Source: Aulosira sp. ZfuVER01
GTDB taxonomy: Bacteria > Cyanobacteriota > Cyanobacteriia > Cyanobacteriales > Nostocaceae
Assembly (NCBI GenBank): GCA_034530615.2
Contig: JAVRCV020000013.1
Location: 1-52,117, forward strand
Length of the DNA stretch: 52,117 bases
Direction of reading: 5' to 3'
In this document: positions 1 through 52,117 of the stretch, piece after piece
Numbering within the stretch: position 1 is the stretch's first letter
Layout of the letters: every line of letters starts with the position of its first letter
Program-made: the position numbers and the translations under genes
The notes under the pieces: model-generated
The model's database searches: none
What the model was told of the DNA's origin: nothing
The model's input: the letters and a program-made list of their open reading frames with translations, nothing else

Positions 1-35
1 CAATGGAAACTGTTCTCAAGCAAGCAGCGTCCTAA
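1..35 (+). CDS. possible 3' end of an upstream CDS (…METVLKQAAS*)
   Basis: Open frame ending in TAA at 33-35; too short to identify. Confidence 0.3.
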   Translation, partial: METVLKQAAS

Positions 36-364
36 CTAAGCTGGCTATGGCTATACATTCAACGGCTTCACCAAACGAAATAACATAGCTAGCCTTAGCA
101 GTTCTTCGGATAGAGTTTCGTTCTTCCTTGGAATGTAGCGAGACACATCAAATTCGGTTTTTCTTTGCGGCATGATTTCTCTGTGGCGTTCTATTTTTAG
201 GTTAGTTTGTCGGATGAAAATTTCTGTAACGTGCGATGCTTAAGCCTGGCCGTGCCTACGCATTTGGCAAACGGCGATCGCATAATTATTTATACAGACT
301 TGTTTTGATTTTGACAATTTTTTGTATCTAAAATAATTAGATTTTTAAGTCAGAGCGAAAAACT

Positions 365-455
365 GGCGTTGCTGAATTATGGGATGATTTCGCCAAATTT
401 GGAACAAATTTTTAATGGTATCAACCGCCAATTCATCCCGCATTTATGCAACGCC
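365..455. mobile_element. 91-bp MITE-like element
   Basis: Imperfect terminal inverted repeats GGCGTTGCTGAATTATGGGATGA / TCATCCCGCATTTATGCAACGCC, flanked by 3-bp direct repeat ACT (362-364, 456-458). Confidence 0.7.
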
Positions 456-577
456 ACTTATTATTATTCAAACTGATAATGCTTACAGTTGCTCCACTGA
501 AGATTTTTCATGCTAATTTTGGAGATGTAGAAATGCTTTGTATTCTTCCTAGTTAGCTTTTAAATCCGGAGTGAGCA

Positions 578-799
578 ATGCTTCAAAGCTATGAAGCCAT
601 TATTGAAAATGGTCAAGTTAAGTGGCTAACAGATGAGCCTAAAATATCCAAAGCTCGCGTCATCGTCACGATTCTTTCAGATACCACGCCACAAGTATCA
701 CGCCGCACTCCCCCTACGGCGATCGCGGGTAAAGGTAAAACTTTGGGCGATTTGGTCAGTCCCATCATTGAGGAACAAGATTGGGAATGTTTCAAATAA
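578..799 (+). CDS. putative antitoxin (VapB-like partner of PIN toxin)
   Basis: 73 aa; C-terminal 'RRTPP…GKGKTLGDLVSPI…DW' typical of cyanobacterial antitoxins; overlaps start of PIN gene. Confidence 0.75.
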   Translation: MLQSYEAIIENGQVKWLTDEPKISKARVIVTILSDTTPQVSRRTPPTAIAGKGKTLGDLVSPIIEEQDWECFK

Positions 800-1187
800 T
801 CGTCCTCGATACCCATATTTGGATATGGTTTATCACTCAAGAGTTTGAGCGATTTCCAGATCACTGGCGAGCAATTATCGAAACTGCTCTTGTGGTAGGT
901 ATTTCACCCGTATCATGCTATGAAGTTGCCTTGGCACAACAAAGGGGACGACTGCAATTACCCTGCACTGCCGAACAATGGTTTCAGGATGCTTTGGAAC
1001 CATCTGGAATTAAATTGCTGCCGATAACTGCTGAAATTGCTTACAAGGCTGTCAGCTTATCCCCTTCCACAAAGATCCATTTGATCGCTTGATTATCGCT
1101 ACAGCACTTGTTTATCAAGCGAAACTAGCTAGTATTGATGGCTTGTTTTCTCAGTATTCAGAACTCGATACATACTTGATGAAGTAG
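787..1187 (+). pseudogene. vapC: PIN-domain VapC toxin, frameshifted
   Basis: N-terminal 'IVLDTHIWIW' and 'SPVSCYE'; the conserved 'HKDPFDRLIIATA' continues in another frame after ~1066 (TCCCCTTC|CACAAAGATCCATTTGATCGC) to TAG at 1185-1187. Confidence 0.85.
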
Positions 1188-1371
1188 ACGCGATTCTTTC
1201 ATGATCTATGCAATGTCTGAAAGGTAACGATAGGGCATAATCTCCGTCATCGAACAATAATCAAGCATTTTTTGGATCGAGAGTTTTAGTTGAAAGTAGT
1301 TGAGTTCGTGAAATAACTTTGCGCATCCAAGCAGTGCAATTCACGTGATGGCGCAAATGCTAAGACCATTT

Positions 1372-1401
1372 CCTGAGGGGGCGACATACAGCCCCCTCAG
1401 G
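1372..1401. repeat. GC-rich hairpin (small dispersed repeat or terminator)
   Basis: CCTGAGGGGGC-gacataca-GCCCCCTCAGG perfect inverted repeat. Confidence 0.6.
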
Positions 1402-1420
1402 TAAGCAGCAGGATTTAACG

Positions 1421-1978
1421 ATGAAGGTAATTTTAATTTTGGCATCAAGTCCAGTTAATGAGGCAAGGCTTCGTTTAGACAAAGAGGTGCATGAAATTGA
1501 TGAAGGTTTACGTCGTTCACAGAAGCGCCATCAATTCAAATCGGAGCAAAGATGAGCTGTCCGGGCCGATGATTTGCGTCGATCTTTGCTAGATATAGAG
1601 CCACAAATCGTCCATTTTTGTGGACACAGGACTGGTGAAGACGGACTGTTGATCCAAGATGAAGATGGCAATTCAAAACTTGTAAGTACAGGAGCTTTAA
1701 AAATATTATTTGAATCGTGTGCTCATCATGTCGAGTGTGTTCTGCTCAACGCTTTTTATTCTGAGGTACAGGCAGATGCTATCGTCGAGCATATTAATCA
1801 TGTAATGGGTATAAGTAAAGCTATTGGAGATCAAGCTGTGATTAAGTTTTCCACAGTATTTTATGATGCTATTGATGCGGGTAAATCAGTGGAGACTGCT
1901 TATAAATTTGGTTGTAATGCTATTCAATTAGAAAATATTCCAGAACACTTAACTCCTAGACTGAAAAAGAGACAATAG
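1421..1978 (+). pseudogene. CHAT-domain protein, pseudogene
   Basis: ATG 1421 'MKVILILASSP…RLRLDKEVHEI' in frame with ORF 1574-1978 but interrupted by TGA at 1553-1555; motifs degenerate (HFCGHR for HFxGHG, LNAF for LNAC). Confidence 0.8.
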
Positions 1979-2093
1979 TTTAATAATGCCCACTCAACAA
2001 ATTAGAAGCGCCCAAGCTTAGATTGTGGTTGAATAAAAGATACCTTGTGAAGAGCGATCGCTTGATTATTGCCCCACAAAGTATTTTTGTCAG

Positions 2094-3128
2094 TCAAGCA
2101 GGTGCAGAATCACCAAATAAACTTTTGTAAGTTTCAGCAGCTTCATTGCCAAAACCACCAGCTTGGGTATGGCGAACCAACGATTGAACGATAGGTACAG
2201 CTATACTCATACCAAATAAGGCATTGAAACCTGCAATTACCACTGGTGCTGACAATATAACCGTAAATTCTGGGAATAAAGCCAACACAGCCACCAAAAC
2301 GAGAAAAACAATTGGTGCAGCAATACCTGCTGCTTTTGCTGCTTCTAAAATTAAAGTTTTATACTCTTCAACAGTGATGTCGCCTCGGTAAAGATCTAAG
2401 GAGTATGAAATCGCTGTTACTATAACTTGGGTGAGAATGGCGGTTCCTGTTGCAGTAATACCAAGTTTAGCAATTGTTCCAGAATTGGTGACAATAGAAT
2501 CTACAGCATTGTAAACCCGAATATAGAACTGCTCCCCAACAGTCATAACTTCCGCACCACGACGGATATTATCAACACCTACTTCCCAAAGAATATTGTC
2601 AGCCCCATTTGAGCCACCATTGGAGCGTGGAATGATATGACTGCCATGTTTATCGCTAAGAAATTGACGAATAGTCCGTTCGTTAGCTCCCAGCTTTGAT
2701 GTACCAGGGATTTTCTCAAAAAGCTTGATGACATCGGAGTCTGAGCGAGGAGATTCACCAACTCTTAAACCAGCACGATACCTCAACCTATTGGCAATCT
2801 TGGGCATTTCTGCCGCTAATTCCGTGGCTGTCGAAGGCAAGTTTTGCAATGCATCAGCTATAACCGTACTTGAAGTGGTAACGCCAATAGCAGCTGCTTC
2901 AAATGCCTTGCTAACATTTTGTACAGTTTGAAAACTTTGCTGTGCTGCTATAGCTGACAATCTTTGCAAATCAGTAACTAAATTAATAGTTGAAGCGGTA
3001 ATCTCTACAGTACTATTATTGATACCATCAACTATCTCTCCTATGCTGTCTGCTGTATTAGATGTTACTTCTTGAACTTGATCTCGTACGGTATCTACTA
3101 GCTTTTGTGCTTGGTTGATGAAATCCAT
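2094..3128 (-). CDS. hypothetical membrane protein with HNH-like motif
   Basis: 344 aa; helical N-terminus, central 'SHIIPRSNGGSNGADNI', several hydrophobic helices in the C-terminal third. Confidence 0.7.
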   Translation of the reverse strand: MDFINQAQKLVDTVRDQVQEVTSNTADSIGEIVDGINNSTVEITASTINLVTDLQRLSAIAAQQSFQTVQNVSKAFEAAAIGVTTSSTVIADALQNLPSTATELAAEMPKIANRLRYRAGLRVGESPRSDSDVIKLFEKIPGTSKLGANERTIRQFLSDKHGSHIIPRSNGGSNGADNILWEVGVDNIRRGAEVMTVGEQFYIRVYNAVDSIVTNSGTIAKLGITATGTAILTQVIVTAISYSLDLYRGDITVEEYKTLILEAAKAAGIAAPIVFLVLVAVLALFPEFTVILSAPVVIAGFNALFGMSIAVPIVQSLVRHTQAGGFGNEAAETYKSLFGDSAPA

Positions 3129-3724
3129 ATTCTAGTAAAGTGTCGCTTATTGTATTAAGTGTTTAGTCCAGCTTCTGTGCTGACCACTAAAAACCATAAG
3201 AGTATTAATCACGAAATCATTGCCAAGATTTTTAAAGATATTGTAAATAAGTTATAGATTTTGTGTATATAAAGCCAAAAAATGAACTACGAGGTTAGTT
3301 TAACTCTTTATTTGGTGATACTAGTCAATGTGTTGATGCTGTAATACTGTCGGGACAGCCAGGATTTGACAGGGGTGGTGTTCAGTTACCCCTAGTTTTG
3401 TTGTAGTGCTGGGAGAGAATCAAAGGTTGTAGGTACAGCGATCGCACCCAGAAAAATATCATTAAATTTTTGAATTGCAATTAGAATTGTGGTTTCTTGA
3501 TAACTTAGAAAACAACCCATATATGAAGTCATCGCAGAGAATTTTGATTATCTTGGCTGCGCTAGTATTTCCACGTATCTTTGCTAAATCGTACAAGACG
3601 ACGTTTTCACTTAGCTGTTGCACAGCATTATTGCCATGTAGCCATGCCACAAAGTAGACTCTCTTTATACATTAAGTATCAGGGTAGCATAATAATTTCT
3701 GTATAGGCGAGTAGTTATTAGAAA

Positions 3725-5323
3725 CTACAAAATCGCTGGAAGTCCTACTGCTTTCTGCTCAACAAACTTGCCATCAAAACCTATAGCTTGGTTTTCGATA
3801 GTTCTAGCATCAGCTAGAGCCTTACGGAGTTCAGCACGTTCCATCTGATCCTGAATTCCACCCAAGATGTAAATTAGTAACTTCGCTGCTAAATCTCGTC
3901 CAGCAACTTGTACACGCTTTTTATTGGGATCATATAAAACGCCATACCAAAGAGATTGCGGATACTCCATGCCACTAAAGCCACCTTGCTGGTCAAATTT
4001 GCGTAGTTTTTTAAAAATATCTGCCAGGGAAAAACCTTTTTTAAAAACCAATATTCCGAGAGCTTGAGCTAATGCTACTTGAGCTATAGGACGGAACAGC
4101 ATATTTCCTTCGCCCCCATCTTTTTCAAAGCTGAACCTTCGCAGTTGAGGTGCATCTTCGTGTTCAAGAATCTTATAAGTGGGAAGGCTAGCTAAATAAT
4201 CAAATAGATTTCTAAATTCATTAATTCCCTGCTCAATTTCATTATCCTCTGGTCGCATGGGAATTAGACCTTTTTCTAAAGGTTTCCAGTGAGGGAATTT
4301 TTGCCCTAAATATCTTTCTGACATATCTTGAATAGCTTGCAAAGTTGTTAAAACTGTAGAGTTTGCTGCAACTGTTGCACTATTCCAATTAACGCGAGGT
4401 TTGCGATTTGGTTGCTGTTCTAAAAGTGGATGGTTTGTAGCGATTTTTCGCGCCACAATTGCAAAACCATCATCTTCATTTAACTGTGCTAACTGGCCTT
4501 TAGTCAAAGGTGCAGCCATCAGGTTAACATGAACAAAAATTGATCTCACCCTTCGCCTCGCCTGGGTACGAGTTTCCCCTGGAGAAACCGCACAAATGAA
4601 TTCAATGCCAATTTTTTCTTTGGGTAAGCTTTGTAAATAAGCAGGGTCTACTTGATATTGCTCAATCAAATCATCTATTTTAATAAAGCTATCATCAGCA
4701 CTTTTATCTTTTTTGTAGCGCTGAAGTTTCCCTGTTTTAATTAACTCCATTAAACCTTGTACACCCATCAGGCGATGTTGACCATCTAATGCATAAATAG
4801 TTACATTGTCTTCGGAAATGTTAAGTAAACCTACTTTACCGTCTTTATCCAGAGGAGTAAAATCGGTAGTTGATTTAGTTGCTATTCCTTCACTGTTCCA
4901 CTCAGCAGCTTTAGCATCATCTACCCAAGATTGATTAATTACTACCAGTACTGGCGGAAACTTATGATTTCTTCTCGCTGCTAAATACTGAACCAAAGGT
5001 GCTTGACGTGACCAATCAAGGGGACGCTGCTGAATTTCATCAATACTATCTGCGTCAATCTCGATGTTATCTGTTTCAGAATTATACTTTTTCTGAAACA
5101 GGGGTAAGCCAGAAGCGAAGTGAACCCGACCTGCAAACCATTCTAGAGTCACAGAACCAACATAGGCTTCAGTACCACCCATCTCGGTTTTTTGAACGAG
5201 AATCTGGTCTTTCTTCTCCAGAAATTTCTCGAAGAGTAAAGCCAGTACCTGTTTATCCTTGTTGTCTCGTTCTAGGTATTCTCTAGCGATGTCAGTGGTT
5301 GGCTCAGATTTACTATCTTTCAT
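3725..5323 (-). CDS. DGQHR-domain (DndB-like) protein
   Basis: 532 aa; 'IQQRPLD', 'FPPVLVV', 'ALDGQHRL', 'IFVHVN' motifs; divergent from dndC. Confidence 0.9.
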   Translation of the reverse strand: MKDSKSEPTTDIAREYLERDNKDKQVLALLFEKFLEKKDQILVQKTEMGGTEAYVGSVTLEWFAGRVHFASGLPLFQKKYNSETDNIEIDADSIDEIQQRPLDWSRQAPLVQYLAARRNHKFPPVLVVINQSWVDDAKAAEWNSEGIATKSTTDFTPLDKDGKVGLLNISEDNVTIYALDGQHRLMGVQGLMELIKTGKLQRYKKDKSADDSFIKIDDLIEQYQVDPAYLQSLPKEKIGIEFICAVSPGETRTQARRRVRSIFVHVNLMAAPLTKGQLAQLNEDDGFAIVARKIATNHPLLEQQPNRKPRVNWNSATVAANSTVLTTLQAIQDMSERYLGQKFPHWKPLEKGLIPMRPEDNEIEQGINEFRNLFDYLASLPTYKILEHEDAPQLRRFSFEKDGGEGNMLFRPIAQVALAQALGILVFKKGFSLADIFKKLRKFDQQGGFSGMEYPQSLWYGVLYDPNKKRVQVAGRDLAAKLLIYILGGIQDQMERAELRKALADARTIENQAIGFDGKFVEQKAVGLPAIL

Positions 5324-5487
5324 GTTAATTTTTAAAAATTAGGGAATTTGACACAAACTAAATTTTCTATAAAATTCAGTTAATATATAAAAGTTTTTAA
5401 AAACTTTACGTTTTACAATACTAGGGTTGCTCTTGCAGTAAATATAACAGGGGTGACTAAAACCCATGTCTAGATAGGGAAGGAGAA

Positions 5488-7155
5488 ATGGCTACAGCAC
5501 AACAGCCAGAAAACAAAAGCCAGCAAGCACGTACCGTTGCAGAGTTAGTAGAAGACATAGAGAATCTTACCAGAGAAATCCAAGATTTATATTGCTCAGA
5601 CCAAATACCTTGGGTACTAGGAGTTTCTTGGGGAAAAGATTCAACTACAACGCTACAGATCGTCTGGAATGCGATCGCCATTCTTCCCCAAGAAAAACGA
5701 ACTAAAAAAATCCATGTAATTACTACAGATACTCAGGTAGAAAATCCCATCGTCTCTGCTTGGGTACGCAAATCCTTACAACAGCTAAAGTCTGCTGCAC
5801 AAGAACAAGGAATGCCTGTAGAACCTCATTTGCTGCAACCAGTTGTTCAAGACACATTTTGGGTAAACCTGATTGGTAAAGGTTATCCAGCACCGCGTAA
5901 TCAATTCCGCTGGTGTACCCAACGTTTAAAAATTAATCCCGCTAATCACTTCATACGTGAGATGGTTCGAGCCAACGGTGAAACCATTCTTGTTTTGGGT
6001 ACTCGCAAAGCCGAAAGCGCAAAACGTGCAGCTACAATGGAAAAGCATCAAATGGGTAGAGTGCGTGATCGCCTCAGCCCCAATGCCAGTTTACCCAACT
6101 CTCTGATTTACACGCCCATTGAAGACTGGAGCAATAATGATGTCTGGATTTACCTAAATCAATCTGACAATCCTTGGGGAAAAAGCAATAAAGAGTTATT
6201 CAGTATGTATCGAGGTGCGACAGCAGATAATGAATGTCCGCTTGTAGTTGATACTTCTACTCCTAGCTGTGGCGATTCCCGATTTGGTTGTTGGGTTTGT
6301 ACCCTGGTGAATCAGGATAAATCGATGGAGGCGATGATCCAAAATGATGAAGAGAAAGAATGGATGCAGCCTTTATTAGATATCCGTAATGAATTAGATA
6401 TTAAAGATGACCGGGATAAGAGAGACTTCCGCCGGATATGGGGTGAAGTTCAACTATTTGAGCGCAATAAAGATGGTGAACTTTCTGTTGAACCAATACC
6501 TGGCCCATATACTAAATATTGGCGCGAATATTGGCTGAGAAAATTATTAGCAGCGCAAACTAAAATCCGCCGCACCGCACCAGAAAATATGCGCGATATT
6601 ACCCTAATTACTCTCGAAGAAATGAGTGAAATTCGTCGCATTTGGCTAGAAGACAAACACGAATTTGATGATAGTTTACCCCGCATTTATGAAGAAGTGA
6701 CTGGTGAAGTATTTCAAGATCCCCGTCCTGGGGCTGGTAATAGTTTACTCGGTAGTGATGAATGGGCGGTATTAGAAGAAATCTGTGAAGATGATGCGAT
6801 GCACTTGGAACTGATGGCGAAGTTGTTGGATACAGAACGCCAGTTTCGTAAGATGGCGCGGCGCGTGGGGATATATGACACTTTAGAAAAATGCTTTGCA
6901 ACCAGTTCCCGTTCTAAAGAAGAAGCAGTTAAAAATGCTCATTTGAAGCGCGATTTGAAAACAGCAATTGACCAAGGTGATGTTGAAAAGGTTAAGCAGC
7001 TAACTTTAGGGGATTTTGTGGTAACGAATGAACAAGCGGAAGTAACGACGGAACAATCTGACGTAAAAAATGAATTACCCGCTAGCAAATCAAAGACTTG
7101 GGCAAACATGAAATTTAAAAATAAGGAAACAACGCCTGAAAGCGATTCTAATTAA
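5488..7155 (+). CDS. dndC: DNA phosphorothioation sulfurtransferase DndC
   Basis: PAPS-reductase family: SxGKDS, 'TDTQVENP', 'GYPAP…FRWCT.RLKI.P', 'GTRKAES', 'SCGDSRFGCWVCT'; good RBS (GGAG). Confidence 0.95.
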   Translation: MATAQQPENKSQQARTVAELVEDIENLTREIQDLYCSDQIPWVLGVSWGKDSTTTLQIVWNAIAILPQEKRTKKIHVITTDTQVENPIVSAWVRKSLQQLKSAAQEQGMPVEPHLLQPVVQDTFWVNLIGKGYPAPRNQFRWCTQRLKINPANHFIREMVRANGETILVLGTRKAESAKRAATMEKHQMGRVRDRLSPNASLPNSLIYTPIEDWSNNDVWIYLNQSDNPWGKSNKELFSMYRGATADNECPLVVDTSTPSCGDSRFGCWVCTLVNQDKSMEAMIQNDEEKEWMQPLLDIRNELDIKDDRDKRDFRRIWGEVQLFERNKDGELSVEPIPGPYTKYWREYWLRKLLAAQTKIRRTAPENMRDITLITLEEMSEIRRIWLEDKHEFDDSLPRIYEEVTGEVFQDPRPGAGNSLLGSDEWAVLEEICEDDAMHLELMAKLLDTERQFRKMARRVGIYDTLEKCFATSSRSKEEAVKNAHLKRDLKTAIDQGDVEKVKQLTLGDFVVTNEQAEVTTEQSDVKNELPASKSKTWANMKFKNKETTPESDSN

Positions 7156-7303
7156 AAAATAGTCAACCTTATAAAATACTGTTAGTCACGATGCCATTGA
7201 TAATGTAGCTAATTACATCAGAAACCAGGCTACTCATCATAATCAACAATCAATCATTTCTTCTTGGGAACTTACTCCTAAGTAATCTAAAATTTTTGTA
7301 TTT

Positions 7304-7351
7304 AGTCCGCGAAGGCGGACTTCGCTTGTGTAGCAGCGAATTCCATTCGCC
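7304..7351. repeat. Nostoc small dispersed repeat (two hairpins)
   Basis: AGTCCGC-gaag-GCGGACT followed by GCGAAT-tcc-ATTCGC. Confidence 0.65.
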
Positions 7352-7380
7352 CAATACTTCATAAAACCAACAAAGACGGA

Positions 7381-9360
7381 ATGATATTTCTTGAACTCGT
7401 ATTACAAAACTTTGGCCCTTACTCTGGTAAACAGGTAATCAATCTTGACCCAAGAAATCATGAAAATTCTCGCCCGATTATTCTGTTAGGTGGGATGAAT
7501 GGTGGCGGAAAAACCACGTTGATGGATGCAATTCGCCTCGCCCTTTATGGTCATCGCGCCCAATGTTCAACCCGTGGTAACTTAAGTTATAGCGATTTTC
7601 TTACCCAATGCGTTAATAGCAAAACCGATCCAGTTGATAAAACGCGCATTGAATTAGTCTTTGAACATATTGAAAATGACAAGCCAGTAAAATACCGGGT
7701 TGTGCGTACTTGGGAAAAAAATCCTAAAGATGGTAAAGACCATTTAGGGATTTTAGATTCTCATGAATGGCTTGATACAGCTTTAGTAAATATTTGGGAT
7801 GAATATATTGAAAATCTCTTACCATTGGGAATTTCTAACTTATTTTTATTTGATGGTGAACAAGTTAAAGAACTCGCAGAACAGGAAATACCACCGCCAA
7901 TTGTAGTAGATGCAATTAGCGGACTTTTAGGGCTAGAGTTAGCAGAAAGATTAGCATTAGATTTAGATATATTAGTCAATCGCAAACGCAAAGAACTTGC
8001 TGATACGAAAGAATTGGCAAATCTTGAAGAAATTGAAGATAAGCTGAAAGGGTTACAAGAAGCTTACAATACAGAATCGCAATTAATTACATCTCTCCAA
8101 GAAAATTTAATAACAGCCGAAAATAGACAGCAAGAAGCTGTGAATAAATTTATTTCTGAGGGCGGTAAAATTGCTGGAGAACGCAGTCAGTTAGAAAAAC
8201 AAAAGCAAGAAAGAATTGGTGAAGCAGAAAGAGCGCGTCAAGCGATGTGTGAATTAGCTGCTGATTTTTTACCTCTGGGATTAATTGAACCTCTACTAAA
8301 TCAGGCTTACATTCAAGGAGATAAAGAGTTTCGTGTTCAACAAGCAAAAGTAGCTCATAATTTATTAATTGAAAGAGATAAAAAGTTACTTAATTTGATT
8401 AATAAATTAGCTATTGCTGAAGAAGTAGTAACTCAGATTCAAGAATTTCTCCAACAAGAAAATCAAGATTTAGATAACGCAGTCATCGCCGAACCTTGGT
8501 TATTAGCTGATACAGAAACGCTGCATCAGTTAGATAATGTCATGCATCACTACCTAGTTTATGCAAAAACCAAGGCTAAAGATAAAATCACAGTTCTTCA
8601 GTCTCAGGAAGAAGAAATTATCACTTTAGAAAGACAAATTCAAACCGCAGCCTCACCAGAAGAATATCAAAGACTGGTTGATGAATTACAACAAGCACAA
8701 CAGCAAGTTGCGGAAGCTAAAGCTGCTTGCGAAATAGCCAAACGCCATTTAGATGAATTAGAAACTGAGATCCACAATACTAAAAAATACCTAGAAAAAT
8801 ATAGTGAAACCAATATTGATCGCAAAAATAGAGAACATATCATTACCTCTGCGACAAAAGTTCAAGAAACACTCAAACTTTTCCGGGAAAAATTAACTTT
8901 GAGAAAACTCAACAAATTAGAAGTAGAAGTTACAGAATGCTTCCGTTACCTGCTACACAAATCTGATTTAGTCCATCGCGTTGCAATTGATACTAAAAGT
9001 TTTAGCCTTTCGCTTTACGACTTAAATGGTCAACCCGTTCCTAAACATCGCCTTTCTGCTGGGGAAAAACAACTACTTGCGATCGCCTTTCTTTGGGGTT
9101 TAGCCAGAGTCTCCGGTCGCCACTTACCAGTAGCCATTGACACACCCCTCGGCAGACTTGACTCCTCACACCGCAGTAACCTAGTAGAACGTTACTTTCC
9201 CTCCGCCAGCCATCAAGTAATATTACTATCTACTGATACTGAAATAGGTAAAAAAGAAGTCGAAACACTGAGAGAAAACGAAGCGATCGCTCACGAATAC
9301 CTACTCAAATACAACTCTACCACCCGTCAAACAACCATAAAACCAGGCTACTTCTGGTAG
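7381..9360 (+). CDS. dndD: DNA sulfur modification protein DndD (SMC-like ATPase)
   Basis: Walker A GMNGGGKT, 'LFLFDGEQ', coiled coil, signature LSAGEKQ, 'IDTPLGRLDSSHR', 'SHQVILLSTDTEI'. Confidence 0.95.
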   Translation: MIFLELVLQNFGPYSGKQVINLDPRNHENSRPIILLGGMNGGGKTTLMDAIRLALYGHRAQCSTRGNLSYSDFLTQCVNSKTDPVDKTRIELVFEHIENDKPVKYRVVRTWEKNPKDGKDHLGILDSHEWLDTALVNIWDEYIENLLPLGISNLFLFDGEQVKELAEQEIPPPIVVDAISGLLGLELAERLALDLDILVNRKRKELADTKELANLEEIEDKLKGLQEAYNTESQLITSLQENLITAENRQQEAVNKFISEGGKIAGERSQLEKQKQERIGEAERARQAMCELAADFLPLGLIEPLLNQAYIQGDKEFRVQQAKVAHNLLIERDKKLLNLINKLAIAEEVVTQIQEFLQQENQDLDNAVIAEPWLLADTETLHQLDNVMHHYLVYAKTKAKDKITVLQSQEEEIITLERQIQTAASPEEYQRLVDELQQAQQQVAEAKAACEIAKRHLDELETEIHNTKKYLEKYSETNIDRKNREHIITSATKVQETLKLFREKLTLRKLNKLEVEVTECFRYLLHKSDLVHRVAIDTKSFSLSLYDLNGQPVPKHRLSAGEKQLLAIAFLWGLARVSGRHLPVAIDTPLGRLDSSHRSNLVERYFPSASHQVILLSTDTEIGKKEVETLRENEAIAHEYLLKYNSTTRQTTIKPGYFW

Positions 9361-9410
9361 CTTTTTCTCTGCGTTCTCTGCGCCTCTGCGGTTCGTTACT
9401 TAAATAACCT

Positions 9411-9797
9411 ATGGAATCACCAATCGAAAGAATTAAACTTTCCCAAACAGCCAAAGACCAACTGCTCAAACTCCGGCGCAGCACCAAAATCGACCAATGG
9501 AATATATTATGTCGATGGGCATTTTGCCGTTCCCTCGCAGAACCTACTCCACCTTCCCCTGTACCCATTCCCCAAGATAGCAACGTGGAAATGACATGGC
9601 GCGTCTTTGGCGGCGAAATGTCTGATATTCTTCTCCTCACCCTCAAGCAACGGTGTCACAACGACGGTTACGCCACCGATAAAGAAACCCTAGCTACCCA
9701 ATTTCGCCTGCATTTACATCGAGGAATTGCCTACTTAGCAGGCGATTCAAATATCAAGAAAATTGAAGATTTAATTGAATTAGCGCTGAAAGATTGA
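9411..9797 (+). CDS. dndE: DNA sulfur modification protein DndE
   Basis: 128 aa; 'RIKLSQTAKDQL', 'WNILCRWAFCRSL', 'FRLHLHRGI'; follows dndD. Confidence 0.93.
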   Translation: MESPIERIKLSQTAKDQLLKLRRSTKIDQWNILCRWAFCRSLAEPTPPSPVPIPQDSNVEMTWRVFGGEMSDILLLTLKQRCHNDGYATDKETLATQFRLHLHRGIAYLAGDSNIKKIEDLIELALKD

Positions 9798-9869
9798 CAG
9801 GATATAAAACATGGTGGGTTATGCTACCGCTAACACACTCCACATCCTTTCAAAACCGTAAATGCTCTT

Positions 9870-11321
9870 ATGTCGGAGAGCTACTTAGAAATTGAGCGTC
9901 ATCGCGCTGCGATCGCCCGCATTGACATCTCTCGTCCTGTACGATTAGCTATAGAATCGGCAATCATCAATCAAGAGACTACTTTTTTTGATTACGGTTG
10001 CGGCTACGGTGGTGATGTCCAGCGCGTGGCAAATTTAGGTTACACCAGTGCAGGTTGGGACCCATACTACTATCCCGATGCATCAATTACCACCGCCGAT
10101 GTTGTCAATTTGGGCTATGTCCTTAACGTTATTGAAGACCCCCAGGAACGCCGCGAAAGCCTAATCAAAGCTTGGGAACTCACCCGTAAAGTCTTAATTG
10201 TCGCCGCTCAAATTCTCATTAATGCTCCTAGTAAGACACAATTAGCTTACAGCGATGGTATTGTTACCCGTCGCAATACTTTTCAGAAATATTACGAACA
10301 AGAAGAACTTAAAAGTTACATTGATGAGGTACTGAATGTAGATGCTGTCCCCGTGGCTTTAGGCGTTTACTTTGTATTTCGTGATGAAACCGAAAAAGAA
10401 AATTACAAAGCTATCCGCTTCTTTTCTCGAACTTCCACCCCACGAATCCGCATCCCCAGCAAGCGGTTTGAAGATTACCAAGAAATACTCGCACCGTTGA
10501 TGGCTTTTTTCACCAAACGCGGCAGATTACCAGTCAAAGGTGAATTGAGTAACGAACAAGAAATACTCAGCGAATTTGGTAACTTCCGCCGTGCCTTTAG
10601 CGTAGTATTACAAGCTACCGACGAAGCAGAATGGGATGCGATCGCTTATCGTCGTTCCCTTGATATCCAAGTTTATCTCGCCCTCACCCACTTTGAGCAA
10701 CGTCCGTCATGGCATAAACTCGCTCCAGAAATGCGTCACGACATCAAAGCCTTTTTTGGCAGTTATGAAGAAGCGTGTGCAGTTGCTGACCAAAAACTTT
10801 TTAGCTTAGGTCAACCTAGAGTAGTCCAAACAGCTTGCGAAAAAAGCAAAATTGGCAAACATACCCGTGGTGCTTTGTATGTCCATGTTTCAGCCCTCGC
10901 AGAACTCGATGCTTTACTGCGAATTTATGAAGGTTGCGCCAGTCGTACCATTGGACGTGTAGATGGTGCTACCTTAATTAAATATTGCACCGACAAACCG
11001 CAAATTTGCTATCTGTTTTACCCAGACTTTGATACTGACCCCCATCCCGCCTTAAAAGCTAGTATTATTATTGACTTTATTACTTTAAAAATCACTCACC
11101 GCGACTACCAAACCAGAGCAAATCCTCCCATTCTGCACCGCAAAGAAACCTTTGTTACACCCAACTACCCAAGCTACGAAGAATTTGCTCAACTCACCCA
11201 ACAAGAACAGCAATTAGGGCTGCTCAAGCAAAAAAGTGATATCGGTACCCGTGAAGGCTGGGAAAAATGCCTCGCCGTACATGGTGTAGAAATTAGGGGG
11301 CATCAAGTTTACCAAGTTTAG
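9870..11321 (+). CDS. DNA phosphorothioation-associated putative methyltransferase
   Basis: SAM motif 'FFDYGCGYGGD', 'GWDPYY', 'NLGYVLNVIED', 'TFQKYYEQ', 'NPPILHRKETFV'; follows dndE. Confidence 0.88.
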   Translation: MSESYLEIERHRAAIARIDISRPVRLAIESAIINQETTFFDYGCGYGGDVQRVANLGYTSAGWDPYYYPDASITTADVVNLGYVLNVIEDPQERRESLIKAWELTRKVLIVAAQILINAPSKTQLAYSDGIVTRRNTFQKYYEQEELKSYIDEVLNVDAVPVALGVYFVFRDETEKENYKAIRFFSRTSTPRIRIPSKRFEDYQEILAPLMAFFTKRGRLPVKGELSNEQEILSEFGNFRRAFSVVLQATDEAEWDAIAYRRSLDIQVYLALTHFEQRPSWHKLAPEMRHDIKAFFGSYEEACAVADQKLFSLGQPRVVQTACEKSKIGKHTRGALYVHVSALAELDALLRIYEGCASRTIGRVDGATLIKYCTDKPQICYLFYPDFDTDPHPALKASIIIDFITLKITHRDYQTRANPPILHRKETFVTPNYPSYEEFAQLTQQEQQLGLLKQKSDIGTREGWEKCLAVHGVEIRGHQVYQV

Positions 11322-11474
11322 TGGTTTTGGGCTTTGGGCATTGGTAAAGAGTCAAAAGTTAAACATTTCCTACCTTCATCCCTCTTGCCATTTTGCATAT
11401 TTTACGTGAAATCATCCGGCAGCTATGGCAAGATAACTGGAAATCACAAGAGGTAGGAAGGACAATCTCAATTT

Positions 11475-12773
11475 ATGAACAAAAATCAGTCGCTGCTAAA
11501 AGTCTTTAGCAGCCATAAGATGGGAGCTTTGTTATTTTTAGGCTTTTCATCTGGCTTACCATTGTATCTAACCAGTCAGACATTACAAGCTTGGTTGACC
11601 AAAGAAGGAATTGGCTTGGCAGCGATCGCGGCTTTTAGTCTAGTAAAATTGCCTTATTCTCTAAAATTTCTCTGGTCGCCTCTACTTGACAGATTTGTGC
11701 CCCCGTTTTTGGGACGGCGTCGAGGTTGGTTAGTAATTACCCAAGTAGCATTACTATTGGGTATCGTGGCGATGGGTTTACAAAACCCATCGCAAGGATT
11801 GCAACCTTTAGTAATTGCTGCGGTAGCTGTGGCCTTTTTTAGCGCCAGTCAAGACATTTTAGTTGATGCCTACCGTACTGATATAGTTGAAGCACAAGAA
11901 AGAGGTGCTGGGGCTTCGATTTATCTATTAGGGTATCGGATTGCCATTCTGGTTACAGGTTATGTCACCTTGTTTTTGGCAGATAGAATGCCTTGGCAAA
12001 TAGTCTACTTATTGATGTCCCTATTAATGCTTGTAGGCGTGGTAAGTTCTATATTTGCACCTGAACCAGTTTTACAGAATCGCCCTCCTCAGACTTTATA
12101 CGCTGCTGTTAAATTACCCTTTGTTGAATTTGTCCAACGTAATGGTTTACTTCAAGGACTTTTAATTCTAATTTTCATTGTGATCTACAAGTTGGGCGAT
12201 TCTCTCCTGAAGAATGTATCTACCCCATTTTTGTTAGATAAAGGCTTACATTTCACTCAATCCGACATAGCATTTCCTGGAGCCCTAGGAATTTTTGCCA
12301 CTATTGTTGCTACTTTGGCAGCAGGTGCAATCATGACCAAAATAGGTGTTAATCGGTCTTTGTGGATCTTCGCTATACTTCAAGCTGTCGGAAATCTAGC
12401 CTTTTTTGCATTAGCTCTTGTAGGTAAAAATTACTATCTAATGATAGCCGCTGTTAACATAGAACAATTTTGTGCTGGCTTAGAAACAGCTGCTTTTGTG
12501 GCTTTCTTGATGAGCCTTTGTAATCCCAGCTTTTCTGCAACTCAGTATGCACTACTTTCCAGCTTGCAGGGTTTTAGCAGAGATATCCTCACGGCTCCCG
12601 CAGGTGCATGGGCCCAAGCTACTGGCTGGTCTACATTCTTTTTAATCACGGCCATAGCAGCTTTACCAGGATTGCTGTTGTTACCATTTTTTGCTCCCTG
12701 GAACCCCAAACCAGTGGCAATTCCTAGACCAGGACTTGAGGAAGAAGAAGAGGATTTATGGGGAACCAAGTAG
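11475..12773 (+). CDS. ampG: AmpG family muropeptide MFS transporter
   Basis: 'LGFSSGLP', 'KFLWSPLLDR', 'SASQDILVDAYR', 'ATQYALLSS'. Confidence 0.92.
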   Translation: MNKNQSLLKVFSSHKMGALLFLGFSSGLPLYLTSQTLQAWLTKEGIGLAAIAAFSLVKLPYSLKFLWSPLLDRFVPPFLGRRRGWLVITQVALLLGIVAMGLQNPSQGLQPLVIAAVAVAFFSASQDILVDAYRTDIVEAQERGAGASIYLLGYRIAILVTGYVTLFLADRMPWQIVYLLMSLLMLVGVVSSIFAPEPVLQNRPPQTLYAAVKLPFVEFVQRNGLLQGLLILIFIVIYKLGDSLLKNVSTPFLLDKGLHFTQSDIAFPGALGIFATIVATLAAGAIMTKIGVNRSLWIFAILQAVGNLAFFALALVGKNYYLMIAAVNIEQFCAGLETAAFVAFLMSLCNPSFSATQYALLSSLQGFSRDILTAPAGAWAQATGWSTFFLITAIAALPGLLLLPFFAPWNPKPVAIPRPGLEEEEEDLWGTK

Positions 12774-13156
12774 TGATTATTGTCGGCACGTTTATCCTCC
12801 TGCTTACCGGACTGCTACTAGGCTACGTTCTCTCGCAGTTAGTATTAGGATTTTTGGGCTTTAACCTCCTAACTTTTTTGGGAACGCTCAGTCTGATTTT
12901 AATTTTTGGCACCCTGTACTACGTTTTATTTTGGCAATTGCGTCGAGAGCAGTCACAGGCTTTCAATGGCGGAATGCCAACTCAATCAGACGACCTACTG
13001 TATGAAAACGATCTCAAAAATACACTAATTGCTAGATTAGATGGTGACATAGACACTGCTGAACGGTTAATTGAGCAAGCTAGGCAGAATTATCCTGGTA
13101 TGTCAGAGAATTGGTATGTTGAGAAAGTAATTGATGATTTAGAAGGCGATCGCTGA
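12758..13156 (+). CDS. hypothetical membrane protein
   Basis: Two N-terminal TM helices and a C-terminal 'GD..TAERLI…WY.EKVI.DL' domain; overlaps ampG end. Confidence 0.8.
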   Translation: MGNQVVIIVGTFILLLTGLLLGYVLSQLVLGFLGFNLLTFLGTLSLILIFGTLYYVLFWQLRREQSQAFNGGMPTQSDDLLYENDLKNTLIARLDGDIDTAERLIEQARQNYPGMSENWYVEKVIDDLEGDR

Positions 13157-13255
13157 TAACTTGATGTTTGTGGTTAGCAGAACATCGCTAAAATAAATCA
13201 AGTAAACTTTACAAATCTACAACTAGTTTCTTAGCTAGCTCTTTCTCATTCAAAT

Positions 13256-13420
13256 ATGGCTATTTTTCGTCAATACATCGCCCCTTTACTGGTAGTGCTA
13301 GTATTTATCTTCGCCCTAGTAGCAGTCAGCGCCCGCATATTTTTACCTTCTGATATGGCTGCACCTGCACCAATTGAAGAGGTAGGGATGATTGTTCAGA
13401 TGAGTATAAAAAGTGCCTGA
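13256..13420 (+). CDS. small membrane protein (54 aa, not in ORF track)
   Basis: MAIFRQYIAPLLVVLVFIFALVAVSARIFLPSDMAAPAPIEEVGMIVQMSIKSA*; one TM helix; stop overlaps the GNAT start region. Confidence 0.75.
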   Translation: MAIFRQYIAPLLVVLVFIFALVAVSARIFLPSDMAAPAPIEEVGMIVQMSIKSA

Positions 13421-13949
13421 GCAACTGCTACCTGGGTACAACATTCGTCTGGGTTCCTCCTTGGATCGAGCGCTGCTGGTAAAGTTCATGCAAAGAAGTT
13501 ATCAGGATATCTTTCCCCAAGGAGATTTTTCCCATCTCGCCCAAACAGTCGAGCAATACTTCTCTAGTAAAACACCCTTGTGGTGGGTGGAAGAAGCAGG
13601 GGAGCAAGGGAGCAGGGGAGCAGAGGACGATAAAGGAGTATTTTCTTCCTTTTCCCCCCTGTCCCCCTCATCCCCCATCGCTTGCCTCTGGGTGGGAAAT
13701 GCCATAGATCAAATCGGGGGAAGCCGTCATGCTCATATCTTTCTCCTCTACGTTGCCCCAGAACATCGACGGCAGGGTATTGGTACAGCGTTGATGAAAT
13801 ATCTCGAAAATTGGGCAACCCAATCTGGCGATCGCCAGATTGGGTTGCAAGTATTTCAATCAAACCAACCAGCATTGAACCTTTATAATCAACTTGGTTA
13901 TCAAACCCAATCCCTGTGGATGGTAAAATCACTCAATATAGAAAAATAA
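13413..13949 (+). CDS. GNAT family N-acetyltransferase
   Basis: 'LYVAPEHRRQGIGTALM', 'NQPALNLYNQLGY'; GTG start. Confidence 0.9.
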   Translation: MPEQLLPGYNIRLGSSLDRALLVKFMQRSYQDIFPQGDFSHLAQTVEQYFSSKTPLWWVEEAGEQGSRGAEDDKGVFSSFSPLSPSSPIACLWVGNAIDQIGGSRHAHIFLLYVAPEHRRQGIGTALMKYLENWATQSGDRQIGLQVFQSNQPALNLYNQLGYQTQSLWMVKSLNIEK

Positions 13950-13951
13950 AT

Positions 13952-14173
13952 TAGTGCAGCATGGCAGAAACACTTAGCCAGTTAAAATGTGACTAAAAAG
14001 TAGCTTTTATATACAGCCTTCTGCCACGCCACTTGCTACAACGGAGGGCACCTCCCTCAGGATGACGCTCCTGCGTCGCTAGCGCTGCGCTAACACCAGT
14101 CCCCTACGGCGGGAAACCCTCATACAGGGCTGGATTCACCGCAACGCAGTGGTTATTCTGCCTTCTTGCACTA
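13952..14173. mobile_element. MITE with nested small dispersed repeats
   Basis: Imperfect terminal IR TAGTGCAGCATGGCAGAA / TTCTGCCTTCTTGCACTA enclosing a GC-rich multi-hairpin block at ~14027-14153. Confidence 0.6.
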
Positions 14174-14175
14174 TT

Positions 14176-14934
14176 ATGTATGACGAAGACGACCTAAGCC
14201 TACTCGATATCGAAGAGGAGCTAGAAAGCCCCTTGGATCGCATGGAGCCACTAACTGCTGAATCAGAAGTGGCAAAACCCGATCCTGAAGTGATGCTAGC
14301 TCTGTTAGAAAATCCCCAACCGCAGCAACGAATGCTAGCGGCGCGTGCTTTTTGTGACATTGAAGATGCACGTGCTATTCCTCATCTCATCCGGCTGTTA
14401 ACTGATACCTGTCCTTTGGTGCGGGTAAGTGCAGCCTATGGTATTGGACGCAATCCCAGTGAAGATGCAGTAGAGCCGTTAATTACCCAACTCAACCGTG
14501 ATTGGAATGGCTATGTGCGTAAAGGCGTGGTTTGGGCTTTAGGAAATTGCCGCGATCGCCGTTCTTTAGCACCTTTAGCTGACGCCTTAAGAACTGATAT
14601 TTCCGCAGTACGTTTGTGGGCTGCTACTGCCTTAGCGCAGATGGCAGAAGTCAGTTATGAAGCAGTCGTAGGAGCAATACCACCACTAATTGAAGCCTTA
14701 GTTCAAGACCCCGTAGCCGCAGTGCGGAGTAACTGCGCTTGGTCTATTGGACAGTTGTGCCGCGAACTGCCATCTAACGTAGTTTACGCCACAGCGATCG
14801 ACGCTTTAATTCAAGCGTTTGCCGAAGACCAAGATTTAGGAGTCAGAGAAGACGCCAAAGCCTCACTCTTAGGTGTAGGCGATCCTCGTGGTTTGCAATT
14901 GATAGAAACCTTAGAACAAGAAGGATGGTTCTAA
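14176..14934 (+). CDS. HEAT-repeat (PBS lyase-like) protein
   Basis: Repeated 'D..VR..AA.ALG' units; ATG at 14176 is the more likely start. Confidence 0.9.
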   Translation: MYDEDDLSLLDIEEELESPLDRMEPLTAESEVAKPDPEVMLALLENPQPQQRMLAARAFCDIEDARAIPHLIRLLTDTCPLVRVSAAYGIGRNPSEDAVEPLITQLNRDWNGYVRKGVVWALGNCRDRRSLAPLADALRTDISAVRLWAATALAQMAEVSYEAVVGAIPPLIEALVQDPVAAVRSNCAWSIGQLCRELPSNVVYATAIDALIQAFAEDQDLGVREDAKASLLGVGDPRGLQLIETLEQEGWF

Positions 14935-15192
14935 TTTAATTGAAAATCCTTCTGTAGATTGCCAAAGTTAATGTTCACTAAAGAGAGGCTAAAATTCTGC
15001 TTTAGCTTGACCGAACTCCTTCAGGATAGGGAATAGGCAACAGAAAAGGAAGGTAAAAGCATAAATTGCCCTATTCCCTTCTACCCCGAAAATAGTCGGT
15101 CAGAAGCCTCGTCCCCAGGGAACGATTGTGTAGAACGGGGTAACAGTCCCCTTTCAACGACGACAAATAATTAGTTAATCGACAGCAATTAA

Positions 15193-15264
15193 AGCCAGCA
15201 GTCGGATTTGAACCGACGACCTTCCGATTACAAGTCGGATGCACTACCACTGTGCTATGCTGGC
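15193..15264 (-). tRNA. trnT: tRNA-Thr(UGU)
   Basis: GCCAGCA TAGCACAGTGGTAGTGCA TCCGA-CT-TGT-AA-TCGGA AGGTC GTCGG-TTCAAAT-CCGAC TGCTGGC T; full cloverleaf, CCA not encoded. Confidence 0.96.
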
Positions 15265-15596
15265 AAGTTGAGTTAAGCTTTTTAAGCACTCACCGATTTT
15301 TGATTATAACATAGACAAGCGATTTGTCTAGCATTAAGGGTAAAGAAATCTTTTGCTTGTCCGTGGGTGATATCCCTGATTGTGGCGATCGCAGAAATTT
15401 GCATTGTCATGAATACCAAAAAAAGCTGTAAATTTCAGGGCTGAGAATGTTGATAACTTGATATTCCACGTAAAAGCTGACTTAAAATTCTCCCTTGGAC
15501 ACGAAAATATCTGGTAAAGTTTTAAAGCGAGAATTTTTCACAGGGCTGGCTCAAGGCAGAGAAAAACATCACTGGTTCTTTACAGATTCACAAAGC

Positions 15597-16517
15597 ATGG
15601 TAGCGTTGAACGGACGAGATTTATTAAGTCTGGCAGACCTCAGTTCTACAGAACTTCAAGAACTTCTGCAATTAGCAACTCAACTTAAATTACAAAAGCT
15701 AAAGTTGCGCAGTAATAAAGTCTTGGGATTGTTGTTCTCCAAAGCTTCAACTCGCACGCGAGTAAGTTTTACTGTGGCGATGTACCAACTGGGTGGACAG
15801 GTAATTGATCTAAATCCAAATGTCACCCAAGTGAGTCGTGGAGAACCGGTGCAAGATACCGCACGGGTTTTGGATCGATATCTGGATGTTTTAGCAATTC
15901 GGACTTTTGCGCAGCAAGAGTTAGAAACTTTTGCTAGTTATGCCAAGATTCCTGTAATTAATGCGCTGACTGATGCGGAACATCCTTGTCAGGTATTAGC
16001 CGATTTAATGACGATTCAAGAATGCTTTGGTAGCCTTAGCGGGTTAACTTTGACTTATGTGGGTGATGGGAATAATGTTGCTAATTCCTTAATGTTGGGT
16101 TGTGCTTTGGCGGGAATGAATGTGAGAATCGCTACACCTCCAGGCTATGAACCCGATGCGGGAATTGTAAAACAAGCAAGAGCGATCGCTAATAATCAAA
16201 CTGAAGTTCTGCTCACCCATGACCCAGAAATTGCCGCTAAGGGTGCTGCTGTTCTTTACACTGATGTCTGGGCAAGTATGGGACAAGAAGCAGAAGCAGA
16301 CGATCGCTTCCCCATTTTCCAACCTTACCAAATTTCCGAGCAGCTATTAAGCCTTGCCGACCGAGAAGCAATTGTTTTACACTGCTTACCAGCCCATCGC
16401 GGTGAAGAAATTACCGAAGCAGTAATTGAAGGCGATCAATCACGAGTTTGGGATCAAGCCGAAAATCGGATGCACGCACAAAAGGCTTTGCTTGCTAGTA
16501 TTTTAGGGGCAGAGTAA
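15597..16517 (+). CDS. argF: ornithine carbamoyltransferase
   Basis: 'STRTRVSF', 'HPCQVLAD', 'GDGNNV', 'DVWASMG', 'HCLP'; start at ATG 15597. Confidence 0.96.
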   Translation: MVALNGRDLLSLADLSSTELQELLQLATQLKLQKLKLRSNKVLGLLFSKASTRTRVSFTVAMYQLGGQVIDLNPNVTQVSRGEPVQDTARVLDRYLDVLAIRTFAQQELETFASYAKIPVINALTDAEHPCQVLADLMTIQECFGSLSGLTLTYVGDGNNVANSLMLGCALAGMNVRIATPPGYEPDAGIVKQARAIANNQTEVLLTHDPEIAAKGAAVLYTDVWASMGQEAEADDRFPIFQPYQISEQLLSLADREAIVLHCLPAHRGEEITEAVIEGDQSRVWDQAENRMHAQKALLASILGAE

Positions 16518-16712
16518 AAAGTAAAAACTCAAAATTCAAAAGGCAAAAGAATAAACGGTTATCTTGCTTTTGCCTTTTGTAGCGCTTTTAAATTTGATAT
16601 AACATTTCAAAAAATTTGGGAAATACAGATAAAAACAGATAAATGTGCATTTCATCCCAATAAAAACAGCTATATATTTTTACTTTCACCTTGCTTATAT
16701 GGGATTTTATGT

Positions 16713-16726
16713 AGTACTAATGTTCT
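16713..16726 (+). promoter_or_regulatory. LexA box upstream of lexA
   Basis: AGTACTAATGTTCT matches the cyanobacterial consensus RGTAC-N3-DGTWCB, ending 33 bp before the lexA ATG. Confidence 0.85.
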
Positions 16727-16758
16727 AGGGACATTTGTATTTACTTCCCAATAAAATT

Positions 16759-17364
16759 ATGGAACGTTTAACTGAAGCTCAACAAGAACTTTATGAATGG
16801 CTGGCGGAATATATCCGAACTCATCAGCATTCACCTTCAATTAGGCAAATGATGCAGGCGATGAATTTGAAGTCACCAGCACCAATTCAAAGTCGTTTAG
16901 AACATTTACGCACTAAAGGATATATTGAATGGACTGAAGGGAAAGCACGAACAATCAGAATTTTGCGTCCAGTAGCTACAGGTGTACCCATTTTAGGTAC
17001 TATTGCTGCTGGCGGTTTAATAGAACCTTTTACAGATGCTGTCGAACATTTAGACATTACTAATTTTTCTTTACCTCCCCAAAGCTATGCTTTGCGAGTA
17101 GCTGGTGACAGCATGATTGAAGATTTAATTGCTGATGGTGATTTAGTATTTCTGCGTCCAGTACCAGAACCAAATCAACTCAAAAATGGCACTATCGTTG
17201 CCGCTAGAGTTGATGGACATGGTACTACATTAAAGCGCTTTTATCGCAGTGGCGATCGCGTTACCCTCAAACCTGCTAATGCTAAGTATCAACCTATTGA
17301 AGTTCCTGCTATACACGTGCAGGTGCAAGGTTCTTTAGTCGCTGTTTGGCGTGATTATAACTAG
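16759..17364 (+). CDS. lexA: transcriptional repressor LexA
   Basis: wHTH 'SPSIRQM', Ala-Gly cleavage site 'IAAGG', 'GDSM', 'TLKR'. Confidence 0.96.
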   Translation: MERLTEAQQELYEWLAEYIRTHQHSPSIRQMMQAMNLKSPAPIQSRLEHLRTKGYIEWTEGKARTIRILRPVATGVPILGTIAAGGLIEPFTDAVEHLDITNFSLPPQSYALRVAGDSMIEDLIADGDLVFLRPVPEPNQLKNGTIVAARVDGHGTTLKRFYRSGDRVTLKPANAKYQPIEVPAIHVQVQGSLVAVWRDYN

Positions 17365-17494
17365 GGACGGGAAGAAGGACAAAGAGATAGGGAGACGCAA
17401 AGACGCGGGGAAATTTTCAATGCCTAATGCCCAATGCTTAATGTCCGTTGACTCTTGACTAGGGTTCATCACCACCTTCATTAATTGACATTTT

Positions 17495-18976
17495 ATGTAC
17501 CTGACGCTAAATCGAGTACAGGAACTGCCCGCTTTCCGCTTACGATTACCATTGTTAAGGGAAAGTCAGGGCAGTTATCAAACTCAACAACCATTATCAG
17601 GATGTCCGAGAATGCCACAATCTCTGCAATTGCGGCAATACCAGCGACAAGCTATTACTAGCTGGTTTGCTAACAATGGTAGAGGGACGCTGAAAATGGC
17701 GACTGGTAGTGGTAAAACTATCACAGCATTGGCGATCGCTTGTGAATTATATCAGCAGATTAACTTACAAGTCTTGGTGGTGGTGTGTCCCTATCGTCAT
17801 CTTGTCACCCAATGGGCGCGAGAATGCGAAAAATTTAACTTACAGCCGATTTTAGCTTTCGAGAATGTCCGCAATTGGCAAAGTCAACTTTCGACGCAAA
17901 TTTATAATCTGCGTTCTGGTTCCCAAAGATTTGTCACGGTAATTACCACCAACTCCACATTAATTGGCGATGGCTTTCAGTCACAACTGAAATATTTACC
18001 CGACAGAACTTTGATTATTGGTGATGAAGCCCATAATTTAGGCGCACCAAAGTTAGAAGAAAGTTTACCACGCCGCGTTGGGTTGCGATTGGCTTTGTCT
18101 GCCACACCGGAAAGGTACTTTGATGATGATGGCACCCAATCTTTGTTTGATTATTTTGGCCCTGTGCTTCAGCCAGAATTTACTTTGAAGGATGCGATCG
18201 CTGGTGGTGCTTTGGTACATTATCTGTATTACCCGGTTTTGGTGGAATTAACTGAAGCCGAAAGCATTGCCTATTTAAAATTAACTCGCAGAATTGGGCG
18301 AGCATTACTATATCGGGAAAAAGAAAATGGTGCAGTTGGAGATTTTGAGGATAACGAAGATTTAAAGCCGTTATTGATGCAACGCGCCAGGTTAATTGGT
18401 GCTGCAGAAAACAAATTAACTGCTTTGCGAGAATTAATGGCTACTCGCAAGGATACAACTCACACCCTATTCTATTGCAGCGATGGCTCCCAAGAACTTG
18501 GACAGCGTTCATCTCTGCGCCAACTCAAAGCCGTAGCTAAAATTCTCGGCGTAGAACTGGGGTACAAAGTCAGTACCTACACAGCCCAAACTTCTTTACA
18601 AGAAAGAGAAGTGTTACGCCGTCAATTTGAAAGCGGTGAATTGCAAGGTTTGGTAGCAATTCGCTGTTTAGATGAAGGTGTGGATATCCCAGAAATTCAA
18701 ACTGCGGTGATTTTATCAAGTTCTGGTAATCCCCGTCAGTTTATCCAACGGCGGGGACGAGTTTTGCGTCCTCACCCTGGAAAAGAACGCGCCACTATTT
18801 TCGATATGATTGTATTACCACCAGATTTAGAACGGGAAACCATAGAGGTAGAACGCAATCTGTTGAAAAAAGAATTGCGGCGCTTTGTGGAGTTTGCCGA
18901 TTTAGCTGACAACGCTGGAGAAGCGAGAATGAAATTACTCGCTTTACAAAAGCGGTACGGATTGTTAGATATATGA
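17495..18976 (+). CDS. SF2 helicase, DNA phosphorothioation-associated restriction type (PbeA-like, no PLD domain)
   Basis: 'MATGSGKT', DEAH, 'LSATP', 'CLDEGVD', 'QRRGRVLR', 'EL.RF.EFA..A.N'; start uncertain. Confidence 0.85.
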   Translation: MYLTLNRVQELPAFRLRLPLLRESQGSYQTQQPLSGCPRMPQSLQLRQYQRQAITSWFANNGRGTLKMATGSGKTITALAIACELYQQINLQVLVVVCPYRHLVTQWARECEKFNLQPILAFENVRNWQSQLSTQIYNLRSGSQRFVTVITTNSTLIGDGFQSQLKYLPDRTLIIGDEAHNLGAPKLEESLPRRVGLRLALSATPERYFDDDGTQSLFDYFGPVLQPEFTLKDAIAGGALVHYLYYPVLVELTEAESIAYLKLTRRIGRALLYREKENGAVGDFEDNEDLKPLLMQRARLIGAAENKLTALRELMATRKDTTHTLFYCSDGSQELGQRSSLRQLKAVAKILGVELGYKVSTYTAQTSLQEREVLRRQFESGELQGLVAIRCLDEGVDIPEIQTAVILSSSGNPRQFIQRRGRVLRPHPGKERATIFDMIVLPPDLERETIEVERNLLKKELRRFVEFADLADNAGEARMKLLALQKRYGLLDI

Positions 18977-19300
18977 ACCGGCGATAAACGCCGATGAAAG
19001 CAGATAAATAATCGGCGGTTTAAATTTCATTTTTGTAAAATTTTTTATAGCTGAAGAATTAGGGACAAATGTATAGGAAAATAATATTATGCTATTAATA
19101 TAATAGGATATAAGTAAAATTTTTAAAGGCGCTAATGCTCCATTATATTATATACTTAAGTATACTAGATCTCACCTCATAATAAAGCCTTGCACACAAA
19201 AAAATTGAGAAATTAAAGATAAGACAAACCGTGACTTAACGGATGCGATCGCAGCAGGAAACACAGGTAAAATAAATAAAAAAACTATTTACCATCCGCA

Positions 19301-19474
19301 ATGTCACCAGACCAAAATATTGATGATGTGCAGGAGCCAATTACCAGCGCCCCGCCGGAAGTACGGCAGATTATTGAACGGGTGTGGAAGCTGGAAAAAG
19401 GCAGACTAGAGAAGAGAATTAACAGTCACATTAACGATGAAATATTAGCGATCATTAAAGAAGAGGTGCGATGA
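19301..19474 (+). CDS. small 57-aa protein translationally coupled to the SMC ATPase (not in ORF track)
   Basis: MSPDQNIDDVQEPITSAPPEVRQIIERVWKLEKGRLEKRINSHINDEILAIIKEEVR*; ATGA overlap with 19471. Confidence 0.8.
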   Translation: MSPDQNIDDVQEPITSAPPEVRQIIERVWKLEKGRLEKRINSHINDEILAIIKEEVR

Positions 19475-21543
19475 AGCTGACTTCAATTAAGCTATGCAAT
19501 TTTCGCTCCTTTTATGGTACGACACCAGAGATAGTGATTTCCGGGGGAGATGTCCTCAACACAACGATTATTCATGGCAATAATGGCTCTGGAAAAACTA
19601 GTTTACTCAATGCTTTTACCTGGGTGTTATATGAGAAGTTTAGTGCAGCTTTTGCATCGGTAGAGCAGCTAGTTAATAAAAGAGCGATCGCAGAAGCGAA
19701 ACCCAAACAAGCTGTAGAATGTTGGGTAGAAATTGGCTGGGAACATGAAGGTAAACGCTACCGCGTCAAACGCGCTAGTCGGGTTTACAAAAACGAGAGT
19801 GATTTTGAAGCTGGTAAAACTCAGTTAACCATGTGGGTAGGTGGTGATGATGGTAAATGGTATTTTCCACCTCAGCAACCAGAAGATATCATCAATCAAA
19901 TTTTACCCGTTAGTTTGCATCAATATTTCTTCTTTGACGGTGAACGGATTGAAGAGATAGTTCGCTCTGATAAAAAAGCGGAAATTGCCGAAGCTACAAA
20001 GATATTCTTGGGAGTAGAAGTAATTAACCGTTCGATTAAACATTTAGGTGAAGCGAAAAAAAGTCTTGAAAATGACTTAAAAGCTATTGGTGATTCCGAA
20101 ATTAAACAGTTGTTGCGACAGCAAGAAAAGATAGAAAGAGAGATTGAGAGTATCACCAACCGCCAAACAGAAATTCAACAAGAGTTAGAATATCAACAAA
20201 CATTTAAAAAAGAGACAAGTAACCGCTTACGAGAACTGAGTGCGGCTAAAGAATTACAGGAACGTTGTCAAAATTTAGAAGTACAAAACCAAGCCTATAA
20301 GGAAGAATATAAGAAAAATCGGGAAGCCCTAAAAAAAATTATCTCTGCACGTGGTTACACAGTTCTACTCGCAGAAACTACAGCCCAGTTTCGGGAAATT
20401 ATGCATGATTTGAAGCAGCGAGGCGAATTGACTTCGGGAATTTCGCGAGAGTTTGTAAATGAATTACTCAATTCTCAACGTTGTATTTGCGGTGCAGATT
20501 TAAATCACGGTAGTCATTCCCATGCAAATGTCACTGTCTGGTTAGATAAAGCAGGTTCCTCGGCTGTGGAAGAAACAGCAATTCGCATGAGTGCCCAAGT
20601 AGATGAAATTGATAAGCAAGCAACAGCATTTTGGCAAGAAGTTGATAGAGAACAAGCGAGAATTAACCAGTTAAGACAAAATATTTCGCAAATTGAAAGC
20701 GAATTAGATAACATTCAAGAACGTTTACGTAAAGATGCTAACGAAGAAATTAGCAGCTTGCAGAAACGCTTAGACGAAATTGAAAATAAAATTGATGAAT
20801 TAAATAGAGAACAAGGCGCTAACCAACAGCAAATTTCTCACTTCACAACTGAAATCGAAGCTTTGGGTAAACAAATCGCCAAGCAAAAACTGAATGAAGA
20901 ACGGCAAGCATTAGCCCAGCGTCGGATTAATGCTACCCAAGATGCAATTGAACGGTTAACAGAAGTGCGAAACCGTCAAGAAAAGCAATTTCGCTTGCAA
21001 CTGGAGAAGCGGGTACAGGAGATATTTGCAGAAATTTCCTTTACGCCTTATATCCCGAAAATCAGTGAAAAATATGAACTCACACTGGTAGAAAATACAG
21101 CCGGAGTAGAAGCACCAGTAGCAGCTTCGACTGGAGAGAATCAAATTCTCAGTTTATCTTTTATTGCCAGCATTATTGATAGAGTGCGCGAATGGAGCGA
21201 AAAGCGGAAAATGCTGATGCTACCAGAAAGCAGCACCTTCCCAATTGTCATGGATTCGCCTTTTGGTAGTTTGGATGAAATCTCGCGGCGACACATTGCC
21301 CAAACAATTCCCAAGTTAGCGAATCAGTTGATTGTGTTGGTGACAAAGACACAGTGGCGGGGTGAAGTTGAGGAAGAAATGGCAGATAGAATTGGTAGGG
21401 AATATGTGTTGACTTACTTTTCTTCCAAGCCAGATTGCGAACAAGATTATATCGAATTGGGTGGGGAAAGATATCCTTTAGTAAGGCAAAGTCCGAATGA
21501 GTTTGAATATACGGAAGTTGTGGAAGTGAAACGAGATTGGTAG
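19471..21543 (+). CDS. SMC/Rad50-like AAA ATPase (DndD paralog, PbeC-like)
   Basis: Walker A GNNGSGKT, 'YFFFDGERI', central CICG, signature ASTGENQ, 'VMDSPFGSLD'. Confidence 0.9.
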   Translation: MKLTSIKLCNFRSFYGTTPEIVISGGDVLNTTIIHGNNGSGKTSLLNAFTWVLYEKFSAAFASVEQLVNKRAIAEAKPKQAVECWVEIGWEHEGKRYRVKRASRVYKNESDFEAGKTQLTMWVGGDDGKWYFPPQQPEDIINQILPVSLHQYFFFDGERIEEIVRSDKKAEIAEATKIFLGVEVINRSIKHLGEAKKSLENDLKAIGDSEIKQLLRQQEKIEREIESITNRQTEIQQELEYQQTFKKETSNRLRELSAAKELQERCQNLEVQNQAYKEEYKKNREALKKIISARGYTVLLAETTAQFREIMHDLKQRGELTSGISREFVNELLNSQRCICGADLNHGSHSHANVTVWLDKAGSSAVEETAIRMSAQVDEIDKQATAFWQEVDREQARINQLRQNISQIESELDNIQERLRKDANEEISSLQKRLDEIENKIDELNREQGANQQQISHFTTEIEALGKQIAKQKLNEERQALAQRRINATQDAIERLTEVRNRQEKQFRLQLEKRVQEIFAEISFTPYIPKISEKYELTLVENTAGVEAPVAASTGENQILSLSFIASIIDRVREWSEKRKMLMLPESSTFPIVMDSPFGSLDEISRRHIAQTIPKLANQLIVLVTKTQWRGEVEEEMADRIGREYVLTYFSSKPDCEQDYIELGGERYPLVRQSPNEFEYTEVVEVKRDW

Positions 21544-21556
21544 TTGTCAGTCACTA

Positions 21557-21760
21557 TTATTCATCATAGTCAAAGCACACACAAGGACTATCAATTTCTT
21601 GTGTTGGGTGGAATGAATTGCAGAAAATAACGGTAGAACAATTCACCTCAAATTCGTCAGGGTGAGTACAGTCTATAACTCCTGCTACTTTGCTAGAAAA
21701 AACACAGTCTTGGCAAATAGTTTGACGAGATTCTTGACTTAACTGAGACGAGCCTGACAT
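21557..21760 (-). CDS. small Cys-rich hypothetical protein
   Basis: 67 aa with CxxC…C.HP…C…C..F pattern; divergent from VOC gene. Confidence 0.6.
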   Translation of the reverse strand: MSGSSQLSQESRQTICQDCVFSSKVAGVIDCTHPDEFEVNCSTVIFCNSFHPTQEIDSPCVCFDYDE

Positions 21761-21864
21761 AAATCAAAATCCTGTTCCCTCTTTAACTTCCTCTCTCTTA
21801 CCCTAAATCATCTGTGGTGGAAATAGGCGAAAATTGAAATAACCGCGATCGCATCTCACAGACA

Positions 21865-22224
21865 ATGCAAATTACCAACAGTCTTCATACCGCCATTCTC
21901 GTTACCAACCTCGAACGCTCCGAACACTTTTATGGCACAGTATTGGGACTAGCCAAAATCGATCGCTCCCTCAAATACCCTGGTGCATGGTATCAAGTCG
22001 GTAACTATCAAATTCACCTCATAGTTGCACCATCTTCTCCCACAGACAACCAAAACGAAAAATGGGGACGCAACCCTCATGTTGCTTTCAGTGTTGCTAA
22101 CTTAGATATCGCCAAACAAGAGTTACTCGATCGCAATTATCCTATCCAAGCCAGCGCCTCTGGTCGTCCCGCCATCTTCACCAAAGACCCGGATGGGAAT
22201 ATTATCGAATTGAGTCAGCAGTGA
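21865..22224 (+). CDS. VOC/glyoxalase family protein
   Basis: 'LHTAILV..LERSEHFY..VLGL', 'HVAFSV', 'DPDGNIIEL'. Confidence 0.92.
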   Translation: MQITNSLHTAILVTNLERSEHFYGTVLGLAKIDRSLKYPGAWYQVGNYQIHLIVAPSSPTDNQNEKWGRNPHVAFSVANLDIAKQELLDRNYPIQASASGRPAIFTKDPDGNIIELSQQ

Positions 22225-22235
22225 TTTAGGCAGGA

Positions 22236-22323
22236 GGAGTGTGGGGAGTGTGAGAAGTGTGGGGAGACAAGGAGGAAATAAGTGATGACTTTTGACTCTT
22301 GACTCTTGACCCTTAACCTTTGA
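22236..22323. repeat. short tandem repeats
   Basis: GGAGTGTGG(G)-type units followed by TTGACTC heptamers. Confidence 0.7.
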
Positions 22324-22326
22324 AAA

Positions 22327-23619
22327 ATGAAAATCATTGCCTATAGTTACACTGACCCCTTGATCGACTCATCTGTTGAGCCTGATGATTGGGGATGGGA
22401 TGTAGATCGGGTTTATCATGATTTAGGAAAGCGATCGCAATTGCAACAACTCTTCAGTGATTGCAAAGCTGGCACGGCAACTTATCTCTTGATCCGGCGC
22501 TTGGAAGAGTTGGGTGATAATGTAAAAGAAGTAAGCGATCGCCTCAACGAACTCGAAGCAATGGGTATAGTGGTGATTGCTACTGAACAGCCCTACACTT
22601 CAGAAAAGGGCAATCTCCGCGCTGAATTACTGAAATTGCTACAAGAAATCCAACGCCAGCAACGCAGTCGCCGTATTCGCCAAGGACACGCCCGCAACCG
22701 TTTAGAAGCCGCACCCCCACCAGGTAAGCCACCCTACGGCTATCGCAGAAGTAAAGATAAATATATAGTTGACCGCAGTACTTCTCCAGTTGTCAAAGAC
22801 TTTTTTGAACAATTTTTACTTTATGGTTCCTTGCGGGGAGCAGTTCGTTATTTAGCTAAAAAATACGGCAAAAAAATCTCCGTCACTACAGGGAGACGCT
22901 GGCTAACTAATCCAGTATATCGGGGAAATACCGCTTACCAAGATGGCGAAATTATCTCTAATACCCATATTCCCATCATTTCCCCAGAAGAAGCCGCCCA
23001 AGTTGACCGATTGTTACGCCGTAACAGTCGTTTACCATCTCGAACTGCTAGCGCACCGCGTTCGCTGGCTGGGTTGGTTGTCTGTGCAGAATGTCAATCT
23101 CACATGACTGTGACCCGTGTAACCCAACATCGTCAAGATAAAGAGTATCTTTATTTACGTCCGATTAACTGTCCCCAAAGTCCAAAATGTCGCGCCATTG
23201 CTTATCAGCAAGTTTTGGATCGGACAATTACAAAAGTTTGTCAAGACTTACCCCTAGCTGTAGCGGGGATGAATTTTCCCCAATTAGATGCCATTAAGAA
23301 TAGTTTAGGAGAAGCGATCGCCCGTCAGCAAGAAATACTGACTCAGTTACCTGCTTTAGTAGAAACTGGAGTATTAGATGCGGAAACAGCAAAGTTAAGA
23401 GCATACAAACTCCGCACAGAAATTTCTGCACTTCAAGCAAAGTTGGCTACTCTTCCACCAGTAAATTTGCGTTCTGTTGCTCAAGCTGTTTCAATTCCCC
23501 AATTTTGGTTAGACTTGTCAGAAGCAGAGCGACGATTTTATTTTCGCGAATTTATTCGGCAAATTGAGATTGTTCGTCAAGATACGGATTGGAACTTGCA
23601 AATTATTTTCATTTTCTAA
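22327..23619 (+). CDS. large serine recombinase family protein with degenerate catalytic domain
   Basis: 'GKPPYGY', 'LTNPVYRG', 'HIPIIS.EE', zinc ribbon 'LAGLVVCAEC', coiled coil, 'ERR…IRQIEI'. Confidence 0.85.
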   Translation: MKIIAYSYTDPLIDSSVEPDDWGWDVDRVYHDLGKRSQLQQLFSDCKAGTATYLLIRRLEELGDNVKEVSDRLNELEAMGIVVIATEQPYTSEKGNLRAELLKLLQEIQRQQRSRRIRQGHARNRLEAAPPPGKPPYGYRRSKDKYIVDRSTSPVVKDFFEQFLLYGSLRGAVRYLAKKYGKKISVTTGRRWLTNPVYRGNTAYQDGEIISNTHIPIISPEEAAQVDRLLRRNSRLPSRTASAPRSLAGLVVCAECQSHMTVTRVTQHRQDKEYLYLRPINCPQSPKCRAIAYQQVLDRTITKVCQDLPLAVAGMNFPQLDAIKNSLGEAIARQQEILTQLPALVETGVLDAETAKLRAYKLRTEISALQAKLATLPPVNLRSVAQAVSIPQFWLDLSEAERRFYFREFIRQIEIVRQDTDWNLQIIFIF

Positions 23620-24447
23620 TGATGACTTATCGTTAGGTTAAAATTAAATATCTTGATTTATCGTCGGTTAACTATTCTTATCTAAACGGTATTAATTTAT
23701 TAGCGTTAAAAAATAATCACATACACGCAGAAATGCTTGCCACACGATAGGCAATAAGTTACAAAGAACAAAGACTTATTATCTATCCTAGTGTATGTAC
23801 TTACTGATAAATACCTAGAAATATTAAGCTAGTATTTTGCCGGATCAACTAAAAATTCTCCAGAGTGAATTTAATTTTTAGCTAGCCATACAAACAAATT
23901 ACCTTAGCACAGACACGGAATATAAGAATCTATGCAGAAGCTGATTTAGTTTGTGTGACGAGGTTTCTAACGATTTATCATGGATTGAATTTTCACTTTG
24001 TGATTAAATTAGCTAATTTTTAGTTTTTCAAATTACAAGTCATGGGACTTTAATTGATTAGCTGACCTTGACAGTTAACCTTTGAAACACTGTAGTTATC
24101 AGTTCCTGAAATCTGCCAGTAGAAAAACGTAGTAATTAAATCAATGAATATTCAAGATAAATAGACTTTTTAGATAATATCTAGATTGCTTGAAAAAGGA
24201 TACTAGGGTAAACCAAGGCTTTGATATCTGTATGATTTATATCTTTTTTCGAGAAAATATTCTTGATAATAGGAAAGTGAAAAAACTTAGGCAATTTTCT
24301 CAAGAAAAATTTTCCCATTCTGAAAAAATGAGTTAATTTGGAATCTAGCAATTGCTCAACACACAGCTAATTACTGGGTGGCAACATTAGAGATTCGCTC
24401 TAATCTCTATGTAATCAAACCAGCAAACAAAATGATTATCATAGAAT

Positions 24448-26067
24448 ATGCAGGAAAGAAGCTTTATTTGGGGTCATCTAGGAAAACAACATCGCACAGT
24501 TGATAAATTGATTGATGTTATATGGCTGATTGTCCTGCTATTGGCAGCAGTGTTACTGTTTAGCATCAATCTGGGAGGAGTACCACTGCGCGATTGGGAT
24601 GAAGGTACTGTGGCACAAGTCGCCCGTGAAATTTGGCGATCGCCAGCAGGTTCTCTAGGTTGGCTGTACCCCACTTTGGGCGGTGAACCTTATCCTCACA
24701 AGCCGCCTTTGATGCATTTGCTGGTAGCTTGGGCTTACCATCTGGGAGGTGTCAATGAATGGACGACACGTATACCAGGAGCAATTTTAACAGCTTGTTC
24801 CGTACCATTACTGTATGGCATTGGTCGAGAAATATTTCGCCAACGTTGGACAGCTATTTATAGCGCCTTAATTTACCTGACAATGCTACCAGTGGTGCGT
24901 CATGGGCGATTGGCAATGTTGGATGGCGCAACAGTCAGTTTTCTGATGGTGATGATGTTGTGTGTCTTGCGATCGCGCCGAGATTTGCGTTACTGTCTGG
25001 GTATTGGCATCGGACTGGGCTTAATTTGCCTCACTCAAGGGATATTCGGCATCTTGTTAGGTGCGATCGCCATTGTATTTCTGTTTTGGGATACACCCCG
25101 ACTGCTGACTTGTTACTATCTGTGGACAGCAATCTTCCTTGGTATTTTACCAGCGCTGTGTTGGTATGGTGCCCAGCTATTGCACTATGGTCACACTTTC
25201 CTTCAGCTTGCTTTTATCAATCCATCCATCAACCGAACTGGAACAGGTTCCAAGGATAATTTCCAACTATCCTTGTACTTTATCAAAGAAATTTTGATGT
25301 ATGCATGGCCTTGGCTATTGTTTTTACCGCATAGCTTACGCTTAAGCTGGGAAAATCGCAATCTTAGTTGGGCAAAACTCGTATTGGTATGGAGTGGTGT
25401 TTACCTGCTGATAGTTTCCTGCATGGGTAGCAAACTGCTTTGGTACTTATTCCCCATTTACCCAAGCTTGGCTTTAGCTTTAGGTGCGCAAATTACAGAG
25501 ACAGAAAATTTACCTTTACTAACAGCCTATCCCCGATCTTGGGTTGCAGGTTTGGCAATGCTGGCTTTAGCGGCTTCTGCTGGAAGCATTATTTTTAGTT
25601 CAGGTGCAACACCTAAAACAGACGTACAGGTAATTTTGGCGGCGGTTGCTTTAACTATGACTTTAGCAGCGATTTACGCCGAGCGAGGCGATGGGCAATT
25701 CCTGAAGATTCTGTTTTGGGGAAGTTATATTTCGCTGCTGCTGTTGATGAAATCCAACTACTGGGTTTGGGAATTATCGGATGCTTATTCAGTTAAACCA
25801 GTTGCCAGTATGATAGTGCAGGCAAATCCAGCAGTCAGGAAGATTTACACCTCTTTTCCCTACAGTCGTCCTTCCTTAGACTTTTATAGCGATCGCACTA
25901 TTGTTCCTGCTACTTTTGGGGAACTGCAATACTATTGGCACTATAACGGTCAACCCTATTTTCTCGTAAATGCATCGACTTACAACAGTCTCCACCTAGA
26001 TGCGATGAAGCTAATTGGTCAAGCTGGAGATTGGAAACTAATTACTAAGGATAGTAATCGTTTGTGA
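24448..26067 (+). CDS. ArnT/PMT-like membrane glycosyltransferase (GT-C fold)
   Basis: 'RDWDEG.VAQVAREI', 'KPPLMH', 'RLAMLD'; many TM segments. Confidence 0.88.
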   Translation: MQERSFIWGHLGKQHRTVDKLIDVIWLIVLLLAAVLLFSINLGGVPLRDWDEGTVAQVAREIWRSPAGSLGWLYPTLGGEPYPHKPPLMHLLVAWAYHLGGVNEWTTRIPGAILTACSVPLLYGIGREIFRQRWTAIYSALIYLTMLPVVRHGRLAMLDGATVSFLMVMMLCVLRSRRDLRYCLGIGIGLGLICLTQGIFGILLGAIAIVFLFWDTPRLLTCYYLWTAIFLGILPALCWYGAQLLHYGHTFLQLAFINPSINRTGTGSKDNFQLSLYFIKEILMYAWPWLLFLPHSLRLSWENRNLSWAKLVLVWSGVYLLIVSCMGSKLLWYLFPIYPSLALALGAQITETENLPLLTAYPRSWVAGLAMLALAASAGSIIFSSGATPKTDVQVILAAVALTMTLAAIYAERGDGQFLKILFWGSYISLLLLMKSNYWVWELSDAYSVKPVASMIVQANPAVRKIYTSFPYSRPSLDFYSDRTIVPATFGELQYYWHYNGQPYFLVNASTYNSLHLDAMKLIGQAGDWKLITKDSNRL

Positions 26068-26149
26068 ATTAAGACAAAAGACACGCAAAGCGATCGCCAA
26101 CCAAAGTAGTTAAAATATTAAGTAAGGTAAAGAAATTTATGAGAAATCA

Positions 26150-26818
26150 ATGGCATTATTTGGATTTGGCAAAAAAACAGTAGTACCCACCCCTGAGCAA
26201 GCTTTACCAGGAAGAGCAGAACCAATGCGAGTTCCTGCTACTCACTATGTCAACAATAATCCGCTCAAACCTCCTTTTCCTGAAGGATTAGAAAAAGCTG
26301 TATTTGGCTTAGGCTGTTTTTGGGGTGCAGAACGCAAATTTTGGCAACTTAACGGAGTTTACACGACCGCCGTTGGTTACGCTGCTGGATTCACACCCAA
26401 CCCCACATACGAAGAGGTATGTACCGGATTAACAGGTCATAACGAGGTGGTATTGGTAGTATTTGACCCTAAAGTGATTAGTTATTCCCAATTGCTAAAA
26501 GTTTTTTGGGAAAGCCATAACCCCACCCAAGGTATGCGCCAAGGTAATGATGTTGGGACTCAATACCGTTCGGGAATTTACGTGTATTCTGAAAATCAAC
26601 GCCAGCTAGCAGAAGCATCAAAGGAAGCCTATCAGCAAGCCTTAAAAGATGCAGGCTACGGAACAATTACCACAGAAATCTTGGATGCACCTGAGTTTTA
26701 CTACGCCGAAGGTTATCATCAACAGTACCTTGCCAAAAATCCTAATGGGTATTGTGGCTTAGGCGGAACCAATGTTTCTTGTCCGGTGGGAATTGCTGAA
26801 TCACAAGTGAGTGGGTAA
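26150..26818 (+). CDS. msrA: peptide-methionine (S)-S-oxide reductase
   Basis: GCFWG, 'PTYEEVC', 'GTQYRSGIY', 'AEGYHQQYL'. Confidence 0.97.
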
Positions 26819-26826
26819 GAGAGATT

Positions 26827-26996
26827 GTAGGGGCACTGCACCAATAAGATTACTGTATACACCTAAAGATTGTGGATGCCGTGCCCCTACCAGTTGAATG
26901 GTTGTAGAGAATTTCCCAATCCAAAATCCGTCTTGGAAAGTTTGCTGCGGAGGGAAACCCTCCTGACAACTTTCCGCAAAATCCAAAATCTAAAAT
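26827..26996. repeat. REP-like palindrome plus STRR with inserted SDR
   Basis: GTAGGGGCAC…GTGCCCCTAC (26827-26890), then AATCCAA heptamers split by hairpin GGAAAGTT…GGAGGGAAACCCTCC…AACTTTCC. Confidence 0.7.
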
Positions 26997-27002
26997 AGAT
27001 TG

Positions 27003-28376
27003 CTAAACGACCCGATTTTGCCGGATACACTCTGCATACCATTCAAAGCTGGCTTTGGGAATGCGTTGTTGTGTGTTGTAATTTATATGAACAATTCCAA
27101 AAGGTCGGGAATATCCCCAAGCCCACTCAAAATTATCGGTGAAAGTCCACACAAAATATCCCTTCAAAGGATAGCCTTCATTAATAGCTCGCGCAGCCGA
27201 TTTAAAATACTGCCGCAGGTACATAATCCGGTCAGTATCAATAATTTCACCGCTAGCATCTAATTCATCTTCTGCTGCACAACCACTTTCAGTAATCATC
27301 ACTGGTAAATCATCACGCCCTAATGTCTCGCTGACATGACGAATTCCCCAATAAATGCTTTCAGGTACGATATTTAACCAGGGCATATACATTCGCGGGT
27401 AGCCTTTGGGGAGATTGAGCAATTCATACCCTTGTTCATTATCAACAGCACGCACATAAGTACCGCTGTAAATATTCAGGCCAACAGCATCTAAAGGCTG
27501 ATGAATTATTTCTAAATCACCAGGTTTAATCTCAGGAGCATTTTCTCCTAATTCTGCAAGCAATGCTGGACTATAAGCACCAGTAAGGGCGGGGATCAGA
27601 ATACCGCCATTACATCGAAAGGTATGGAATGCTTTTTTGGCAGCTGCGATATGTTGAGGAGACTCGTTAACTGGAACCGTGACACCGATGCTATCTACCA
27701 ACGCAACCTTGCAAGGAACAGGCGAAGCAGCGCGGATAGCTTGACATCCTAATCCGTGCGCAAGTAAGGCGTGATGAGATGTCTGCCAAACTTCTTTTTG
27801 ACTGCTGAGAAGTTTTCCAGGTGCGTGTACTGGTTCTAATTCAACACCATAACTTGCATGAGTGAAGTAGTAAATTTCATTGAGTGTCATCCAGTGGGTA
27901 ATGCGATCGCCCAAGCGGCTAACAACTGCTGTAACATAATCAGCAAAATCCAAAGCCATCTGCCGATTTTGCCAAGTGCCATATAAATCTTCTAAGGCTT
28001 GGGGGCTATCCCAGTGATATAAGGTAGCATGAGGGGTAATATTATACTTGTGCAGGCAATCCACCAAGCGCTTGTAAAAATCAACACCCTCTTCATTGAC
28101 TTGTCCGCGACCATCGGGAATAATCCGAGTCCAGGCAATACTAAAACGATAGTGCTTGATGCCCAATTCAGCCATCAGCTGTACGTCTTTTTCATATAGA
28201 TGATAGTGATCGCAGCTAACAGTAGCAGTATCACCATTTAAAATCTTTCCAGGTGTATTGCTAAAGGTATCCCAAACACTAGGTTTACGCCCTCCCTCAT
28301 TAACTGCTCCTTCGATTTGAAACGAAGCAGTAGCAACGCCCCAATAAAAATCTTCAGGAAATTGATAGATAGTCAT
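27003..28376 (-). CDS. GH1 beta-glucosidase
   Basis: 'FYWGVATASFQIEG', 'TLNE' acid/base, 'ITESG' nucleophile, 'DNFEWAWG'. Confidence 0.94.
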   Translation of the reverse strand: MTIYQFPEDFYWGVATASFQIEGAVNEGGRKPSVWDTFSNTPGKILNGDTATVSCDHYHLYEKDVQLMAELGIKHYRFSIAWTRIIPDGRGQVNEEGVDFYKRLVDCLHKYNITPHATLYHWDSPQALEDLYGTWQNRQMALDFADYVTAVVSRLGDRITHWMTLNEIYYFTHASYGVELEPVHAPGKLLSSQKEVWQTSHHALLAHGLGCQAIRAASPVPCKVALVDSIGVTVPVNESPQHIAAAKKAFHTFRCNGGILIPALTGAYSPALLAELGENAPEIKPGDLEIIHQPLDAVGLNIYSGTYVRAVDNEQGYELLNLPKGYPRMYMPWLNIVPESIYWGIRHVSETLGRDDLPVMITESGCAAEDELDASGEIIDTDRIMYLRQYFKSAARAINEGYPLKGYFVWTFTDNFEWAWGYSRPFGIVHINYNTQQRIPKASFEWYAECIRQNRVV

Positions 28377-28587
28377 TTTTAATATTTAACTCTTGGAGAA
28401 AATACAGAAATTTTGGTATTGAGGAACACATTCACTGTGAGATGTTTCCTGTCTCCAAGTTAGATGGCACTTAAATATTATTAGGTAACTGGATAAAAAT
28501 ATTTACAGTCATTGGGAACACGTTTTTAACTAATACCATTTCACTTTAAGAATGATACAAATACGTGGTGGAGGGTTTAGCATTGCT

Positions 28588-28784
28588 CACCTGTGTCAAC
28601 TTAAGCTTAGATGTATACAGCGTAAGTCTTTGAGGTTATCTCTCTTAGCACCATAAACTTTTGATCCCCCCTAACCCCCCTTTTTTAAGGGGGGAAAAGA
28701 ATCAAAGTCCCCCTTAAAAAGGGGGATTTAGGGGGATCAAATATCTTGAGCAACAAAGCCTTTCACGTTAAGTTGACACCAATG
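28588..28784. mobile_element. MITE inserted in REP-like palindrome (copy 1)
   Basis: Ends CACCTGTGTCAACTTAA / TTAAGTTGACACCAATG; 9-bp direct repeat AGCATTGCT at 28579-28587 and 28785-28793. Confidence 0.8.
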
Positions 28785-28942
28785 AGCATTGCTAAACCCC
28801 TACGAAAAATCTATCTGTATCAGGCTTATGCACTATCAGATAAGTAAACTCATTGAGTTGAGAGCGATCGCACGCATTCAATGCTATGAAGTAATCAGCG
28901 ATGTCTACGACGGGCTGCGCCAACGCAATTTTACTTTCACTC

Positions 28943-29485
28943 TTAGCTTGGATAATCAGTTGCAGCATTGATATATGCAACGGCTAAGGGTGTGAGTTGA
29001 CTTTCCAATTCAGTAACAAAAGCGCGATCGAATTCTGACCAAACTCGCTTTTTACCAAAGACAGCAGGTTGTAAAATTCCCCACAATTTACGATCTTGGC
29101 ACAAGTGAGCATGAATCAATGCCCTATGTCCAAAATGCTGACGCTCAAATTCTTGATTAACAACTTCTGGGCTAGCGGTTTCTATATCTTCGACATATAC
29201 AGAAGGGTCATTTCTGAGTGCAGCGGCAAATAAGGGGTCTTCTTGGGGTAAAGACTCTGGATCTAATCTCCAGTCTGAGTCTGTAACATCTGGTATTTCT
29301 GGATTTCGCCGCCAGCAATAGGCAACTTTCGCCCACTTAGTTTGGGGATTTCTGAGGTAAAGAAAACAGCGATCGCACTGCAATACTTCTCCAATTACCG
29401 GCAGGATTGCAGTAAAAATAGCATCTGGATCGCTGTATCTATCTAGCACATTTTGTACAGCTTCTGGCAGAACTTGGCTTGTCAT
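28943..29485 (-). CDS. standalone GAF domain protein
   Basis: 'EVLQCDRCFLY', 'FGHRALIHAHL', 'LWGIL', 'R.WSE.D'. Confidence 0.88.
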   Translation of the reverse strand: MTSQVLPEAVQNVLDRYSDPDAIFTAILPVIGEVLQCDRCFLYLRNPQTKWAKVAYCWRRNPEIPDVTDSDWRLDPESLPQEDPLFAAALRNDPSVYVEDIETASPEVVNQEFERQHFGHRALIHAHLCQDRKLWGILQPAVFGKKRVWSEFDRAFVTELESQLTPLAVAYINAATDYPS

Positions 29486-29576
29486 CAAAAGGTAGGTAAT
29501 TATCCTAGATATTTTCTCAAGGCTCTGCAATCGAAAACATCATCCTACCGATACAGATAAGCACAAGCTTTCTTTC

Positions 29577-29888
29577 CTAAAATACTTCCACTGTTTCTAG
29601 ACTGCTTTCTAAGCCAGAGACTATCAGGCTAATTGTTTGTAGTATCGCTGCGCGATCGCCCCTTTGACAACGCTCAAATAAAAGATGGGCATCCAATTCC
29701 TCATGTGTCGCTAAAGTTTCTAGGATATTTTCTCTAGCACTCAAGTTGTGATTTGCACAAGCAGAAAAAAGTAGCACCCCTGCCATCGTGTACATATCTA
29801 GCATCGGCTCATCATTATCTTCCAGATGAACAATGTTAGGAAACTCTGATAAAGGGTGAAGGAATTGGTCAAAGGTTAATTGAGTCAT
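29577..29888 (-). CDS. hypothetical protein
   Basis: 103-aa acidic ORF from ATG 29888; no family recognised. Confidence 0.6.
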   Translation of the reverse strand: MTQLTFDQFLHPLSEFPNIVHLEDNDEPMLDMYTMAGVLLFSACANHNLSARENILETLATHEELDAHLLFERCQRGDRAAILQTISLIVSGLESSLETVEVF

Positions 29889-30248
29889 AGTTATTGTTGA
29901 GTCGATACCTTGAATAAGTTCAAACCCCAGGTAATCAGGCATTACGGTGATGTGCTGCGGTTCAGACCGAAAAATCAGACTTACCTTTGTTGCGAGAGCG
30001 AAATTCTTTGTGTAGTTAACTTTAGCTCTAGTAACGGGTCAGAATGCAACTTGAAAATAGGGTAGGCAAATCAACGAGCAAATGTTGCAGAACCAGTACA
30101 AGCATATATACTTAATAAAAGGGGCAAAAACAATTAAATTTTTAAATAAAGATGAGAAGCTAGCCACGATAAAAGGCAGCTAGCTTCTAGAGTATCTACC
30201 GTTTCTTAGTCTTCAGCCGCTTACTGCTCCATTCCCCTATACTAGGCT

Positions 30249-30300
30249 TGTCATTTTTTTTTGTCAAGCTGTCATTTAAATATGACATAGACAAATGTCT
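30249..30300. promoter_or_regulatory. putative operator (TGTCA/TGACA array)
   Basis: TGTCA at 30249, 30262, 30270; TGACA at 30283; palindrome TGTCAT-ttaaat-ATGACA. Confidence 0.5.
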
Positions 30301-30359
30301 TGCATTTCTGACTTCATGAGAGAAAATAAAGACAAGCACAATCTTCAAATTTTGGACTT

Positions 30360-30809
30360 ATGACTGACAGAAGGCGTTCTGATGATTACAAGCAAATTAG
30401 CGGCTACATCCCCCTGGATTTAGCCCTAGAGTTCAAGAGCATCTGTGCCCGCTTAGGCATTTCCCAAAGCGACGCTATAGAAGAGATGACCCAGGAGTGG
30501 TTAGCCAAAAAAGCAGGTGCGATCGCCAAAAAAGCTCAAGCCCCAAAAACAATTGCTGATTTAGTGCAAGCCAACATGGCAAAATTGAAACGCTGTGGCG
30601 TTAAAAACCTGCAAGCTTTGGCAAAAGGTGAAGTTTTACCAACACCAGGAGACTTTGCCATCATTACATCGGCTTTAGCCATCCCAGAGGAGGAGAGGAA
30701 AAAAATCTGGCAAGAAACTTTCAAAATGTCCGTGTATCAAGATACTAAGGGTGTAAAAGTAGATAGAGATTCTGGAGGTGTCAAAGAAGATGAGTGCGAG
30801 TATTCTTAG
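30360..30809 (+). CDS. ribbon-helix-helix (CopG-like) DNA-binding protein with possible second HTH-like region
   Basis: 'KQISGYIPLDLALEFKSICARLGISQSDAIEEMTQEWL' fits an RHH. Confidence 0.75.
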   Translation: MTDRRRSDDYKQISGYIPLDLALEFKSICARLGISQSDAIEEMTQEWLAKKAGAIAKKAQAPKTIADLVQANMAKLKRCGVKNLQALAKGEVLPTPGDFAIITSALAIPEEERKKIWQETFKMSVYQDTKGVKVDRDSGGVKEDECEYS

Positions 30810-31470
30810 AATCCTCAACTTACCGGGGTGGAACTATAAAATATCTCATGAAGGGGTTTCAATTTTTGCCCCAACTAAACGTGATGCCACGTACGTGGCT
30901 CAAAGCTACGGAGATGCTCTAAGTGAAACTGCGTACAAAATGAATGGCAAGGTGCGGATTCGATGGCGAGGCTGTAAGCAACCGATTGAATTCTTTGGGT
31001 GGATGGTAAGCAAACAAGCACCTACACCGTCGGAAACAGCCGAACGCATTTTGCAATATCAGGGTGCAGTGTTTTGCAGCCAGTTACATATCCCATCACA
31101 GTTGTTATACCGAATGGTGGCGGCTGCGGAAAATGAGCGTCCTGTAAGCATTGTTAGACAAGATACTCGCAAACAAATTATTGTGAATCAGCCAATGGCT
31201 GAGATGTTACAGACACCACCAGAAATTGCGACCGAAAGAATCATGACCCAGTTTTGGCTACCTGAGGATTTAGCTGAACTGGAACAAAGGTTGCACAATG
31301 ATAGACAATTCACCTGGACTTACTCCGCTGGGCTAAATGAGCAAGCTTGGGCAATTCTCACCACCCAATTCGAGGCTTTTGAGGCGGAAGGTGTATGGTA
31401 CAGACAGGGAATCTGCTTGTCAACTCCTCAATTGGTACCAATTCCCCCAGGAGTATTTGAACCAGCGTAG
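30790..31470 (+). CDS. hypothetical protein with C-terminal PAS-like domain
   Basis: 'PVSIVRQDTRKQIIVNQPMAEMLQTPPE…FWLPEDLAELEQRL' resembles PAS; overlaps upstream gene by 20 bp. Confidence 0.65.
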   Translation: MSASILRILNLPGWNYKISHEGVSIFAPTKRDATYVAQSYGDALSETAYKMNGKVRIRWRGCKQPIEFFGWMVSKQAPTPSETAERILQYQGAVFCSQLHIPSQLLYRMVAAAENERPVSIVRQDTRKQIIVNQPMAEMLQTPPEIATERIMTQFWLPEDLAELEQRLHNDRQFTWTYSAGLNEQAWAILTTQFEAFEAEGVWYRQGICLSTPQLVPIPPGVFEPA

Positions 31471-31846
31471 GGATTTCCAATAAAAAGATATTCCATTGCG
31501 TCTACCAACAGTTATCAGGTGCTTCAATCCGTTCGGGTGCGCTCTATCAAGCATTTACAGCATTAGAAGGTGTTTGAATATTTGAACAGACAGGTGCACC
31601 AGCAGCCGAAAAAAGTTAGAACGCTTGGGAGCAAACAGATTAATGAACCGACACTACTCGTAATCGACCACGGATCGATCGCATTATGCTAAAGCCTGTG
31701 AGGGTTTAGCTAGTTAATGGTGATAAATTATTTTCATTGGGATTGCGATCGCTCCTGAGGATGATTGTCTTCTATAGGTAATAAAGATGGGGGATTGTTA
31801 ACCAACAACCACATCCAACGTGTCGATATAGAATTTCAACTTGCTT

Positions 31847-32224
31847 ATGTCTAACTTGCCACCACTCAATACAGAAACTCTTTGGGCAATTCTCAACGAA
31901 ACAATTGATGATGCAACAGTTAATCAGTTGGTATGGCACTACTTAGGTTATCGCTACAACTCCGCCACCGCAGAATGGGAAAACAGCGAAGTCGCACCAG
32001 AATGGCGGGAAGAGTACCCACAACCACCAGATTTTATTGATAGTCGCCCTGCAACAGTCAAATTAACCCGTTCCATTCCCAAAGAGAACAAACAAATACT
32101 TAAAGAAAAATTGGGTTTCAAAGGTTACAAAATTGGTGAATTTGGACCTCGACAGACTCGCAGGGCAACAGCAGCGAATTGGTTATTTAGTTATCTGCAT
32201 CAAAATAGCAGTAATTTAGAGTAA
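31847..32224 (+). CDS. DUF1823 family protein
   Basis: 'VNQLVW..LGYR', 'YP.PPDFI..RPATVKLTRSIP', 'RRATAANWL'. Confidence 0.85.
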   Translation: MSNLPPLNTETLWAILNETIDDATVNQLVWHYLGYRYNSATAEWENSEVAPEWREEYPQPPDFIDSRPATVKLTRSIPKENKQILKEKLGFKGYKIGEFGPRQTRRATAANWLFSYLHQNSSNLE

Positions 32225-32231
32225 GTTGAAA

Positions 32232-32278
32232 TAGCAGATATTGGAGAAAAATAGTAGATTTTCTGCCTAATATCTGCT
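32232..32278. terminator. hairpin downstream of DUF1823 gene
   Basis: AGCAGATATT…AATATCTGCT inverted repeat followed by AT-rich tract. Confidence 0.5.
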
Positions 32279-32447
32279 TATTTAATGATTATTAAATTTT
32301 TATCATCAATTTTAATAAGGAATCAATTTAAAATTTATTCCTGAAGATAGACGAATTATTGATTAATTTATTTCTAGCGAATGATTGGCTAATTTAATTA
32401 GAAAGAAGAAAATACTTTTACCAAGATTTTCTCCTCTAATTAATAAT

Positions 32448-34106
32448 ATGACAAAGCCAATTGAATTTAATCTATTTGCTCCCTATAACAAAGGCGCAGC
32501 ATTAATTGGTTCTTTTTCCGATTGGCAAGAAATTCCAATGGAAAAAGGAGAGGATGGTTATTTTCGTACTGCTGTTGAATTAGAAGACGGCGTTTATGAA
32601 TATAAATTTCGCGTCCAATCAAATTCATGGTTTCTTGAGCCAGAACAATGGGTTGATGTGACCGATCCTTATGCAACTAATATTGACGAATTTGGGGGTA
32701 AAGATAACGGTATTGTCCGTATTAAAGATGGAGAAAGGATTGTTGATACATACGTTTGGCAACATGATGATAAACCTTTGCCTGCTGACCACGAATTAGT
32801 ATTTTATGAATTGCACGTTGGGGATTTTTCTGGTGGTGAAGACGATCCTTATGCACGAGGCAAATATAAACACGTTGTTGAAAAACTAGATTATTTATGT
32901 GAATTAGGAATCAACGCCATTGAGTTGATGCCAGTCAAAGAATATCCTGGTGATTATAGTTGGGGTTACAACCCTCGTCACTTTTTTGCAACCGAATCTA
33001 GCTATGGTTCTACAGAGGGATTAAAAAATTTAATCGATGAATGTCATGCTAGAGGCATTCGCGTCATTATGGATGGCATTTATAACCATTCAGAATCTTC
33101 TAGCCCATTAACACAAATTGACCACGATTATTGGTATCATCATGCTCCTCGTGACCCTGATAATAGCTGGGGGCCTGAGTTTAATTATGAACATTATGAC
33201 GAAAATTTAGATACGTATCCAGCCAGAAGATTTATTGGTGATACCATCCGGTTTTGGATTGAAGAATATCATGTAGATGGTATTCGCTATGATGCAGCAC
33301 GACAAATCGCTAACTACGATTTCATGCACTGGATTGTTCAGGAAGCAAAAAATGCTGCTGGTGCAAAACCCTTTTACAATATTGCCGAACACATTCCAGA
33401 AACTACCAGCATTACAAATATAGATGGGCCAATGGATGGCTGCTGGCATGATAGTTTCCGGCATACTGTTACAGTACACATTTGTGGTGATACTTTTGAT
33501 TTAGAAAGCCTCAAAGACGTAATTGATGCTAAACGTCAAGGCTTTATGGGTGCTACCAATGTGGTAAATTATCTCACCAACCACGACCACGATCGCCTCA
33601 TGGTGGAACTGGGTAATCGGAATATTTTTGATGAAGAAGCATTTAGAAGAGCTAAATTAGGAGTAGCGATTCTGATGACTTCTGTTGGGGTGCCTTTGGT
33701 TTGGATGGGTGAAGAATTTGGAGAGTACAAACCCAAACAACCTGAATCAGCTAAAATTGATTGGACACTACTAGGTAATGAATTAAATTCGAGTTTGTTT
33801 GAATACTATAAAGGCTTGATTAACTTGCGTAAAAATAGTCATGCACTCTACACAGAGAATATTGATTTTATCCATGAAAATCCAGAAGCAAAAGTACTCG
33901 CTTACAGCCGTTGGAATGATGAAGGTTCACGAGTTGTAGTCATAGCAAATTTTTCCGAAAACTTCCTAGCCGGGTATCATGTTCCTAACTTTCCTTGTGG
34001 TGGCACATGGCACGAGTGGACGGCTAATTATGATGTGGAAGCTGGCGACGATGGCATCATCACTGATATTGGGCCTTATGAAGCCAAAGTATTTGTTTGG
34101 CAGTAA
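32448..34106 (+). CDS. GH13 alpha-amylase family glycosidase with N-terminal CBM48-like domain (paralog 1)
   Basis: 'YELHVGDF', 'ELMPV', 'WGYNP', 'DGIRYDA', 'IAEH', 'NHDHDR'. Confidence 0.92.
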   Translation: MTKPIEFNLFAPYNKGAALIGSFSDWQEIPMEKGEDGYFRTAVELEDGVYEYKFRVQSNSWFLEPEQWVDVTDPYATNIDEFGGKDNGIVRIKDGERIVDTYVWQHDDKPLPADHELVFYELHVGDFSGGEDDPYARGKYKHVVEKLDYLCELGINAIELMPVKEYPGDYSWGYNPRHFFATESSYGSTEGLKNLIDECHARGIRVIMDGIYNHSESSSPLTQIDHDYWYHHAPRDPDNSWGPEFNYEHYDENLDTYPARRFIGDTIRFWIEEYHVDGIRYDAARQIANYDFMHWIVQEAKNAAGAKPFYNIAEHIPETTSITNIDGPMDGCWHDSFRHTVTVHICGDTFDLESLKDVIDAKRQGFMGATNVVNYLTNHDHDRLMVELGNRNIFDEEAFRRAKLGVAILMTSVGVPLVWMGEEFGEYKPKQPESAKIDWTLLGNELNSSLFEYYKGLINLRKNSHALYTENIDFIHENPEAKVLAYSRWNDEGSRVVVIANFSENFLAGYHVPNFPCGGTWHEWTANYDVEAGDDGIITDIGPYEAKVFVWQ

Positions 34107-34349
34107 TCAATTACACTCGTACTTAGGAATAATCTAATAATCAAAAATAGGGGGAAATATTGCCCCCTTTTAATTTGAAATTACAAAGCAAGTGATTAAA
34201 AATATTTATTTGGTCTAATAAAATACAAGCAAAATTGGAAACTTATAAAATATAAAATTTAGTTTTCTAATAATTCTATGATTTTGGAGTTTGTTTTGGT
34301 CTAGAAACTGTGTATAATTTTTAAGCCTCAATATAGTAGCATAAATCAC

Positions 34350-35405
34350 ATGATCTGCTCCATGCGCCACACATTGTTCGATGCCAACATTGAGAATTCT
34401 CACGTCTTATTAACTCCCAACGAAGTAAAAGCAAAAGTACCATTAACTAAATTAGCTGAACAGACAGTTCTAAAATATAGGGAAGAACTAGAACAAATCC
34501 TAGATTTTCAAGATAGAAGAAAATTCATCGTCGTTGGGCCTTGTTCAATTCACGATCCCAAAGCCGCAATCGAATATTCAGAAAAACTGAAAGTTTTAGC
34601 AGAGAAAGTCCAGGATAAATTACTGTTGGTGATGCGGGTTTATTTTGAAAAACCCAGAACAACAGTAGGATGGAAAGGATTGATTAACGATCCAGAAATG
34701 GATGATTCTTTCCATGTAGAAAATGGTTTATTAATTGCCCGTAGCTTACTGTTACAAATTGCCGAAATGGGATTACCTGCGGCGACAGAAGCACTTGACC
34801 CTATCATCCCGCAATACCTTAGTGAACTGATTGCCTGGTCTGCCATTGGCGCACGCACAACCGAATCACAAACTCACCGGGAAATGGCCAGCGGGCTTTC
34901 CATGCCTGTGGGTTTTAAAAATGGTACTGATGGTAATATTCAAGTAGCCTTAAATGCCCTGCAATCTGCTAGAACTCCTCACAATTTTCTCGGCATTAAT
35001 CAAGATGGGCAGGTAAGCGTATTTCAAACTAGAGGTAATGCCTACGGTCACGTTATTTTACGCGGTGGTAATCAACCTAACTTTGATGTTGAAAATGTGC
35101 GACTGGTAGAACAGAAGTTAAAAGAAGCAAATTTACCACCAAGAATTGTCATTGACTGTAGTCATGGAAATACCAATAAAGACTACAAGTTACAATCTGC
35201 TGTTTTGGACAACGTTATTCAACAAGTAGTTGATGGCAATACATCGATTGTTGGCATGATGCTGGAATCAAATTTATATGAAGGTAATCAACCAGTTAAT
35301 TGCCAAAAGGATGAATTGCAATATGGTGTTTCCGTGACAGATAAATGTATTGGCTGGGAGGAAACAGAACAAGTTATTTTGGCGGCATACGAAAAACTTA
35401 AGTAG
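34350..35405 (+). CDS. aroF: DAHP synthase, class I-alpha
   Basis: 'GPCSIHD', 'RVYFEKPRTTVGWKG', 'IGARTTESQTHRE', 'DCSHGN'; start may be 34362. Confidence 0.94.
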   Translation: MICSMRHTLFDANIENSHVLLTPNEVKAKVPLTKLAEQTVLKYREELEQILDFQDRRKFIVVGPCSIHDPKAAIEYSEKLKVLAEKVQDKLLLVMRVYFEKPRTTVGWKGLINDPEMDDSFHVENGLLIARSLLLQIAEMGLPAATEALDPIIPQYLSELIAWSAIGARTTESQTHREMASGLSMPVGFKNGTDGNIQVALNALQSARTPHNFLGINQDGQVSVFQTRGNAYGHVILRGGNQPNFDVENVRLVEQKLKEANLPPRIVIDCSHGNTNKDYKLQSAVLDNVIQQVVDGNTSIVGMMLESNLYEGNQPVNCQKDELQYGVSVTDKCIGWEETEQVILAAYEKLK

Positions 35406-35500
35406 TCATTGTCTTGCTGTCTTTGTGTCTCTGTGTTTCAATATTTTTTAAACACAAAGCCACAAAGACACAAAGACACAAACTTTTTCAGGTCATTACC

Positions 35501-37411
35501 TCACAAAATTGTCCCGATTTCTTTTAAATAAACTCGTGTGAATGGTTCATCTGGTCCTAAGGTGTAATCTTCAATTAATCCCTTACGACTAATGGAAATG
35601 CTCTCTCCTTTCTTAATCACCACAGTAGAACCGTCTAATGCATCCCGTACTAACATCATCTCAATCTCAGTGGGATTATCTAGAACCACCATATTACTAC
35701 CTTGGTAAAACATCCCAGCCTTTTCCAAAATCTCATCCTCATATTCGGCAATTAGTAAATCGAGTTTGGGATTACGCAACAAACTTTGAACATTGGTGTT
35801 GTAATCTTTGCTTAAAACTTTTTTTGACCGATTCACAAAAACCGCATCACGACAAACAGCCCCAATTGTCCATTCAGGATTTTGCAAAAGAATATGGTCA
35901 ATCGTTTCTTGCAACTCTTGAACTGAGATTTTATTAAAGGTAATAATTGGTATTCTAGCCTCTGTACCTGACTCAAAAAAGGTTCCTAAGATATGAGAAG
36001 GTACATCGACGCTGTCACCAACCGCTGGGTTAAGATGCATTAAAATGCCGGGTGCGGCGTTGATTTCTAAGATGGCAAAGTTACCCGATTTCCAAGACTC
36101 AGAAAGGCTTTTGGTAATGACATCAATACCCAAACAAGTTAATCGGAAGTGTTGGGCAATGTCCTGCGCCAAAATAATATTGTCATGGTGAACTGTGTGT
36201 GTGGCATTAATGCTGATACCACCAGCTGAGAGATTCGCTACTTTGCGCAGATAAACGGTGCGGTCTTTTTCAACTACGCTATCTAATGTCAAACGCTGTT
36301 CTTTAAGGTACAATTCCATCGCTTCATCACGCTGGATTTTACTCATTGGGGAAGTAGGTGTATCCAAACGTGCAGCTTTGCGGTTTTCTTGGCGAATTAA
36401 CTCATCAATAGTAGAGGACCCATTACCCACAACCGATGCGGGACGGCGTTCTGTGGCGGCGACGAATTTACCATTGACACACAACAAGCGAAAATCCGCC
36501 CCAGATATGCTTTTCTCCACAATTATTCGCGTGGGCTGTTCATCAGGAATTGCAGCCAGCGCCCTACCATAAGCAGATTCTAGTTCTTCAGAGTCTTGTA
36601 CCTCGGCGGTGACACCAATTCCTTTGTGTCCCACTACAGGCTTAACTGCTACAGGATAGCCGATTTCTCTAGCTACAGCTAAGGCTTCCTTTTCAGAAAC
36701 AACGATATCACCTTCAGGTACGGGGAAACCCAAAGTTTTTAAGAAAGCTTTGCAGTCATCTTTGCGAGTAGTAAAGTCTGAATCTATATGGCTATCACAG
36801 TCAAAAGTTGTTGCTATACCGCGAATATGTTTTTTTCCATAGCCGTATTGCATCAGTCCTTCTTCCCACAAATAAAAACTGGGAATACCTTTTTCGTATG
36901 CTGTGCGCAATAAAGAATAGACTGTGGGGCCACCGTAAACAGATTGCCTAAATCTATTTTGCAAGCGCACCATTTCATCTTCAAACAGGAAGTCTGCATC
37001 TCGGTTAATGGCCTCAAACCAATCCCAAACAAAGTACACTATCGCTCTAGTTGTGCGTTCGTGAAGCGATTGAATAGCTAGACGCACAGAATTTGGATTT
37101 GGCTGTAAACTCCAACGGGTTAGGTGTAAGCCCATTTCCAGTTTTCCCACTTCTGATAGGGTTTGGGCAAACAGATGAGCGTATGATTCGTATTCTTGGT
37201 TGCCTAAATTGGGATAGCGATCGCTAATAATTGAAACATAGTCCTCAATGGGCAAAGGTTTTCTATACTCGGTCAAAACAAAATTGAATACTAGGGCCCC
37301 TACTTCCAAATAAGGGTTTGGCCCCATGTAATGCTGGAAGTCGAAAATATCGAACATGTCGGTTTTTCTGGCATTGATGCGGACTGCATCGGTGCTTTTT
37401 TCTTGAAGCAT
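35501..37411 (-). CDS. cphA2: cyanophycin synthetase CphA2-type
   Basis: 636 aa; 'GPN', 'GPT', 'LMQYGYG', ATP-grasp 'VAVKP..GHKG.GV', 'ANLSAGG', 'EINAAPG'; short C-terminus lacking the GTNGKT Mur-ligase motif. Confidence 0.9.
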   Translation of the reverse strand: MLQEKSTDAVRINARKTDMFDIFDFQHYMGPNPYLEVGALVFNFVLTEYRKPLPIEDYVSIISDRYPNLGNQEYESYAHLFAQTLSEVGKLEMGLHLTRWSLQPNPNSVRLAIQSLHERTTRAIVYFVWDWFEAINRDADFLFEDEMVRLQNRFRQSVYGGPTVYSLLRTAYEKGIPSFYLWEEGLMQYGYGKKHIRGIATTFDCDSHIDSDFTTRKDDCKAFLKTLGFPVPEGDIVVSEKEALAVAREIGYPVAVKPVVGHKGIGVTAEVQDSEELESAYGRALAAIPDEQPTRIIVEKSISGADFRLLCVNGKFVAATERRPASVVGNGSSTIDELIRQENRKAARLDTPTSPMSKIQRDEAMELYLKEQRLTLDSVVEKDRTVYLRKVANLSAGGISINATHTVHHDNIILAQDIAQHFRLTCLGIDVITKSLSESWKSGNFAILEINAAPGILMHLNPAVGDSVDVPSHILGTFFESGTEARIPIITFNKISVQELQETIDHILLQNPEWTIGAVCRDAVFVNRSKKVLSKDYNTNVQSLLRNPKLDLLIAEYEDEILEKAGMFYQGSNMVVLDNPTEIEMMLVRDALDGSTVVIKKGESISISRKGLIEDYTLGPDEPFTRVYLKEIGTIL

Positions 37412-37739
37412 TGATGATAAACCTCTAGCTAAACACCCTGAAGTCCGGACGCTGGGTGGCGTTTATCCAGACCTATCTACAATCAATTGATTCTCGTTAT
37501 TGCTTAGGGCGCGATCGCACTTTGTGATTGCTCAGAGTATAAAACTCAACCCTCATAGCCACAGCCTAACTCTACTGACAGAATTTTTCAGCTATCTCAG
37601 GGTATAAACAAGTCTTTCCTGCTTTTCTGACTCAGTATGGAGTAGGCAATACTAGCGATAAAAAATATAACCTTTGAAAGGTGCGATCGCATTTCAATTT
37701 TTATATATCTATAATACGGATCTCAAAAGACAGTAAAGT

Positions 37740-37943
37740 ATGAACAGCGCACAAATTTCTTTGAGAAATGAAGTTCGGCAACTTGCCGATCGAGCATTTC
37801 ATCTCAAGCTTATTTCTGGTCATGGAGATGGCCCAGATAGCTATGAGTACCAAATTGTTTATCAGGGTAAACCCAGACATCTCCCACTAGAACAAGCTCG
37901 TCTTTTTTTAGTGAACTTGCTTTATAGAAGTCAAGTGCATTAG
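37740..37943 (+). CDS. small hypothetical protein
   Basis: 67 aa ATG-start ORF between cphA2 and cphB2. Confidence 0.7.
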   Translation: MNSAQISLRNEVRQLADRAFHLKLISGHGDGPDSYEYQIVYQGKPRHLPLEQARLFLVNLLYRSQVH

Positions 37944-38265
37944 AAAATTTTTGTTAAAAGCCAGCTACCCAAACAAGAACTTTCTAGATTTTTTCCTTTT
38001 TTTAAAAATAAATAGTAAAACCTAATTAGATTAGCCTCTGGAATAATTTTCTAGGGGCTTATAAATCTATTGAATTTATGTATATATTTGCATTCCAAAT
38101 TGGTTGCTTTCTTACAAAGACTTGCATATTATCCTGACATTAATTGTTAATTATTAATAATTATTTCAAAATCTAACTTTGTTTCTTAATCTACCAAATG
38201 GATGATTTTATATTGGGAATTGTCATGCTTTATTGAAAATACTTACATAAAATTAAGGTGACATC

Positions 38266-39120
38266 ATGATGGCGAGCGAAACTAAACGGCAGCTGGTGAT
38301 TGTTGGTGGAGCTGAAGATAAAGAAGGGGATTGCCAGATCCTACGTGAGTTTCTACGACGTGCGGGGGGTACGAAGGCTCATATCGTCATTATGACAGCA
38401 GCAACAGAACTCCCAAGAGAAGTTGGAGAAAATTATATTAGAGTATTTGAACGGCTAGGAGCAGAGAAAGTTCGGATAGTTGATACAGAAACTCGTGAAG
38501 ATGCATCTTCATCAACTGCATTGGAAGCAGTTAATGATGCAACTGGAATATTTTTTACTGGGGGAGACCAAGCGCGAATTACTAGCATCCTCAAAGATAC
38601 TCAACTTGATGAAGCTATTCACACGCGATTTGCAGAAGGCGTAGTTGTGGGAGGAACAAGTGCGGGAGCTGCGGTAATGCCTGACAAAATGATTGTAGAA
38701 GGTGATTCCGAAACAAATCCGCGAATTGAAATTGTTGATATGGGCCCTGGTATGGGCTATTTACCAGGAGTAGTAATCGACCAACATTTTTCACAGCGTG
38801 GTCGTCTTGGACGCTTAATTTCTGCTTTATTACAAGAACCTGCTGACTTAGGATTTGGTATTGACGAGAATACCGCTATGGTAGTTACCGATAACCAAAT
38901 TGAAGTAATTGGTGAAGGTGCGGTCACAATTGTTGATGAGTCAGAAGCAACTCATAATAATATTAACGAAATTTTGAAGGATGAGCCTTTAGCTATTTTC
39001 GGAGCTAAACTTCATATCTTGCCGCATGGCTATAAATTCGACCTCAAAACCCGCAAACCTATCTTACATAATGCCTCAGTGGCAGATTCATCTGTACCCG
39101 TTGGTTCAGCAAGTACCTAA
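38266..39120 (+). CDS. cphB2: cyanophycinase (CphB2-type)
   Basis: 'GGAEDK', 'FTGGDQ', GTSAG, 'DQHFSQRGRLGRL', 'GIDENT'. Confidence 0.92.
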   Translation: MMASETKRQLVIVGGAEDKEGDCQILREFLRRAGGTKAHIVIMTAATELPREVGENYIRVFERLGAEKVRIVDTETREDASSSTALEAVNDATGIFFTGGDQARITSILKDTQLDEAIHTRFAEGVVVGGTSAGAAVMPDKMIVEGDSETNPRIEIVDMGPGMGYLPGVVIDQHFSQRGRLGRLISALLQEPADLGFGIDENTAMVVTDNQIEVIGEGAVTIVDESEATHNNINEILKDEPLAIFGAKLHILPHGYKFDLKTRKPILHNASVADSSVPVGSAST

Positions 39121-39352
39121 CTTTTAGTAGATACAGATGACTTAACTGAAAAGTGAGTATTTATCCTTTAGTAATGTTTAGCTTTTGCAAGTCCCCCAAC
39201 TACCTAGAATAAGAGAAATCAAAAATCCTTATTTTTAGGAGTTAGGGGGATTAGTAACATTATTTTGCTACCTAGATAAAAATGTAGTAAGGACTTTATA
39301 TCAATTCACAAAAACCTCGCTCAAGATAGATTCATAGGGGTTTAGCATTGCT

Positions 39353-39556
39353 CATTGGTGTCAACTTAAGCTAAAAATAGCGTCTGTGTTAGCTTTGTCG
39401 CCCGCCTGAGAATGAATTCTCAGGCTAATAGCCCAAGTCTACTGAAGTAGACTCAAGATTTTGAGGATATTTAGTCATCTTCAGATGACTTTTGCTATTA
39501 GCAAGGAACTTCAGTTCCTTGCGGTAAAAGGGTTTCGCGTTAAATTGACTCGTATG
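39353..39556. mobile_element. MITE inserted in REP-like palindrome (copy 2)
   Basis: Ends CATTGGTGTCAACTTAA / TTAAATTGACTCGTATG; 9-bp direct repeat AGCATTGCT at 39344-39352 and 39557-39565. Confidence 0.8.
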
Positions 39557-39665
39557 AGCATTGCTAAACCCCTATCTGAATATTTGCATTCTTCTTGAAT
39601 CAAATAGCTAAAATCATTACTACAAAATAGATTTAATTAATTTAGTTTAAAAGGAAAAAATTATA

Positions 39666-41333
39666 ATGACTAGTTTAATCGCTGTCAACTTATTTGCTCC
39701 TCGCAATAAAAAAGCTACTTTAATCGGCTCATTTTCTGACTGGCAAGAAACAGTAATGGAGAAAAGCGATGATGGTTATTTCCGTACTCAATTAAATTTA
39801 GAAGATGGAATTTATCAATATAAGTTTCGCGTACAAACTCAAAGTCCTAATTTTTCCCCAGATGAATGGGTAGAAGTCATCGATCCTTATGCTACAGATG
39901 TTGATGAGCAGCAAAAAATTGGCATTCTTCAGATTAAAAATGGTAAAAGAATTGTTGATAGTTATAGTTGGCAGTACGATGACATACCTCTACCAGAAAA
40001 TGAAGAATTAGTAATATATGAAATGCATGTTGCTGATTTTACTGGTGGTGAAGTTGATAAGGAAAAACGAGGAACGTATTTAGATGCTATTGAAAAACTA
40101 GATTATCTTCAGGAATTGGGGATTAATGCAATTGAATTAATGCCAGTGAATGAGTACCCAGGTGATTATAGCTGGGGATACAAAGTACGCCATTTTTTCG
40201 CTACAGAATCTAGCTATGGTTCCACAGAAGATTTAAAGCGGTTAATTGATGAGTGTCATCGTAGAGGCATTCGGGTCTTTATGGATGGAATTTATAACCA
40301 TACTGATGAAGAATGCCCATTAATGCTAATTGACAGGAATTACTGGTACTACGAACACATGCATTATCCGGAAGACCCGGCTAATTATTGGGGACCAGAA
40401 TTTAACTACGATAACTATGACGAAAAATTAGATATTAAACCTGCTTGGAAATACATCGGAGATGTAGTGCGTTTTTGGGATCGGGAGTATCACATTGATG
40501 GTATTCGCTTTGATGCAGTGCGCCAATTAGCTAACTTTGAATTTTTACATTGGCTAGCCACACAAGCAAAAAAGAATACTGTTGCCAAGCCATATTACAA
40601 TATTGCCGAACACATTCCTGATACCAGCAAAATCACAACACCACAGGGTCCCCTAGATGCCTGCTGGCATGAAAGTTTTCATTACTTTATAATTCCGCAT
40701 CTTTGTGGTGAGAAATTTGAATTAGATCATCTCAAGCAGGTTTTAGACCCCAAACAGCAGGGTTATAAAACTGCTACCAATGTAATAAATTATTTAGCGA
40801 CTCACGATCGCGAACGTTTATTTAGAGAATTAGGTAACAGAGGTATCTTTGATGAAGCAGCATTTACACGCGCCAAGTTAGGCGCTGTGCTGTTAATCAC
40901 AGCAATGGGTATCCCAATGCTGTGGATGGGAGAAGAGTTTGGCGAACACAAACGCAAGAGCGAAAAAGTCACGCAGCCAAAGAAAATTGCCTGGCCATTG
41001 TTAGAAAAAGCTGAAAATCGCGATTTATTTGAGTATTACAAAAAACTCATTGTCTTAAGGAAGCACAATCCAGCCTTGCAAAGTGACAATATAGAGTTCT
41101 TCCACGAAGATGCACAGGCAAAACTTTTAGCATACCGCCGCTGGAGCGATCGCGGTTCTCAAGTAGTGATTGTAGTAAATTTCTCTAACCAGAGTCTTAC
41201 AGATTATCTAATCCCCAACTTTCCTACTGCGGAGCATTGGCAAGATTGGTTCGCAAACACTCAAGTAGAACCTGGGAAAGATGGTCTGGTGAGTGATCTC
41301 CAACCCTACACAGCCAAAATATTCGTTTCTTAG
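39666..41333 (+). CDS. GH13 alpha-amylase family glycosidase with CBM48-like domain (paralog 2)
   Basis: Colinear with 32448-34106; 'DGIRFDA', 'IAEH', 'THDRER'. Confidence 0.92.
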
Positions 41334-41425
41334 TGCAGCAAAGTTCTTTCACCCCACAGCTTGAGGGCTGTGATATTATTAGAGACTGCTGCATAAATTT
41401 AGAAAAACTAGAAATTGAATCGATC

Positions 41426-41695
41426 ATGGCTCTGACGCAACAGCGCAAACAAGAACTCATTTCCAGCTATCAAGTTCACGAAACTGATACCGGCTCTGCC
41501 GATGTCCAAATTGCTATGCTCACTGAGCGCATTAACCGTCTCAGCGAACATCTCCAAGCAAACAAGAAAGACCATTCTTCTCGCAGAGGTTTGTTGAAGC
41601 TAATTGGTCATCGCAAGCGTCTTCTCTCCTATATCCAGCAAGAAAGCCGGGAAAAATACCAAGCTTTGATTGCTCGTCTGGGAATTCGTGGTTAA
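41426..41695 (+). CDS. rpsO: 30S ribosomal protein S15
   Basis: '[20 protein letters not shown]…[10 protein letters not shown]'; 89 aa from ATG 41426. Confidence 0.98.
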
Positions 41696-41706
41696 GGATA
41701 CCGCTT

Positions 41707-42177
41707 ATGTCTGCTGAAGAATCTGAACGCAGCCGCTTACCTTTTGAACCGAATAAAAAGCGCCAAAAACCCACAAAAGCCAAAAGTCAACCACCAGCAA
41801 AATCAGAGGAATCTGGGGGAAAGATAAGCAAACAGCCACCCTATACCAAAGAGGAGATGACAATCCCAAAAGTAGTTAGTCAACGGATGATCCGGCGAGT
41901 AGCTGCATTCTGTGGGATACCAACAGCTTTGGGTATTTCTACTTTGGTTGTGAGCTATTTACTGACCATCTATACCGACATTAGACTAGCTCCCATCGCC
42001 GTGTTATTGGTCAACATGGCATTGTTTGGTTTGGGGGTATTGGGGATAACCTATGGCGTTCTCTCTGCTTCTTGGGATGAAGACAGAGTAGGCAATTGGC
42101 TGGGTTTGGCTGAATTCGGCATCAATTGGGGACGCATGGTGGACGTTTGGCGCGAAACTCGGCAAAAGAAAGTTTGA
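41707..42177 (+). CDS. pam68: PAM68 photosystem II assembly factor
   Basis: 'IP.VVS.RM.RR', two TM helices, 'YG.LSASWD'; follows rpsO. Confidence 0.9.
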   Translation: MSAEESERSRLPFEPNKKRQKPTKAKSQPPAKSEESGGKISKQPPYTKEEMTIPKVVSQRMIRRVAAFCGIPTALGISTLVVSYLLTIYTDIRLAPIAVLLVNMALFGLGVLGITYGVLSASWDEDRVGNWLGLAEFGINWGRMVDVWRETRQKKV

Positions 42178-42552
42178 TTTTGGCGCTCAGTTATCAGAAG
42201 ACTGTAATGTTGGGTAAATTTTAGAGTAAATGTTGAAGTTGAAATTTAATAACTTCAACATTGCCAATTAAAAAATTTATGATTATTTTATACCCTCAAT
42301 CTTCAGTAGCAGAACCACTGAGCGCTATCTTTGTCAAAGAAGGCAGATGGCAGAAGGAAGCGATTACAAGGAGTCAGAATCCTTCTGTAATTCAAACAAA
42401 ATTGGTCAAGGTAAAGGGCTTTTATAGAACCTTTTTTGTTCCCTTCCGCCCTCAGATCTATTGAAAAAGTAGGTAAAGAAAGGTTATATCAATTCTCCAA
42501 AATTCAGCAACAGATACAAGCTCCGAAACCCTTGTATTAGCTGGTTTTCTTA

Positions 42553-42583
42553 ATTTTGAATTTTGAATTTTGAATTTTGAATT
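42553..42583. repeat. STRR heptamer ATTTTGA x4
   Basis: Direct tandem repeats. Confidence 0.8.
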
Positions 42584-42632
42584 GGTATTACGCCCCCTAA
42601 GAAGCAACTCAACTAAATCAGGGAATTTAATT

Positions 42633-43688
42633 ATGATTGTCGTAATGAAAATCGGTTCCCCAGAGGCAGAAATCAATCGTATTAACGAAGAATTAACTAG
42701 CTGGGGGCTGACACCAGAAAAAATTATCGGTAAGCACAAAGTAGTTATTGGTTTGGTAGGTGAGACTGCCGATTTAGATCCCCTACAAATTCAAGAAGTT
42801 AGCCCTTGGATTGAGCAAGTTTTGCGCGTAGAGTTGCCTTATAAACGGGCTAGTCGTCAGTACCGCCACGGTGAAGCCTCTGATGTGGTGGTTAATACGC
42901 CTGATGGGCCAGTTGTATTTGGCGAACATCATCCGGTAGTAGTGGTTGCTGGCCCCTGCTCTGTCGAAAATGAGGAAATGATTATCGAGACAGCCCAGCG
43001 CGTTAAAGCATCTGGAGCTAAGTTTTTACGCGGTGGTGCATACAAACCCCGGACTTCACCTTACGCTTTCCAAGGACACGGCGAGAGTGCTTTGGATTTA
43101 TTGGCAAAAGCGAGGGAAGTTAGCGGGCTAGGCGTGATTACAGAAGTTATGGACGCCGCCGACCTAGATAAAATCGCAGAAGTTGCCGATATGATCCAAG
43201 TCGGAGCTAGAAATATGCAGAATTTCTCTCTGCTCAAAAAAGTGGGAGCGCAATCGAAACCTGTGCTTTTGAAGCGGGGAATGGCGGCTACTATTGAAGA
43301 TTGGTTGATGGCTGCTGAGTATGTTTTGGCGGCGGGAAATCCGAATGTAATTTTATGTGAGCGCGGAATTCGCACTTTTGACCGTCAGTTCACTCGCAAC
43401 ACCCTGGATTTATCGGTAGTGCCGGTTTTACGCAAACTAACTCACCTACCAATCATGATTGATCCCAGTCACGGTACAGGTTGGTCTGAGTTTGTTCCTT
43501 CTATGGCAATGGCCGCGATCGCAGCTGGTACTGATTCTCTTATGATTGAGGTTCACCCCAACCCTAAAAAAGCTTTGTCGGATGGGCCTCAATCTCTTAC
43601 ACCAGATGCTTTTGACCATTTGATGCAAGAATTAGCCGTAGTTGGTAAGGCTGTAGGGCGTTGGCAGACAGCAGTTGCTGTAGTGTAA
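42633..43688 (+). CDS. aroF: DAHP synthase, class I-beta with N-terminal regulatory domain
   Basis: 'MIVVMK', 'AGPCSVE', 'GGAYKPRTSPY.FQG', 'GARNMQN', 'DPSHG'. Confidence 0.95.
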   Translation: MIVVMKIGSPEAEINRINEELTSWGLTPEKIIGKHKVVIGLVGETADLDPLQIQEVSPWIEQVLRVELPYKRASRQYRHGEASDVVVNTPDGPVVFGEHHPVVVVAGPCSVENEEMIIETAQRVKASGAKFLRGGAYKPRTSPYAFQGHGESALDLLAKAREVSGLGVITEVMDAADLDKIAEVADMIQVGARNMQNFSLLKKVGAQSKPVLLKRGMAATIEDWLMAAEYVLAAGNPNVILCERGIRTFDRQFTRNTLDLSVVPVLRKLTHLPIMIDPSHGTGWSEFVPSMAMAAIAAGTDSLMIEVHPNPKKALSDGPQSLTPDAFDHLMQELAVVGKAVGRWQTAVAVV

Positions 43689-43818
43689 ATTTCACTGAGC
43701 ATTAGTTATTTCCCCTTGTCTCTCAACTCTCCCTTATCTCCCTCAATCCTTTACTTACGACTCAGTAGTCTCTATGATATTCCTCGGTAATTTGTAGTTA
43801 AATTAACCAAGGTTTCTT

Positions 43819-44409
43819 ATGCCTACTATTGCGGTCGTCTACTTCTCTGGTGCAGGTCATACTCATCTGATGGCTGAAGCTATCGCTAAAGGTGCAAGCC
43901 AAGTTGAAGGCACAACTGTTGAAATGCTGCGGATTACTGGCGAACAGATTGTGAATGGTCGCTGGCAAAATGATGAAATTCTCGAAAAGCTTAATCAGGC
44001 AGATGCGATTGTTTTTGGTTCGCCTACTTATATGGGTGGTATCGCAGCTCAGTTTAAGGCTTTTATAGATGCAGCTAGCTCAGTTTGGTTCAGACATGGC
44101 TGGAAAGACAAGATTGCGGCTGGCTTTACGCACTCTAGCTCTCCTAGTGGCGATAAGCAGGGAACGCTTTTATCCTTAGCAACGAACGCAGCCCAGCATG
44201 GGATGATTTGGGTAAACGTGGGAGACTTGCAAAGCTTTTTGTTTGGTAAGGATGATGGCGTAAATCGACTGGGAGGATTTCTTGGTGTGCTTGGTCAAAG
44301 TCCACTGGATATGAGTGGCAACCCAGCAGTTTTAGATGAGGGCGATCGCCTTACCTCAGAACGCTTTGGGCAACGCATTGCAGAGGCGACTAAACGTTGG
44401 GTTAAGTAG
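43819..44409 (+). CDS. WrbA-like flavodoxin family protein
   Basis: 'YFSGAGHT', 'GSPTYMG', 'WKDKIAAGFT', 'QHGMIW'. Confidence 0.9.
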   Translation: MPTIAVVYFSGAGHTHLMAEAIAKGASQVEGTTVEMLRITGEQIVNGRWQNDEILEKLNQADAIVFGSPTYMGGIAAQFKAFIDAASSVWFRHGWKDKIAAGFTHSSSPSGDKQGTLLSLATNAAQHGMIWVNVGDLQSFLFGKDDGVNRLGGFLGVLGQSPLDMSGNPAVLDEGDRLTSERFGQRIAEATKRWVK

Positions 44410-44444
44410 AAGATTCAGTACTAAATAAGCTCATCACCATAATT

Positions 44445-44474
44445 AAGGGTGTTACTGATTGCGGTAATACCCTT
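44445..44474 (+). terminator. hairpin after flavodoxin gene
   Basis: AAGGGTGTTACTG-attg-CGGTAATACCCTT. Confidence 0.55.
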
Positions 44475-44699
44475 GATCGCTAGTTGCTACACAGTCCAAT
44501 TACATAGAATTATTAATAATTTCTCAAATATAAGAAGAGTTGATTGGGATATTTTTACATTAATCTCAGTATTATTACCAAGTCTTTCCCTAGACTAGCT
44601 CCCAAGCCGCTTATTTTTCGGTGTTATTACTAATTTTACTTAAAATCATATTGTAGTTAAATTAAATACCTACTTTAATCGGTATGTACTTAATTAGAA

Positions 44700-45476
44700 A
44701 TGTCTACAAATATCCTTGCACCATATCTCAGACACTATACTACATATCTATTTTCTAGATTGATTCCTCAGCAGAAAATTTATATATGTTCTTGGTTATT
44801 ATCTAAACTATTTACTCAATTATCTAAATTAAAAATCTTTGCTTTATTGTTCGGCATTAAAATTCATAATATCTGCCCTCTGACAACTACAACTGAAGTT
44901 TTTTTAAGAATAATATTGTCTAGCCTTTATAAGAAAAATCTAGAAAATTTAAATATAAGAATAAAGGATATAGGTATAGAAAATTTATTAAATATCTATC
45001 AAAAAAATAATAAAGTCATTATCTGTAGCGTTCATTTTCCACTTAATCGGAGTATATTTTACACTATCCAAGCTTCTAAAATTCCTTATGCAATAATCGG
45101 TCATTCACAGCCTGATAGAATTGAATGGGATGCTGAAACTGCTGATTATTCTACAATTAAGCCTTCACCTTATGCATTGATAAATGCAAAAAAAGAACTG
45201 CTGTCAGATAAAGTAATTCTATGTATGATTGATAAATATTTTGGGAGTGATTCCGTTATTCTTTCTTCTAATTTATTGAAATTTGCTCAATTATCCCATA
45301 CTCCTATAATGTTTTTCGCTACAAAACTTTTAGAGAATGGAGAAATTTTAACTTATTTTTATACTCCAAAAAAGCCTATTTTGTCAACCAATGAAGATTT
45401 TGAAGATTGTAAAACTGAATTTGTGAATTTTCTAAATATTTTTAGTTCCAAAAAAATTCCTATTTACTTTAATTAA
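44700..45476 (+). CDS. AT-rich hypothetical protein, LpxL/lysophospholipid acyltransferase-like
   Basis: 'GIENL…VIICSVHF', 'L..DKVILCMID', 'FAQLSHTPIMF' resemble the acyltransferase fold. Confidence 0.55.
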   Translation: MSTNILAPYLRHYTTYLFSRLIPQQKIYICSWLLSKLFTQLSKLKIFALLFGIKIHNICPLTTTTEVFLRIILSSLYKKNLENLNIRIKDIGIENLLNIYQKNNKVIICSVHFPLNRSIFYTIQASKIPYAIIGHSQPDRIEWDAETADYSTIKPSPYALINAKKELLSDKVILCMIDKYFGSDSVILSSNLLKFAQLSHTPIMFFATKLLENGEILTYFYTPKKPILSTNEDFEDCKTEFVNFLNIFSSKKIPIYFN

Positions 45477-45510
45477 GTCATGCTTATTTTTTCCCTAAAT
45501 AACTATAGAT

Positions 45511-46050
45511 TTATTTCGGTGTACGCTCAATCACATCAATTGCTGTCTTCAACCAATCAATATAAGCTTGTTCTCGTTGAGTTACCAAATCTAGTACGAG
45601 TCGTTGCATAATCTGCTCGCGATTTGCACAATCATCAAGCTTTGGTGGCTGAATATTGTCACATTCAGCTAGTTTGTTTTTACGTATAGCTAGTTGTTGT
45701 TCTAACAATTTAATAATGGCTGCGTTCGGTAATTGTGCAGCAAAATATAATTGCACTAGCAAAGGTTCTCGTAATGTCGGTAAAGGCTGATGACATTGCA
45801 ACCAGCGTATAAATTCGGCTTTTCCGGCTTCTGTGATCGAATATACTTTGCGATTAGGGCGATCGCTCTGAATTTCAACACTACAACTAATCCAACCTTG
45901 CTCAACCAGTTTATCGAGGGTTCTGTAAATCTGTGCCTGGTCTGCGGGCCACAAATGTGCAACGCATTGATCGAAGCAGGTAGTTTTGAGGTCGTAACCT
46001 GTCATCTCCTCTTGCTGAAGCAAACCGAGAATTGTATGGGCTAGAGACAT
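45511..46050 (-). CDS. PadR family transcriptional regulator
   Basis: 'ILGLL…TGYDL', 'QIYRTLDKL', 'RKVYSITEAG'. Confidence 0.93.
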   Translation of the reverse strand: MSLAHTILGLLQQEEMTGYDLKTTCFDQCVAHLWPADQAQIYRTLDKLVEQGWISCSVEIQSDRPNRKVYSITEAGKAEFIRWLQCHQPLPTLREPLLVQLYFAAQLPNAAIIKLLEQQLAIRKNKLAECDNIQPPKLDDCANREQIMQRLVLDLVTQREQAYIDWLKTAIDVIERTPK

Positions 46051-46203
46051 AGGCGGTTTTCCGAAGCTACAGTAGGGGAAACTCTATCTATCATTTTTTA
46101 TAAAATTCCAGTTACTATAAGACTAATCATATATTAGAGCTATCTAATAAATAATTAATTTTAGGCAATCAAGCTGAAAAATAGCATATCAAGGAGGAGA
46201 TTA

Positions 46204-47097
46204 ATGACGACTCAAATACAAACGATGCGAACAGTCGCAGGAATCATCAATAGTGTGCAAACCCTAGAGGGTGAAGGTATGCTGGTGCGTCGTCCTTTTC
46301 CCAAGAGCAGCTTTACCGACTTTGACCCGTTTCTCCTCCTTGATGAATTTGGCCCTGTTGATGTTGAACCAGGTAAAGCAAAGGGAGCGCCAGATCATCC
46401 TCACAGAGGCTTTGAGACTGTCACCTATATTCTAGAGGGGCGCGTTGAACACAAAGATTCTCAAGGTCATGCAGGAAAACTGAGTGCTGGCGATGTGCAG
46501 TGGATGACAGCAGGAGCAGGTGTTGTCCATTCAGAAATGCCAGATCGAGAATTTGCTCGTACTGGCGGGCGGGTTCACGGATTGCAACTGTGGGTGAATT
46601 TACCCCGCAGTGACAAGATGATGAAGCCGCGTTATCAAGAAATTCCATCTGCAAGAATTCCGACTGCGCAAACAAATGATGGTTTGGTGAAAGTAAAAGT
46701 TATAGCAGGAGAAGCGCTAGGAGCAAAAGCTGTCATCCAAACGCAAACTCCGATTATGTACTTACATTTCACACTTCAACCAGATGCGATCGCAGTTCAG
46801 CCTGTGCCAAAAGAATACAATGCTTTTATATATGTGCTTGATGGAGAAGGCTTGTTTGGTGCAGAAAAAGAACGTGCGGGAGATGGGCAGATGATATTGT
46901 TTGCACAAGACGGTGAGGAAGTGGCGATCGCAAATCCATCGAACGCAAAATCACCATTAGATGTATTACTCATCGCTGGTGTACCGCTAAACGAACCAGT
47001 TGTTCGCTACGGCCCATTTGTAATGAATACTGAAGCCGAAATTATTCAAGCAATTGAAGACTATCGTAACGGGAGGATGGGTTCCATTGACTTCTAA
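46204..47097 (+). CDS. pirin family protein
   Basis: 'DPFLLLD', 'HPHRGFETVTY', 'QWMTAG.G..HSE', 'GPFVMN'. Confidence 0.95.
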   Translation: MTTQIQTMRTVAGIINSVQTLEGEGMLVRRPFPKSSFTDFDPFLLLDEFGPVDVEPGKAKGAPDHPHRGFETVTYILEGRVEHKDSQGHAGKLSAGDVQWMTAGAGVVHSEMPDREFARTGGRVHGLQLWVNLPRSDKMMKPRYQEIPSARIPTAQTNDGLVKVKVIAGEALGAKAVIQTQTPIMYLHFTLQPDAIAVQPVPKEYNAFIYVLDGEGLFGAEKERAGDGQMILFAQDGEEVAIANPSNAKSPLDVLLIAGVPLNEPVVRYGPFVMNTEAEIIQAIEDYRNGRMGSIDF

Positions 47098-47497
47098 CAT
47101 ACTTCTACAACGAATCAATCAACAGCAATTTTTACGTAATTTGCGCAACAAATTTCTCAGCCTGCACTCCAGTTTGCTGGAGACAGAACGCATCGCTTAC
47201 GAACAAGTGAGTGGTAGAGTATCGAGTACAGAACTTCTACGACTAGTTATCGATCACGAACAATTTGCTTGGCTACATCGCATTTCTGAGCTAGTTGTGC
47301 AAATTGATGAAATGCTGGCAGCAGATGAACCCATATTACCGGAGTCTGTGCAAAAGTTAATTGCCGATGCTCGGAAGCTAATTGTACCGTCAGAGTTGGG
47401 CAATGCTTTTGCCAGAAAGTATTATGCTGCTCTCCAGCGCGAACCTAGCGTTGTATTAGCACACGCAGAGGTATCACAACTGCTTGCGGTCAAGTAG
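47087..47497 (+). CDS. hypothetical protein
   Basis: 'FAWLHRISELVVQIDE', 'F..KY..ALQREP.VVLAH'; probable TTG start overlapping the pirin stop. Confidence 0.75.
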   Translation: MTSNILLQRINQQQFLRNLRNKFLSLHSSLLETERIAYEQVSGRVSSTELLRLVIDHEQFAWLHRISELVVQIDEMLAADEPILPESVQKLIADARKLIVPSELGNAFARKYYAALQREPSVVLAHAEVSQLLAVK

Positions 47498-47508
47498 TAA
47501 GATAAAGT

Positions 47509-47542
47509 GAGCATCTGGTTTCCGTCCTGAGCCAGATGCTCA
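47509..47542. terminator. hairpin between convergent genes
   Basis: TGAGCATCTGG…CCAGATGCTCA. Confidence 0.55.
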
Positions 47543-47685
47543 TGCTCTTAAATTGGCGATCGCTACACGATTACCAAAGTAAAGTTGAATAAAAAATAAG
47601 GGATGCCAGCAATATATGCGGACATCCCAGAATAGAAGATTATGTTTTGGTTTATGCCAAATTCTGTAAGGGAGAAGTCTGAGAG

Positions 47686-48570
47686 TTAGCGGCGTCTACT
47701 GCCAAAAGCGGGTGCGCGACGACCACTACTACGTCCCCCGCTACCAAAGCTACTACCGCTAGGAGTGCGTCTGGTAGATCTGGAACTATTGGAAGGTCTG
47801 AGTTCGCTACCACCAAAACCAGAACCACTAGGACGGTTAGTAGTGGTACGACGTGGTGCTGTCGATCCACTAGGATAGTTTCTTCTAATTGTCCCTGTGG
47901 TGCGGAACGCTGTGCGATTTCTCACTGCTGCGGGTGGTTCATTATAGCGACTGCGGTAACTAGAAACCGCTTGGTCATAGCTGCGGCCATATCCACCAAA
48001 GCCAGTCAAAACTCCTCCAGGTTGATAGACAGGAGGTACATAATACTGGGGTCTAAATAACAGACTACCGATCGCCTGACCTGCTATATTACCCGCCACC
48101 GCCCCAGCAAAGGGTGCCCAGAAGCCATTTTCGCGGCGGACAACAACTGTTTCCTGCTGTCCTGTTTGGGGATTGGTTTTGTTCTCTGTAACGTTATGGA
48201 CGTACTCAATTTTAAAGTCTTCTGTTAAGTATAAGATTGGCTGTCCATTTTCTACTTTTAGATAACTTTTTTTACCTTCTTTAATTTCTTCATCTGTCAG
48301 CCGAGCCATTTGCAAGTTTTCGGTGATAAAGGTTGGAGGCTTACTGTTAATTAAAAACAGCGTGTAATCTCCAGTACCATCGTCGTAAGTGGCTTGTTGT
48401 ACTTGATACTGCCCATCACTCAGCTTGGTAGCCGTAGAGGTTTGGCTGACGTTTCTACCTGGAGAAGTGGTTTGTGTTTGTTCTGAACCACCTCCACAAG
48501 CAACTGTTGTCAAGCACAAACTCATGGCTAAACAAACGGCTGTAAATCTACGCAATATGGTCATGATCAT
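47686..48570 (-). CDS. lipoprotein with Gly/Ser/Arg-rich tail
   Basis: Signal peptide with lipobox 'TVAC'; internal hydrophobic helix; low-complexity C-terminus. Confidence 0.8.
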   Translation of the reverse strand: MIMTILRRFTAVCLAMSLCLTTVACGGGSEQTQTTSPGRNVSQTSTATKLSDGQYQVQQATYDDGTGDYTLFLINSKPPTFITENLQMARLTDEEIKEGKKSYLKVENGQPILYLTEDFKIEYVHNVTENKTNPQTGQQETVVVRRENGFWAPFAGAVAGNIAGQAIGSLLFRPQYYVPPVYQPGGVLTGFGGYGRSYDQAVSSYRSRYNEPPAAVRNRTAFRTTGTIRRNYPSGSTAPRRTTTNRPSGSGFGGSELRPSNSSRSTRRTPSGSSFGSGGRSSGRRAPAFGSRRR

Positions 48571-48650
48571 TGCACTAGTATCCTTATTTGAGCTTAACAA
48601 TTTCCCACTACATCTAGTAAGTACGGACTACCCCACTCAGTAGGGATGAG

Positions 48651-48680
48651 GGAGTGTGGGGAGTGTGGGGAGTGTGGGGA
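48651..48680. repeat. tandem GGAGTGTGG repeats
   Basis: Three direct copies; same unit as at 22236. Confidence 0.75.
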
Positions 48681-48764
48681 GCAGAGGAGCAAGAAATAAC
48701 TATTGACTCTTGACAAATAACAGAATTTTCATCCCTCCTGGTGTATGCCGGGAATGATGACTAT

Positions 48765-49358
48765 CTACAAAGGAATCAACTCTGGATAATATTGGATCAG
48801 CTGATCGTTAGTAAGTTCATCACCCAACTGTGCTGGTGAGAAATGCACCTGAACTGCCCGTAACTTATTTTTGTAGTGTAAATTAATTAAAGCTTTTAAA
48901 CCTTCATTTAAAGCTTGAACGTTAGACAAGTCAGTTTCTAACTCTGAGACTTCTCCTTCAAAAGCAGCTGTAATCATTACAATAATGTTGCGTGTTACAG
49001 GTATAGATAAAGGGTCATTCATCCCAGAATCCGAAGCTAAATCGAGGTCAGCACCGTATCTTTCAGCAGAGTCGCTAAATAGTTCATTGACATAATCTCC
49101 CGCCTCGCCTTCGCTCCAAAATACATCACCTTCATTGGCAGCAGAAAGCCAGTATTCATCATATCGCAAAAGGGTTTCACAGATTTCTACCAAGCCTTCT
49201 CCTAAGACTTGTAAGTCCCCTTCTGCATCGATCGCTTCCCTAGCGACACGATTGAATACTCCCAAAATTGGCGCTACTTCCGACCCACCTAAGTGCAGAA
49301 ACAAGCGGCATACAACATAGCGAGTCCGGCCAATCATTCTATTAAAAGAATCACGCAT
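48765..49358 (-). CDS. DUF1517-like protein
   Basis: 'GLVEICETLLRYDEYW', C-terminal 'SPAQLGDELT.DQL…YPELIPL'. Confidence 0.7.
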   Translation of the reverse strand: MRDSFNRMIGRTRYVVCRLFLHLGGSEVAPILGVFNRVAREAIDAEGDLQVLGEGLVEICETLLRYDEYWLSAANEGDVFWSEGEAGDYVNELFSDSAERYGADLDLASDSGMNDPLSIPVTRNIIVMITAAFEGEVSELETDLSNVQALNEGLKALINLHYKNKLRAVQVHFSPAQLGDELTNDQLIQYYPELIPL

Positions 49359-49419
49359 CTGTTTCCTCCACAAATTTATTAGTTATTAGTGAGTGAACAG
49401 TTATTCTACTGATAATTGT

Positions 49420-50985
49420 TCAGTGTTCAATGTAATGAAAACTTTTAACAAAATCGATCACCATGTTTAATGAAGGCAAGCTATATTGAGTAGATTCATT
49501 GGACATATTATCAAAAAATGCCACATTACCATCGGATTGATTAATAAATCGTTTACCGAAATAGGGATTATCATATAAAATCAAAGTTTGCGCACTAGAA
49601 TTTGTCAATATTGTCTGGGTAGGAGTTTTAAAGAAATTTAATTTTGCAGCTAATTCCAGAATTTTTTGGATTTCCCGAATAGACTGAGTCTGATTCCTAG
49701 CTTCCTCGATCGCAGTTCTTAATTGCCTCACCCGATGGGGTATTTTTAGACCCATCTGAGATATATCTTCACCTTTGAGCATTTCCACTACGTTGTCAAT
49801 ATTTTTTTGCGTGTTGCTGGCATCATGAAAGGGCAGAATCACCATATAAGCGATGGGAAATAAGTCTTCGTCGTTCTCGACTCGGAAGGTGAACACAGTC
49901 CGGCGACGCCCAATTTCCATAGTGGGCGGTTGTTTTAGCGTCCGGTATTGGCGAGAAATTTGGTAATAGGCACCAGCTAGAGCAAAGTTAGCTTCATGTT
50001 CGAGGGCGGCATCAACGATAATCCGGATGGTTGGCGGCGTTTCATTAAAAAAGTCCCGTGCATCTTCAGCGTTAAACTTTTGAATGATGGAGCGATCGCC
50101 TGTGGGAGAGAGGTCAATCCATTCACAAGTTATACCTTCGGTTTTTAAACCAAACCTAGAAGTGGCGTAAAGTTTAGCCCCAGTTAACGCAGCTCCTGTT
50201 AAGTCGGCTCCAATCCATTCCGCCTTAATTAATTTTACTTGAGTTAAATTGGCGTGTACTAAACTGGCATTAGTTAAATTAGCATTGCTCAGGTCTGCCC
50301 CAGTTAAGTTAGCTCCGCTTAATTTAGCTTTGCTTAAATCTGCCCAACGGAGATTGGCCCCACTCAAATCCGCCCAACGAAGATTCGCCCCACTCAAATC
50401 TGCGCCACTGAGGTTAGCACGGCTAAGATTAACTTTTCTCAGTTCAGCATCTCGCAGATTGGCGCTACTGAGATCCGCACGACTCAAATCGGCGGCGTGG
50501 AGATTAGCCATCTCTAGGTTTGCACCCGTTAAAGAACAGCCTCGTAAACTCGCCTCACTTAAGTTCGCACGACGGAGATTCGCTTGTCGGAGAGTGGCTT
50601 CTCGCAGGTCGGCGTTGCTAAGGTTAGCCTCAGACAGGTCTGCACAACTTAGGTCTGCACGAATTACCTCGGCACGAACTAATGAAGCTTCCTTGAGTTG
50701 GGCGTGATTGAGGTCTGCACGAATTAGATTTGCGACATTGAGACTGGCATTGTTGAGATTTGCCCTCACAAGGTTCACGCCACTTAATCTAGCTACATTC
50801 AGCGTGGCATTGCTCAAGTTGGCTTTGCTGAGATTCGCTCCACTCAAATTTACTATACTCAAGTTGGCTTGGCTAAGATTCACACCACTGAGTTTGACGC
50901 CACTTAAGTTAGCTTCAGAGAGGTCAATACCAGTAAAATCAATCACTCCTGCCGCGTATTTTTCCAGTAATTCTTCTATAGTCAT
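49420..50985 (-). CDS. pentapeptide repeat protein with C-terminal domain
   Basis: ~270 aa of A(N/D)LXX repeats followed by a globular region. Confidence 0.93.
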   Translation of the reverse strand: MTIEELLEKYAAGVIDFTGIDLSEANLSGVKLSGVNLSQANLSIVNLSGANLSKANLSNATLNVARLSGVNLVRANLNNASLNVANLIRADLNHAQLKEASLVRAEVIRADLSCADLSEANLSNADLREATLRQANLRRANLSEASLRGCSLTGANLEMANLHAADLSRADLSSANLRDAELRKVNLSRANLSGADLSGANLRWADLSGANLRWADLSKAKLSGANLTGADLSNANLTNASLVHANLTQVKLIKAEWIGADLTGAALTGAKLYATSRFGLKTEGITCEWIDLSPTGDRSIIQKFNAEDARDFFNETPPTIRIIVDAALEHEANFALAGAYYQISRQYRTLKQPPTMEIGRRRTVFTFRVENDEDLFPIAYMVILPFHDASNTQKNIDNVVEMLKGEDISQMGLKIPHRVRQLRTAIEEARNQTQSIREIQKILELAAKLNFFKTPTQTILTNSSAQTLILYDNPYFGKRFINQSDGNVAFFDNMSNESTQYSLPSLNMVIDFVKSFHYIEH

Positions 50986-51067
50986 AAATGCTACCCCTCA
51001 GATGCCAACTTTAATAGTTGGTAAAGTACGCAGAAAATATTTGAAAGACGGACTATCAAAAGCAAAA

Positions 51068-51907
51068 ATGAAAATTGGGATTTTAGGACTCGGACTGATC
51101 GGTGGTTCTTTGGGTTTTGATTTGCGATCGCAAGGACATCATGTTTTGGGAGTTAGTCGTCGTGAGTCAACCTGCCAAAAGGCGGTAGCTCTGGGAAGCG
51201 TAGATGAAGCATCAGCCGAGATTGGTCTCTTGGCTCAGGCAGAAGTTGTATTTATTTGTACACCTATAGCTCTTATTGTTCCCCAAGTTAAACAGTTAAT
51301 TACGCATTTATCCGCTACTACGGTAGTGACTGATGTCGGTTCTGTCAAAGCACCGATAGTTAAGGCTATATCTCCTTTGTGGGCAAATTTTATTGGCGGT
51401 CATCCAATGGCAGGAACCGCAGATAGTGGTATAGAAGCTGCACAGCGACATTTGTTTGTCGATCGCCCTTATGTACTGACACCAATAGATACTACACCGC
51501 CTGAAGCCATTTCAGTGTTAGAGGAAATTGTGCGATCGCTCGGTTCTAAAATCTACCATTGTCAACCAGAGCAACATGACCGCGCTGTTAGTTGGATTTC
51601 TCATTTACCTGTAATGGTCAGTGCTTCCTTGATTGCAGCTTGCATGGGTGAAACCGACCCCGCAGTTTTACAATTAGCTCAAAACTTAGCTAGTTCAGGC
51701 TTTCGTGATACTAGCCGTGTAGGTGGTGGTAATCCTGAATTGGGAGTGATGATGGCTCAGTTTAATCAGCAAGCATTGCTGGGGTCATTGCAACAATATC
51801 GCCAAAACCTTGATGAAGTGATTCATTTAATTGAGCAGGAAAATTGGACAGCGTTACAGGCGAAGTTGCAGTCAACTCAAAAAGCGCGACCAAAATTTGT
51901 TGATTGA
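51068..51907 (+). CDS. tyrA: prephenate/arogenate dehydrogenase
   Basis: 'MKIGILGLGLIGGS', 'TDVGSVK', 'GGHPMAG', 'SHLP', 'GFRDTSR'; real start ATG 51068. Confidence 0.95.
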   Translation: MKIGILGLGLIGGSLGFDLRSQGHHVLGVSRRESTCQKAVALGSVDEASAEIGLLAQAEVVFICTPIALIVPQVKQLITHLSATTVVTDVGSVKAPIVKAISPLWANFIGGHPMAGTADSGIEAAQRHLFVDRPYVLTPIDTTPPEAISVLEEIVRSLGSKIYHCQPEQHDRAVSWISHLPVMVSASLIAACMGETDPAVLQLAQNLASSGFRDTSRVGGGNPELGVMMAQFNQQALLGSLQQYRQNLDEVIHLIEQENWTALQAKLQSTQKARPKFVD

Positions 51908-51959
51908 GAGTCAAGGGTAAATGGTCAATTAGTTATTTCTCCCCTGCTGTGTATGAAGT

Positions 51960-52055
51960 TATAGCGGTTCTCAATTGCATAGAATACATACCTTTCGTAA
52001 GGCCACAGCATTGCTGTGCCCTATTGTGTATTGCATCCAAACGAGAACCGCTATA
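51960..52055. mobile_element. MITE with TA ends and central REP-like palindrome
   Basis: Perfect IR TATAGCGGTTCTC / GAGAACCGCTATA; centre CACAGCATTGCTGTG. Confidence 0.75.
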
Positions 52056-52117
52056 TAAGTTGAACTTATCAAAAAGTTAAGTAACCTTTACGCAAAAGTT
52101 CTTTACAATCCTTTACA

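Follow-up and report, generated by a model that had tools for sequence, protein, structure and literature searches.

The closest described relatives of the locus reported here are the archaeal PbeABCD system and the CxC ABC-ATPase systems, and whether such systems cut DNA is disputed. Cleavage of viral DNA was not seen with archaeal PbeABCD (Xiong 2019, PMC6459918, Discussion), whereas Rakesh, Aravind and Krishnan 2024 (PMC10853773) found an HKD DNase in the vast majority of the systems and inferred cleavage. The latter authors also predicted target specificity from the DndE strands and proposed neighbouring nucleases as restriction components (section 17). Supplementary file 6 of Xiong 2019 (PMC6459918) lists 553 PbeAC, the word 'Cyanobacteria' occurs in it 158 times, and orthologues 94-95% identical to the ATPase studied here are tabulated in it as PbeC; for one or more of the entries given there as dndCD-negative, a dndC gene lies at a distance of 33-35 kb. 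The string 'cyanobact' is absent from the main texts of both PMC6459918 and PMC10853773, and the supplements of the second may show these loci. In Jian 2021 (PMC8569181), dndFGH is described as absent from cyanobacteria and an antioxidant role is proposed for their dnd genes.

We analysed a 52,117-nucleotide stretch of Aulosira sp. ZfuVER01 DNA (the window), in which a helicase gene, an ORF for a 57-aa protein and an ATPase gene lie on the plus strand (Table 1). These genes are cyanobacterial PbeABC, already catalogued, with the 57-aa protein as a putative PbeB. All three ORFs, an ATGA overlap of the 57-aa ORF's stop with the ATPase start and a central CICG in the ATPase had been described in the initial annotation, and each was verified by ORF calls and an alignment of 35 orthologues; the Pbe-like identity it suggested is borne out by the TIGR04095 match of the helicase and by PADLOC matches to PbeA and PbeC. 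The helicase is separated by 7.7 kb from the stop of dndE and by 6.2 kb from the TIGR04096 methyltransferase gene, the dnd-to-pbe interval holding ampG, a 132-aa ORF, a GNAT gene, a HEAT-repeat gene, argF and lexA. On the 3' side of the ATPase follow a 67-aa minus-strand ORF and then a VOC protein gene. A promoter and terminator scan of the region stayed at chance level.

Table 1. Features of the locus; positions are those of the window except for pbeD, which lies on another contig.
Feature	Position	Strand	Basis or remark
Stub, first 30 codons of slot gene	3561..3650	-	80% identity to L040 slot protein residues 1-30
Long DGQHR protein gene	3725..5323	-	TIGR03187
dndC	5488..7155	+	TIGR03183
dndD	7381..9360	+	TIGR03185, above cut-off
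dndE	9411..9797	+	TIGR03184, above cut-off
Dnd-associated putative methyltransferase	9870..11321	+	TIGR04096, above cut-off
LexA box upstream of lexA	16713..16726	+	sole exact match within the window
lexA	16735..17364	+	TIGR00498; conserved upstream neighbour in Nostocales; possible co-transcription
pbeA without PLD, SF2 helicase, 493 aa	17495..18976	+	TIGR04095
pbeB-position small protein, 57 aa	19301..19474	+	assigned from position and size only
pbeC, CxC zinc-hook ABC ATPase, 690 aa, DndD paralogue	19471..21543	+	PADLOC PDLC02753
pbeD, TIGR04062	G000:C55:64649-65110 (L013:9650-10111)		TIGR04062 above curated cut-off

The helicase scored 674 bits against TIGR04095 (cut-off 600) and 554 bits against PADLOC PbeA, and all five catalytic motifs are kept across 80 orthologues. 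The PADLOC PbeA models align with it only from about profile position 228-257 on, and the PLD/HKD nuclease domain is missing from its N-terminus. Together with the end of lexA, 130 bp upstream of the helicase start, this partial match upholds the earlier reading that the gene has no room for a PLD nuclease. When the whole genome was searched with an HMM built from 117 PbeA N-termini, the best score was 20 bits (E 4e-4), against 300-310 bits for the controls, and no stand-alone PLD gene was found in the genome by HMM or tblastn. PLD-bearing PbeA stretches were present in 3 of the 61 relatives (E<=1e-60), as separate systems or a fragment. In the helicase tree the short forms appear as one clade nested among PLD-fused PbeA, and the PLD loss is probably older than the spread of the order; among 150 representatives, 22 are shorter than 620 aa and may be fragments or independent PLD losses.

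The ATPase matched the PADLOC PbeC model with 1200 bits. Its Walker A, STGE.Q and MDSPFGSLD motifs and C338/C340 are kept among 35 sequences, and within the CICG at residues 338-341, C338, C340 and G341 are invariant (35/35 aligned orthologues). Against DndD TIGR03185 it reached 175 bits, under the cut-off of 245.85; DndD was rejected as its identity, given this score, the zinc hook and the true dndD/dndE at 7381-9797. The earlier label of SMC ATPase had to be given up as well: a true SMC has a hinge domain and a coiled coil of 800-1000 residues (PMC10853773), and this protein, with 690 aa in all, a central CxC, no hinge and scores far under the SMC and Rad50 cut-offs, belongs to the CxC-hook clade of the same paper. 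A PDB sequence search gave weak Rad50 matches, and Lamassu models were absent among the best 25 of 79 PADLOC families.

The 57-aa ORF is separated from the helicase by a 324-bp gap, without coupling. It is not a chance ORF, because it has 235 homologues, occurs in 77 of the 78 related loci, overlapping the ATPase identically in 76, and lies immediately 5' of the ATPase in 20/20 loci across the order. The protein is well conserved (mean 86% identity); it had no match in Pfam, NCBIfam or PADLOC, and an Atlas search returned unnamed clusters only.

A fourth gene had been reported missing. This is correct for the window, where none follows co-oriented on the 3' side, and incorrect for the genome, which carries a TIGR04062 gene, pbeD, on contig C55. 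In 68 of 78 related loci pbeD is co-oriented 3' of the ATPase, and the detachment of the triad is a rearrangement in this genome; a three-gene, reduced and detached layout is not a property of the system. With pbeD on another contig and the 324-bp gap after the helicase, the pbe genes here are not one operon. The predicted PbeD model (pLDDT 68.7) had as top folds DndE 7x4e (Z 8.4, rmsd 3.3, 107 aligned) and 5wtu (Z 7.7), and Foldseek gave 4lrv a probability of 0.94, yet an E of 0.2. PbeD is thus predicted to have the DndE (double ribbon-helix-helix) fold.

We found that the module is bound to Dnd by co-occurrence. ATPase, TIGR04062, DndC and DndD are each present in 58 of 61 relatives, the same three genomes lacking them all, and in the phylum sample the short helicase occurs in 38 of 121 genomes, 38/38 of which have DndD. 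No short helicase or ATPase without dndD, nor a triad independent of dndCDE, appeared among the genomes searched, and the proposed tie to Dnd stands. The ATPase lies more than 0.9 Mb from dndC in 5 of 18 same-contig placements, with the module still retained. Genome G146 has dndC and dndD and no module. Genome G026 has no helicase match, its operon beginning at a contig end. The module is single copy and near-universal in the order, and helicase and ATPase descend with the species (rho 0.84-0.87 against lexA and argF).

A swappable slot adjoins pbeD, and in relatives (60/78 loci) the DGQHR gene lies between this slot and dndC. Slot content tracks the PbeD allele. Nuclease-class genes fill 40 of 65 slots, 27 of them with an HNH protein related to NF045808 (sub-cut-off), and 17 slots hold no more than a DndB-like gene (14) or are empty (3). 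In this genome the slot genes are reduced to stubs, all four pbe genes are intact, and no homologue of the slot nucleases was found at E<1e-5; the gene family of the stub in Table 1 shows a weak GIY-YIG match (member E 4.6e-4, sub-cut-off). The suggestion that the module borrows a nuclease fits many relatives, but this genome has stubs only.

We also found that PbeD alleles pair with DndC alleles. In 29 loci of one ATPase cluster, each PbeD allele goes with one DndC allele (r 0.66, 0/2000 permutations), and r is only 0.13 for the intervening DGQHR gene in the same loci. Across clusters, DndC identity was 0.827 where the PbeD 5-mer was the same and 0.758 where it differed (0/5000) in a cross-genus test of five motif classes only, in which the controls trended weakly the same way (DGQHR 264, ATPase 340 and helicase 169 of 5000). 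Out of sample, the pairing was correct in 9/12 cases (2.0-3.7 expected) and mismatched in 3/12, in a set with 18 of 30 genomes outside the classes. A class-free Mantel test of short PbeD against DndC segments was negative (r -0.06, 3493/5000). The dndC allele type of this genome agrees with the prediction from its pbeD, and the alleles that pair with DndC across genera sit in the predicted DNA-binding strand of PbeD. A PDB sequence search with DndC gave no match. Canonical DndE is not supported as an allele tracker, its strands appearing near-constant in the 11 of 30 genomes that gave a DndE match. Linkage of pbeD and dndC was seen in most loci, and co-transfer can add to the pairing. As PbeD varies in step with DndC, it is likely a reader of host sulfur marks.

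Our best explanation, to which we give an even chance, is that the PLD-less PbeA, the putative PbeB, PbeC and the displaced PbeD likely constitute a complex that uses ATP to scan DNA, recognises the DndC-marked motif and likely blocks foreign DNA that is unmarked, with no cutting of its own. The four Pbe proteins would form one complex, in which PbeC may clamp and scan DNA via its zinc hook and ATPase heads, the second strand of PbeD may supply motif specificity, and the helicase would translocate or stall replication; the slot nucleases beside pbeD would be optional add-ons. No cutting need be invoked, because archaeal PbeABCD showed no viral DNA cleavage (PMC6459918) and 17/65 slots are DndB-like only or empty. 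An anti-viral role in cyanobacteria is carried over by analogy. That helicase and ATPase are nearly fixed and vertically inherited, which is unusual for defence genes, counts against this explanation, as do the negative Mantel test, the mismatches out of sample, the few motif classes and the HKD-cleavage argument of Rakesh 2024 (PMC10853773). A more specific proposal, which we advance tentatively, is that one cyanobacterial order has fixed a nuclease-free Pbe motor as near-core genes and runs it as a pair of writer and reader. DndC would pick the PT motif through its N-terminal half and the second ribbon strand of PbeD would read it, with matched alleles exchanged between genera around a conserved helicase-ATPase engine and a plug-in effector slot. 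If true, this would locate PT sequence specificity and demonstrate that Pbe works with no nuclease of its own.

We consider it rather unlikely that the module was instead domesticated for upkeep of host PT marks, finding marked or damaged sites and helping to install, repair or turn over marks, possibly under lexA induction. Its single-copy, near-universal, vertical inheritance fits such a role, as do the PLD loss before the spread of the order and the absence of dndFGH with the antioxidant proposal in Jian 2021 (PMC8569181); the DndC allele matching fits equally. In 65 Nostocales loci the helicase lies 27-301 bp past an autoregulated lexA, whose LexA box, found in 65/65 loci, has the lexA box sequence tabulated in PMC3091678, but of 20 loci sampled across the order only one has lexA as a neighbour. 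Moreover, deep PbeD/DndC allele turnover and a nuclease-rich slot resemble conflict genes, and G146 does without the module. It is likewise improbable, in our estimate, that the helicase, small protein and ATPase are a motor needing a separate effector, with PbeD an adaptor for the slot nuclease and this genome's copy disarmed, an arrangement that presumably resembles Lamassu-like systems. The many nuclease-class slots, HNH proteins foremost, the tracking of PbeD alleles by slot content and the proposal of neighbouring nucleases as restriction components (PMC10853773, section 17) speak for such a motor, but adjacency alone also predicts the tracking, the DndB-like-only and empty slots lack an effector of this kind, and the stubs here, with no slot-nuclease homologue, stand beside four intact pbe genes. 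That the triad is a duplicated helicase-ATPase unit of Rad50-like type, serving general DNA repair with no relation to PT, as had been offered earlier, is very improbable: the weak Rad50 similarity and the lexA adjacency are outweighed by the joint absence with dnd, by top matches to PbeA and PbeC models and by a partner, PbeD, with a predicted DndE fold.

Novelty is limited in that these genes had been catalogued before; single-clade PLD loss, order-wide near-fixation and matched alleles were unreported in the literature searched, which covered few subscription papers. The natural HKD deletion, the intact motors and the genetically tractable strains across the order make the disputed question of Pbe cutting testable, and the matched PbeD/DndC alleles point to specific residues to probe for PT motif specificity. 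Cyanobacterial dnd also has a near-constant partner, in contrast to the description in Jian 2021 (PMC8569181), where it has no restriction partner.

Among known families, the helicase and the fourth gene pass the curated cut-offs of TIGR04095 (dnd_restrict_1) and TIGR04062 (dnd_assoc_4), both already named phosphorothioation-associated, although the 'restriction enzyme' in the name of the former has no nuclease domain in this protein to back it, and the DndE fold of the latter derives from a predicted model in this analysis. DndD-DndE of the Dnd modification system is a paralogous ATPase with a ribbon-helix-helix partner, from which our ATPase differs by its CxC hook and sub-cut-off score. In Rad50/SbcC, SMC and Lamassu LmuB, too, a coiled coil interrupts the ABC-ATPase head, whereas this ATPase is 690 aa long, carries a CxC hook and lacks a hinge. 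The CxC ABC-ATPase/DndE/small protein/HKD+SF2 system (PMC10853773) has in common with the locus the zinc hook, the DndD sister clade, the DndE-fold partner, the small protein and the neighbourhood nucleases; unlike the vast majority of those systems, the cyanobacterial clade is without HKD, and its small protein is conserved rather than rapidly evolving. PbeABCD of Haloterrigena jeotgali A29 (PMC6459918) has the same four gene families (PbeB matched by position and size), the ancestral order and the dndC/dndD link, with small subunits of 66 and 152 aa compared with 57 and 153 aa here. In contrast to that system, the PLD is absent here, the genes are not one transcription unit and pbeD is on a separate contig, and whereas PbeABCD is patchy (PMC6459918), the module is near-fixed in one cyanobacterial order.

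The three ORFs described in the initial annotation, an SF2 helicase, a 57-aa ORF and an ATPase whose frame overlaps that of the small ORF as ATGA, were confirmed from the window sequence. Upstream (5') of the helicase lie a long DGQHR gene, dndC, dndD, dndE, a Dnd-associated methyltransferase, ampG, a GNAT gene, a HEAT-repeat gene, argF and lexA. Against the PADLOC PbeC model PDLC02753 the ATPase reaches 1200 bits, and it falls under the DndD cut-off; its Walker A, signature and Walker B/D-loop motifs and C338/C340 are kept in 35 sequences. In the available text of Rakesh et al. 2024 (PMC10853773), PbeC is a CxC-hook ATPase, PbeB a small protein and PbeD the DndE cognate. Genes of two related loci, L019 and L020, to which the window ATPase is 95% and 94% identical, are entered as PbeC in the accessible part of the Xiong et al. 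2019 supplement (PMC6459918), and therefore the module is already catalogued in print. The string 'cyanobact' is absent from the main texts of both papers.

Coordinates of the features discussed, in the window or in compared genomes (G) and related loci (L)
Feature	Sequence	Position	Strand	Length
Slot-gene stub	window	3561-3650		
DGQHR gene (TIGR03187)	window	3725-5323	-	532 aa
Exact LexA box	window	16713-16726		
SF2 helicase (pbeA)	window	17495-18976	+	493 aa
Helicase N-terminal extension	window	17555-17578		
Small ORF (pbeB position)	window	19301-19474	+	57 aa
ATPase (pbeC)	window	19471-21543	+	690 aa
Serine recombinase (XisF-like, below cut-off)	window	22327-23619		
Pentapeptide-repeat-like gene	window	49420-50985		
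Second, PLD-bearing Pbe-type set	L001	3969-8627		
Second, PLD-bearing Pbe-type set	L003	6992-10877		
Interrupted helicase gene	L008	5273-9339		
Split ATPase gene, two pieces	G013:C1	625787-626080; 703851-705689		
dndC and dndD	G146:C26	1553-8129		

The small ORF has 235 homologues. We fetched 80 related loci, 78 of them with a complete ATPase ORF; the small gene is present in 77 of these 78, with the identical overlap in 76, and it precedes the ATPase in all 20 loci picked across the order. In 68/78 loci, the ATPase is followed by a co-oriented TIGR04062 gene (pbeD). The absence of a co-oriented fourth gene thus holds for the window but not for the genome, which carries its TIGR04062 gene on contig C55, and the proposed three-gene, detached system is not borne out. 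The gene order in relatives is argF-lexA-pbeA-pbeB-pbeC-(variable)-pbeD-slot-DGQHR-dndC, the slot being a variable gene position. In the source genome, one piece carrying an SLH/DUF3370 gene together with pbeD is located elsewhere, the two flanking blocks have swapped order, and two slot-gene stubs are left, one beside pbeD and one in the window; judged by gene order, the separation in the assembly is peculiar to this genome. The serine recombinase gene lies 0.8 kb past the ATPase, near one rearrangement junction. Long spurious ORFs oppose the pentapeptide-repeat-like gene. Two structure searches with the PbeD model (pLDDT 68.7) both placed DndE structures first, one with Z 8.4 and 7.7, the other, Foldseek, with probability 0.94 and E 0.2. 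These modest scores are in line with the gene position of a predicted DndE-fold protein.

With 674 bits against TIGR04095 (cut-off 600), the helicase qualifies for that family; it aligns to PADLOC PbeA models only over the C-terminal part of the models, and its motifs are kept in 80 orthologues. Among the 150 best helicase representatives, 128 are at least 620 aa long, and 98 of those carry the HxK...G[ST]xN motif. We built a FastTree tree from 90 helicase domains, of which 14 come from the window and loci and 76 belong to the first 80 representatives, and rooted it on a PLD-fused copy from L003. In it, the 13 short cyanobacterial helicases form one clade (support 0.97) next to a 708-aa PLD-fused protein; absence of the PLD domain is therefore likely a derived state. 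At its N-terminus, the helicase has an extension that can be aligned with the linker following the PLD domain in full-length PbeA; this extension is probably a remnant of the junction with the lost domain. No PbeA-type PLD was detected anywhere in the source genome, and PLD-bearing stretches occur in 3/61 relatives. Two genomes (L001, L003) hold a second, PLD-bearing set adjoining dnd besides the nuclease-less one. Elsewhere, the helicase gene is broken by an insertion holding a 609-aa ORF (L008) or contains several inserted ORFs (L022).

Across 41 loci holding all eight genes, the helicase, ATPase and DGQHR gene follow lexA and argF (Spearman 0.84-0.87), as does the small protein at 0.73-0.74, whereas no such tracking is seen for PbeD (0.19-0.20) or DndC (0.47-0.50). 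Within one ATPase cluster (29 loci), each of five PbeD alleles is paired with one DndC allele (r 0.66, 0/2000 permutations; 0.13 for the intervening DGQHR gene); groups of 11 and 8 share one DndC allele, and groups of 4, 3 and 3 map to others. The most telling stretch is PbeD residues 58-68, where ribbon-helix-helix matches start in the model. Allele classes, set after viewing 56 loci, matched in 19/21 dereplicated loci; a class-free Mantel test of short PbeD against DndC segments was negative (r -0.06). In a test that needs no DndC classes and to which only five motif classes contribute, DndC identity in 29 dereplicated loci was 0.827 vs 0.758 for same vs different PbeD 5-mers (0/5000; controls DGQHR 264, ATPase 340, helicase 169, lexA 2102), the effect lying mainly within DndC residues 21-290. 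Out of sample, 12 of 30 further genomes fell in a predefined class and 18 outside; 9/12 matched, against 2.0-3.7 expected. The unlinked pbeD of the source genome agrees with its dndC type. The DGQHR protein, conserved at housekeeping level and, in most loci, encoded between pbeD and dndC, is probably a further fixed member of the system.

Most likely, although about an even call, the four Pbe proteins would act as one scanning complex in which PbeD recognizes the motif written by DndC, and unmarked DNA would be blocked without being cut, as is reported for the archaeal system in the available text of PMC6459918. That the module serves upkeep of the host's own phosphorothioate (PT) marks is doubtful; the allele pairing is compatible with this too.

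An obligatory, borrowed effector is unlikely. Nuclease-class genes fill the slot in 40/65 loci (families annotated from one representative each), namely an NF045808-related HNH in 27 and, besides it, further HNH genes, GmrSD and a weak GIY-YIG; the other slots hold only a DndB-like gene (14), nothing (3) or other genes. Apart from the stub, the source genome has no homologue of slot nucleases. The LexA box, matching the pattern in the available text of PMC3091678, occurs 5' of lexA in 65/65 loci, with the helicase 27-301 bp past lexA. Since lexA is adjacent in 1/20 order-wide loci, any SOS link, itself putative, would be confined to Nostocales.

The ATPase, TIGR04062, DndC and DndD each occur in 58/61 relatives and are all absent from the same three genomes (completeness 93% in one); the helicase orthologue occurs in 57/61, the additional miss being G026, whose operon sits at a contig start. 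In a phylum sample, the short helicase is present in 38/121 genomes (37 over the cut-off and one split gene), 38/44 inside the window's order and 0/77 outside, and all 38 have DndD. Kin are not independent in these counts, and informative absences amount to about four lineages. The module is thus never seen apart from Dnd here, which leaves PT-independent repair very improbable. One further phylum-sample genome, G146, has dndC and dndD without any module part; three other sampled members of its genus lack dndD, and this is possibly a separate acquisition. In G016, module and dnd genes are frameshifted pieces. Five loci lacking dndC in the fetched stretch have it elsewhere in the genome (5/5), and therefore some 'solitary' Pbe entries, scored under a 10-kb rule in the accessible part of Xiong et al. 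2019 (PMC6459918), reflect that rule. Likewise, dndD lies >100 kb from dndC in six near-complete genomes of one genus (G002, G003, G004, G011, G013, G014), so neighborhood-based surveys undercount complete Dnd systems. In G013, a gap of ~78 kb divides the ATPase gene after about residue 76-98. Excisable gene-splitting elements occur in heterocyst-forming cyanobacteria, and this interruption could be a candidate.

Family identity of the Pbe proteins is far surer than their mechanism. Jian et al. 2021 (PMC8569181) describe dnd as enriched in Nostocales without dndFGH, pbe being unmentioned in the available text. The literature covered gave no account of PLD loss across the order, of near-fixation or of PbeD-DndC pairing; the Rakesh 2024 supplements, outside that coverage, may bear on the point. 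Together, these three features are apparently new, set against Pbe genes that are themselves already known.
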